A stretch of 64,000 nucleotides of DNA, taken from Squalus acanthias. Lineage: Eukaryota. Location: assembly GCA_030390025.1 (NCBI GenBank), contig CM059432.1, forward strand, positions 69,876,001 to 69,940,000. The letters are read 5' to 3'. The notes beneath the pieces were generated by a model. The model was not told where the DNA came from, did not search any database, and saw only the letters and a program-made list of their open reading frames with translations. Shown in pieces: positions 1 to 64,000 of this stretch (the first letter of the stretch is position 1; every line of letters begins with the position of its first letter). Position numbers and translations under genes: made by a program.

Positions 1-916
1 TGATACTAAAATCGGCTGTGTGGTTGATACTGAAGAAGGAAGCTGTAGACTGCAGGAAGATATCAATAAATTGGTCAGGTGGGCAGAACAGTGGCAAATG
101 GAATTCAATCCGGAGAATTGTGAGGTAATGCATTTGGGGAGGGCTAACAAGGAAAGGGAATACACATTAAATGGTAGGACACTGAGTAGTGTAGAGGAAC
201 AAAGGGACCTTGGAGTGCATGTCCACAGATCCCTGAAGGTAGCAGGCCAAGTAGATAAGGTGGTTAAGAAGGCATACAGAATGCTTGCCTTTATTAGCCG
301 AGGCATAGAATACAAGAGCAGGGGGGTTATGCTTCAACTGTATAAAACACTAGTTAGGCCTCAGCTAGAGTACTGCGTGCAGTTCTGGTCACCACATTAC
401 AGGAAAGATGTGATTGCACTAGCGAGGGTACAGAGGAGATTTACAAGGATGTTGCCGGGAGTAGAGAATCTTAGCTATGAGGAAAGACTGGATAGGCTGG
501 GTTTGTTTTCCTTGGAACAGAGGAGGCTGAGGGGAGACCTTATTGAGGTGTATAAAATTGAGGGGCCCAGATAATGTGGATAGAAAGGACCTATTTCCCT
601 TAGCAGAGGTGTCAAAAACCAGGGGGCACAGATTTAAAGTAATTGGTGGAAGGTTTAGAGGGGATTTGAGGGGAAATTTCTTCACCCAGAGGGTTGTGGG
701 GGTCTGGAACTCACTGCCTGACAGGGTGGTAGAGGCAGAAACCCTAACCACATTTAAAAAGTACTTGGATGTGCACTTGGGATGCTCTAACCTGCAGGGC
801 TATGGACCAAGAGCTGGGAAGTGGGATTAGGCTGGATAGCTCTTTGTTGGCCGGCGCGGACACGATGGGCCGAAATGGCCTCCTTCCGTGCTGTAACTTT
901 CTATGATTCTATGATT
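1..916 (+). mobile_element. CR1-type LINE, RT C-terminal part and 3' UTR (frameshift near 560)
   Basis: ORFs 20-574 and 543-830 carry CR1 motifs (WQMEFNPENC, LYKTLVRPQLEYC, RLRGDLIE, FFTQRVVGVWNSLP). The GGCCGAAATGGCC hairpin and CTATGATT tail follow at about 868-916. Confidence 0.93.
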
Positions 917-1300
917 GAGGCCTAATCAATGATTTATAAAGGTTTAGCATAACTTAAATCTGAGTGGTTAAGCTCTCTCTGTTCCTGCACCCCCTTTAAA
1001 ATTGCAAACGTGTTTTTTGTTGATAGTAGGTCGGGACCCTGCTGTGAACCCGTCGCCATGCGCCTTTAGCAAATGTCGGGTCTGCCAGCGCTGAGCAGAC
1101 CCGACACGCAGCAGCGGGGGAGGCAATTAAAATCATTAGTGGCTTGTTTACAGCCACTTAACAATGCTTTCTTCCCAGCTTTTTGAATTTGACAGGTCGC
1201 CCACCGGTTTCCCGCTGTGCCTAGACCTTGTCTGTGAAGCTGAGGCGGGAGGTCACTTGCCATTGTTTCAGCTGCTGAGTTGACAACTTCAAATATCAAG

Positions 1301-1520
1301 TCAAAGCTTTGATTGCTTCTTGTCCCTTGCCATAACTACTCTAAACCTAATGATATTGTGATCACTGTTATGCAGATGCTCTCCCACTGAAACATGCTCC
1401 ACTTGCCCCACTTTATTCCACAGAAGTAGATCCAGCACTGCTCCCTTCCTCATTGGGCTAGAAATATAATAATCAGGAAAGTTCTCCTGTACAAATTTCA
1501 GAAACTCCTCCCGTCTGCCA
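1301..1520 (-). mobile_element. CR1 ORF2 endonuclease fragment, degenerate
   Basis: Translation EEFLKFVQENF...LDLLL...VGEHLHNSDHNIIRF matches the end of the APE domain. Confidence 0.8.
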
Positions 1521-1742
1521 TCTCTCAGGACAACTGCAAATTCCATGCCTCCGCCTTCTCACTCAGAGCCGCACACCACTGGAATGTAGGAAATAGCACC
1601 AGGCTTTCTCAGAAGGTGTCAGAAGTGGCTTCCTACCAGGAACAATGAACCTTTTGTAGAAATAAGCAGCTAACCACCTCTTGTGATACTGACCCTCAGA
1701 TTGCATCCAAGAGAAGCACTAGAACAGGTGAAAGATAAGCAT

Positions 1743-1958
1743 TAATACAATAGCAAAATACTGCGGATGCTGGAAATCCGAAATAACAACAGAAAACGCT
1801 GGAAAAACTCAGCAGGCCAGGCAGCATCCGTGGAGAGAGAAAGAGAGTTAACGTTTCAGTCTGATGAAAGGTCATCGACCTGAAACGTTAACTCTCTTTC
1901 TCTCTCCACGGATGCTGCCTGGCCTGCTGAGTTTTTCCAGCGTTTTCTGTTGTTATTT
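1743..1958. mobile_element. Penelope-like element terminal fragment forming a 79-bp-arm inverted repeat, with a 14-bp TSD
   Basis: Arms 1781-1859 and 1880-1958 are reverse complements. TGAAAGATAAGCAT is duplicated at 1729-1742 and 1959-1972. The same sequence lies 3' of a Penelope-type ORF end at 36765-37987. Confidence 0.85.
1857..1893 (+). ncRNA. Minimal type I hammerhead ribozyme (Penelope-associated)
   Basis: CTGATGA-A-AGGTC-ATC-GACCT-GAAAC-GTT-AACT: both core boxes, a 5-bp stem II and a palindromic AACGTT stem III. Confidence 0.8.
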
Positions 1959-2290
1959 TGAAAGATAAGCATGTTTATCTACCCAAGGGAAGCACAGTGT
2001 TGGACAAGAGTAGTTTGGCTTCTGTTCGTTTTGAAGTTTGTCGTATTAAATTCGAATGTGCAGTTACCTTGCGCTTTGTTATTCATTGAGATTAGAGTCA
2101 TATAGGAAAGGGTACACTTATTTGATGCTGACTTATTTGGTCAGGTGATGATTATTGGCATGGCCATGTAAGAGCAAATAGGGAAGATGTTTTTTAATAC
2201 ATAGATACATAGAAGATAGGAGCAGGAGTAGGCCATCCGGCCCTTCGAGCCTGCTCCGCCATTTAATGAGATCATGGCTGATCCTCCAAT

Positions 2291-5239
2291 TCAGTATCCC
2301 GTCCCCGCCTTCTCTCCGTAACCCTTAACCCCTTTTGCCTGTAGAAATATATCTAATTCCCTCTTAAATATATTTAATGAGCTGGCGTACACTGCCCTCT
2401 GTGGCAATGAGTTCCACAGGTTCACCACCCTCTGAGTGAAGAAATTCCCCCTCATTTCTGTCCTAAATGGTTTAGCCCTTATCCTTAAATTATGTCCTCT
2501 AGTTCTGTTCTCACCCGCCAAGGGAAACATTCCTTCTGCATCTAGTCTGTCTAGACCTGTCAGAATTTTATACACTTCTATGAGGTCCCCTCTCAATCTT
2601 CTAAACTCCAGTGTGTACATCCCTAAACTACATAGTCTCTCCTCATAGGTCAATCCCGCCATTCCTGGTATCAGCCTGGTGAATCGCCGCTGCACCCCCT
2701 CCATGGCAAGAACATCTTTCCTCAGATGAGGCGACCAAAACTGTACACAGTACTCGAGGTGTAGTCTCACCAGTGCCCTGTACAGCTGCAGCAAGGTATC
2801 CCTGTTCCTGTATTCCAACCCTTTTGCTATGAAGGCCAGCATACCGTTTGCCTTCTTGACCGCCTGTTGCACCTGCATGCTCGCCTTCAGTGACTGGTGT
2901 ACAAGAACACCCAGGTCTCTCTATACTTCCCCCTCTCCCAATTTATTGCCATTTAAATAATAATTTGCCCTCCCGTTCCTGCACCCAAGGTGGATAACTT
3001 CGCACTTGTCCACATTATAGTGCATCTGCCATTTATCCGCCCAATCACCCAGTCTGTCCAAATCGCTCTGGAGCTTCCTGGTCTCCTCCTCTGAGCCCAC
3101 CCCCCCTCCTAGTTTAGTGTCGTCTGCAAATTTGGAAATGCTGCATCCGACTCCCTGATCCAGGTCATTAATGTAAATTGTGAACAGCTGGGGACCCAGG
3201 ACAGATCCCTGTGGTACCCCACTTGTTACTGCCTGCCATTCAGAAAATGAGCCGTTTATTCCAACTCTCTGTTTTCTATCTGACAGCCAGTTCTCTATCC
3301 ACGTCAATACTTTCCCCTTTATCCCATGAGCTTCAATTTTCCATGCTAATCTTTTATGTGGGACCTTGTCGAAGGCCTTTTGGAAGTCCAGGTACACCAC
3401 ATCTACTGGCTCTCCCCCATCTATTTTACCAGTTACTCCCTCAAAAAATTCCAATAGATTAGTCAAGCACGATTTACCCTTTGTAAATCCATGTTGACTC
3501 TGTCCTATCCTGTCCCCATTTGCTAAGTGCTCCGCTATTTCATCCTTAATGATGGACTCCAGCATTTTGCCCACAACTGATGTAAGGCTTACAGGTCTGT
3601 AATTACCTGCTTTTTCCCTACCCCCCTTTTTGAATAGTGGGGTAACGTTAGCTACCCTCCAATCCATGGGCACTGTTCCCGAGTCTAATGAATTCTGAAA
3701 AATCATACTTAGTGCATCCGCTATCTCTAGGGCCACCTCCTTCAGTACCCTAGGATGCATGTTATCAGGCCCTGGGGATTTGTCCGCCTTCAATCCCTTT
3801 AGCTTCCTTAACACCATATCCTTAGAGATATTGATTTGCGTCAGTTCCTCCTTTGCCAATGTCCCTATTTTTCCCGATATCCCAGGGAGGTGTTTTGTGT
3901 CTTCCTTCGTAAAGACTGACCCAAAGTATGCATTTAGTTGGTCTGCCATTTCCTTATTTCCCGTTATATATTCCCCCGTATCTGACTGCAATGGACCAAC
4001 TTTGGTTTTCACCAGTCTTTTCCTCTTGATATACTTATAAAAGCTTTTGGAGTTAGTTTTTATATTTTCCGCCAGCTTGCTTTCGTAAGCTATTTTGCCC
4101 CTCTTGATTAAGCCCTTTGTCCTCCTTTGCTCTATCTTAAACTGTTCCCAATCTTCCGCTCTGGCGCTTTTTTTGGCTATTTTATACGCCCTATCTTTGG
4201 ATTTTATGCTGTCTCTAATTTCCCCTGTTATCCACGGTTGAGTCACCTTTTTAGATTTCCTTTTATGCCAGATTGGTATAAACAATTTTTGCAATTTTGT
4301 CATTCTATCTTTAAATGCTTGCCATTGTTTATCTACCTCCAGTCCTCCCAGGAACGTTGTCCAATCAGACCTACTCAGTTCCCGTCTAATGGCATCATAA
4401 TTCCCCTTGTTTAAATTCAGGACCTTAGTCTCTGAGTCAATTTCTTCGCTCTCCATTTCGAGTGAGAAATCGATCATGTTATGATCGCTCTGACCCAAGG
4501 GTCCCCGTACAACAAGATTACTAATTAGTCCCTTCGCATTGCACAGTACCCAGTCCAATATAGCCTGTTCCCGAGTTGGTTCCTCGACATATTGATCCAG
4601 ATAACCATCCCTTAAACACTCAAGGAATTCCTCCTCCTCATTATTTTTACTGATTAGGCTAGTCCAATCTATATGTAAGTTAAAGTCACCTATGATGACA
4701 GCTGTGCTCTTATTGCACGCTTCTCTAATTTCCCTCGTGATGCCCTCCCCAACCTCTATTTTACTATTTGGAGGCCTATATACCACTCCTATTAATGTTT
4801 TTCGCCCCTCGCTATTTCTTAACTCCACCCATATAGATTCTGTATTAACTGAGTTAATATCCTTCCTTTCAATTGCATTTATCCCCTCTTTTACCAGCAA
4901 TGCTACCCCTCCTCCCTTTCTTTTTTGTCGATCCTTCCTAAATACTGAATACCCCTGTATGTTAAGCTCCCAGCCCTGCTCACCCTGCAACCATGTTTCC
5001 GTAATCCCAATTAGATCATAATTATTAACCTCTATTTCCACAGCTAATTCATCTACCTTGTTCCTGATGCTTCTCGCATTAAGGTATAAAACCCTCAGGC
5101 TTTTTTTATGCTCACATTTTTTATGAATTAGTTTGGCCCTTTGTTTTTTGTTCCTCACCCTTTTACCATTTATTTCTGTCTGCCTTTCACTTTCCTCTAT
5201 TTCACTACATAGGTTTCTAGCCCCCTGCCATACTAGTTT
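2291..5239 (-). pseudogene. CR1 ORF2 (APE endonuclease + reverse transcriptase) with a single nonsense codon at 2921-2923
   Basis: Motifs [38 protein letters not shown] and FADD. ORFs 2921-5158 and 2291-2878 are in one frame, linked by V*RDLGV (expected VQRDLGV). The frame is open upstream to 5257. Confidence 0.95.
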
Positions 5240-6180
5240 AAATGCTCCCGAACTGCTTTATCAAAAATTACCCCGAGAACATCAGTTCCATCTTTGCACA
5301 GGTGTAGACCGTCCCTTTTGTATAGGTCACACCTACCACAAAACTGGTTCCAATGCCTCAAAAATTTAAAACCCTCCCTCTTACACCACTGCTCAAGCCA
5401 CGTATTTAGCCTAACTATCCTGTTCTCTGTACTCTTACTAGCACGTGGCACTGGTAGTAATCCAGAGATTACTACCTTCGAGGTCCTACTTTTTAGCTTG
5501 GCTCCTAACTCCCTAAATTCTACTTGTAGGACCTCTTCCCTTTTTTTAGCTACGTCGTTGGTACCAACATGTATCACGACAACTGGCTGTTCCCCCTCCC
5601 CCTCCAGAATGTTCTGCACCCGCGCCGAGACATCCTTGACCCTTGCACCAGGGAGGCAACATACCATCCTGGAGTCTCGGTCGCGACCACAGAAACCCCT
5701 ATCTATTCCCCTTACAATCGAATCCCCTATTACTATAGCCCTGCCACTCTTTTTCCCTCCCTTCTTTGCAACAGAGCCAGTCATGGTGCCATGAGCCTGG
5801 CTGCTGGTGCCTTCCCCCGATGAGTCATCCCCCCCGACAACAGCACCTAAGGCGGTGAACCTGTTGCTAAGGGAGACAACCCCAGGGGATTTCTGCACTA
5901 CCTTCCTGCCCTTGCTATGCCTTTTGGTCACCCATGTACTATCTACGCTGGCCTTAACCTGCGGTGTGACCAACTCACTAAATGTGCTATCCACAACCCT
6001 CTCAGAATCGTGGATGCTCCAAAGTGAGTCCATCCGCAGCTCAAGGGCCGTCATGCGGTCCCACATGAGCTGCAGCTGGACACATTTCCCGCACACATGG
6101 TTGTCAGGGACACAGGAAGCGTCCCTGATTTCCCACATGTTACAGGAGGAGCATGACACAGGTCCGAGCTCTACTGCCAT
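5233..6180 (-). CDS. CR1 ORF1: N-terminal Cys motif, coiled coil, SGNH/GDSL esterase
   Basis: ATG start, 315 aa; CSSC...CGKC; SGNH blocks GDS, PGA, GTND and DGLH. Confidence 0.93.
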   Translation of the reverse strand: MAVELGPVSCSSCNMWEIRDASCVPDNHVCGKCVQLQLMWDRMTALELRMDSLWSIHDSERVVDSTFSELVTPQVKASVDSTWVTKRHSKGRKVVQKSPGVVSLSNRFTALGAVVGGDDSSGEGTSSQAHGTMTGSVAKKGGKKSGRAIVIGDSIVRGIDRGFCGRDRDSRMVCCLPGARVKDVSARVQNILEGEGEQPVVVIHVGTNDVAKKREEVLQVEFRELGAKLKSRTSKVVISGLLPVPRASKSTENRIVRLNTWLEQWCKREGFKFLRHWNQFCGRCDLYKRDGLHLCKDGTDVLGVIFDKAVREHLN

Positions 6181-6629
6181 GACTTAACCCTTATATTACT
6201 TTTTAATTTTCTAGTTTTAGTTTATTTATTGACTTTTGTTTTCCCGAAGCTTACTTAGACCAATGTATACTGTACTCCTCTTATTCCTTTTTAAACTAAC
6301 CGAATCCCACTAGTTTTAGTTTTACTTTCTAGGAAGGTTTGAGGAAAGTACTTACAAGTTAGTCTTACCTCCCTGGTCTTTCGCTGACTTCCCGGTCTTG
6401 TGTCCCCTTGGTCCTACGCCGACTTCCCGCTCCTCCCGGTAACCATCCTGCCCTGCTGAAAAGAAACTGAGACCAAAAAATTTGTGACCTCTGTTTTTAG
6501 ACTGCTAAAAGACTAGTAGGTTAGAGGAGGAGGGCAGGTGGGGGTTCCTACTCTGTAGGAACTCGGGTTTAAGCCACCACCCTCCTTAAATGCCGTTCAC
6601 CTGGGTGCTTCCCACCTGGTCCGCTTCCA

Positions 6630-6894
6630 GTCTCGTCGCTCCCGACAACAGCCTGTGAAGAAAAGCCCGTGAAAGTGAGTTCAAATACTCACAGCACCTC
6701 CGGTCTCGTCGCTCCCGACAACAGCCTGTGAAGAAAAGCCCGCGAAAGTGAGTTCAAATACTCACAGCACCTCACAGCACCTCCGGTCTCGTCGCTGCCG
6801 ACAACAGCCTGTGAAGAAAAGCCCGCGAAAGTGAGTTCAAATACTCACAGCACCTCACAGCACCTCCGGTCTCGTCGCTGCCGACAACAGCCTA
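6630..6894 (-). repeat. Tandem 73/83-bp monomers at the CR1 5' end (three full, one partial)
   Basis: GTCTCGTCGCT recurs at 6630, 6703, 6786 and 6869. Units 2 and 3 carry a 10-bp internal duplication (ACAGCACCTC). Confidence 0.9.
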
Positions 6895-7079
6895 CAATGG
6901 GTACTGGATTGAAGGTTTGGTCCTTTACTTGAAGTTGGGGGGGGGCGTCGGGGGTGGGGGGGGGGTGGAGGCGGGAAGGAGGTAAGGCACTGGTGTCAAA
7001 GGTAGACGGTGTTAAAGAGAAGACTTCAGTGGTGTTCTGATACCCCTTGAAGCAGTCACTGAGGAGTCCTCTGAGTGAA

Positions 7080-8000
7080 AGTCATTGTGATGCTCTCTTC
7101 CATGTACTTTTGCCTCCTTCATGGGCTGCTTCATGAGCATTGTCCAAGTCCAGGCCTTTTTGTATACAACTATGCATGACACACGCTCTGGAGCATACTG
7201 CAGAGCTACTTCCAACCTGTTGAGGCAACAAAAGTTCTCCTTTCATATTCCAGTGGTCATGATGACAACCCTTGTAGAGGAATGTGCCTCATTGTAGTTG
7301 TTTTTTGGGGGGCTACTCTTAATGAGGGCACTATCCATGGAGGTAGGCCATAGGGTTTGTCACCCAGAAACCATCCATTGATACGATTTTCTTCCCTAAA
7401 GAGATCAGGAAGGGCCAAAATTCAAAATCTGAATATATTGTAATAACTTGCAGCATATCTTTTCTTGAATTGTAGGATCCTTTGCATGTTGTCACATTCA
7501 ATCATTTCATTCAAGGAATGGAAGCCCTTCCTGTTGAGGGAGTTTTCTGTAGGAGTTTTCAAAGCAACCTGAGTGACTTCTATTGCACCCTGGACCTTGG
7601 GAAAACCGGCAACCCCAAAAAACTGGATGTCCCTATTTCACTGCTGCCTTTCTGTAATGCTGTGATACCAAATTTAATGAATACATCAGCTCTCCTGTCA
7701 CGTGCATCAGTCAACTGCTGAATGCATTGCCTGTACTGCACCCTGTCTGATATTACAGAGATCCCCATGACTGCCTCAAATGGGCCTGTGCCACAAGAAT
7801 TGAGTGCAATTACCACCTTCATAGCCAGAGAGAGAGCAGTGTGGGCAAATGACTGTGGCTGCAGGTCCTCATGCAATACATGGCAGAGCTGCACTATTAC
7901 CTCTTTGGTGAAGCGCACTCTTCTTAAGTACATCTCCTCACTAATGTTTTCATATGACCTGTGTTGCCTCAATATTCTCAGGGAGGTAAATATCAAATGG
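7080..8000 (-). pseudogene. Degenerate PIF/Harbinger transposase relic
   Basis: YENISEE..RRVRFTKE..LC..LHEDLQP..KVVIALN..QLTDA and ALQYAPERVS match the intact transposase at 46604. Boundaries are approximate. Confidence 0.8.
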
Positions 8001-8898
8001 GGTCCGTCCTGCTCCCTGATTTTCCTTTGCTCCATCCGGTGCTGATCCTCCACCTCTGTGATAATGACATACAAGGGTATGCCTTTAGGGAATGGCATAC
8101 CTGCACCTGAGAATGGGTGAAGGATAACAGGGTCAAAACCTTCTAGTGATCTCACACTTTCAGAAGCAGTGAAAAGCAAGTTCAGGTCTGTGACGGTCTC
8201 AAAAGAGATGGGAAAGTTCGAGGAAAGCTGTCAACTGAGAGTTCTGCTGCTCTTCTTTCTCAACCTAATCTCTCATTCACTAACTGACAGCAAAATATTT
8301 ATTGAAACATTTATCATGTAACTCCCTCTACTAAAAGCTAGGTGTGAAGGCTGTTCATTAGGACACCATTGTAACCTTTTCTGTTTCATTAGATATAGTA
8401 GGTGACAGCGAGTCAAGTCCCAGTACATCTGACCATGCCAGCACTTCATAGCACACACATTCACTCACACTCTTCCCTCTTAAGTACAAACCCAAAAACA
8501 TGCAACCCACAGCATTTAGAGAGTTAGCAAGAGCAATGGCGTAGGCAGGATTTTTTTTCAGGGGGGTTGTTTGGATATGAGATTGCCAGACCAAACAAAA
8601 ACAGATTTCTATGCACAACTAAACACTTGTGGAGAGTTTGCTCATCAACTGGGGAAATTTGTAATGATTAAAAATAGCTTACATTCCCATTGGCTCTTTC
8701 CATCATAGAATTTTAAAAATGGTTCTTTTAAGATTCGAAATGTTGGGTTTGCATCAATTGGAGTTATGTTGGAAATAGTGTAAAGCCAAAATGGTGTTTG
8801 ACTACCTGGTCAAGGTGGTCTTCTGCCAAACACCACATGCCAAACTAATACTGGATTGACTACAGTTGTACCCCCACTATAAAACTGTTTATTCTAAT

Positions 8899-9664
8899 GG
8901 CCCAGAAATTAAACATGGATGGTTCCCGCGGGGGTAAGGATTCCCCGCGATATCGCACTCCGCGCCTACCTTTTTGCTCCGGGCCCACACGAACTTTAGT
9001 TTCAAAGGCTCTCTCTGTTGGAACCGTGCAGTGCTTGCGTGACCCAGAGACGCAATTAGTTCGTGCGAGCTCTGGGATCACGAGTTTCAGTTAGAGCCAA
9101 TGGCAGCACACCATCTTTCATTCATAGTTTTGACGGCAAGAGCTGTCAAAGCTATGAATACTACACCCCCCCCAAAAGAACAGCTAAACCTCAATTAAAT
9201 TTTTTTTTAAAAGCCATCCCATTAATAAAATAAGTATAGTTAAATAAATTAACCACTTTAAACAAAAAATAAAATTTTTGAAAAAATTTTAAATCTTTTT
9301 AAAAGTTATAAAAATAAACTTACCTTTCTTTAAAGTCTCTAAAAAAGATAAACCTGTTGAAAAAATTTAAAATAACACTTAATTAACTACTTACCTTGTT
9401 AAAAGGGGGTCCTACGCCTGCTTTCTTTGTGTGTAAAATCTTCACCACTTACCTGCGCGTTCAAAGCTGAAAAAAAAACTAAGTGCACTGTGTGCGCACA
9501 GCCTGTAGTGCGCACGCGGTTCACTTAGGAACCGCCCCCTTTTCAATTCACGAAGTGCCGGTTTCCCGCGCATGCGCAGTGCATGCAGGAAACCGTCAAT
9601 TCGGGATCTAATACGCGAGAGTACACAGTGCGTACTCTCGCGTATTAGGTTTAATTTTCAGGCC
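8899..9664. mobile_element. Harbinger-type MITE with an AAT TSD
   Basis: TIRs GGCCCAGAAATTAAAC / GTTTAATTTTCAGGCC. AAT at 8896-8898 and 9665-9667. Internal hairpins at about 9121-9158 and 9608-9648. Confidence 0.8.
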
Positions 9665-9767
9665 AATATGACTACTTTGTGCTCCCCACAAGGACAGAAA
9701 AATGATAACTGAAGTAGATCCTTCTGATCTCAGCGCTGAATTAAATCAATAGGATTGAGGAGCATTC

Positions 9768-11762
9768 TACTTGGTTCAATTGGTAACACTCTTGCCTCTG
9801 CATCGGAAGATCTGGATTTAAACTCTATACTTGAATTTGAGTTTGCAATTTAGGCTAACACTCCAGAGCAGTACTGAGAGAGTATAGCATTGTTAGAAAT
9901 GTTAGGGGAGAAATTCGTGTGGCTTGTGCCACACGTTAGCGCCAGGAGATGGCACTAAAATGCTGTTGACAGCTGTAACGACAGCTGATGCCGGTTCCAG
10001 CACCGCATATCAATGGTGCCAGTAGCGCTGCCGGTCACCTCGATCGCCAGGGAACTCGCCATGATGGACATCGTGATGGCAGTGAGGGTGCAATGCTCAC
10101 TGGACGCCCGATCTCCAACATTGGATTTAGCCACTTACCTTAACGGTAGCGCAGACAACAACAGGGAGAGCTGATGTCTACAAGCAGGAAGCAGGCTGCA
10201 GCAGCGATATTTAAAGGCACCATCCCCAATCAGCTGTACCTGACAGGGTTTTGCAGTTTCAGTGCCTGTTTGCTACTTCTTGCAACTGAAACAGCTCTCT
10301 TCAGTTATTTTAAGTATTTTGGTAACAGGTTCATTCAAGTGCAGAAGTCACTCATTATCTGTTAAAGGCTTCTGCTCACAACACTTGCTCACAGTCATGG
10401 GGGCTGCGGGATTGTGGGATTACCTCAGGAGGACAACGAGGCAGAGGAAGATGAGGAGGAAGAGGAAAAGGAGGAGGAGGAATGGGGGGAGGGCGGAGGC
10501 AGCGAGACAATCGGTCTTCTGGATAGGCTGTCCGTGATCGGCTTATCAGACTCTGATTCACATGAATGAAACCCCCGTTGCTCACCACATCCCCATCATA
10601 CAATCCATGTCACATGGCGTAACACAGCGTCCTCCTGGGTGCAAAGGTGAAATGAGAGATACCACAAAATATTCCAAACACCATTAATAAATGTATCTAA
10701 AAACATATCACACATATGACATGAATTCTAATCACTAATGACACTTGTGCCTGCCATAGTTGAATAGCTGTCATTGTGTGCAAGGTGTGAGATGTGGGTG
10801 TGAGTGTTGCTAGGTAGAGATTGTTGCTGGGTGAGTGCTGGGGGTGTGGTGCATTGAGCAGTGTGTGAAGCTTGTGGTACAGATAGTGGTATGTAGCATT
10901 TGTTGAAGCCTTCACTAACCCTGACCACCTGTGTGAGCTCATTAAACTTCCTCCTGCATTGGGTGTGGGACTGGCGAGCACAGTGCTGCCCGTGACGCGG
11001 TGTGCCACCTCCCTCCACATAGTCCGGCAGACTTGTGGCGAGGGCCTCCGGCCAGTTGGTACAGGACTGCCCGCCTTCTCTCCACCACTAAAACCAATAC
11101 CTCCAAAGCTTCCTCGGAAAACCTCTGGGCTCTCTCGCTGGGGCGGCGATCTGCCATCAGCATTTGTAAATAAGTGCTTCTTCTCTTTGTCCTTCTTATG
11201 GTTGTTGAGGCAACTGCACACCCAACAACACTGTGAATGAGGTGTTGCAGCTTCAATGGACTTCCCTTTTAAGTAGTGAAAAAACCCTGTGGCAATCATT
11301 ACTTGCGTTTAGACTACACCTGATATTGGTCTATCTTTTCAGTGTAATGCCAATGACCTTGGGTTTTTAGACTAGAATCATGACTGCAATCATTTACATG
11401 AGGAGTGAGGACGAATTTTGCGTGCAGTCTAGATGATTTTCAACTGGCGCTACTTAACCATTTTTAGTCTAAACACCGCCCACATTCCTTGGCTATAATG
11501 AATTTCTAGCCTGTTGTTTTTTGGATGAGACATTAAACTGCTTAACTATTTGGATGAGTATTGAAAGAAGGACAGGGAGTTCTCTCGTGTCTCAGTTAAC
11601 ATCCTCCCTCAAACTAATACCACCAAATAAAACAGATTAACTGGTCATTTTTGTGGGACATTGCTGGTACAAGCATTTGCCTAAATAAAAACAGTCATGG
11701 CATTCAAAAATAATTCATTGTGTTTTAGTGTAAAAGGGGGGTATACAAATACAAGTATTGTT
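9768..11762 (+). mobile_element. Deu-domain (SacSINE1-like) SINE split by the Harbinger derivative at 9905-11511
   Basis: The tRNA-like head (9768-9903) and its continuation (11512-11762) are colinear with the uninterrupted copy at 39384-39780. Confidence 0.7.
9905..11511. mobile_element. Internally deleted Harbinger derivative: transposase 5' stub on +, Myb/SANT exon 1 on -
   Basis: TIRs GGGGAGAAATTC / GAATTTCTAGCC. Minus-strand translation RAQRFSEEALEVLV..RRAVLY and QCRRKFNELTQVVR followed by GTCAGT. Confidence 0.8.
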
Positions 11763-12118
11763 TACTTTTTATTTTACTGAAGTGCCTCATGCCTCTGTTC
11801 GTGAAGCTGTACAACAATTATAGGCATGTATAAAGAGGAATGGAATGGCAGCTTAATTGTTTATTTTCTGAACATTCCCACTCCCAAAAACAGGTGCTAG
11901 AAATGTTAATCATTACATTTCTTACAACCATCTCCACCATTCTTTACTAGGATTGGTCCAAAACAGGTTTGTATAATCAGTCATTCTGTAAGGAACCTAT
12001 GCTGCCTTCTGATATTTTTAGCTTTTTGCTGAAATTAATTCAATTTGTTGGTGATTACTGCTTGCTAGATTTGTCTTATTGACACTGAAACCCTGTATAC
12101 TTTAAAACCTTTTTATAG

Positions 12119-12205
12119 GTAAGCCTTGAAGGGATTGGTGAAATAATAAAAGTTTCCTTTGTGTTACTAAACCCTTACCTGAATATGGGAGTAAGACTAT
12201 TTAAG
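12119..12205 (+). CDS. PLAT-domain gene, exon A (VSLEGIGEIIKVSF...RLFK)
   Basis: TTTTATAG acceptor, GTAAGA donor; phase 0/0; PLAT-like GIGEIIKV. Confidence 0.7.
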
Positions 12206-12328
12206 GTAAGAGACTTAAGAAAAATTGCTGAAGCAATTTCTTGGAAAAATATTATTGCCTTTTACTTAAAAGAAAAACTATTGCTGGCTGCAAATCTAAA
12301 CATATACAATAAATCTGTATTATCCCAG

Positions 12329-12461
12329 TTACGTATGAAGAACCTTAATACAAAACAGGAACTGGGATTTAACACCGCACGTTGTTGGTTGTTCAAAGAA
12401 CATGGATCCGAAACTGTGACAGAACTGGCAGCTGTTCGGCCAGACCGACAACCATTAAGGG
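12329..12461 (+). CDS. PLAT-domain gene, exon B (LRMKNLNTKQEL...ELAAVRPDRQPLR)
   Basis: CCCAG acceptor, GTAAAT donor; phase 0/1, which fits exon C. Confidence 0.75.
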
Positions 12462-12644
12462 GTAAATAAAATAAGTATTTATCAAAGGGCTAGTAAGCAT
12501 TCCAAAATATGTTTCATAATATATTTAGAATTTAATATTTTATAGTCTTACCTGTGAAATGTTTATCTGATTAGGACCTGTCTTGCCATAATTCATGACA
12601 TCTTCCCAACTCAGATGTGTTTCTCCTGATACATAAGAGCTGTT

Positions 12645-13426
12645 GGTCTAGAAATTTGGCCGCAGGGATCATTCCCGGTACCTGAATGGTAAAGCCTGAG
12701 GCACCCTCGGTATTGGGCCTCGGGTCTCATTTACAACGAGCCAGCGAGCTGCCAAGAGGAACAGGCAACTCGCCGGTGAGGCACAATTGAAGATTTGGCA
12801 TCCCAGTGGCCCTCAGGTAAGTGAAGAAGAGGGGGCGACTAAGTCGGGAAGTAGTGGCGCCGATCCACGGGGAGAGGGGTGGTTAGTGTTGGCGATCGAC
12901 GGAGTTGGTGGGGGGGTGGTTAGCGATGGCATTCGTACGGGGAGGGGGGCGGTTAGCGGCAGTTAGGTAGTGACTACGATCGGCAGGTGGAGGTAGCAGT
13001 GAGGGAGGGGTTAGCAGCAGGCGACGGCGATCGGTGGGGGTAGTTACGGCGATTGGTGGGGGTAGTTATGGCGATCGGTGGGGGTAGTTATGGTGATTGG
13101 TGGGGGGTAGTTACGGCGATCGGTGGGGGGTAGCAGTGGCCCCATTCTTTGAATGTGCATTCAGGAGGAGCTCCTTCTGGCTCCACATTCAGGTAAGTAT
13201 ATTTAAAAAACTTAACTTTTGGTTGCACCCCAACAGGCAGTCCTTTTAAAGACCGCCTATTAGGCTGCATGTAGACTTGGTTTCCCTGAGTGCAGGGGGC
13301 TGACTGCCTCAGGGCAAACCAATCTTTCAGTGGGGGTCTCAAACAGGCGTTAAGCCTCTTATTTTCATATGCAAAGAGTCTAACACTTATTTCAGGCATG
13401 GGTACTGCACGCTGATTTTTCTGGCC
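12645..13426. mobile_element. Harbinger-type MITE; same family as 52152-52890 (inverted) and related to 32233-32816
   Basis: Ends GGTCTAGAAATT / ATTTTTCTGGCC. The first ~140 bp match the reverse complement of about 52770-52890. G-rich internal tandem repeats. Confidence 0.7.
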
Positions 13427-13473
13427 AATATTTACCAATATGGCTTGCAATACTAATGGCTACTATTATATGT

Positions 13474-13606
13474 CATGATGCGGAGATGCCGGTGTTGGAC
13501 TGGGGTGGACAAAATTGAGAGGTCGCACAACACCAGGTTATAGTCCAACAGTTTTATTTGAAATCACAAGCTTTCGGAACTATCGCTCCTTCCTCAGGTG
13601 AAGTAA
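13474..13606 (-). mobile_element. Penelope-like terminal fragment (second family) with a hammerhead and a 12-bp TSD
   Basis: ACTATTATATGT at 13462-13473 and 13607-13618. Minus strand reads CTGAGGA-A-GGAGC-GATA-GTTCC-GAAAG-CTT. Confidence 0.78.
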
Positions 13607-13759
13607 ACTATTATATGTACCATTTAAATGTTATTGATTTAAGGATCACAAAGGAACCCTATTAGATAATAATGCAGAACTTAAATGTCAATGTAATCAT
13701 AGCTTTAAACAAAGCTGTAGAATTTCCTGGATTGATATTGAGTGTAAAAGGAAATTCGA

Positions 13760-14470
13760 GCATAAGTGAATTACACCCATTTGAACAATACACCAGAGTT
13801 TCCTTGATCTTTTATGCCAGTCTTTCCGTAAGTTCCTACTCCTCTGGACTCGCTCCATAGCAGCACTCTGCACCAGAACACAGACTCCTTGTATGGAAGG
13901 GCAACTGACTTCATTCAATATGGGATGTTACCAGCAGAGCAAAGGGACAGGGCCGTCAAATTCTATCAGCTCAATGGGTTTCCCAGAGTGCAGGGGGCCA
14001 TCAACGGCATGCATGTGATGCTCAAGGCATCAGTAGATGACACCGTGTCTTTCATTAACAGGAAAGGCTTCCACTCTTTGAATGTTCAGATAGTCAGTGA
14101 TGCCTCTCTGAGGATTCTCCATGTTAACGCTGAGTATCCCGGAAAGCTGCCATGATGCCTTTATTCTTCAGCATTCGACTGTCACCGACTTGTTCACCAG
14201 GCAGGGCCAAATGGATGGGTGAATTCTGGGGGACAAGGCATACACCCTTGAAGCATAACTCATTTGCATATCCCACAACACTGCAGAGGAATTCTCAGTG
14301 CCACAAGCCACTGGGGTAATGAAAGCTTCTTTCAGGTTCCTGGACAGGTCAGGAGGCATCTACAGTATGTGTCGGGCACAGTGGTGAGGATGGTGGTGGC
14401 CTACTGTGCGCTGCACAATTTCTCTCTGTGAGAAGGGCTCACCTTCGACATGTCTGCTGAGAATCCCGTG
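13760..14470 (+). pseudogene. Degenerate Harbinger transposase relic
   Basis: [32 protein letters not shown], and LGDKAY in a shifted frame. Confidence 0.85.
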
Positions 14471-14549
14471 GAACCGGACAATCCCAGGCTGGACATCCCA
14501 GAGCCGACGGGTCAATAGTTCCAAGTTCCCCTCCAAGTCACACACCATC

Positions 14550-14761
14550 CTGACTTAGAAGTATATCGTTGTTCCTTCATTGTCGCTGGGTCAAAATCCT
14601 GGAATTCCCTCCCTAACAGCACTGTGGGAGTACCTTCACCACACGGACTGCAGCGGTTCAAGAAGACGGCTCACCACCACCTTCTCAAGGGCAACTAGGG
14701 ATGGGCAATAAATGCTGGCCTTGCCAGCGACACCCACATCCCATGAACAAATAAAAAAAAA
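14550..14761 (+). mobile_element. CR1/L2-clade LINE 3' end with an A-rich tail
   Basis: SWNSLP-coding segment and 3' UTR. An inverted copy lies at about 26655-26722 plus 27401-27420. Confidence 0.65.
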
Positions 14762-15184
14762 TATCAGACAGATGTTTACACACTATGAGCTGCCAGGGTA
14801 GTCCATTTTCTGTAAAAGATTCATGAGACATCACTACGAGAGTTAGGATGATGAAATCAGCTGAGAGTCTCCAGTCATTAAACATTGGTCGTGTTGAGAG
14901 TGGTTTGTCACATAGGTTCATGTGTCAGTAACATCTCAATAAAGATCTCTCCAGAAAGTGTTGCATTATTTGATCTATTGACGCTACTCAGCTCATCACT
15001 CTACTGAACCTTCCTCCCTTCTTCCTTCTACGCTCCAAAAACACTCCTATATCGTCCTCCTCCTCCTGTTCCTCCTCCTGCAATATTGTCGTGTTGCAAT
15101 TAAGACTCATCTCCCATATAAATTCATTCTTGCTTGAGTAAGAATGAAGTTGGATTGATATAGCACCATCACGTCCTCATGTCA

Positions 15185-15390
15185 CTCTGCCTAAACCTCT
15201 CTGCCTCTCTCCCTCTCTTTCCTCCTTTAAGACGCTGATTAAAACCTACCTCTTTGATCAAGCTTTTGGTCATCTGCCCTAATTTCTCCGTATGTGGCTC
15301 GGTGTCAAATTTTTGTCTTATAATACTCTGTGAAGCGCCTTGAGACATTTTACTACGTTAAAGGCGCTATATAAATACAAGTTGTTGTTT
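15185..15390 (+). mobile_element. L2-type LINE 3' end
   Basis: FKTLIKTYLF-coding end, GTGAAGCGCCTT...AAAGGCGCT hairpin and a (GTT)n tail. Confidence 0.7.
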
Positions 15391-15613
15391 TAAAATCCTC
15401 TATTAAATGTTCTTATAGCATGCTCTGCTCCAGTGGAAATAGTCCCTGCATCTCCAGTCTCAGTCCATGTTCCTTCAGTGGTGAAGATGGATATGTGAAC
15501 CAGACTGGACACCCCACACAGCCCCTCCCAGTCTATACTGATCCCAGTGACACTATAATTAGCCTATTGGAACAGGAGGAGGCCATTCACCACTAGGCAG
15601 AGAAGGTTAAGAG

Positions 15614-15732
15614 ATTTTCCTGCTTTTTTCCAGTCCTGACGAAAGGTCTTCGACCTGAAACGTTAACTCTGTTTCTCTCTCCACGGATGCTGCCTGGCCT
15701 GCTGAGTTTTTCCAGCATTTTCTGTTGTTATT
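15614..15732 (+). mobile_element. Penelope-like fragment with a hammerhead, inserted in a CR1 with an 11-bp TSD
   Basis: AAGGTTAAGAG at 15603-15613 and 15733-15743. Core CTGACGA-A-AGGTC-TTC-GACCT-GAAAC-GTT. Confidence 0.8.
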
Positions 15733-16120
15733 AAGGTTAAGAGGAGATTTGATAGAGGTATTCAAAATCATGAATGGTTTTGGTAGAGTAAATAAGGAGA
15801 AACTGTATCCAGTGGCAGGAGGGTTGGTAACCAAAGGATATAAGGTAATTGGCAAAAGAACCAGAGGCGACATGAGGAAACATTCTTTATAGGCAGCGAG
15901 CTGTTGTGATCTGGAATGCACTGCCTGATAGGGTGGTGGAAGCAGATTCAATAGTAACTTTCAAAAGGGAATTGGATAAATACTTGAAGGGAAAAGAAGT
16001 TTCAGGGCTATGGGGAAAGGGTAGGGGAGTGGGACTAATTGGATAGCTCCACCAAAGTGCCGGCACAGGCGTGATGGGCTGAATGGCCTCCTTCTGTGCT
16101 GTATGATTCTATGATTATAT
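15733..16120 (+). mobile_element. CR1 3' fragment
   Basis: RLRGDLIEVFKIM...WNALP coding and an ATTCTATG tail. Confidence 0.88.
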
Positions 16121-16986
16121 GAAGTCAGAAGCATAGAATAGTCAGCTGATGGAGCAGCTGTTGAGTGACTGAATGCCCCCAACTTCGGAACCCCGTTCCC
16201 ACGGGAAAGCACTCTGAGAATAAACAACATTATAAGCTATGGAACTTTTATTGAAGGTTCAACTTCAAAGAAACATATCTCGAGGTTCAGAGCCTTCTGC
16301 ATTGCTGAGCGACACATGGACGGTCTTAATTCCTACATTCTAATTGTAAAGATTTTACATTTTAGTTCTTTATGTTTCTTTACAAAGGTAGTAAAAGACC
16401 GAAAATAGAAACAGAAAATGCTGGGAAACAATCAACAGGTCAGGCAGCATCTTGGAGAGAGAAACAGAGTTAATGGGGGGAATTTTAATGTGGGTGAGCA
16501 CATGGGTTTGGGTGCGGGTGAAATCCGGTAAAAATGCAAGCGCGTCGGGCAGTCGGCTCCAACCCACCGACTTCCCCATTTAACTGCAGCGCGTTAGGCT
16601 GCGTGTGAGCATCCCCCTCGGGAGAGGCGGGTTGTCAATTTCTATATGTTAGTAGGTCAATTACAGTGATATTAACATGGGTTTTGGAGTTTAACTTTGG
16701 TTTCATGGGTTTCCCGGGCTTCCTGGAACTCGTCAGTGAAAGCAAGGCAAGAACACTGCGGCAATTGATGGGGCTGAAGTCATGACAGGGAAATATGCCA
16801 GTAAGTACTGAGTACTCACAGTTGCTTTCTTACCTGCTTATGTGAAAGGGTTTGTTCACAGTACTTGTGCTGAGAGGTTACTTTACACACTTTGGAGGTA
16901 ACTTTACACACTTTGGAAGTGTCAGCTACACTTTGGAGGTTCGGAGGTCTGATCTGCACGTTGGAGCTCCAATCTATCATATCAGC

Positions 16987-18180
16987 ATGGGTGCCGCTTA
17001 CGCTGTGTTACTTATGACCTCAGATGAGGACAAAGATGACCACCAGCAGCAGCAGGAGCTGCAGGAGCAGTAGGACCTGCACCAGCAACAGCCTGCTGCT
17101 CACAAACCTGCAGCTCCACAGGGGAGAGGGGATCAGCAGAGAGGTGCAGCTCGCAGGAGGCCATACCCGGCACACAGGATCTACAGGCAAAGGATAAGCT
17201 TCCTCGACATGTCAGAACGCCAGTGTCTCAGGAGGCGTGTCACGTCAGGTGATGGCAGACATTTGCAGCCTTCTGGAACAAGACCTACTGCCAGCTGGAC
17301 CTGGTGGCCATGCTTTACCAGTGGCTGTCAAAATCACCCCCACACTCAACTTTTTTGCCTTTGGATCCTTTCAGGGCTTATCTGGAGACATTGACAGGAT
17401 CTTGAAGTCGGCAGCACACAACTGCATAAGACAGGTGACTGATTGCTTCTTTGCCAGGGCTGTCAATTATGTCAACTTCGCCTGCGATGACGCCTGTCAG
17501 AATGAGCGGGTGCTTGGGTTTGCATCTCTGACTGGCTTCCTACAGGTGCAGGGCGTCATTGACTGCACGCATGTGGCAATTAAGGCACCCCCGCATCACC
17601 CAGGAGTACTCGTCAACCGCAAGCGCTTCCACTTCCAATGTGCAGCTGGTGTGCAACCACAAAAAGATCTTTATGCAGTTTTGTGCAACATTCCCAGGCA
17701 GCTGCCATGATGCTTTCACCCTGCGGCAGTCCACCCTCCCAAACGTCTTCGCACCTGGAAGCAGAGTTATCGGCTGGCTGCTCAGAGACAAGGAATATGC
17801 ATTTAAAACCTGGCTGATGACACCTCTCAGAAACCTGAGGAATGAGGCACAGGAACGATACAATGAATGCCATATGACCACCAGATGTGCTGAAGATGTG
17901 CTTTAGGTGCCTGGACAGATCTGGAGGAGCCCTTCAGTATGCACCAGCAAGGGTCTCCAGAATGGTCGTGGTGTGCTGTGTTCTGCACAACATTGTGCAG
18001 CAGCGAGGTTTGGAACTGCAGGAGGAACAAGGCGCAGAGCGCAGTGCCTCTTCAGATGATTCCGAGGAGGAGGAGGAGGAAGACGAGGAGGAGGAGGAGG
18101 TGGAAGGTGCTGCGGGCAATACACCACCGGCGGTGCACATTAATGCCCGGGATGCCCTCATTATTGTGAGGTTCACTTAG
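16987..18180 (+). pseudogene. Harbinger transposase, frameshifted
   Basis: IDCTHV, NVQLVC, FPGSCHD and [13 protein letters not shown] are spread over several frames; acidic C-terminal tail. Confidence 0.9.
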
Positions 18181-18484
18181 GATCCACCAGTGTTCCCATC
18201 TAACAACCACATGCAAAAGCCACTTCTCCCTGCCCACTCAATGCCACTAACACAAAGCAGTCCTGCAAACAACCAAGCCTCCCTTTCATAGACTCCCATT
18301 GCTTGGCGTCAATTCATGTCTTCCCATTCATCATCACACAACTGAAAAGGACACTTGCCAGCCAGCAAGAATGGGCAAGATGTGAAAGTGGTGCAAAACA
18401 ATCAGATTTATGTGGCTCATTTGTACAACTGAAACCTAACATTCTAATGATGTGCAACTCACCCATGTGCAGACCCTTGTGTGA

Positions 18485-20294
18485 CTACAAATCTTTACTC
18501 TTCCTTTTCCTACCACTTCTATGAGGTGCAAACTCTGTGGCTTCAGCAGAGGTAGAGGCAGGCTGCTCAGATCCCTGCCTTGACAGCTGAGATGCTTTTT
18601 GCCGATCTCCTCTGGGTTTTGGAGCCCGTGAGGGCCCCGCCAATGAATGCTCTACCTGCACCTGTGCAGGGGTAGACTCGGCCATCGGGACATGAGGCCA
18701 CATGTAGGGTACTTACTATGGGGGGGTGGGGGCAACAGGTGAGAAGTGGAAGCTTTGAGTGGGGTCTCCACTTCTATGTCCCCTTTCACCATCATCCCTC
18801 TCATAGCCCAGCCGTACTTCCCTGCTAGCAATGAGCTGGGGAGCACTTTTCTGCAAATCAGTGGGGCGATGAACGGCCAAGGCTAGGGTATCAGTCATCC
18901 TATTTAAGGTGGCATTCATAGTGTGAAAGCCATTGTTGAAGGCCTGCATGCACTCGTGTGATTGCCGCGGTTTGATGCTCCATGCAGGTAGCCACTCTTT
19001 CCATAGACGAAGACAATATCGCAAAGGCCTGCGATATCATGCCACTCATGCTTGAGACATACTCCTCCAATCTCTCTGCAAACGTGCACAGTGCGGCTGG
19101 AACGCCTGCCAGTACATCGCACATTCTCTGCTGCTGCTACAAAAGTATCCTGTTTGTCGACGGCCCCCAAGATACAGCATCTGTGTCCATCTGAGCAGAA
19201 CTTGGAGCATCCTGAGCCCTCCGACGAGGACTCTCCACTGCTGCCCCTGTATCCACCATCTGCTCATGCTCACTTATGATGTGCGAGTCACCAGGTGAAA
19301 ACCCAACTATCTGCCTTACTGGTCCCACCGAAGTGCAAGTATCTGAGCTGGTGCATGGTCTGCATGAGCCTGTGATGGTGCACACTCAGAGGATTAACCT
19401 CCTCTGAGGAGTCGTCATCATCATCAGCCAGCTGGACCACCTCCTGCGGGACGTGGGTAGGCCCTGTGGGAGATATAAGAAATTAATGAGTTCTGTCAAG
19501 GTAAGAATCTTTGAAGTTATCATTATGCACATGATTATATTTCACTCGCTGTTGACATCAAGTCACCATGAGTGAATGTTGTCTGCTATGTGGCGGTCTG
19601 ATATTTAATTCCGTCACCAGGTAGCTGCGAGGCCCCCATCTCCGACGGCCAGACACGCTGAGGCATCACTGATTTCCAGCGCCTGCTCCTCTGCACTCAT
19701 TAGCTATGAGATGGTTGGAGGGCCACCTCCGGTTCTCTGCCTCTCTCTCGTGTTTAGTGCTCTCTTCTCCTGCAAGGAGGGATAGAAGAAACCTATGAGT
19801 GAGAGTAATGGCATGTGTTGAACGGATGGATGGAGAGCATTTGTTGAGGGTGACTATGAGGGAGAGGCATGAAATTGCATAAGGATGAGTGCCAGTGGTG
19901 GATGGAAGATGTGGATGTGAGGAAGTGTGTAGACAGAGAGGGATGTGTGTACCTGCAAGGTAAGTTGATGTAAGGAGTGATGTGCTGGAGAAAGCTTGAG
20001 AAGGCAGAGTGAGGGGGTTGAGGTGATATGCACATCAGGATGTAGGTGAATGTGCCATTGCTCTCACCTTTCCTGCCCTGCTTAGGTCATTGAACTGCTT
20101 CCTGCATTGTATCCAGGAGTATGGCACCACGCTTCTGTTGCTGACCTCTTGTGCCACCTCCAACCACTCCTTCTTGGTGTCCCCAGCCGGCTTCTTCCTC
20201 CCATTGCTAGGGAACTGTATATCGCTCTGGGTCCTCACAGCCCCCAGCAGCACATCCTGAAGCGGGGCGCAGCCTTTTACCTTCTACCTTCCAT
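18485..20294 (-). pseudogene. Harbinger Myb/SANT partner gene (3 exons), decayed
   Basis: WLEVAQEV..SWIQCRKQFNDLSRAGK followed by GTGAGA. Later segments match the gene at 48118-50082, ending in RSGRKRK. Confidence 0.8.
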
Positions 20295-20867
20295 GGCAAC
20301 ACTTCTTTCTTTTTAAATAGTAGTGTTGAAATCGCGTCATGTGGGTCGTCATCACGCCCGCATGACGTTAATTGGCCGAGAAACATGGAAATCATATGTC
20401 AATGCAGTGGCTGTGTTAAAAAGCCACTGACAGATGCGCTTCACATACTATCGCCGCACCCCCCCACCCCCCCCCCCCCCCCGGTCCATTAAAATCCAGG
20501 CCCATGTTGCTGTTACCTGCTAACCCAAACCTTACTCTGAAGAATGACAGTTCTACTGCCGATGTTTCCCAGGGCCCATCAGTGCTTTAGCTATTTCCGA
20601 TATCTGAGTTCACGCTGGTTTGTACATTGAAGTGTATGCTAATGATATCTTTGGTGTGAGTTGTTGTTGGCGATATCGGCGCAGAAACTGGCGTATTCAT
20701 CAGCCATAATTGACGATTTCACTGATCCAGGAAATTCTACCCCAATGTTTATTGCTTCCTTGGTTCACTTAAGTTATAATGAGTGACTATCTTATCATTG
20801 TATTCTTTCACAGTTCACAATGCATTAGAAGAAACTATAATAGACTAACTGTTTCTGCTTCCTGCAG

Positions 20868-21016
20868 ATATCTTGTATTCAGTAAGTGTGTTCACAGGGA
20901 ACCTTCCTGCAGCAAATACTGATGCAGATGTTTCCATTATGATGTTTGGTGAGCATGGAGATACTTGCAAAAGGAAACTCAGGCGTAGTCACTCTGTGCT
21001 GTTTGAAAAACATCAG
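20868..21016 (+). CDS. PLAT-domain gene, exon C (ILYSVSVFTGNLPAANTDADV...GEHGDTCKRKL...EKHQ)
   Basis: Classic PLAT N-terminal half; CCTGCAG acceptor, GTTGGT donor; phase 1/0. Confidence 0.9.
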
Positions 21017-21686
21017 GTTGGTACTCCTGCAAATAAAGTTTCAGTTAAAATATCTTCAAGTGATTGTATGCACAGTACCAACTGAGAAGTCACAAGTTTT
21101 CCATAGCCTAATGCATGCTTTGGAAACCCCTTTTCAGCAGGTGGTGATTAACTCTACATTTTAACTCTTGAATACAAAGGACAGAGTCCCCAACAGTGTC
21201 TCAGGGAGTGTTCCATAAGTGTAGAAATGGGCCTCTAAATTTCAACGGTTTGATAGGGCTCAAACCCAGCTGAACTACCCAAGTGGATATGAAATTTGGG
21301 GAGGAGAGAGCATCTGGCAGTTTTACACTACATTTAAGTTCTGCCCTAAAGTCTGCCGGTAGTGAGGGACGGTATAAGATGCATTCACCTGAGCTAAGGT
21401 GCAACCATGCAAATGATGGATTTATGCCAAAATGATATCATCAGTCCCAAATTCAGTTATTTACACCTGAGAATCAATCAATCTAACTTATGCCATTATA
21501 GGACAGTATTAACTTAGAACATAAGCTGAGGAAGGCTAATGCAGGAATGTTAAAATTGCTGTGTTTCTTTGTGCTGTTATATAGAGACTCATTACTTTGG
21601 ATTGGTCTTGTGTCGACATTTATTGTTCTTTATTTTGGAGGCTTCTAGCTTCATTTAGAATTCTCCCTCAAGATTGTTTCTTGTTT

Positions 21687-22033
21687 GGGGAATTTCCCTA
21701 AAAGGAAGAAGACTGCAAAACATTTTTTCCTATTTGCACCTCCTGGCTCTACAAAAATAGTGCAGTGGCTGCCGGCCCTGGATCACCAATACCACCCCCG
21801 CCCCCCCACCCCCCACTACCCCCCACCCCCGCACACTATTTGTGTACTGGTTTGGCGTGGGAGCCAGCCGAAATTCCTCAGGCCCGAAACCGGCAAGCTA
21901 CATCGAGATGCCCATTTGGCAGTTCCATTTAAATGAAGCCCAGGCCTCAAAGCAGCTCTGACCTCTTCTCCCTGGAACGGGTGGGCAGCTGGCGTGCTCA
22001 AACAGTTGGCCACGCAAAGGATAAAATCTACCC
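21687..22033. mobile_element. Probable short MITE remnant
   Basis: GGGGAATTT start and AAAATCTACCC end resemble the other Harbinger termini; no TSD. Confidence 0.35.
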
Positions 22034-24588
22034 TCGTGTCACAGAATGGTGATATCCAAATAAGCAGTGTGAAACACACATAGAAAATTCAATATATTAT
22101 GTAGCTATGAAGTATAAAATTCTGCACTTAAAAGAGAAAATATGTAGGGAGAGTACATTCAATGTAAGGGTCATAAAGAAATGTCTAACCTAGTAAAAGA
22201 TATTTGTATTTTAGTTTCTCATGTATTTCCTTGCTTATTGGACTTGTGTTGAATTTTGCTAGCATGAATAACTCCCAATTAGGGTGGCAATCTCTTGGGT
22301 AAGTAAGCAGAGATGTTTTCTGACAGATTTTATTGTTGATGCTAGTGTGCAGCTAAATGTGGAAACTTGAAATGAAATTTTTTTGTGGGGAACTAAAAAA
22401 GAATTTACATATTTTTTATATTAGCAAGGTTTATGTTATGTTGAAAGCATGAAGTGCTACACACACCATTTTCATTAAATACTTCTTACATAGTCAACAG
22501 AATGAGGTTCAAAGGGTGGGAACATGGCGAGGACTGAAATTAGTAGGGATTGAGGATTATTATTTAGGACAAGGCAGGATGGTGATCTTCGCTCAAAATG
22601 TTTATGACATGCCAGCGTAGTGGCTCTTGTCCAATGTGAAGGGTTCTGAACAATCTGTTCCATAACAGTTAAAATTTAGAAACTCTTCTCCAAGGTAGAA
22701 GATTTTTTTAAATATACCAGTAAATCTTGCATGATGTTGCTCATGTGTAGTCTTGGGCATAGGCCGGGGAGCAGAGCAGTAGGATGGATTTGGTGCATTC
22801 GCTGGTCCACCTACATTAGTGTGGCTTGCACAGTGTTTCATCATTTTCATTTATTCTGTACTGTTGTTTATCTTTTCTCCACCAAAAACATGAGAAATAT
22901 TAGAAATCCTTTAGTGTCAATTTATTCAGCAAGTATTCCCTCACTTTCATAAACAGTTTTAGCTTTCCAAATGTTGAGAATGATCTTATTACTAGATTTC
23001 TCTGGCCAAGACCTGATTACTTTTCTATTACCAAACCCTTCCTCTTTAGTATACCGAGCTCCACACAGGTTCTTTCACAGCTCTAGTTTAGGAGCAGGTG
23101 CAGTTGAAAAGTTTTTCTGTTTGAGTGCTGTGGTGAATAATCTAATTAATTAATAAATACTTGTGAATATCAAGCACCTGGAGGTCAGGCATGCCCCAAA
23201 GATAGGGAAAACTTAGTAACCACATATGCACTGTCACTGAGGGTTAAAAAAAACAGTAATCAGGGCCACTGTGATCTTAAATTGTACAAATGCTGAGTCG
23301 TGGAAATATCATGATCCAAGGTCTTCACTTTCATAAACATTTCCATTTTGAAGCTTTGGGAATGGGACACTAAGCTAGTCTAAGTCCCTGAGAGAAAAAA
23401 GGTCTGAAGGGAGAAGGTGTCGGAGATGTTGGCAGATTGCATTGGTTTTGTGATTTTTTTTTTCTAAAATGATTGATTTTTTTATTGTACTTATTATGTT
23501 ACAAATTTTATTTTAGAGATATATTGTGGTATGAGTGGAGAACCAGCCTGGCTATTGAAAAAACTTTGAAAAGAAATTCAGGAATATGATTGGTTCTCTG
23601 TTTTGTTCTCTGTTTTGTGAATGTGAAGTTTTGAGAAATAGGAAAGTACGCTGTGGTTAAGGGTTTTTGATTAGCTGACTTTTAAAAAATATGAAATTTG
23701 AACCAATCAGTTTGCTTCATGCCGAATGAGCACATTGGCTACTTTATCTTAGACACATTGGCACTCTCCCATATTCCATGGACCCATCATAAATGTACCA
23801 GAAGCAAAACTTCTATATTTTAATTTGGGAGAGAAAACTTTACATTGAAAAATCTTCTGCCAACATTATTGCTAGCTGTTAACAGGCATATACTTAATTG
23901 AAGCATAAGATATATTAAAATGCTTGGTGTCAATTTACCTGTCCTCCCTGTGCCTGGCACCAGGAAAGTGGGGTGTATCTAAGTTTGCTCCATCTGCAGG
24001 TTCATGTTATTATCATACTCACGAGGTGCCTCCAGTGCAGGCCTCCCTCCTGAAATGAGAATAGAAGTACAGCTACTGTTGTATGCTTGAGAGGTTTGAA
24101 GTAGCAGGAATCTTTTCCTCTCCTTTGCCCCATGAAATTGAAAGTTCCCCAGGTGCTTTGGAGAGGAAAATCAATTCCTATTCACCGATCCTGCACTCCC
24201 AGCAGAAAGGAAGCTGCGCTCAAAATAAACACAGGGTGGGTGAAATTACGGTTATGTTACTGTTGGCCTTTTATAGCTAGGAATTTCCTCAAAGGTTCTC
24301 CCAATCAGCTGCTATAACTTCACTGGGTGATCATCAGAAAATCTGTATAAACTGTGTAAATAGGGTTTCCGCTGATCTTCCACCAAAGTTACAGTGGCCG
24401 ATTGGGAGAACCCCCAAGGAAATTCCCAGTGCATATATTTTTGATTCATATTGTGTTCATGGCCGTTGATATCAAATACTGCAAGTATCTTCAAAATACT
24501 ATAGATTTTGTCAACTATAAAAATCTCCTGTCTTCCACACAATTCATTTGTTTAATTTTTGTTATACTTTGTATATTCCTGTTGTTAG

Positions 24589-24847
24589 GTCAGCATCTTT
24601 CATATACAAGCTGTAGACCTGGGTATTCCAACACAAGTGCATGTTGAACACAACAGTGCTGGATATGGGGCTGGCTGGTATCTAGAGACAATCAGTATAA
24701 TGGAACCAACAGAGACCAGTGGAGCCCATGAGTATGTGTTTCTATGCCAACAGTGGCTAGACAGTGAAGTTGCTGACAGAAAAATTAAAAAGAAGTTAAA
24801 GCTCCTTGGAAAAGTCAGCAATAAAAAGACGACAGAAAATTTTCAGG
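24589..24847 (+). CDS. PLAT-domain gene, exon D (VSIFHIQAVDLG...HNSAGYGAGWYLE...FLCQQWLD)
   Basis: Classic PLAT C-terminal half; TTAG acceptor, GTATGA donor; phase 0/1. Confidence 0.92.
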
Positions 24848-25501
24848 GTATGATGTCAGATAAGTTTTACATTCCTCTGCTTTTTAAATATATTCTTCAA
24901 TAGGTACAGTGCAAACACATAGGATATCGCAGTATTTTTATTATTTCTCCTTCTGATTTGTGAATAGGTTTTGTGTTATTAGCAATTAATTATTTTTTTA
25001 GCTATAATTGATATTATCCTACATACAATTTGCTTCAATTTCTCAAATAATAAGATAATTTTTCAGTTAATCATTTAAGATATTTGATGATAGAGTGTTT
25101 GTTTATAATTTCCCCATTTTTATTTTTTCCAGTACTTTAATTATCTTTGTAGTATACACTATTTCCTGGTAGTGAGAGGAAGTAGATAATCCTGCTTAAA
25201 AGCCTTGGCGTATGGTGCTAATGAATCAGATACGTGGACGCGCAAGAACAGCCTGGGTTCTTTTACTGTCCATTTATTCTCCCTGCAGGGAAGTACTTCA
25301 CCATCAGTAGTACATTCCCTTTTGTAGCCCAATTGAAATCAAGAAGGGCTTGAGTGGTGAATCAGATGCCTCAATCCAATTCCTAGCATTTTGTGATATT
25401 TAACAGGCATACCAAGATACTGCAACACTGATGCACAATATTCAGAATTATTTTTATGGAAAATATTGCATTTAATTGATTGAAATATAGATCAATACCA
25501 T

Positions 25502-26373
25502 GGGGGAAAAATTCAGTTGGTTGCGCCTCCCGTTAGCGCCTTAAGAGGGCGCTAATGGGACACAAAGCATCTAGCGCCCAGGCGCGGCGATGTTTGCGCC
25601 GCTCGCAAAATTAACTAGACATTTTGCGGCAGCGCTAAACACTACCGCCACGATCTCCTGCGCAGGCAGATCGTGACGTCAGTCGAGTGCGCAACGCCCC
25701 GGCATCGCCCCGGAGCGGATATTGAGTGGCGCCCCCTGCCTTACCGCCTGACGCTAGCAACAGCAGGTTGAGGGGAGCGTTTTGCAGTCATGAAGGGACT
25801 GGGGGTGCGCTGTTTAAAGGCGACCGCTTCCTGCCTTTTATTGTTGGTGCCATTTTTGAACCACGCATTCTGAGAGAGAGAGAGAGAGACTTCTGGAGAG
25901 ATTCAACGCTGTGTGAAGCACTTTGCAGGTTCATTTTGATTAGCCCTCCCTTGCATCGATTTAGAAGACCTGTGGGGGCTGCACTCTGAGCTCTTTCCCT
26001 AGTACTCTCCATTGTTCTTCCCAGCAGATTTGATGTGCAGGTCTCTCCAGGCCGAGATTCAAGGCTGCAATGAGCAGGATGTGGATGGAAAGCAAGATCA
26101 ACCATCCCCTTTAAGAACTAGCCCATGCCATTGTGTGTGTGTTCCAATGCTGACTGACATCACATGAGCTTTGCCAGTGCTCTGAGGTAGTGCCTCGCTC
26201 CTCGGCCTTTGCGCCTTAAGACAGGTGTGAAGCGCCTGATTTAGCGCTCCAATCACCTCCAGGGGCGATAAAAGTCAAGTTTGCAGTCGGTGGCGATAAT
26301 TAGCGCCAGGCGCTAATCTTTGCGCCCGACCGATAATTGCGCCCCAAATGGGGCGATACTGAATTTCTCCCCC
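25502..26373. mobile_element. Harbinger-type MITE with a CAT TSD (sister copy at 53137-54025)
   Basis: TIRs GGGGGAAAAATTCAGT / ACTGAATTTCTCCCCC. CAT at 25499-25501 and 26374-26376. Confidence 0.9.
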
Positions 26374-26722
26374 CATGTTTATTATTCTTTGCACTTCAAA
26401 TCATATTCAGTAATTTTTACAAATGTCCACTATAATTCAACATCTTCACTTATTTCCCACCCACCTAGCAAAGAACATACTGGGTTGCATGTAGAAAACA
26501 TTCCTATTCTTAAATAAACAAATCATGAGCTTTTATTTTTCTGCTTGTTGTGATAAAATAATTTACTGTGACTTTTTTTCTTCTTTGTGTGGATTAAGTA
26601 CAGATTTTCTGGAAAGGCTACGGTTGTCTTTTTAAAAATTTATTCATGGGACTTTTTTAATTCATTCATATGATGTGGGCTTCGCTGGCAAGGCTGGCAT
26701 TTATTGCCCATCCTTAATTGCC

Positions 26723-27393
26723 AGGACAGGTAGATAAGGTGGTTAAGAAGTCATATGGGATACTTTCCTTTATTAGTCAAGGCATAGAATATAAGAGCAG
26801 AGAGGTTATGCTAGAACTGTATAAAACACTAGTTAGGTCACAGCTAGAGTATTGCGTACAGTTCTGGTCACCACATTACAGGAAAGATGTGATTGCACTA
26901 GAGAGGGTACAGAGGAGATTTGCGAGGATGTTGCCAGTACTGGAGAAATTTTAGCTATGAGGAAAGATTGGATAGGCTGGTGTTGTTTTCTTTGGAGCTG
27001 AAGAGGCTGAAGGGAGATTTAATTGAGGTGTATAAAATTATGAGGGGCCTAGATAGAGTGAATAGGAAGGACCTATTTTCCTTAGCAGAGTGGTCAATAA
27101 CCGGCAGCATAGATTTAAAGTAATTGGTAGAAGGATTAGAGGTGAGTTGAGGAGAACTTTTTTCATCCAGATGGTGGTGGGGGTCTGGAACTCACTGCCT
27201 GATAGGGTGGTAGAGGCAGAAACCCTCATCACATTTAAATAGCACTTGGATATACACTTGAAGTGCCGTAATGTACAGTGCTTCGAACCAAGAGTGGGAA
27301 ATTTGGATTAGGCTGGATAGCTCTTTTTCGGCGGGCACAGACACGATGGGCCGAATGGCCTCCTTCAATGCCATGAATATCTATGATTCTATG
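26723..27393 (+). mobile_element. 5'-truncated CR1 with a 7-bp TSD, nested in an older LINE 3' end
   Basis: RT C-terminal motifs. AATTGCC at 26716-26722 and 27394-27400. Confidence 0.9.
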
Positions 27394-28129
27394 AATTGCC
27401 CTTGAGAAGGCTGATGGTGTAGCAAAGTCTTGGACCATGTATTAGTGGTGATAGATTTTAATCATGAGTGGAAGCATAAAATTTGTGCAGTGCATTGGAG
27501 CAGCAATTCATGCTGTATCCTTATACCATTCTGTTGAATTCCAAATGTAAGCCATGCTGACTTTGGGAGATGTTGAGTGGAGGCCTGGCATCTTTCCATG
27601 TGGGAGGGTAATTCAGAGTCAGAACCACCCCCAGCCACCCTTTCACTGTTCCTAACATCTCTTAAAATAGAAGTCTACAATGAGAGACTAAGTTAAATAT
27701 ATAGTTATGTGTGCTGAGCTCATCAGAGATTTTGCTCAGCAGTTTAGTGGCTGGATTTCCACTGCAAGAAAGCTGAAATGTACTATTTAGTACTTTAGGG
27801 AACTGGGCTGCTAAATTTGATAGCCCCCGAAAATGGGAGCGGTGATCATGATATGCGATTAATCCGTGCCTGTTGATTCCATTGCAGGCTGCATGCAACT
27901 TTGTGCTGCCTGCTCATTTAAATGATTGCAGTGTCCAGCTAGCGCTAACTGCGCTGTTCATTGGCTGGACACATCAGCAAGTGGCCAATATTGTGAGAGG
28001 CGAGCACCAGTTAAAGCTAGCCTGCACTGCTTAAAGCTAGCCTGCACCTCTTAAAGGGGAGGTGCATTGTGGCTGGAGCAGGTGCTGGGAGTCATATTTG
28101 AAGGGATTCTGATCTGGGAAAGAGTGAGG

Positions 28130-30016
28130 AATGACGCAACAGGGGCGAGAGCAGGCTCGAAGGTTTTCAGACGCTGCACTGGAGGTCTTGGTGGAGGAGG
28201 TAGAAAGGAAGAGAGCTGTCCTGTATTCGTAGGGGGGAAGGAGGCCCTCCAGACAAATGGTAAAAAGGCAGTTGGGAGTAGATAGCTGTGGAAGTCAATG
28301 CTAGGAGTCATGCCCCGAGGGCCTGGATGCAGTGCCGCAAGAAGTTCAGTGACCTCACACGAGTGGTCAAGGTCAGTGAATTCATCTTCAAAAGCCATAT
28401 CCTACCAACTGCACCACTATCTTCAGACACTCCTTAATTCATCACACCCCTATCACTCACCTACCAACAGCCTCTATCAATCAGACCTCATACCTAAATT
28501 CATATGCTTCACCTCACACTCACACACTTAGCATTGCTGCAAGCCTCATACCCACATCTCACAGATTGCACACACAGCCAGCTATTCAACCATGGCAGCC
28601 ATATCAGCCAAACAGATTGCATGACACTCACTGATGCACTTCCCTCTCTCTTGCAGGAACTAACCAGAGGAGGACAGGTGCGCTTGCATGTCCGAACACC
28701 CATAGACGGTGCTGGCCACTATTGGGAAGGCCATTGCTGAGCTTGTGGCCAGCGGCGGGGCTGAATCAATTGAAGATGGCAGTATCCTCGTATTGAATCC
28801 TCCTTCTCACATCCCACTTCCTCCTCATCCCACAATCTCTTCTGACTTACAAGCTGCAGATGGTGTAAGCATGCACCCTTTACTTTCCCCCCTCTCCTCA
28901 TCACAACCTTACTCTTGTGCCTTTCTTCTTTCAGATAACCAAGAAGTGCAACCTGGGCAGGCAGTGGGGGGACAGAAAGGAGACAGTGATGATGAAGACG
29001 CACCGTCACCCAATTTCACACTTGCAGCCACCAGCTCAGATACTGACACTGTATAATTTAGAGGATAGCAGAGAGGTGGGATCTGCATATTGTGAGTCAC
29101 CGTGCACAAGTGCGCTGCAGCCACAGCAGGGGCAAGGATAGCGCAGGTGCCAGCTCGCTGGAGGACGAGGTCGCACACGGGTTCCGCTGCACAGGACTCA
29201 GAAGAGGACATCGATGGGGTGGCCTACAGAAGAACGCTGATGGGTAAGCACACGAAATGCTTGGTGCATTGGCAGGCCTGCCAGAAAGCCTGCGTGCACT
29301 GTCAAGGGGCATGGAGGAGTCTGGCATCAACTTGGCACAGGGCTTTGCGCAGACCTTGGAGCCCATCCTTTACAGCTTGGAAATGGTGACAACTCCATTA
29401 GCCCAGTGTGGACCCAACCAGGATGCAGCATCAGATGGCCGATGTCTCAGCTTCCATTGCAGCACAAGCAGCAGCCACCCAACGTCTGAGTGCTGCAGTG
29501 GAAGTTCAGACTGCTGTCATGCAAGGTCAGCTTGCTGCTATGCAAGCACAGACTGCTGCCATGGTTCCGGATTCCAGTGTTCAAAAGGGCCTGCAAGGTG
29601 TCACAGCGGTCCAGCAATCTGTCCGCCAGCAGATTACTAGGATTGCTGAGGCGCCGCCCTGGAGGAGTGGCAGTGGCAGTGGCTCCGTGGAGCACAAACC
29701 TGCTGTCCTCTCTCAGGATGACAGCATTCATCCTTCCACTACTGCCACTCCACCAGTGCCCTTGCTGTTGCCTGTCAGCCAGTCAGCCCAGACTGCTGCT
29801 GCTCATGCCGAGGTGGTGCAGTCTGCAGCCGGGCCTTCTAGGCCCAGAGCTGCTCAAGGTCGTCCTCCTGCAAGGCCATCAGCAGTCTCTTCCACTGAAA
29901 CTCAGCAGCCTCCCACCAACCATGCTGCAGCCACTGGGGTAGCGCTGCGTAGGAGCATTAGGACAGGCAAAGACACACGGAAGACAGCCACTAAGGGAAT
30001 GCACAAGGGTCATTAG
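28130..30016 (+). pseudogene. Harbinger Myb/SANT partner gene, decayed
   Basis: RAGSKVF / WMQCRKKFSDLTRVVK followed by GTCAGT; coiled-coil and low-complexity last exon (ORF 29408-30016). Confidence 0.78.
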
Positions 30017-30185
30017 TTGACTTTGTATGCAATACGACATGATTCCATTTATAAATTTGGTTTGGAATGTTTATCTTGTGGTGACTTTTATTTTTGCATT
30101 GTGGTTAAGCGGACACTGTAATGGTCAGTGACAGAGGGAAGATAAGGTGTGGGACTGTTGGTGAATGGGGAATTGGGATTGAGGT

Positions 30186-30260
30186 TATTCATATTGCACT
30201 CGGATGAGTTCATCACGGACCTCCTGGGCAGAAAGTGGCTGTCTAGGTTGCCTCCTCCCT

Positions 30261-30292
<32 letters not shown>

Positions 30293-31341
30293 GTTCTCCT
30301 ATTGCTCCTGCTCCTCAGCTGGTTGCCATATAGCTGGTGGCAATGGCTGTGCCCTCATGATGGCGAGGTTGTACAGCATGCAACAGACCACCATGAATTT
30401 TAATACCTGCTCTGCCGGGTACTGCAGGGCTCCTCCAGAGCAGTCCAGGCAGCGGAAGCGTTGTTTCACCACTCCAATTGTCTGCTCTATCACATTTTGT
30501 GTGGTAGCACAGCTTTCAATGAATGCATGCTTTGCACGTGTGCATGGGTTGCGCACCGGAGTCATGAGCCATGTTGTCAGTGGCCTTGTCGCCCAGTTGC
30601 CACCCTTTGGTTTGCTGTGGTGGCTGAAATGGAGCTGGCACTGCGGACTACCACAGAATGAAGGCATCATGACAGCTGCCAGGATACCGGGTATTGACCT
30701 GCATGATTCGCTGCCTATGGTCGCAGACCAGCTGGACGTTGAGGGAGTGGAAACCCTTTCGGTTCCGGTATATGACAGAGTTGGCATGCGCCGCCCGCAA
30801 AGCAATCTGCGTGCAGTCAATGGTACCCTACACCATGGGGAAGCCTGCAATCCTAGCAAAGTTGCATGCTCACTCTTCCTGCTGGTCTCTGGCAAGAGAG
30901 AATGAATGTAGTTAGCTCTCTTTGAATACAGAGCATCAGTGACCTCCCTTACACAACAGTGGATGGCAAACTGCGAGTTGTTGCAAATATCTCCAGCTCC
31001 AGCCTGGAAGGAACCAAATGCATAAAAGTTCATGGCCACGGTCACCTTCACAGCCACTGGCAATGCGGTCCTTGCCCTGCTCTGAGGTTGCAGTTGTGAG
31101 TGCAGCAGGTGGCAGATTTCAGTGAGGATGTCCTTACCGAAACGCTGACATCTCACACATTGTTCCTCACTGAGGTTCAGGTAGGAGAATTGCTCCCTGA
31201 ACACCCTGGGCAGATATGGCCTCCTGGGCTTCTCCCCCTCCTTCTCCTTCCTCTTCCAGCAGCTTGTCCTGCTCTGCAAGCCCTCTGTTCATTCTCCCAG
31301 TCACGCTGTATTCCAAGGGAAATTCCTACTAGTGCACCCAT
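30186..31341 (-). pseudogene. Harbinger transposase, frameshifted
   Basis: [51 protein letters not shown]. Confidence 0.9.
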
Positions 31342-32232
31342 GTCTGTCAGCAAGTGGTTTGTACAGAAGCCTTGAAATCAGGAAAAAGTCCTTCAGCACC
31401 TGCCATACCACTCCCTGTAGACTTTAGCAACTTTAAACAACTATAGAAAGCACCAAACACTTGTAGAATCATAGCCACAGCCAGTAGAAATCAATCAGTA
31501 ACCTGTAAGTAGGTGATGATCCCTTTAAAGAGCCCTGGTGGTGAATCCTTCCTGCTGCTGAATGCTTGTTCAACTGTGCAAAGTTAAGAGAGGGCGTTAG
31601 CTGGAGCGTTGAGCTCCAAAATGGCACCACTGGCTGACTGATATCATGATCTGCCTGCTCTGCATACTTCTGAAAGACTTTCACTAGACACGTGCTTACG
31701 CCCTGACCAATATGGCGTCTGACACGATTCGCCCCACAAGTGTGCACGCATGCCATTTTGGAACCAAAACAGCTTTAATCGTGCCGAAAAATGGGAGTTA
31801 AGGATCCGAATTTTGCACCCGTGGCTCTTCCCCACCCACCCCCCCCTCGCCCGCCACTGCCCCGCCACCCCCCCCCCCCCCTCACCTAGTTGGTTTAAAG
31901 CTGGTTAACCTCAAGTTTGTATAGATGATGGGCTGTGGAAAAATAAAGTGCAGAACATGTAAAAATACTGTTTCATACATAACATAAGTGACCTACATTG
32001 CTGACTAAGAGGCGAGGCGAAATGCCTTCACATAAGCAGTAATTTGCCAAATGAACGTCTGGCCTAATCATACTTTTTGATGTAGCCTTTGTATAGCCAC
32101 TGACTGCTGAACTCTGTAGGTGATAATACAAACAAACTATGCATAATATAAGAGCCTTACATTGCATGAAATGATCTTCTGGTCTTTTTCCCCAGCTCTT
32201 TGCCCTTTAAACCCTCCTCTTCTGAAGACATT

Positions 32233-32816
32233 GGGGTAGAAATTGGTATGCATTGTGCTTGTTTTTTGGGGATAAAATGGACACAAAGCATAGCAGTTTA
32301 GCAATGGAACGTCCTGGACCCAATCTGCACAGGCGTTGGTCCCACTGCTAAATTCGTGGGGTCCATTTTTTCGGCATCTCAGGCGGACTCCTAAGACAGG
32401 CATGAGGTTCCTAGAATATGACAATGATGGGCCCAACGCCTGTTTATGGACACCTTTGTAAAATTAGCTATCAGTGAGTGGGACAGGCATCAGGATTTTT
32501 CAGCAGCCACCAACAAAAGATAATTGTTCAGTAATTATTTTTTAATTAGTTTTTCTGTGAATCCAGGAGGAGTAGGAGTACTCCCCGCGACTCCACAGTA
32601 CTGGCGTCGCCCTCGCCCATTGCCCAATCCAAGTCCCATCCCGGAGCTTACCTAAGGAAAACTGCCGACGGCCCGGAATTCTTTTTTCTCGTGGGGTGAT
32701 CCGCTTGTGGCGCAATAGGCACGGGCTGCTCACCCCAAATATGTAGATGAGGCCCGAGGCCCAATTTCAGACTAGCATCAGGCCTCTCTGTTCAGGTCCA
32801 GACTAATTTCTACTTC
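32233..32816. mobile_element. Harbinger-type MITE with an ATT TSD
   Basis: TIRs GGGGTAGAAATT / AATTTCTACTTC. ATT at 32230-32232 and 32817-32819. Confidence 0.7.
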
Positions 32817-33009
32817 ATTGACTCATTGTGGGGTGCAACTTCATGTGCATTGGTATTTTCACGTGTGAACCTAGACAGTGAGCATTATACAGCAATTCAA
32901 CAATGGAGGGCCTCATCTCAACAGAGCTCAGTTAATTGCTAACCTGACGTCCACACACACACACACACACTTTCTAGCAGGAGCCACTGAGCAGAAATCA
33001 GAAGCAGAA

Positions 33010-33280
33010 ATGTGCGGGTTAGGTTGATTTGGCTATGATAAATTGACCCTTAGTGTTAGGGGGGGGGATTAAATATGTGGGGTTATGGGGATAGGATGGG
33101 ATATGTTAGGGGGAATTAAATACGTGGGGTTACGGGGCTAGGGTGGGATATGTGTACTGTGGGGATTAAAGCAGGGACAGGGTACTGGATTTGAATGATC
33201 AGCCATGATCGTATTGAATGGTGGAGCAGGCTCGACGGGCCGAATGGCCTACTCCTGCTCCTAGATTCTATGTTTCTATG
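33010..33280 (+). mobile_element. 5'-truncated V-SINE (HE1-like) with a CR1-derived 3' tail
   Basis: V-domain-like TGTGCGGGTTAGG...AAATTGACCCTTAGTG. The last ~100 bp match the 3' end of the CR1 copies at 2197 and 61140. Confidence 0.65.
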
Positions 33281-33447
33281 AAACACTGGGCGATTTTTCC
33301 CTTCTCTAAATCCAACTTCAGGTGTATTTCAAACACCTGTTTGGTTCAAGAATAATTCTTTCTAAAATACAAGTACTAATCAATAGAGGTACAATCTAGC
33401 AATATGCATACAGACTATATGATTACACTATCAGTTACTGAATTCAT

Positions 33448-35048
33448 TGGCGTAGAAGTTAGTGGCGTCTCCCTGCCTGTAAGGGGTGACGTGTGGCTCT
33501 GTGCTTAGCCTGAGTGCTAGTGCGGGGTTAGGCCTTGTTGCCTGTTCTGGTCTCCAGCCAGCCTGGTAACACTAGACACCTGTGAGTGGTTTAACCCACT
33601 CGCCCTTACGGTTCTGACACTGGACTTAGGTGCGAGAGCAATAATGCAGAGAAAACTCAGGTAGACCCGGTTGAATAGTGCGAAATGGAAAATCTTTATT
33701 GCATATTATTCAAGATTACGAGATACATGTCATAAGCACAGATTAATGACAGTACAATCTTACACACAGTTATGAAACTAATTTTAGGGAAACGAGGAGC
33801 GCACGACACATCGTAAAAGGGGACACACATTATAATTATCCTTAAAACTTAAACCCTCCCCTATCAATACCTGTCCTAATCTAGATTTGTAGGATCGAGA
33901 CTCATGCTCACCACTCATGATAACTCGGAGAATTCCGAAACTCTGCTCGGATGTTTTTACCGCAGCACCTGACTATCCACGTGTTGATCAGGGGTCTCTG
34001 TACCCCACTTGTTTACTCGCTTCTGCTCCGGCTAGCAGGCTGGACCGTCTGCTGTCATGAAGATCTGTGTTGCCCTCGGAGTTCTGATACTACTCAAAAA
34101 AAGAGTCTTCCTGTGTCCTACACCGGTTCGATAGAACTCGAAGAAGGGTCTTCCTGGGCCAGTTGTGAAGAAGTCGGTAGAATTCAAAGAAGTGTTTAAT
34201 CGACTTACAGGCGCGGTCGGGGCTTACTGACCGTGGCGATACGTATTGTCGTCTTCTCTTCTCATCTCATCTCATCTCATCTCCTCTCGGGCCTTCTGGT
34301 TCCAACACCGTTTACCGACTTCTCGGGATGGTGCGCCCGCTTCCAGGCCTTCACAGCCCAGTTCTCCACAGATCTTCGCGGCAAGCCATGAGGTTGATCC
34401 TAGCGGATCAGAGTCCAGAGTCGTCGGGCAAGAGAATAAAAGTTCAGCAGCCTTCCAGCGAGTCAAAGCAGCAAGAGAGAGATGGACGGTTGTACTTTAC
34501 AGTTATAGTGCTGTAATTCCTCTTTTCCCGCCCAATCTTAATGTCTATCTTTTGTCAGGGTTTTGGCGCTCAAACTTCTTGTATGGGGTGATCTCAGTCT
34601 TTAATGGGTTTCGGTGACACTTGTAACTGTCTGAGTACCCGTTAATATTTCTCCCATTGTGGAACCGGCTAGTAGTCTCCCTGGAGGGGTTTTGGGGCTT
34701 CCAAATGCTTGCTGTGAGTACCCGCGAACGGCTCTCTCATCGTAGAGCCGTGGGGATTTTGCATATTAATGTCTTTGGATGGGTCCTTGATCGCTCAGTA
34801 CAATAGCCCTTGTTTGCACCTGGGGGACCGATTTCAGTATTTATGTTTAAAATGCAAACCCATCATGTCTTGTCAATTATCTCAAATGTGCTGAGTCCTG
34901 TTCGATCTTGCTGAAATGTTTATTGAAACGCCATCTTGTCTGCCTGCTACATGACAGCATTCTGCTGAAATAAAGCTGTTTATACGAAACTTTATGTCTC
35001 CTTCTTATTTTTATAAAATCGCGATAATTTTGCGAATTCTACATGCCA
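33448..35048 (-). mobile_element. Possible ~1.6-kb solo LTR, or a TIR element
   Basis: TGGCGTAGAA...TTCTACATGCCA inverted TG..CA ends; CpG-rich relative to flanks; minus-strand AATAAA near 33700; (TCTCA)n at about 34256-34282. TSD unclear. Confidence 0.45.
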
Positions 35049-35464
35049 CAATTATGCCGGTCAAGCAGGCCAAGGATTTCTGTTCTCACCAATTCAAGTC
35101 ACTGGTTTCATTTTATAATAATCAGAAATCAAGCTGCCTGCTTTTCTTCTCCAAACCTTTGGTCAGTCAAATAGGTTGACTAATCAAGTGCTGATTACCG
35201 TATTAGTTTAAACAACCTTGTTGCAACCAGAAAGCTACCATTGTTAGTCCTTGGATGTATGTCTTGGTCGCATCAAGATAAGTAGATAAATAATACAGCA
35301 GCATAAAGTCAAAACAGCAATGTCTTAACTATTGATATGGATTGTGTGAATTTCCTTCTATTTTTCATCTGAATCAATGCATACAAATACACATTCTGTC
35401 TCATGATTACTGTTGTTGATGCCATATGATTAACTCTGCCCCAATATTTATGTCCATTCATCAG

Positions 35465-35706
35465 GGAGCTGGGATGTCTTTGTTGTCACTAGTGACATGC
35501 CAAACAGTGGCACAGATGTAGAGATAACACTAACAGTTTGCTGCAAGAATGGCTCAGCTGCTCCCATCATTCTTAAGAAAGGGTCTTTGAAGAAAGGTTA
35601 TACACACAAGACCTCAGTAGACATAGATGAGCAATTAGGAGCCATCACTAAAGTCAGGCTGCAGAGAGAGGAATCCAGGAATGAAGATATTTGGCATTGT
35701 CAGAAG
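35465..35706 (+). CDS. PLAT-domain gene, exon E (SWDVFVVTSDMPNSGTD...LGAITKVRL...WHCQK)
   Basis: CATCAG acceptor, GTAATG donor; phase 1/0. Confidence 0.9.
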
Positions 35707-35891
35707 GTAATGTGTGAAGATGCCTGTGGGCAGTAATAGCTGATCGCAAATCTGTAACATTTATAACTACTAATTCTTTCCACCTCCATCTTTCACATTA
35801 TTTTCTTCATATTTAAGGTTTGTTTGATACTCTTCTAATTTTTCCAGCAAAATTAATTTGCAAAATCATTCAAATTCCTTAATTCCCTCAG

Positions 35892-36018
35892 GTTGAGCTT
35901 CAACACCAAAATACAAAAGAGGTGTTAGAGTTTTTGTTCCTGCGCAATTTATCACAAGTTGAAGGATCCAAAGTGGTGGAACTCCCCGTAATCAAAAGCA
36001 GCACCGATTTTCTGACAG
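35892..36018 (+). CDS. PLAT-domain gene, exon F (VELQHQNTKEVLEF...VVELPV)
   Basis: CCCTCAG acceptor, GTTTGT donor; open frame; phase 0/1. Confidence 0.85.
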
Positions 36019-36198
36019 GTTTGTAGCTCTGTTGGGTATATCACTAGATGAACAGTACATATAAACAATATTTGAAGTGTATTTAATATTGGTTCAGAGA
36101 AAATATGGTGAAAGATACGCATTTTCATTTCACACAATCCATTATTAATCTGTTGACCAAGATGTCCAAAATTGAAAGCACGTTGTTGTGTTTTGCAG

Positions 36199-36340
36199 TG
36201 AAGGAATACATGATATTCACCATCACTGGATCGTCCAATAAATTAGGAACAGATTCTGATGTGTACATCACTTTAAAAGGAACTTAGGAGATACAGGCAA
36301 AAGAAAGCTCAACACGGAAACAGGAACTAAAGAAGGAATG
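36199..36340 (+). CDS. PLAT-domain gene, exon G, with an apparent 1-nt deletion near 36283
   Basis: KEYMIFTITG..GTDSDVYITLKG is followed by TAG at 36285-36287. The expected LGDTGKRKL continues in the shifted frame to the GTAGGA donor. Confidence 0.8.
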
Positions 36341-36764
36341 GTAGGAAAACCTGTGCATTATGGTCAAATAATTGGATTTTAATTTTCACTCTGTATTGAT
36401 AGACAGAATAAAGTTAGGACTGGCCTGATCCAACCATTGGACTACAGGCATGCAGTTACAACATAAAACATAAACCTGTATTGATGCCAGACACGTATCT
36501 TTATAAACCTCCCCAGTTTAAAGTTATTTACCAAAATGTAATTATCCTCTTGGGTACACATAGATGTCATTTCATTTCAAAGGATTCATTATACAACCCA
36601 AAGGCCACTGCGGTCCTTGTTGCAGCCTTCAGACTCAGGGACCTAACAACTCTTTTTTGAATTTGACAGAAATCACATGTGGAAAATTGTGTTGGGAAAC
36701 CCAGGGCTTGCAGTATTGTTTTGTATTTTTTCTCTGCAGAATATGGGCATATATATAAAAAAGT

Positions 36765-37987
36765 AAAACAAAAAATGCTGGAAAAACTCAGCAGGTCAGG
36801 CAGCATCCGTAGAGAGAGAAACAGAGTTAATGTTTCAGGTCGATGACCTTTCATCAGGACTGGAAAAAGTTAGAGATATAACGGGGTAAAAATTGAGTCG
36901 CGCCCCATTTGGGGCGCTAACCTCGCCGGGGCGCGACTTTTAGCGCCCCGAAAAAATTAGCGGCCCCGCGCCGGAACTTCAGTGGTTGCGCCCCAAGAGG
37001 GAAGCGGGGCGCCACTGGAAGCACCCCGCATCCCTCTTGGGGCGCTGCGAGTGAATATCCTGGCGCTACGTGCCGCAGCGCCACGCGCTGCGTCACGTCG
37101 CGCCGCGGTATTGCAGGCCTTCCTCCCCTTCTTAAAGGGGAGGGACCCTGCGCAGCGCGAACCGGGGCCCAGCTGGGCCCCCAGGGATCGGGAGTGCCGG
37201 CAAAAGAGCCCGGCACTCAAGAGAAGTGCCGGGCTCTTGGAGCGCAGCCGGCACTTCACGGTGGGGGGGCTTCACGGGGGCCGGGGGCAGGTGCTGGCAG
37301 GCGGCCAGCAACAAAAATGGCCGCCTGCCACCTCCCCTTTAAATATCGCCGCCCCGGCCGCACGTACGCCTCCCTGAACCCGTCGGACATAGCGTCTGGC
37401 GGTAAATCAGGGGACGCGACTGAAGATCGCGGCTGGAGCGCGAGCGGGGTGCTGCGCACGGCGATGACGTCATCGCCGGCGGCGCAGCACCACAGGGCGC
37501 TACCGGCTGGCGCCGCCGCTAACCTCCCGCTGAATTTTTCGGGAGGCGTGGGCAGCGCTGCGCCCGGGCGTTAGCTGCTTTACGCCCCATTAGCGCCCTC
37601 TTAAGGCGCTAACGGGAGGCGCAAGCAGCTGAATTTTTCCCCCAACAGGTTTTAGGCAAGTGCAGAGACAGGGAAAGGGGGGAGGGGAGGAAAGATCAAA
37701 AGAGAAGGTCTGTGATAAGGTGGAAGGGAGGAGAGATTAAATGACAAAAGGTATGATTGTATAAGGCAAAAGGAGATGGTAATGGGACAAGTAAAGGAAC
37801 AAAAGATGGGTTTAGAAGAGAGGTAAATGGGAATAGCAGAATCATTAACAGCTGTCGGCTTAAAAAGTGGGGGCAGAGGTTATGATCTGAAATTGTTGAA
37901 CTCGATGTTGAGTCCAGAAGGCTGTAAAGTGCTGAATCGAAAGATGAGGTGCTGTTCCTCGAGCTTACGTTGAGCTTCGTTGGAACT
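36765..37987 (-). mobile_element. Penelope-like retroelement 3' part (ORF C-terminus, UTR, hammerhead), interrupted by a MITE
   Basis: SNEAQRKLEEQHLIFRFSTLQPSGLNIEFNNFRS* is a typical end of a GIY-YIG domain. Minus-strand hammerhead CTGATGA-A-AGGTC-ATC-GACCT-GAAAC at about 36832-36857. Confidence 0.82.
36883..37643. mobile_element. Very GC/CpG-rich Harbinger-type MITE with an AAC TSD
   Basis: TIRs GGGGTAAAAATT / AATTTTTCCCCC. AAC at 36880-36882 and 37644-37646. Its right end matches the left end of the 25502 family. Confidence 0.9.
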
Positions 37988-39383
37988 TTTGTATTGTATA
38001 AAAATGTATATATTTTCAAATTGCACACCAGTGGTGCAGAGCTTCCCTTCTCCCCAATGGGAGTGCATGTCAGGAAATCACACTCACACTCAGCCCATGA
38101 TTATCTGTAAGGCTCAAGCCTTTCAGGAATTCCCCCCTGTACTAGTGAGCCTGCTTGGGGGTAGGACAGAAATCACTGCTGCAGACCTCAGGACAAATTA
38201 AATTATAAAAAATAATAGGGCCAGGGGAATCAGTGACACTCCTGTGGGAAGGATTTCACGTATGATAGCAAGACTGTATGCCAGGAACACACTCCATTCC
38301 TAGCAGCCAGCATTGCTATGGGGCAAAAGATGGAGAATACATTGAATGGCATATTGCTATCATTTGCACTTCATTTCAATTCACCTGAATATATTTGGGT
38401 GTACACATTCAATATTCAATGTCACCTTGAGCAGAAAGTCCTGGAAGTGGCAGCGGGGAACTGAAAAATGTGCTTCCTGGAGGAATTTTTGCCCCTGCCC
38501 ACTGAAATGAGTCTGGGGTGCTGGTGTAAGTCTATGGGGGAATCTGCCCCTTTATTTATTGTGACTGGATTTAAAGGGAAAGCCACCAAGTCAAAACTAT
38601 ACAAAAATATTTCACTAGAGGAAAGAAGTGACAAAAGTGGAGTGAAAAGAGAAAAGATCAAAAGAGAAAAGCTGCAACAAGCATTATAATATCATGTTTA
38701 TACTATACTATTGGCTCCATGCTGTAATGTCTCTATTTTTAACAGCAATGCAAGCAGCTGCCATATTTTCACTGCCTGCTCACATTGTTGCACTATTGGA
38801 AAAGCAGGCTGCACCATATATCCAAACAAGATAGTTATTTTCAATCATTGAAATATAAATCGTGATACAACTGGGTAGCAGGATTTGTTTTAGCAGAAAG
38901 AAAACTTTTGAACCAGTTGCTTTTATGCTACAGCCAAAGCCATCCTTCCTGAATAAAGTGCCTGTCCATCTTATTTTTTTAAGACTTTATTTTTGTATTG
39001 CATCTCTACCTTTTTTATTTCTCCCTTTAAAAGCACCTTTCCTTTTAAAGATTAATCCTCTTTTATCTTTTTCATTCCTCCGTTAAACTTTGTCCCTTGA
39101 TTCTTATTTGTATTTCCTTTTGTTTTAGCTTCTGTTCATCAATTGTGTTTTTGAAATTTAATTTATTGTTCTTTTATGATTAGCAGAATGAATTTCCCAT
39201 GGCCATGGGTGGATGGGATTTCCGCTCCACCGGAATTCCACCGGCAGAGTGAAACTCCCAGAATGTTGGGTGGGTCCAGAGACTATTTTGTACAAGACAT
39301 AAAAATCAGAGGAATGGATGAGCAACAGAGGGATCTACACCTATTTATTTATTTATTTGAAAGCAGTACTTGTGTTTGATTTG

Positions 39384-39780
39384 TATCAGCCGTGGCTCAG
39401 TGGCCTCTGAGTCAGAAGGTTGTGGGTTCAAGTCTTACTCCAGATACTTGAGCACAAATTCTAGGCTGACACTCCAGTGCTGTGCTGAGGAAATACTGCG
39501 CTGTCGGAGGTGCTGTCTTTTGGATTGAACGTTAAATCGAGGCCCTGTCTGCTCTCTCAGGTGGACGTAAAATACCCCATGGCACTAATTCGAAGAAGAG
39601 CAGGGGAGTTATCCCTGGTGTCTGGTCAATAATTATCTCTCAACCAACATCACTTAAAAAGATTATCTGGTCATCATCACATTGCTGTTTGTGGGAGCTT
39701 GCTGTGCGCAATTGGCTGCCGTGTTTCCTACATTATAACAGTAACTACACTTCAAAAAGTACTTCATTGGCTGTAAATGC
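39384..39780 (+). mobile_element. tRNA-headed Deu-domain SINE (SacSINE1-like)
   Basis: A box TGGCTCAGTGG, B box GGTTCAAGTC, and Deu-like core CCCATGGCACT..TCGAAGAAGAGCAGGGGAGTT. Confidence 0.8.
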
Positions 39781-40399
39781 ACGTCTTTTTTTTCCTTTTG
39801 GCTGATTATGCTGACTGTACAGTTTTGAATGGATTGTATAACTGAGAGGCAATTGAGTTCAAAAAGGTAGGAAATGCTGCCTCTCAGTTTAATTGGGACA
39901 GGATGAAGAAGCACACAGTCCCTGGACTGCAGTTTGTGGAACAAAGGCACAAACCCAGCAAATCCAGGTGCCAACTCAAATTGTGCCTCTTCCCCCCCCC
40001 CCACCCCTGCCCTCCCCGCCCCGACTGGGAAAATACCAGTTCCATCCTCCCCAAGTTTTATAAAAGTTTCTTTATTTTTTTATAACATTTCTTTTAAGTA
40101 TTTTTCAAGTTTTTTAAGTATATTTTTACAGCTGGGGTCATGACCTGCAAGACTCTAAAGATGGAGGAATGTCAAGTTTTGATTGACCCTCCTGTAAAGG
40201 GGGCCAGTCAGTGGAGAAGTCTAAATTGTTCTTGCAGTCCTCAGAGTTTTGCACATCATACAATATTAGTGAAGAATCTATGAGCTGAACTTCCTCGACA
40301 ATTCTGCCAGACTTCCACCATAACTCCAGTGGGAGTCCAATCTAAAGGCCAGGACCCAGATATGCCAGGTCCCAATCTAAACTGGAATTTCCTGATCAG

Positions 40400-42550
40400 C
40401 CTTGTAAGTGGCAGAATCTACCGGCAAATCGAGTTAATGGCCACTGAAAATGGCCACAGCGCTACCGGGCAAAAATTTGCACTGGGGGTTGGCGATGTGT
40501 AGTGCACAGCGCTAGCTTACCGTGCAATGCCCTCCTGGTGGCGTTAATGGAGGCCTCCGACCCAAAGTTCCCATCCACAGTCGGCTTTGCAGCTTCTTAC
40601 GGCCTATGGGAGCGAGGCTGTGGAGTTCGCAAGGCATTGTGGGCAATTAAAGGGGCTATGAATTAAACGGCAATGCATTCAGAACTAATAAAAATTACAA
40701 TGCAGTGAAAAAATGCAGCTTTCAGCCCTTACTGCCTTTCAATAAAAAATTTACCATTAAAAATAATTCCCAAATGGGAGTCTTCAGCCCTTAAAGCTGA
40801 ATTCCCTTCCGAACTTCAGAAAATGGGAAAAGTGCTTCAGCACTAACAGAAATAGCTCAGCAAGCAAAGGAAGGGGCACCCAGGGTTTCACACGCAGCCC
40901 TCCAGCTTTGTGCAAGGGGTCAACACTGTAAGAGAGGTAATCTACCCACAGGGGCCAGGAGGTCAGAAAGAACGATGTGGGCCCACATCACCGAGGCCGT
41001 CACTACCACCAGTGTCACCCCCAACACCTGGTTCCAGTGCCCAAAGAAGCTTCATGACCTCAGACCAGTGGTCAAGGTCAGTGAATGCATCTTCAAAAGC
41101 CGTCTCCTACCAACTGCATCACCAGCCTCACACACTGCTCAATGCACGACTCCCCCACCAATCACTCACCTTCCAACAATCTGTACCAATCTCGAGGCAC
41201 ATCTCCCATTCCTAGCCTCACCTCACCCCCTTGGAGGAGACTGGTGCAGGCCATTCTTGGCAGGGGCATGGCTGAGCCCTTGGCCAACGGCGGGCCTGAA
41301 AGGATACAAGACGATGGTATCCTCATATGTTATCCTTCTTCTCACATGCACCTCTTGCTTTCCCACCCTCCCCTCACCACAATTCCACCCTTGTGCCTTC
41401 CTTATTTAACACACCCAAGAAATGCAGCCTGCCCAGCCAGTGGGTGACCAAGAAGAGGGAGAGGAGAGTGAAGAAGAAGAAGATTAATTTGATACTCCCA
41501 GCCACCAGCTCCTCATGGTCGACCAGCAAGGCCATTTGCAGTGTCCCCCATTGAAAGTCAGCAGCCTTCCACCAGCCACTCTGCAACCACTGGGGTAGCA
41601 CCATGTGACATCAGTAGGATAGGCAAAGGCACACACAAGGCAGTCACTAAGGGAATGCACAAGGGTGTTGAGTTGATTTCTTGATGTCATATTGGATGGA
41701 TAGATGTATAAAATTGGATTGGAAAGTTTGCTTTGTGGTGGCTTTTATTTCAGCATCGTGGCCAAGAGGATGTTGTGATGGTCAGTAACAGAGGGAAGAT
41801 AAGGTGTGGGACTAATGTTGAAAGGGGAATTGGGCTTGCAGGCGGACGATTCGATCCCAGATATCCCGGCCACAAAGTGGCTGTCTGGGATGCATCCTTC
41901 CTTCTGATTCTTCCTGTTCGGCTTCCTCCTCTTCGGCTTCCACCTCCTCTGCTTCTTCCTCTTCTGTGTCTTCCTCTTCCCTCTGTGACCGACTGCTGTA
42001 AATTTGAAATGACAGCATAAAATGCTGGAATAACTCAGAAGTCAGGCAGCATCTTGACCTTAGATGTGAACTCTGCTTCTCTCTCCACAAAATTTGCCTG
42101 ACCTGTTGAGTATTTTCAGCAATTTCTGTCTTCTCAGAGGTCTTTCTTTACCATCCGAGGCCTTAAAAGTTTCCAGTAGCACTCCCTACACACTTAAATC
42201 ACTGTTAACATCTATTGCAGCAAGCCACTATTTCAATAAAATCAAAAAAAAACAGTCCAGAAGGTTAAATGCAAACTTACCTGAATGATGTGTGTGTCCC
42301 TTTAAGAGGTGCTTACCTCTGTCAGTCTGTTTCCACGCTGGGTTTCCCTGACGTGTTTATGACCCAGCGCTGAACTCAGCACTAGGGTCAAAGTTGGCCA
42401 TGGTGACGTTAAGTCGGTGTGTGCATCACCACTCCGCCTTTTTTTTTGCAGGGCGCTAATAATTACCAGCAGCGCTACAGGGACGTCGAAAATGGAGGAC
42501 GCTGTGCGACCCGCCACCAGCTGGTGAAAGAGCGGCGGCAGCTGCTGTTT
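40400..42550. mobile_element. Deleted Harbinger derivative: Myb/SANT remnant on +, acidic transposase tail on -, and a decayed Penelope palindrome near 42015-42130
   Basis: WAHITEAV..TWFQCPKKLHDLRPVVK followed by GTCAGT; similar to 27806-31820. Ends are approximate. Confidence 0.7.
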
Positions 42551-43096
42551 CATAAAATAATAGAATCATAGAATGGTTACAGCACGGAAGAAGGCCATTC
42601 GGCCTGTCGAGCCCGTGCCGGCTCTCTGCAAGAGCACCTCGGCTAGTCCCACTTCCCCGCCCTTTCCCCGTAGCCCTGCAAATGTTTTTCTTTCAGGTAC
42701 TTATCCAACTCTTTTTTGAAAGCCGTGATTGAATCTGACTCCACCACCCTTTCAGGCAGTGCATTCCAGATCCTAACCACTCGCTGTGTAAAAAAGTTTT
42801 TTCTTATGCCGCCTTTGTTTCTTTTGCCTTCAATCTGTGTCCTCTGGTTCTCGACCCTTCTGCCAATGGGAACAGTTTCTCTCTATCTACTCTGTCCAGA
42901 CCCCTCATGATTTTGAACATCTCTATCAAATCTCCTCTCAATCTTCTCTGGTCTAAGGAGAACAACCCCAGCTTCTCCAGTCTATCCATGTAACTGAAGT
43001 CCCTCATCACTGGAATCATTCTCGTAAATCTTTTCTGCACCCTCTCTAAGGCCTTCACATCCTTCCTAAAGTGTGGTGCCCAGAATTGGACACAAT

Positions 43097-43800
43097 GGGC
43101 TGGATTTTCATAGGGCCGTGGAGGCGGGTTTGGAGGCGTGTGGGGGGTTAAAATTGCGAAAAGTGGCGGGCGGACATGATCCCACCTCCATTCCGCCTCC
43201 ACGCAATTTTGATAAAATCGTGTGCGGTGTTCCCAACTCCGTCCCGCCTCCAAGAGGCGGCAGAGGCCATTAAAGCCCTTAACAAGCCCTAAATTGGCTC
43301 TGTAATGCCATTTTGAAACTTTTTAGCTAGTTTAACCCTTTTTCGACGTGAAGCACACCTGATGTGAAACACTCCAGTGAAACCTGGCGGGAGCACAAGT
43401 GGATAGTTGACTATCAGCTGCAGGTCCACTATTACAACGGAGATGTGATGAAGGTAGTAGTAGTATTAGGTCTGAAAGTCACCTCTGATGCTGCTGCATT
43501 GAATGTCTTCAGAGACTGCCTGGCCGCAAAAAAAAATTCTCTCTCTCTCTCTCAGGTCCTCTCACAGCAAAGGCCAGGCAGTCTCTGAGACCAGGCAGTC
43601 TCTGACCTGCAATGATGACATCATGAGAGGCGACTTTCAGACTGAAACCACTAATTGGTTCATGGGTTCCCACATGCTGGAACTCAATTGCCCAATTAGG
43701 TGAAAATTGCATCAATCTCCCACATCCAATTGCAGTCGGGTGGATAACACAAAATGCGGATGACATGACCCCAACCCGCCCCAGTATCAAAATCCAGCCC
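43097..43800. mobile_element. MITE/deletion derivative of the 46074-50361 Harbinger family
   Basis: Both ends nearly identical to those of 46074-50361 (GGGCTGGATTTT); flanks AAT / AAA. Confidence 0.9.
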
Positions 43801-44602
43801 AAAACTCCAGTTGAGGCCGAATCAGTGTTTTTTAAAGGTTCATCATAATTTCCACACTTTTGTACTCTATACCTCTATTCATGAAGCCCAGGATCCCATA
43901 AGTTTTTTTAATTGCTTTCTCAACCTGCCCTGCCACCTTCAACGATTTGTGCACCTATACCCCTCGGTCTCTCTGTTCATGCACTCCCTTTATGATTGTA
44001 CCCTTTAGTTTATATTTCCTCTCCTCATTCTACCAAAATGTATCACTTCACACTTTTCTGCATTAAAATTCATCTGTCACGTGTTCGCCCATTCCACCAG
44101 CCTGTCTATGTCCTCTTGAAGTCTATCACTAACCTCCTCACTGTTCACTATACTTCCAAGTTTTGTGTCATCTGCAAATTTTGAAATTGTGTCCTGTACA
44201 CCCACATCCAAGTCATTAATATATATCAAGAAAAGCAGTGGTCCTAGAACCGACCCCTGGGGACCCCACTGTCTACCTTCCTCCAGTCCGATAAACAACC
44301 GTTCACCACTACTCTCTGTTTCCTGTCACTTAGCCAATTTCGTATCCATGCTGCCACTGTACCTTTTATTCCATGGACTTCAACTTTGCTGGCAAGCCTA
44401 TTATGTGGCACTTTATTGAACACCTTTTGGAAATCCATGTACACGACATCAACCGCATTGCCGTCATCAACCCTCTCTGTTACCTCATCAAAAAACTCGA
44501 TCAAGTTGGTTAAACACGATTTGTCTTTAACAAATCCGTGCTGGCTTTCCTTAATTAATCCTACACTTGTCCAAGTGACTGTTAATTTTGTCCCTGATTA
44601 TT

Positions 44603-45424
44603 GGGCTGGATTTTATCAATGGGGACGCATTGGGGGCGGGCCTGCTGGTTGTCGGGTTTCAGTCCCGCTCCCAACGACGTCCGGCCAACCCACGCTATTT
44701 TCCCTTGATTGACCTTGTTAAGCCCACCCTGCGGACTTAGCAGGCCAATTAAGGGCAAGCCGATGACAGAGTACATCAGCGTATGACGTTTCATCTGTCA
44801 AAAATTTTTGACAGATGAATTGTCAGCGTTTGACAGCTTTGAGAAGCTGTCAAACACTGACAATCTCTGTTCTATGGTGAGTCCTTGTACTGAAGACTCA
44901 CCAAACCTCTTTCTTTAGCAGAAATCAGATGGCTGCTGCATCGGAGAATGCAGCAGCCATTCTGTCATCTCTGCCGTTGAGATGAGGAGCCTCTGGATCC
45001 TCAAGGGTTGAAGCCTGCAGGAAGAAACAAAGGTAAGTAAACTTTTTCTAACACTTTACACTCACCTCCCATACTTACCTCTCCACACTTGCACCCATCA
45101 CTCACCTCCACAGCGGACTTCTCGACCCCTCTCACCCCCGCAGATCCACTGCTCGCCTCGCTGACCCTGGCGAGGTTCGCAGCCGTCGGGAAGCCCGCAC
45201 TTGTGTGGGTAAAATGGGATAAGCCTCTTAACAGGCAGTTCATTGGCTGTCATCCCCTTCCCGCCTCGAAGAGACGGGTCCCTGCGCGAGTCGGGGACCC
45301 GCCTCCCGGGAAGATGGCACGGAGGCGGGTTGGGAGCGGGGTCGGTACCCGCTCCCAGTTTCTGCAATTTTCCCAGCAGTCCCGCCTCCGTACCCGCCTT
45401 CCCAGGGCTGGCAAAATTCCCCCC
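44603..45424. mobile_element. Harbinger-type MITE with an ATT TSD and an internal hairpin array
   Basis: TIRs GGGCTGGATTTT / AAAATTCCCCCC. ATT at 44600-44602 and 45425-45427. Confidence 0.85.
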
Positions 45425-46603
45425 ATTGTTTCTAAATGCTTCCCCACTACCGAGGTTAAACTGATTGGTCTATAGTTGCTGGGTTTATCTTTAGACCCTT
45501 TTTTGAACAAGGGTGTAACATTTGCAATTCTGCAGTCCTCTAGCACCACCCCTATTTCTAAGGAGGATTGGAAGATTATGGCCAGTACCTCCTTCTTCCT
45601 TCACTTCTGTCAGCATCCTAGGATGCATCCCATCCGGTCCTAGTGACTTATCTACTTTAAGTACAGCCAGCCTTTCTAGTACCTCCTCTTTATCAATTCT
45701 TATCCCATCCAGTATCTCCTCTACCTCCTCCTTTACTATGTCTATGGCAGCATCCTCTTTCTTGGTGAAGACAGATGCAAAGTACTCATTTAGTACCTCA
45801 GCCATGCCCTCTGCCTCCATGCGTAGGTCTCCTTTTTAGCCCCTAATCAGCACCACCCCTCCTCTTACTACCCGTTTACTATTTATATGCCTATAGAAGA
45901 CTTTTGGATTACCTTTTATGTTAGCTGCCATTCTATTCTCATGCCCTCTCTTTGTCCCTCTTATTTTCTTTTTCACTTCTCCTCTGAACTTTCTATATTT
46001 AGCCTGATTCTCAGATGTATTCTCGACCTGACATCTGTCATATGCACTATTTTTCTGCTTCATCTTGCTCTCTGGGCTGGATTTTCATAGGGCCGTTGAG
46101 GCGGGATTGGAGGCGTGTGGGGGGTTAAAATTGCAGAAACTGGCGGGCGGGCCCAAACCCACCTCCATCCCGCCTCCACGCAATTTTGATGAAATCGTGT
46201 CTACTGGTCCCGTCTCCGTCCCACCTCCAAGAGGCGGGAGAGGCCGTTAATGCCCTTAACAAGCCCTAAATTGGCTCTGTAATGCCATTTTGATAGTTAT
46301 TTGCTAGTTTAACCCTTTTCCCACGTGAAGCACGCCTGATCTGAAACACGCTGGTGAAACCTGGCGGGAGCACAAGTGGATTGCTGACTATCAGCTGCAG
46401 CTCAACCATTAAATAGGAGATTTGATCAGCCATCATTTGCAGGTGGCAGAACTTTGTTGTCACAGGTCTGGGGGAACTTTTAGAAGGCATAACCACAGCT
46501 CTGGAAGTTTTGAGCCTGACACGCATCTCCAGTGTGACCTCCTGGGAAACCCCTCTCGCCACCTTCATTGAGCGCTTCCTCAACTGAGGCATATACCAGA
46601 AGC

Positions 46604-47860
46604 ATGGGAGCCATTTATTTCCTTCCCTTCTGGGCATCAGATGAGGACGAACACCAGCCGCGGCACCAGCAGAACCATGAACAACAGCAGCACCAACAGC
46701 AGCAGCAACAACAGGAGTGCCAAGCTGCTGCTCACCCGCCTCAAGCTGTACAGGCCAGAAGGGGCCAGCGCATGGAAGGCTGTCAGCGCAGGAGATACCC
46801 CCCAAACAGGGTCTACAGACACAGGGTCAGCTACCTCAACATGTCTGAGCAGCAGTGCCAAAGGTGGCTCCGACTTTCGCGAGAGGTAGTGGGTGAAATC
46901 TGCGCAATGCTGCAACAAGACCTGGAGCCCAGAGGACCAGGTGGACACCCCTTACCAGTGGCCGTCAAAGTCACCACCGCACTCAACTTTTTTGCCTCAG
47001 GCTCATTCCAGGGATCAGCAGCAGACATCAGCGGCATCTCCCAGGCGGCTGCACACACCTGCATCACGCAGGTAACCGATGCCCTCTTTGCCATTGCTCA
47101 CAATCACATCCATTTCACCAAGGATCAAGCAAGTGTCACGGCGCGTGCGGTTGGATTAGCTAATCTGGCAGGCTTTCCAAGGGTGCAGGGCATCGTTGAC
47201 TGCGCACATGTGGCCCTTAAGGCACCCCATCGCAATCCAGGTATTTTTGTCAACCCAAAGGGCTTCCACTCCCTCAACGTTCAGCTGGTGTGTGACCACA
47301 AGAAGGAAGCTTTGCATGTTTGTGCCAAGTACCCTGGCAGTTGCCATGACTCCTTCATACTGAGCCAGTCTAGTGTGCCTTCGCTATTCAGTCCGCCAGA
47401 CCAACTTAACGGATGGCTACTTGGAGACAAGGGCTATCCCCTGAAGACGTGGCTAATGACGCCGTTGAGGAGCCCATCCAACGCAGCAGAGGAGAGCTAC
47501 AACTCCAGCCACATTTCCACCAGAGCCATAATCGAGCAAACCATCGGTATGCTGAAGATGCACTTCAGATGCCTGGATAGATCAGGTGGAGCACTGCAAT
47601 ACTCAGCAGCCAGGGTCTCCAGAATCGTCGTGGTTTGCTGTGGACTTCACAACAAGGCACAGCGTCGTGGCTTGCAGATGCCGGAGGACCAAGTGGCTCC
47701 TCACATAGCCTCCTCAGATGAGGAGGAGGAGGAGGTGGAGGAGGAGGAGGAGAGAGAGAACAAACATCTTGCAGAGGCCCATCAACCAGCGGCAGCATTA
47801 CGCGAGACCATAGCTGCCCGGAATGCAAGGAATGCACTCATCTTGGCCAGATTTGCTTAG
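46604..47860 (+). CDS. Intact Harbinger (HARBI1-like) DDE transposase, 418 aa
   Basis: ATG at 46604 and an uninterrupted frame; [22 protein letters not shown] and IIEQTIG motifs; poly-Q N-terminus and poly-E C-terminus. Confidence 0.93.
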
Positions 47861-48117
47861 CCTAGACAATCAAGCACTTTTGCCTCACAGCTTCTTACCA
47901 GAGCTTCGACAATGGCCAAGAACCCGCGGATCCCTAACAATTTGACCACCATACTGACAATTGCAAGTTATCCTAAGGCCTCATTGTGGAAGTCCCATTA
48001 GCGAAATGACAGACGCCACAACTGCAGCAGTAGCCATCAGAGTTTTTATTTACACTTAACATCTGATGGCTTTTTTACATTAAACATCAAATTTCACCCA
48101 AGTGACTACCCTTGTGA

Positions 48118-50082
48118 CTATTTGTGCAGTATCTTTCTCTTACGCGTGCTCCTACGTGGTGCTTCCCCTGTGGCTTCAGCAGAGGTGGAGGCCCCCTGCT
48201 CAGTTTGTTGCTGCTCCTGTCTCGACACCTTTGGCGGGCGTCCTCTGGGGTTGCGAACCTGTGAGGGCTCGCCAACAGTCTGCTGCTCCTGCGGCTGTGC
48301 AGGGGTTGAGACGCCGATCTCAGTTGGGAGCGAACTCTGGTGGGGCTCTGACCAAGGACTTGTCAGTGGCATGGAAGTGTGAGCGCTTGGAGAGGAGCCC
48401 CCACCTCCTTGTTCTCTGCCACCATCATCCCTCTCATGGGTCAGGTCCACCTCAACGCTTGCAAGTGGATTGAGAGCACCTTGCTGCACATCAGGGGGGC
48501 CATGGGGACCCGTATCTGCACTGGAAGTCCTACTCAGAAGGACTTCCATGAAGGTCTGGTTTCTGTGTTCAATAGATGACCATCGCTCCTCAAGAGATGC
48601 CAGTCTATTCTGAACAATGACCATGTTTTCTACACACTGGCGACTTATCTCCTCCATAGCCATAGCCATCCTCTCCTCTACTGTAGCCACCTTTCCACGG
48701 AGGTTGCCATCCTTTCCATGGTGATGCGTTCATGCGCCAATGACGCCACAAAGGCTCTGCTCATGTTCGCTATGGACTCCTCCATTCACTCCACACTCGC
48801 AGCGACCCTGGAGACAAAACCTACCAGAGACTCCTGCATCTGTTCCTGGAGTTCCAGCACCGCTGATCTTGTGGATGGACCCAGAGGCAGAGGGTCGACA
48901 TGCAGCTGAGCCGAGCTGGCAGAGTCCTGCACCCTCCGACTAGGACTCTCCACTGCTGTCCCTGTCTCCACCATCTGCTGATGCTCACTTGTGAGCTGTG
49001 ATACACCAGGTGACAACACTATTCTATGTCCCGAGGGTCCCACCGAGGTGTGAGTCTCTGCGCTGGTGCTGGGTGCGCTAAATTCTGCTGACGCTGCGCC
49101 CTCAGAGGTTGCAGCTTCCTCTGAGGAGTCTGGATGCTCAGGCTCTTCCTCCTGGCTAGTGGGGACGGGTGCTTGCGATGGTCCTGTGGGGGAGTAAAGG
49201 AAAGAGTCAGAGATGTGATGCCAAGGTTACATGCACATTGCATATTGCAGATGATCATAAATCTATCTGTTGGAGCTTCAGATTCATTATCAGCGACTCA
49301 TGCAATGTCAATGAGAGAGATGGAACACTATTCTGTCACCAGCTTGCTGTGATGCACCCGTCTGTCCGTCCCCCACTTGCGTATCGTCCTCCACTCCCAT
49401 GATCTCCAGGACCGCATCCTCCCAAGGGGTGAGCTGGGCTAATGAAGGTGGCCCTCCTCCTGTCCTGGCTCTTTCCCTTTTATTGTGAGCTCTCTTTTCC
49501 TGCAATGAGGGAGACAAGTGGAGTTTGAGTGAGAGTGAAGGAGTGAGTGTAGAGAATCCATAGCATAGATGCTTAGAAGGAGACAAAGATGGAGTGAGGT
49601 GGCAAGACCAAGGGCCCTCCCTGTGTGTTGTAAGTTGTTTTCATAGCATGACAGTGATAGGGAGTGTGAGGGCTGCATAGTCGAATAGTAAGGTGAATGT
49701 GACCATAGAGGGAGAGGGAATGGGTAAGGGTGCATGGATGTCAGTGTCAAGTGGGATATGGAGGAAGAGGTTGCTAAAGCTGAGTGCTGGTGAGGAGAGG
49801 CAATGGGGATCAGATTGAGGGTGAAGGGAAAGTCATACTCACTTTTGCAGTGCGTAGAAGGTCATGAAACCTCTTCCTGCACTGAAACCAGGTTCTGCGG
49901 GTTATGGACAAAGAGTTGACCTCCTGGGCGACCTGGACCCACACAGCCTTGGTCTGCTGGGGAGGCTTCTTCCTCCCTGAGGAAGGGAAGAGCACCTCTT
50001 TGTTGGCTCTTGCTCCCTCCACTAAAGCTTGCAGGGCAACGTCATCGAACCTGGGAGCAGACCTGGGTCTTTGGCTGGCCAT
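48118..50082 (-). pseudogene. Harbinger Myb/SANT-like gene, exons 50082-49843, 49499-49340 and 49183-48118; stop at 48786-48788 and frameshift near 48690
   Basis: PRFDDVALQALVE..VWVQVAQEVN..RTWFQCRKRFHDL; GT-AG introns in phases 0 and 1; C-terminal RRSTRKRK; AATAAA on - near 48045-48050. Confidence 0.85.
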
Positions 50083-51867
50083 TCCTCCTGCAGTTGCCTC
50101 TAAGATACAAGTCCAAAAGCTTGGCAGTCTGCAGAAGAAGCAAGGCTTGTTGCAGACCTTAAATGCAGCAGTAAGGATGACGTCATCGGAGGCGACTTTC
50201 AGACTGGAATAACTCATTGGCCATGGATTCCCACACGTTGGAACTCAATTGGCCAATTAAGTTAAAATCGCATCATTCTCCCACATCGATCTAGATTCAG
50301 GTGGGCAACACGAAAAGCGGATAACACAACCCCAACCCGCCCTAGTATCAAAATCCAGCCCTCTATCTCTTTCGTCATCCAGGGAGTTCTGATTTTAGTT
50401 GCCCTACTTTTCCCCCTAGTGGAAATGTACCTCGACTGTACCCGAACTGTTTCCTCTTTAAAGGCAGCCCATTTTTCCACTACAGTTTTGCCTGCCAATC
50501 TTTGATTCCAATTTACCCGGGCCAGATCCGTTCTCATCCCACTGAAATTTGCCTTCAGCCAAATAAATATTTTTACTCTAGATTGCTCCCTGTCCTTTTC
50601 CATAGCTAATCTAAACCTTATGATAATATGATCACTGTTTCCTAAATGTTCACCTACTGACACTTGCTCCACTTGACCTACTTCATTCCCCAGAACCAGA
50701 TCCAGCAATGCCTCCTTCCTCATTGGACTGGAAACATAATGATCAAGAAAATTCTCTTGAACACACTTCAGAAATTCTTCCCAATCCCTGCCATTTACAC
50801 TATTACTATCCCAGTCTATGTTATGATAGTTGAAGTCCCCCATTATCACTATTCTATAGTTCTTGCATCTCTCTGTAATTTCCCTGCAAATTTGCTCCTC
50901 CATATTTTCCTACTAGTTGGTAGCCTATAGAATACACCTAGTAGTGTAATGGCACCTCTATTATTTCTTAACTCTAGCCATATAGATTCTGTCCTTGACC
51001 CCTCCAGGACATCCTCTCTCCAGCACTGTAACATTCTCCTTAACCAATACTGCCACACCACCTCATATCTTTCCTGAACACCCTATCTCCAGGAATATTT
51101 AATACCCAATCCTGCCCTTTTTTGAGCCAGGTCTCAGTTTCATCATTTTTTGCTGGTAACGGGTGGCGTTAAGCCCCTGAATTTTTAGCTGCTAGTTCCT
51201 TGGCCCAGACGGGACCCAGTGTATGCTGGTACACCCAGTGCGTTGAGGTGTACCAGCTTCCAGAAGGGTGTATGGGCCCTACCAGGGGATCCAGTTCAGG
51301 GAAATGGCCAGGACCCTTGAACAATAACAATTTAGTTTTTTAAAGTTGTAGTATTGGCCCCTTTTGTAATGTGGTTGACGGGGGCTGTGAATCATGTCTT
51401 TGTAGGGGGTGCTTCTGCCCCCATAGTAGGAAGCTACCCGAATTTCCAGAAGCATGGGGCAATCAGGCGCCCATAGTGCTGTGGGCATCCGTCAGCCCCA
51501 TGCAACTCAGATGCCCATCCACTGATCCCACATACACTGACAGTGTTAGCATTGGTGGGCACTGGCAGGCGCAATCTTGGTGTAACTGTCAGGATCACAC
51601 CTTGTATATTTTTGGGGCCTATATGATTAATTTCTTTTTGTTTTGCAACATTTACTAAAATTAAAGAATCAGAATCTTTTCAGGGAACCACAAACCATGC
51701 AAACAGTATCTAATAACTTCAACAAAAGTTTTATAACTCAGGGTTCCTATGTGCGCAGCCAGCTTTGATTGTCGTCAGTAGCACTAAAACCCACAACCAC
51801 CATATTGTGATGAAATATTTTTACTACTTCAGTGTTTCATTTTCTCAATTGATGTTAAATCTTGCAG

Positions 51868-52075
51868 ATTAACACATTGATAACTGAGGCAGTTGATGTA
51901 GGGCAGCTTCAGGCACTAACGATTCAAATGGAAAGAGGTTCTGATTCGTACCTGGAGAAGATTATTGTGAGGGAAGGAAAGTATGCAATGACAGAAGCTG
52001 TATTTATGGCTCGTGAATGGTTATATCACCCAGAAGATACAAACAATGTGTCAACATTAACCCTACCAATTACAG
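51868..52075 (+). CDS. PLAT-domain gene, exon H (INTLITEAVDVGQL...YLEKIIV...FMAREWL)
   Basis: TTGCAG acceptor, GTTAGT donor; phase 0/1; completes the PLAT domain begun in exon G. Confidence 0.87.
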
Positions 52076-52151
52076 GTTAGTGAATTCTTCAAACGTAATT
52101 GATTTTCTATTAGAGTTTAAATGCTGAAACACCTGTAAGTTTAATAATATT

Positions 52152-52890
52152 GGCCTAGAAATTTGTTTGCGTAGCGCCCCTTTTTCAGGCACTGAACAGC
52201 CTCCTATGCCTCCAATATGGTGAGCCATATACACATGCTCATTACGAACCAGAAGTGCACCGCCCGTCATATTAGTAAAGGCCAAAGAATTGGCATGCAG
52301 TGCCCGTGCCTGAAACAGGCATTATGCTCTGTTTGATGCCCCCTCCACAAGATTGGTTTGCCCTGAGGCAGCTGGCACCGGCTGCACTCAGGTAAACCAG
52401 ACCTCCATGTGGCCTAACATGTGGTCGTTAAAGACCACAACCAACAAGGTAAGTTTTTAAATATACTTACCTGAATGTGGAGCCAGGAGGAACCCACATT
52501 CAAAGCACATGGACCCCCCTCCAGATCGGCACCGATTCCAACACACACACCTGCCCCCCCGCCCCACCCCCAACCCACCCACCCCCGGATTGGCACTGAA
52601 CTTCCATCCGCCCATTGCCGCTACCTTCCCCCACTCCCCCCCACCCCGCCCCCCACCACCCCGGCCACTTCCACCTCCTGAACTGATTGCCCACCCCCAT
52701 TCCTGGTTGACCCCCTTCCTGACTTACCCGAAGGCCGCTGGACACCAGCAGCGGCCCGATCTCCCATCATGCTTCGCCAGCGAGTTGCCTGTTGCTCTCC
52801 GTGGCTCACCAGCTCCATAGAAATGAGGCCCCAGGCTCAACATTGTGGGCGCCTCAGGCCTCACCATTCAGGTGCAAGGATTGATCCCTG
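52152..52890. mobile_element. Harbinger-type MITE (12645 family), right TIR missing
   Basis: Starts GGCCTAGAAATT; reverse-complement similarity to 12645-13426. Confidence 0.7.
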
Positions 52891-53136
52891 AAGTTGACTA
52901 ACCAGTTATAACTAGTGTGTTTCTGAAGCTATATATTAGAGAGATATCTACAAAAGCACAAAGAACTGGGTGAATCGCTGAACTGAATTAGTTGCGGAGG
53001 ATGAAGGAGGTAATTTAAACCACAGGGCAACAGTAAATAAGTAAATATAAATAATCAGAGTAATTAATTAGATCCAAGAGAGAAAACTAAAACTATAACT
53101 TAACGGACATATATATCTATATGACATAAGTAGATT

Positions 53137-54025
53137 GGGGGAAAAATTCAGTTGGTTGCGCCTCCCGTTAGCGCCTTAAGAGGGCGCTAATGGGGCGCAA
53201 AGCAACTAGCGCCCGAGCGCGGCGATGTTTGCGCCGCTTGCGAAATTAACTAGACAGTTTGCGGCAGCGCTAAACACTACCGCCACAATCTCCTGCGCCA
53301 GCAGATCGTGACGTCAGTCGAGTGCGCAACACCCCGGTAGCGCCCCGGAGCGGATATTGAGTGGCGCCCCCTGCCTTACCGCCTGCCGCTAACAACGACA
53401 GGTTGAGGGGAGCGTTTTGCAGTCAGGAAGGGACTGGGGAAGCGCTATTTAAAGGCGACCGCTTCCTGCCTTTTTTTGTTGGTGACATTTTTGAACCACG
53501 CATTCTGAGAGAGAGAGAGAGAGAGACTTCTGGAGAGATTAAACGCTGTGTGAAGGAGTTTTGGGTACTGAGCAGCACTTTGCAGTTTCATTTTGATTTG
53601 CCCTTCCTTGTATCGATTTAGAAGAGACTGTGGGGGTTGCACTCTGAGCTCTTTCCCTGGTTCTCTCCATTGTTCTTTCCAGCAGATTTGATGTACAGGT
53701 CTCTCCAGGCCGAGATTCAAGGCTGCAATGAGCAGGATGTGGATGGAAAGCAAGATCAACCATCCCCTTTAAGAACTGGCCGGCGCCATTGTGTTCCATT
53801 GCTGACTGACATCACATGAGCTTCGCCAGTGCTCTGAGTTAGCGCCTCGCTCCTCGGCCTTTGCGCCTTAAGACAGGTGTGAAGCACCTGATTTAGCGCT
53901 CCAATCACCTCCAGGGGCGATAAAAGTCAAGTTTGCAGTCGGAGGCGATAATTAGCGCCAGGCGCTAATCTTTGCGCCTGGCCGATAATTGCGCCCCAAA
54001 CGGGGCGATACTGAATTTTTCCCCC
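53137..54025. mobile_element. Harbinger-type MITE, sister of 25502-26373
   Basis: High identity to 25502-26373 throughout; perfect TIR GGGGGAAAAATTCAGT; flanks ATT / ATA. Confidence 0.92.
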
Positions 54026-54035
54026 ATAGACTTTT

Positions 54036-55562
54036 AAGAACATAAGAAATAAGAGTAGGAGTAGGCCATATGGCCCTTCGAGCCTTCTCTGTCATTCAGT
54101 AAGATCATGGCTGATCTTCGACCTCAACTCCACTTTCCCGCCCAATCCCCATATCCTAGAGGCCAAAAGTCTATCTATCACAGCTTTGAATATACTCAAC
54201 GACTCAGCATCCACAGCCCTTTAGGGCAGAGAATTCCAAAGATTCACAACCCTCTGAGTGAAGAAATTCCTCCTCATCTTTGTCTTTAATGGCCGACCCC
54301 TTATCCTGAGACTATACCCCCTAGTTCTAGACTCTCCAGCCAGGGGAAACAACCTCTCAGCATCGACCCTGTCAATCCCTCTCAATATCTTATATGTTTC
54401 AATGAGAACACCTCTCATTCTTCTAAACTCCAGAGAGTATAGGCCCAATCTACTCAATCTCTCCTCATAGTACAACCCTCTCATCCCAGAAATCAGTCTA
54501 GTGAACCTTCATTGCACCACCTCTAAGGCAAGTATATCCTTCCTCAGATAAGGAGACTAAAACTGTGCACAGTACCCCAGGTGTGGTCTCACTGTACAGT
54601 TGTAGTAAGACTTCCTTACTCTTATACTCCAACCCCCTTGCAATAAAGGCCAACATGCCTTTTGCTTTCCTCATTGCTTGCTGTACCTGCATGCTAACTT
54701 TCTGTGTTTCCTGTATGAGGACACCTAAATCTCTCTGAACACTAACATTTAATAGTTTCTCACCATTTTAAAAAATTCTGTTTTCCTATTCTTCATACGA
54801 AAGTGAATAACCTCATATTTCCTCACATTATACTCCATCTGCCACCTTATTGCCCACTCACTTAACCTGTCTATATCCCTTTGCAGGCTCTTTGTGTCCT
54901 CCTCACAGCTTACTTTCCCACCTAGCTTTGTATCATCAGCAAACTTGGATACATATTGCACTCGGTCCCTTCATCTAAGTCATTAATATAAATTATAAAT
55001 AGCTGAGGCCCAAGCACTGATCCTTGCGGCACCCCACTAGTTACAGCCTGCCAATCTGAAAATGACCCGTTTATCCCTACTCTGTTTTCTTTCCATTAAC
55101 CAATCCTCTAACCATGCTAATATATTACCCCCAACCCCATGAGCTGTATTTTGCATAGCAATCTTTTATGTGGCACCTTATCAAATTCCTTTTGGAAATC
55201 CAAATATACTACATCCACTGGTTTCCCTTTATCTATCCTGCTAGTTACATCCTCAAAAACGCTAATAAATTTGTTAAACACGATTTCCCTTTCATAAAAC
55301 CATGTTGACTCTGCCTAATCATATTATGATTTTCTAAGTGCCCCGTTACCACTTCCTTAATAATGGATTCCAGCATTTCCCCGATGACTGATGTCAGGCT
55401 AACTGGCCTGTAGTTCCCTGTTTTCTCTCTCCCTCCTTTCTTGAATAGCAGGGTTACATTTGCTACCTTCCAATCTGCTGGGACCGTTCTAGAATCTAGG
55501 GAATTTTGGAAGATCACAAACAATGCATCCACTATATCTGCAGCCACCTCTTTTAGAACCCC
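54036..55562 (-). mobile_element. 5'-truncated CR1 (RT and 3' end), decayed
   Basis: GNYRPVSLTS, FADDTKL and FFTQRVVNLWNSLP; (TCTTATGT)-type tail. Confidence 0.9.
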
Positions 55563-55574
55563 TTTAAGTAAAAT

Positions 55575-57783
55575 GATGGGACATCTGAGACCCATTGCAT
55601 GCAATTCTTGTGCCATGTGGGAACTCCAGGACACTCCATGTGTCCTGGATAACTATTTGTGCAGGAAGTGCCTCTAGCTGCTGGAACTCAAGCTCAGGGT
55701 TTCTGAGTTTGAGGAACGGTTGGAATCACTGTAAGGCATACAGGTTTTTTCAGGAGGAAGGGGAACAGCCAGAAGTCATGGTCCATGTTGGAACCAATGA
55801 CATAGGGTTGAGGTCCAACAAGCAGAGTTTCAGGAGCTAGGGTGGAATTTAAAGAGCAGGACCTCAAAGTTGGTAATCTCTGGATTACTGTCAGTGCCAC
55901 GTGCTAATGAGTATAGGAGCAGTAAGATAAGACATGTTAATTCGTGGCTGGAGAAGTGATGCAGGCAAGAAGGCTTCATATTCCTGGGGCACTGGGACCA
56001 GTTCTGGGACAGGAGGGATCTGTACAAGATGGACAGCTTGCACCCCAACAGGGCTCGGACCAGTGTTCTGGCAGTGAGGTTATCTCGTGCTGTGGGGGAT
56101 GATTTAAACTAATTTGGCTGGGGAAGGGGCACAAGGATAAAGCATTAGAGAGGAGATACAAGGTGCACAGAGGACTGGGGGTGACAAACACCATTAAAAT
56201 AAAGAGTAGTTCAGAAATAAGAGGGATCAGACAGGGGGGAAATGTGAGACAGGCTAGGATGGGTTAGGAGTGCATGTGCATAAAGGCAGAGACCGTGGTA
56301 AATAAGGTTGGTGAGCTGCAGGCATAAGTAGCCATATAGTTAACATGAGGAGGATAGTAACAGACTTCAGTAGGACATAGGCAGACTGGTAAAATGGGCA
56401 GACACATGGCAGATGAAATTTAATGTAGAGAAGTGTAATGTAATACATTTTGGAAGGAAGAATGTGGAGAGGCAATATGAACAAAATGGTACAATTTTAA
56501 AGGGGGTGCATGAAATGAGGGACCTGGGGTGTCTGTACACAAATCTTTGAATATGCAGGGCAAGTTGAGAAGGCTGTTAAAAAAGTACATGGGATCCTTG
56601 GTTTTATTAATAGAGGAATAGAGTACAAAAGCAAGGATATTATGCTAAAACATGATAAAACACTGGTTAGGCCTCAGCTAGAGTATTGTGTTCAATTCTG
56701 GGCACCACACTTTAGGAAGGATGTCAAGGCCTTGGAGAGGGTGCAGAAGAGATTTACTAGAATGGTACCAGGGATGAGGGACTTCAGTTATGTGGATAGA
56801 CTGGAGAAGCTGGGGTTGTTCTCCTTAGAGCAGAAAAGATTAAGAGGATATTTGATAAAGGTGTTCAAAATCATGAATAGTTTTGATGGAGTAAATAAGG
56901 AGAAACTGTTTCCAGTGGCAGAAGGGTCAGTAACCAGAGGACACAGATTTAAAGTTATTGGCAAAAGAACCAGAGGACATGAGGAAACATTTCTTTACAC
57001 AGCAAGTTGTTGTGATCTGGAATGCATTGCCTGAAAGGGTGGTGGAGGCAGATTCAATAATAACATTCAAAAGAGAATTGGATAAATACTTGAAGGGGAA
57101 AAAAATTACATGGCTATGGGGAAAGAGCAGGGGAGTGGGATTAATGCAATAGCTCTACCAAAGAGCCAGCACAGGCATGATGGGATGAATGGCCTCCTTC
57201 TATGCTGTCTCATTCTATGATTCTATGAGATTATGATATAGTGGCAATAACAGAGACCTAGCTCAAACAAGGGGAGGAATGGGCAAAATATTCCTGGCTA
57301 CAATATATTCAGGAAAGATAGGGAAGGAAAAAAAGGAGGGGGAGTGGTAGCATTGATCAAAGATACTGTTACAGTACTAGAAAAGGATGATGTACTTGAG
57401 GATTCAAAGACAGAATCTATTTGTTTAGAATTAAGGAACAATAGCTGGGTGTATACTATAGGCCACCAAATAATTGGAAGGAGATAGAGGAGCAAATTTG
57501 TAGGCAAATTGCAGAAAGTTGCAAAATCTAATGAGGGACTTCAATTATCCTAATATAGACTGGGAAAATAACAGTATGAAGGGCAAAGAGGGGGAGGAAT
57601 TCCTGAAATGTGTACAGGGAAACTGTCTTGATCAGTATGTTTTCAGCCCAACAAGGAAGCAAGCAGTAATGGATCTGGTTCTGGGGAATAAAGTGGGACA
57701 AATGGATCATGTTTCAGTAGGGGAGCATTTGGGAAACAGTGATTACACAGGTTTAGAGTAGTTATGGAAAAGGACAAGGAAAG
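55575..57783 (+). mobile_element. Decayed CR1 5' half (ORF1 and APE) with a nested CR1 3' fragment at about 56345-57227
   Basis: CNSCAMWE..CRKC, VGTND, the ORF1 end DDLN* at 56098-56112 and the APE start; APE resumes (DYDIVAITET) after the ATTCTATG tail at 57228. Confidence 0.85.
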
Positions 57784-58324
57784 ATTGGCAGGTAAAACAG
57801 ATGTTCCGCCCCAAATAGGCCCTGGCAAACAGGCAGTGAAGGCTGTGGCCCATTGTATCCGGGTCTCAACCTATTTCCCAGCCTTTCCACCACACTCCTG
57901 TCCGACTTATGGCAGGAGTGCATCAGAAGCCCCCGAGACCTTTGGGGGGAGATGCCACTGTTGTTGTTATAACTCATGAAATCACTGAGGCAAAGATTTC
58001 CACTGTGTGCTAGCTGTAGCGCATTGTAAATATGTTATGATTTTGATGCACTTAGCACACAGAGTAAATCTTCCTCCACCATCAGTAAATTCATATTGCA
58101 GAGCCTGTGAAACAAAACTGATTATGAAATTATTCAGAAAACAAACTTAACCAAAAAATATTCTCAATTAATTTAGAACTTCAGCTAAGCAGAGATTACC
58201 AAGAACTTCCATCCTGGCAACAGCTTAAATCAGGTACATTGATGGCCAATGCAAATCTTTTACTGTTTTTGTAAAATTAAAGTGACATGGCAATCCTTGA
58301 TATTGGATGTTTCTCTTGATCCAG

Positions 58325-58482
58325 GTGGCAAATGGAAAATCTATCTGTCAAATCTCAATGACACGGCAAAATCAGTGAATAGAATTGATTTGGAAATGGT
58401 AATATATGGAACAATGAAAAAATCTAATCCTATTCCTTTGGCGACTGAACTATCTCGTTTTGTGGACTTTGTGACATTTGAG
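58325..58482 (+). CDS. PLAT-domain gene, exon I (GKWKIYL...MVIYGTMKKSNPIPL...TFE)
   Basis: TCCAG acceptor, GTAAGT donor; phase 1/0; diverged PLAT N-terminal half. Confidence 0.78.
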
Positions 58483-59379
58483 GTAAGTCATTAATGCATA
58501 CACTGCAGAATGGTATCTGTTTTTGTAATGTTAGTAAGCCCACTGGTAAACTGGAGTAGTGTAAGGACTGGATGAAGTATGTCCTTATTTGCATATGGTA
58601 TTTGTTTCTTTGAAGTAACTGTCATTTTGGCTCAGCTGCTAGCATTCTTTTCTCTGAGTTGTGCAGCAGGACTTGAACATATACAACAACAACATTATGC
58701 ATTTATATAGCACCTTTAACGTAATAAAATATCCCAAAGGCGCCTCACAGAAAATATATAAAAGCATTAATTCCGCGTTCCCAGTGGAGAGCCACCCTGA
58801 AAGGGAGTGCAAGTCAGAGATAGAGTTACAACACTGTACTGCAAATTCTCCTACCCATACCTCCTTCAACCATGGCTCCCTACTGGGAATGTACGAGCTG
58901 TGCATTTAGTCTATAATCTAGGCTGATACTTCAGTGTAGTGCTGTCCCATCTGCATGATTTGGTGATTCTAATGGATAGTAAAGATCCCACACCACAATG
59001 TGAAGAAGAGCATAGAGTTCCCCTGATGTTCTGACCAATATTTTTCCCTCAGCCAAACAACCAAAAAAATGAATGAGCCATTCATCTCATTGATGTTCGT
59101 GAGACTGTTGTGAAAATCGCTGCTGGGTTTGGCTGCATAATAGTAGCTGCTTTTCAAAGCATTTCATTGAAGTCAAGTGCTTTGGCTGCTTCTGAGACAT
59201 GATAAGGCACATATAATTGCAAGTTCTTTCTTTAATTGATTGAATAATTATTGCAGGTTGGCAGAATCTCCATAAAGCAGTTCAGCTGTCTTTGCTCTTT
59301 CTTAGGAATTTGGGGATAAAATAACAAAAATGGTTAGTGTAATACAGTAATTTTATGAAAGCCCCCAAAAACTCAAGAA

Positions 59380-62100
59380 CTAACAACAACAACTTACATT
59401 TATATAGTGCCTTTAATGTAGAACAAAGTCCCAAAGCACTTCACAGAGGCGTAATGAAAAAAATGGACACCAAGCTAATTTAAATTAGGAGGGAGAGGTG
59501 GGCTTTAAGCAGGGTATTAAAGGAAGAGAGGAAGGTGGAAAAGCAGAGGATTCTAGGAAGGGAATTTCAGAAATGGTGCCTAGTTAGCTGAAGGCATAGC
59601 CACCAATCATGGGGCAAATGGAGTGGGGGGGGGGGGAGCCACAAGAGGCAGAGGAAGAGAGTTTAGGGAATTGTGGGGCTGGATGAGATTGCAACAACAG
59701 ATTACATCTATAAAGTACCTTTTAATGTAGAAAAACATCCCACGGTACTTCAGAGAAGCAAAAATTGACACTGAGACAAAGGAGATATTAGGAGGGGTGA
59801 CTAACAGCTTGGTCAATGTGGTACGTTTTAAGGAGGGTCTTAAAGGAGGAGAGAGAGGTGAAGAGGCAGTGAGGTTTAGGGAGGGAATTCCAGTGGCTGA
59901 AGGCAAAACCACTAATGGTGAGGCAAAGGTTGTGTGGGATGCACAAGAGGCCAGAGTTGGAGGAATGCGGAATTATTAGAGGGGTGTAGGGCTGTAGGAG
60001 TTACAGAGATAGGGAGGGGCAAGGCCATGAAAGGATTTGAACATGAGGATAACAATTTTAAATTGTAGACATTGGGCGGACCAGGAGCCTATGTAGGTCA
60101 GTGAGCACAGAGGTGATGGTTGAGCAGAATTTCATACAGGTTAAGAAACGGGCAGCAGTGTTTTAGATGAGGTGAAGATTATGGAGGGTGGAGCATGAGA
60201 GGCTATCCAGAACAGCATTGGCACAGTTGAATCTGGAGTTGGCAAAGGCATGGATGATGGTTTCAGCAGCACATGGGCTGAGGCAGGGCTGGAGACGGGC
60301 AATGTTATGAAGGTGGAAATAGACAGGCTTGATAACGGAGAGGATACAGGGTTGAAAGCTCAGCTCACATTTGAATAGGATGCCGAGGGGCAAACAAACT
60401 GCTTCAACCTGAGGCAGTGGCCAGGGAGAAGGATGGAATTAGAGGTGAGGGAACGGATTTGTGGGAGGACCAAAGATGATGACTTCAGTCTTCCTAATAT
60501 TTAACTGAGGAAATTATGGCTCATCCAGAACTGGATGCCGGACAAGCAGGTTGACAACATAGAGGCAGTGGAGAAGTCAAGAAAGGTGATAGAAAGATAG
60601 CATATATACTGCACTTGTCTTTGGATGATGAGAACAAGAGGCAGCATGTAGATGAGGAATAGGAGAGGGCCAAGGATAGATCCTTGGGGGGACCACGCAG
60701 GTAATGGTGCAGGAGCGGGAAGAGAAGCCATTGCTCTGGCTACAATTGGTTTCACTCTTACTGACCCAATCAAGGGCAGACCCACTCAGCTGGCAATGGA
60801 GGAGGATGGTGTGGTCAACAATGTCAAAGGCTAAAGACAGGTCGAGAAGGATGAAGAGGGATAGTGCACCATGGTCACAGTCACAGAGAATGCAATTGGT
60901 GACTTTGATTAGAGCCATTTCAGTGCTCTGTCAGAGGTGGAAATGGAGATAGGGAGGTGTAAAACCATGAAGGAATTTAAACATGTATGACAATTTTAAA
61001 TTGGAGGCACTGGGGAATGGAAGCGAGTATTATCATTGAGAACAAGCGTGATGAGTGACTGGGTCTTGCTGTGGGTTGGGATACAGGCAGCAGAGTTTTA
61101 GATGAGCTGGAGCTTGCAGAGGGTGGAGGATGGAAGACCATAGAAACATAGAAGATAGGAACAGGAGCAGGCCATTCAGCCCCTCGAGCCTGCTCCGCCA
61201 TTCAATGAGATCATGGCTGATCATCCAAATTCAGTACCCTGTCCTTGCCTTCTCCCCATATCCCTTGATCCCTTTAGCCTTAAGAAATATATCTAACTCC
61301 TTCTTGAATATATTTAATAAATTGGCCTCAACTGCCTTCTGTGGTAGAGAATTCCACAGGTTCACCACTCTCTGGGTGAAGAAATTCCTCCTCATCTCAG
61401 TCCTAAATGGCTTACCCCTTATCCTTAGACTGTGACCCCTGGTTCTGGACTCCCCCGCCATCGGGAACATCCTTCCTGCATCTAGTCTGTCTAGTCCTGT
61501 TAGAATTTTATAAGTTTCAATGAGATCCCCTCTCATTCTTCTAAACTCCAGCGAGTATAAGCCCAATCGACCCAATCTCTCTTCAAACGTCATTCCTGCC
61601 ATCCCAGGTATCAGTCTGGTGAATCTTCGCTGCACTCCCTCCATGGCAAGAACATCCTTCCTCAGATAAGGCGACCAAAACTGCACACAATACTCAAGAT
61701 GTGGTCTCACCAAGGCCCTGTATAACTGCAGCAAGACATCCTTGTTCCTGTACTCGAACCCTTTCGCTACGAAGGCCAACATACCATTTGCCTTCTTAAC
61801 CGCCTGCTGCACCTGCATGCACCAGTCAGGAAAGCACTGGAATAGTTGAATCTTGAAGTGACAAAGTCATGGATAAGGGTATGAGCAACAGATGGACTGT
61901 GGTAGGGGCGGAGGTAGATGATTTTACGGAGGTGCATGTAGGCGGTCTTTGTGATGGAGAGAATATGAGGTCAGAAGCTAAGCCTAAGGTTGAATAGAAG
62001 GCCGAGGTTGAAAACAGTCCGGTTCAACTTAAGACACTGACTGGAGAGGGGCATAGAATCATTGGCAAGAGTATGGTGCTCGTGGCGGGGCCAAAGACAA
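59380..62100 (-). mobile_element. Several nested, decayed L2-type LINE fragments
   Basis: ALIKVTN..LLDLS.AFD.VDH.ILL, PQGSILGPLLFLIYMLPL and YFHLHNIARL; (AAC)n tails at about 59380 and 59693. Confidence 0.8.
61140..61820 (-). mobile_element. Young 5'-truncated CR1 of the 2197 subfamily, inserted in L2
   Basis: Open 195-aa frame very similar to 2291-2878; ACCA on both flanks. Confidence 0.92.
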
Positions 62101-62844
62101 TGGCCGGAATTTTCCTTACCTTGGCGGGTCCGGTGCGGCCGGTGTCCATGGCGGGTCCTGACCCTGCTGCTGGCTCCAATTCGCTGCAGAAAATGAACTT
62201 ATCTTAATGGGGCCTATTAAGCCCGCCCAGCGTGTTACCCGGCCCAATGAGATGAAGCGGGTATGGTGACCTCATTCATGACGTGTTTTAAGCTGGGATC
62301 CTTAAAGGGACCATGGCCCCATTAAATTTTAAATTTAATCTAACATAATGAGTGTTGAATCTTTACTCTACAATAATATAATAAAAGTTCTATATGAGTG
62401 ACAAAGAAATATTTAAATAATATTATCATTAAGTAATATGATGCCATCTATAAATACGATCAAGAACATAATTTAAAAAGTACATTAATTGGGAAGTTAT
62501 TGGTGCTTTAGTCACAAATCTATAGACGTTTGTATCAGTAACTGGTACCAATAAAAGATATGTATGTATAGGTAATACATGAAATTAAGCAGATTTTAAA
62601 TGTAATTGTAAAGGGGTGGATTTACAATTTTATGCAAGTTCAGCAGAAGAGCTGTGGAATCCCTGACAAACAGTGTGCTTACAATGTGTTGCTGGGATTT
62701 CTGCAGCTCTTCCGTTGAAATTAACACTGGACAAGTGAGAGAACCTCCACAGAAATTCACCCTAAAGTCTCAGACTGAAAAATTAAATGAGTCATATTCA
62801 GGGATTGAAAGCAAATTGAACCAGTGGAATGAGTGATGAGAATG

Positions 62845-64000
62845 AAATTGTTCATCCCTGTTTGGCATAAAAATAAAACAAAAAAGGTGACTCAACCGTG
62901 GCTAACAAGGGAAATTAGGGATAGCATAAGATCCAAGGAGAGGACATATAAAATGGCCAGAAAAAGCAGCAAATCTGAGGATTGGGAGCAGTTTAGGATT
63001 CAGCAAAGGAGGACAAAGGGATTAATTAAGAGGGGGAAAATAGAATATGAGAGTAAGCTTGCAGGGAACATAAAACCTGACTGTAAATGCTTCTATAGAT
63101 ATGTGAAGAGAAAAAGATTGGTGAAGTCAAGCGTAGGTCCCTTGCAGTCAGAATCAGGGGAATTTATAATGGGGAACAAAGAAATGGCAGCCCAATTAAA
63201 TACATACTTTGGTTCTGTCTTCACAAAGGATACAAATAAACTCCCAGAGATGTCGGGGAACATAGGGTCTAATGAGAGGGAGGAATTGAATCAAATCAGT
63301 ATTTGTAGGGAAATGGTGTTATGGAAATTGACGGGATTGAAGGCCGATAAATCCCCAGGGCCTGATAATCTACATCCTAGGGTACTTAAGGAAGTGGCCC
63401 TAGAAATAGTAGATGCATTGCTGGTCATCTTCCAAAATTCTATAGACTCTGCAACAGTTCCCATGGATTGGAGGGTAGCTAATGTAACCCCACTATTTAA
63501 AAAAGGTGGTAGAGAAAAAACGGGGAATTATAGACTGGTAAGCCTGACATCGGTAGTAGGGAAAATGATAGAGTCCATTATAAAAGATGTAATAGCAGAG
63601 CACTTGGAAAACAGTGACAGGATCGGACAAAGTCAACATGGATTTACAAAAGGTAAATCATGCCTGACTAATCTACTGGAATTTTTTGAGGATGTAACTG
63701 GTAGAATAGATAAGGGAGAACCAGTGGATGTGGTGTATTTGGACTTTCAGAAGGCTTTCGATAAGGTCCCGCATAAGAGATTAGCGTGCAAAGTTAAAGC
63801 ACATGGGATTGGGGGTAAGGTACTGATTTGGATAGAGAACTGGTTGGCAGACAGGAAGCAAAGAGTTGGAATAAACCGTTCTTTTTCCGAGTGGCAGGCA
63901 GTGACTAGTCGGGTACCACAGGGATCGGTGCTAGGACCCCAGCTATTCACAGTATATATTAATGATCTAGACGAGGGAACTAGATGTAATATCTCTAAGT
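62845..64000 (+). mobile_element. 5'-truncated young CR1 ORF2 running off the window end
   Basis: Frame [37 protein letters not shown] appears open to the window end; close to the 2197 copy. Confidence 0.92.

Follow-up and report, generated by a model that had tools for sequence, protein, structure and literature searches.

A conserved slippery heptamer at the ORF1/ORF2 junction of shark CR1 elements and its probable role in −1 frameshifting

A CR1 element and its reading frames

The window, a 64-kb stretch of Squalus acanthias DNA, holds a LINE retrotransposon whose features lie on the minus strand. Its 5′ UTR carries tandem repeats with units of 73 to 83 nt (6626 to 6893). ORF1 (5233 to 6180) encodes 315 aa followed by TAG, and combines a Cys-rich N terminus with an esterase domain of the SGNH/GDSL type (PF13472, E value 4e-11) at residues 150 to 298, about 5733 to 5287. 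The closest named homologs of this protein come from sharks and rays. The last two ORF1 codons and the base before them form the slippery heptamer U_UUA_AAC (5236 to 5242), of the X_XXY_YYZ type, and the TAG stop adjoins it (5233 to 5235). A sequence-only reading of this DNA had placed TTTAAAC at 5242 to 5236, phased as CAT TTA AAC TAG at the end of ORF1, and re-reading the sequence gave the same result. It had also assigned the ATG at 5231 to the third frame, correctly: this ATG opens a mini-ORF of 4 codons (5217 to 5231) outside the ORF2 frame, which is missing from several other CR1 families.

ORF2 lies in the −1 frame, which is open from 5257 (SSSGAFKLVWQG...) as had been claimed. From the slip site it passes through a basic, low-complexity linker (5099 to 5235), free of AUG in the window family, into an APE endonuclease domain (4481 to 5080; PF03372 and PF14529) and a reverse transcriptase (RT) domain (2990 to 3622; PF00078, E value 5e-31). 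As originally read, the ORF2 frame includes the GTG at 5158, and its first ATG is at 4477 (codon 261), past the Exo_endo_phos match at residues 60 to 259. After the RT core, the window copy has a premature TAG (2921 to 2923), and the frame goes on from 2920 to 2291 to the normal end of ORF2; the sister copy L222 is open throughout. The proposed fusion length of about 1,300 aa thus holds for intact sisters (1,296 aa in L222) but not for the window copy, in which this TAG would end the trans-frame product after about 1,086 aa.

The 3′ UTR (2200 to 2293) forms a predicted stable stem-loop (z −2.73; none of 200 shuffles folds as well) and ends in a short-repeat tail without poly(A). This combination is a hallmark of CR1. 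The element is a vertebrate CR1 LINE, judging from its domain content and the likeness of its junction to consensuses labelled CR1, and it shares with canonical vertebrate CR1 the esterase ORF1, the APE-RT ORF2, the structured 3′ UTR, and the junction motif. The window also contains a second, diverged CR1 ORF1 remnant on the plus strand, 56% identical to the ORF1 described above. It has the same ending, T_TTA_AAC_TAA (56103 to 56112), and a G-run follows.

Conservation of the heptamer and its phase

Bare TTTAAAC is frequent, with 18 matches within the 64-kb window, while X_XXY_YYZ heptamers occur in frame at just 13 of 4,592 other ORF1 codon positions. Young copies of the window family were retrieved with a query that stopped short of the heptamer. 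In all 30 the heptamer and TAG are intact, and in 23 the −1 frame is open across all 500 codons read. The first Met stands at codon 261 in 25 of the 30, with no in-frame AUG before APE. The sequence-only reading had named as evidence against itself either a heptamer or phase not conserved in intact copies or a usable AUG upstream of APE; neither is found in the window family.

The whole-genome sample of ORF1 ends was anchored on a profile without the last 13 residues, and as a caveat on locus fetching, the terminal LN was included in five of the six protein queries. TTTAAAC was present at 155 of 163 distinct ORF1 ends in this sample, 147 of them having the exact phase and stop. Evenly spaced stretches totalling 800 kb gave the full heptamer at seven of eight ORF1 ends and G_TTA_AAC at the other. 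Among 12 in-register family representatives, the longest invariant run is TTTAAACTA, at 9 nt, and the next longest is 4 nt. The codon for L314 is TTA in 12/12, compared with 0/56 at five other conserved Leu columns, and the codon preceding it encodes six different amino acids, always with T as third base. The families are related, so 12/12 does not amount to 12 independent events, and a further 10 of the 61 codon columns have an invariant third base too (D290 is GAC in 12/12). At the level of sequence, the heptamer is conserved beyond what protein coding would need. The stop that follows it is TAA in 10 representatives and TAG in two, and at the family level it is always TAR, never TGA.

The spacing downstream is also constrained. 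Modal distances from the stop to APE in eight families are 134, 155, 197, 200, or 206 nt, all 2 mod 3, and any two families differ in linker length by a multiple of three. Of 141 copies in which an APE motif is present, 108 have this phase; two small, decayed clusters of 4 copies each had no dominant −1 phase. Shuffled linkers remain open in just 0.3 to 11% of trials. Four of the eight families have no AUG before APE, their first Met falling mostly at codon 255, 178, 166, or 60. Three others have an in-frame linker AUG, at codon 7, 16, or 19, and keep the heptamer, and a fourth has one at codon 18 in 2 of 4 open copies. Linkers lacking an AUG are no less frequent than chance predicts (P of 0.26 to 0.44).

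Among ORF1 homologs, 44 of 126 end in LN, one of them an alligator protein; the LN end was absent from the teleost and invertebrate esterase homologs. The residue before LN is compatible with an NNU codon in 43 of the 44, which is a weak test, since K, E, Q, M, and W are about as scarce at positions −6 to −8. In the consensuses of one published supplement, 17 of 20 matches to TTTAAACTAR lie at the ORF1/ORF2 junction, as judged by eye, and these belong to CR1s of shark, ray, chimaera, bowfin, coelacanth, frog, and crocodilian (PMC13343379).

Frameshifting and its alternatives

Taken together, these observations make it likely that programmed −1 frameshifting produces an esterase-APE-RT fusion of roughly 1,296 aa. 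Most ribosomes would terminate at the UAG or UAA and release ORF1p. In a minority, tRNA-Leu and tRNA-Asn would slip in tandem from UUA AAC to UUU AAA, and these ribosomes would continue via the linker into APE and RT. Such rare slippage would set a high ratio of ORF1p to ORF2p, in gag-pol fashion. The gag-pol-like reading proposed earlier is supported by the motif, its phase, the open −1 linker, the lack of an AUG before APE in the window family, and conservation across families and vertebrates. The X_XXY_YYZ consensus with A at Y and C at Z is described as canonical (PMC3542737), and U_UUA_AAC is named as one of the heptamers on which mammalian ribosomes shift most readily (PMC5009743). The geometry of the proposed fusion also fits, because a naturally occurring copy that carries an additional G upstream (L042/L241) reads as a single frame of 1,290 codons through esterase, APE, and RT.

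It is also important to consider how ORF2 might be reached without a shift. A ribosome terminating at the ORF1 stop could restart in the linker, or another could initiate there directly; the start codon would be a linker AUG, in families that have one, or a near-cognate triplet (the GTG at 5158, for example), and the product a separate ORF2p in the style of L1 or SART1. The absence of an AUG does not by itself force a fusion, because initiation of mammalian L1 ORF2 is described as independent of its AUG (PMC5009743). SART1 provides a precedent in its coupled UAAUG reinitiation (PMC3708506), folding found no structured stimulator for a frameshift, and of the three families with in-frame linker AUGs, one has it in good context just 11 nt past the stop. 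However, the positions of these AUGs bear no relation to one another, their frequency is close to that expected by chance, and the families concerned retain the heptamer. A SART1-type AUG in the ORF2 frame is absent from the ORF1 stop, the ATG at 5231 being in the third frame, and only three of the eight families have an in-frame linker AUG. Reinitiation or non-AUG initiation would also leave unexplained why TTA AAC is fixed before the stop with a T ahead of it, why the linker is stop-free from the heptamer on, and why its length changes in threes. We consider this route unlikely.

A further alternative, which is very improbable, is that an acceptor close to the junction (TAG| or CAG|G) is used to splice ORF2 onto a 5′ exon or a piece of ORF1. 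The 5′ UTRs contain many donor-like motifs and an AG lies within about 10 nt of the stop at most junctions, but the context is purine-rich, the polypyrimidine tract is absent, and no conserved AUG is available in the 5′ UTR. One copy-specific 5′ UTR ATG was considered as a start and dropped, as it occurs in 1 of 30 copies. In contigs of four public runs (three of them guessed to be RNA, with the 5′ UTR outside the query), no joint among the ends listed fell at 5200 to 5260, although contigs cannot show absence, and two contigs span the junction collinearly. The single donor-to-junction join tested, with no positive control, had no genomic copy.

Comparably improbable is slippage by RNA polymerase or reverse transcriptase in the junction homopolymers, giving a few RNAs with one extra nucleotide that encode the fusion. 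In some families the G-run directly ahead of the heptamer is unstable, and the +1 variants in L042, L051, and L056 are in-frame fusions. The window family, however, lacks the upstream G-run, and the only invariant part is T3A3C, which lies in ribosomal phase and in which length changes were not seen as a class. The three fused copies share a single, poorly resolved sub-branch with unfused ones and so provide no evidence of a replicating fused lineage; they may be homopolymer slips or assembly errors. The least probable account is that TTTAAACTAR is kept for another reason, as a protein-binding site, a promoter element, or a required Leu-Asn terminus, with ORF2 reached by some other route. In its favour, only TAR stops occur at the family level, a restriction that slippage by itself would not impose. 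Against it, the teleost and invertebrate homologs do without the LN terminus, and a DNA motif need not hold codon phase with both frames.

If −1 frameshifting operates here, it is of interest what stimulates it. The sequence-only reading had seen no clear 3′ stimulatory structure, and energy folding of the window junction agrees (−5.7 to −5.9 kcal/mol, z +0.3 to +0.4); the z of −2.73 for the 3′ UTR of this element came from the same method. Energy folding of 15 representatives revealed no conserved local structure (z −2.7 to +2.2, one value below −2) and no stimulatory hairpin 5 to 9 nt downstream of the heptamer. No common long-range duplex partner for the G-rich tract emerged among these 15; the 3′ UTR is among its top three pairing partners in only four, and a two-tier G-quadruplex is predicted in only five, the window family not among them. 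The only invariant downstream feature of this kind is GGG at +11 to +13, present in 12/12 representatives and part, in the window copy, of a G-run at +11 to +15 from the heptamer (5221 to 5225). This G-run is a candidate stimulator, or may simply reflect Gly codons of the linker. The likeliest helpers, on present sequence comparisons, would be a slowly decoded stop beside the slip site together with the G-run at +11 to +15.

Precedents and relatives

For CR1, frameshifting would be a short, exact, and testable answer to how ORF2 is translated from bicistronic LINE RNA. Viral −1 sites, such as U_UUA_AAC of the coronavirus IBV and those of retroviral gag-pol, resemble the CR1 junction in heptamer, phase, position at the end of the upstream ORF, and a polymerase in the −1 frame (PMC5009743, PMC3542737). 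They differ in that CR1 has no stem-loop or pseudoknot detected by energy folding 5 to 9 nt downstream, its stop adjoins the heptamer, and, as a non-LTR element, it lacks a protease that could cut the fusion apart. There is a precedent for −1 frameshifting in a LINE: according to a review legend, the APE-type non-LTR elements TRE5-A and TRE3-A of Dictyostelium need one for translation of their APE-RT ORF2 (PMC5911963). These belong to a different clade with a different ORF1, and the legend draws no link to CR1. For Paramecium LINE groups 1 to 3, ORF2 is suggested to be reached through recoding, by +1 frameshift or reinitiation, or by readthrough (PMC5405496); the geometry is +1 or in-frame, the clade is a ciliate one, and no −1 heptamer is mentioned. 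SART1, with its UAAUG coupling, and mammalian L1, with unconventional reinitiation, likewise express ORF2 from a bicistronic LINE RNA. Both make a separate ORF2p, whereas the CR1 ORFs overlap in the −1 frame at a slippery site, several families lacking a usable AUG.

Frameshifting is not mentioned in the main text of four CR1 papers (PMC13343379, PMC2734521, PMC8665684, and PMC11303007) or of the ZfL2-1 esterase paper (PMC3905857). We found no report of it for CR1 in the literature searched, a search whose scope did not include the 1997 chicken and turtle CR1 papers. The CR1 clade is described as the dominant retrotransposon of most vertebrate species (PMC13343379). Should frameshifting be correct, CR1 ORF2 annotations starting at a downstream AUG or GTG would have the wrong N terminus, CR1 retrotransposition constructs would need an intact junction, and the esterase would sit on the same chain as endonuclease and RT. 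The junction would also be a natural −1 frameshift site without classical downstream structure, bearing on how stop codons, G-runs, and host proteins stimulate slippage.

A broader proposal, to which we give slightly less than even weight, is that CR1 RT is made only as an ORF1-ORF2 fusion, via a structure-free −1 signal that has persisted from sharks to crocodilians and consists of the heptamer, the adjacent stop, and a G-run positioned at the ribosome entry channel, and that esterase relatives arrive at this fusion through UGA readthrough. Coupling APE-RT to a membrane-binding esterase might then be a general design of this LINE group. Viral contigs scanned contained no relatives, and the prokaryotic genomes scanned yielded only distant SGNH hydrolases. 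Distant esterase-LINE relatives carry an in-frame UGA at the junction; it reads UGA-C in 30 of 37, and 17 of the 21 elements that could be scored have APE in frame 0. This is, by its sequence, a different recoding signal in the same place.

Conservation of the ORF1/ORF2 junction

In the window copy, CAT TTA AAC TAG closes a 315-aa ORF1 (6180-5233, minus strand), with the slippery heptamer U_UUA_AAC at 5242-5236 on the same minus strand. The -1 frame runs without a stop from 5257 to 2924 (minus strand); its earliest ATG is at 4477, a GTG stands in frame at 5158, and the ATG at 5231 lies in the third frame and reaches a stop after four codons. Every coordinate given in the sequence-only reading was borne out. 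Pfam detected an SGNH/GDSL esterase within ORF1; in the -1 frame it placed an APE endonuclease (residues 60-259) and a reverse transcriptase (RT; residues 546-756). Among named sequences, the closest ORF1 homologs come from sharks and rays. The sequence-only reading had also proposed a trans-frame protein of about 1,300 aa. The window copy itself has a premature TAG at 2923-2921; a copy 98.4% identical to it across 4,650 nt (L222) has 983 open -1-frame codons counted from the heptamer, from which a product of 315 + 981 = 1,296 aa is predicted, in agreement with that proposal.

For the young family to which the window copy belongs, we used a query that stopped short of the heptamer. Identity was 100% in all 150 copies scored of 68,392 candidates; the heptamer and TAG were retained in all 30 copies fetched, with the -1 frame open through all 500 codons read in 23. 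Identity among such young copies shows that the arrangement is a property of an active element and does not demonstrate selection. Other families were sampled through 150 more loci retrieved with five divergent ORF1 queries, which include the terminal Leu-Asn (LN), as well as 20 near-full-length copies and evenly spaced stretches totaling 800 kb. A profile lacking the last 13 residues placed the ORF1 ends (211 matches, 163 distinct). TTTAAAC was found near the expected position in 155 of the 163 and in exact phase with a stop in 147. In line with the expectation for intact copies, the heptamer and its -1 phase are conserved. The evenly spaced 800 kb alone gave the full heptamer at 7/8 ORF1 ends, the remaining one being G_TTA_AAC. 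Approached from the APE side, 15 N-terminal matches (window copy included) had the motif in all 8 cases with an ORF1 end upstream; the other 7 lacked both. The ORF1-end matches formed 14 clusters, whose representatives have a median identity of 61%.

The LN C terminus was present in 41/120 ORF1 homologs (44/126 after a second search), including one protein from alligator and two of 360 aa that we take to resemble bird CR1 ORF1; no LN end was found among the teleost homologs retrieved. One LN-ending homolog, P0009, 58% identical to the shark-type protein, is labeled Pseudomonas aeruginosa in the database, a label that is probably due to host contamination. In the PMC13343379 supplement, the sequence portions listed (a few hundred bases each, with no denominator for counts) held at least 12 occurrences of TTTAAACTAG and at least 8 of TTTAAACTAA. 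By eye, 17 of 20 such matches lay where ORF1 ends or APE begins, extending the motif from shark to crocodilian consensuses, and a G-rich tract followed most matches. Labels of the 17 were AllMis, CroPor, AquCat, AmiCal, LatCha, and CalMil, which we read as alligator, crocodile, bullfrog, bowfin, coelacanth, and chimaera, respectively, and PriPec, HypSab, ScyCan, SquAca, and AldAff, read as sawfish, stingray, catshark, dogfish, and a teleost, respectively. The remaining three matches were in 5' UTRs (two) and an AT-rich L2 (one).

Codon usage, linker frame, and start codons

Codons were tabulated for 12 family representatives, whose common ancestry bears on every 12/12 count; two singletons with upstream indels, both motif-bearing, were excluded. 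Leu314 was TTA in 12/12 versus 0/56 at five other conserved Leu columns (TTA share in ORF2 bodies, 18%), and Asn315 was AAC in 12/12 (AAC share in ORF2 bodies, 34%). Codon 313 encoded six amino acids, always with a final T, and the stop was TAA in 10 and TAG in 2. The longest invariant run was TTTAAACTA, the runner-up being 4 nt; the third base was also invariant in 10 other of the 61 columns.

The stretch from the ORF1 stop to APE varies in length and cannot be aligned between families. Its modal lengths in the eight larger families, unfiltered, were 134, 134, 155, 197, 197, 200, 206, and 206 nt, all equal to 2 mod 3, that is, the -1 phase, which was found in 108/141 copies having the APE motif; two small decayed clusters showed no dominant phase. 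Among the open copies listed, the -1 frame had zero stops versus 2 to 12 in the other frames, and shuffled linkers stayed open in 0.3 to 11% of trials (ten copies, two of them chosen for being open). A downstream start would leave the initial part of the linker unconstrained; the stop-free linker thus matches the prediction of translation entry at the heptamer.

The proposal that ORF2 lacks an AUG stood for the young family, in which codon 261 is still the first Met in 25/30 copies, and for four of the eight families, which have no AUG ahead of APE and whose first Met is usually codon 255, 178, 166, or 60. It failed for three families with a linker AUG at codon 7, 16, or 19; in the eighth, an AUG occurs at codon 18 in half of the open copies. 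A linker AUG is possibly a second route to ORF2. Because four families have none before APE and linker AUGs occur at about the chance rate, it is dispensable.

Probable programmed frameshifting and its alternatives

The junction feature is real and general among CR1 elements with an esterase ORF1. Judging from sequence, its best explanation is programmed -1 frameshifting, which we consider probable and in which the slip site would act like a viral one. Three of the four defining features of a -1 signal that we examined are present; unlike at viral slippery sites, no classical downstream structure was detected by energy folding for hairpins, duplexes, and G-quadruplexes, and this missing stimulatory structure is the chief gap in the proposed mechanism. 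As already suspected from the sequence, the 56 to 121 nt around and after the site folded no better than shuffles, the element's 3' UTR clearly folding as a positive control, and 15 representatives shared neither a hairpin nor a long-range partner. A two-tier G-quadruplex was predicted in only 5/15. GGGG occurred inside +5 to +16 in 13/14 representatives, whereas in ORF2 bodies 5.9% of 12-nt windows contain it, and GGG at +11 to +13 was invariant. This G-run may be a stimulatory signal, or it may simply encode a Gly-rich linker.

As for splicing, none of six listed joints in contigs of four runs ended at the junction, and two contigs were collinear across it; because the RNA origin of three of these runs is a guess, the contigs establish neither expression nor lack of splicing. 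Many donor-like AG-GTAAG motifs occur in 5' UTRs (window 6340-6480, minus strand; L222-L227 and L240). Several families have a donor-like motif immediately 5' of the ORF1 ATG, and CR1 5' UTRs also contain an acceptor-like tract.

Precedents exist among LINEs: Dictyostelium TRE5-A and TRE3-A are described as using a -1 frameshift, and a +1 frameshift or readthrough has been suggested for LINEs of Paramecium. Among the papers listed by our searches of openly available full texts, none linked CR1 to ribosomal frameshifting, although an earlier mention may exist elsewhere. "Frameshift" did not appear in the portions covered of PMC13343379, PMC2734521, PMC8665684, PMC3905857, PMC11303007, and PMC3708506 ("frame-shift" in PMC2734521 there refers only to mutations). 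In PMC5009743, a review of frameshifting, "CR1" is absent from the opening 300,000 characters; the frameshift passages seen in PMC11835228 concern retroviruses.

Relatives, fused copies, and other repeats

We also collected 80 distant esterase-bearing loci from metagenomes, probably invertebrate host DNA. TTTAAAC was near the ORF1 end in none of the 59 motif matches scored. All 37 full-length ORF1 ends stop at TGA, followed by C in 30 (17 CTA, 10 CCA). Where APE was located, 17 of 21 loci have it in frame 0. PMC3542737 describes UGA-CUA as the type II context for readthrough. These relatives (L122-L200), with TGA-C(T/C)A and then in-frame APE, are candidates for stop-codon readthrough. An in-frame ATG lies three codons downstream at 14/37 ends, so reinitiation is also possible. 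L167 and L199 have TAG-G in place of TGA, and homolog P0110 reads through the position matching the teleost-type one.

Three natural copies in the same genome as the window, L042/L241 (G000:C10:954500-960000), L051, and L056, carry one extra base before the heptamer, which puts ORF1 and ORF2 in one frame; in L241 this joint frame spans 1,290 codons and encodes 1,289 aa that include the esterase, APE, and RT. These may be homopolymer slips.

Elsewhere in the window, a decayed CR1 ORF1 remnant (55573-56112, plus strand) ends in the same heptamer plus TAA and is followed by internally deleted ORF2 pieces. A near-perfect inverted repeat (1781-1958; 87-nt arms, 97% complementary, 4-nt gap) is probably mobile, since similar sequence interrupts the CR1 copy in L260. 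Open frames at 7580-8230 and 10942-11268 (both minus strand) resemble decayed Harbinger-type transposon genes; Pfam gave no match for the former and a weak, below-cut-off Myb/SANT match (E 0.05) for the latter. Additional ORF2 fragments of related LINEs lie at 44008-46063, 50364-51138, 54770-55559, 57229-57746, 62845-63999, and 2-574.
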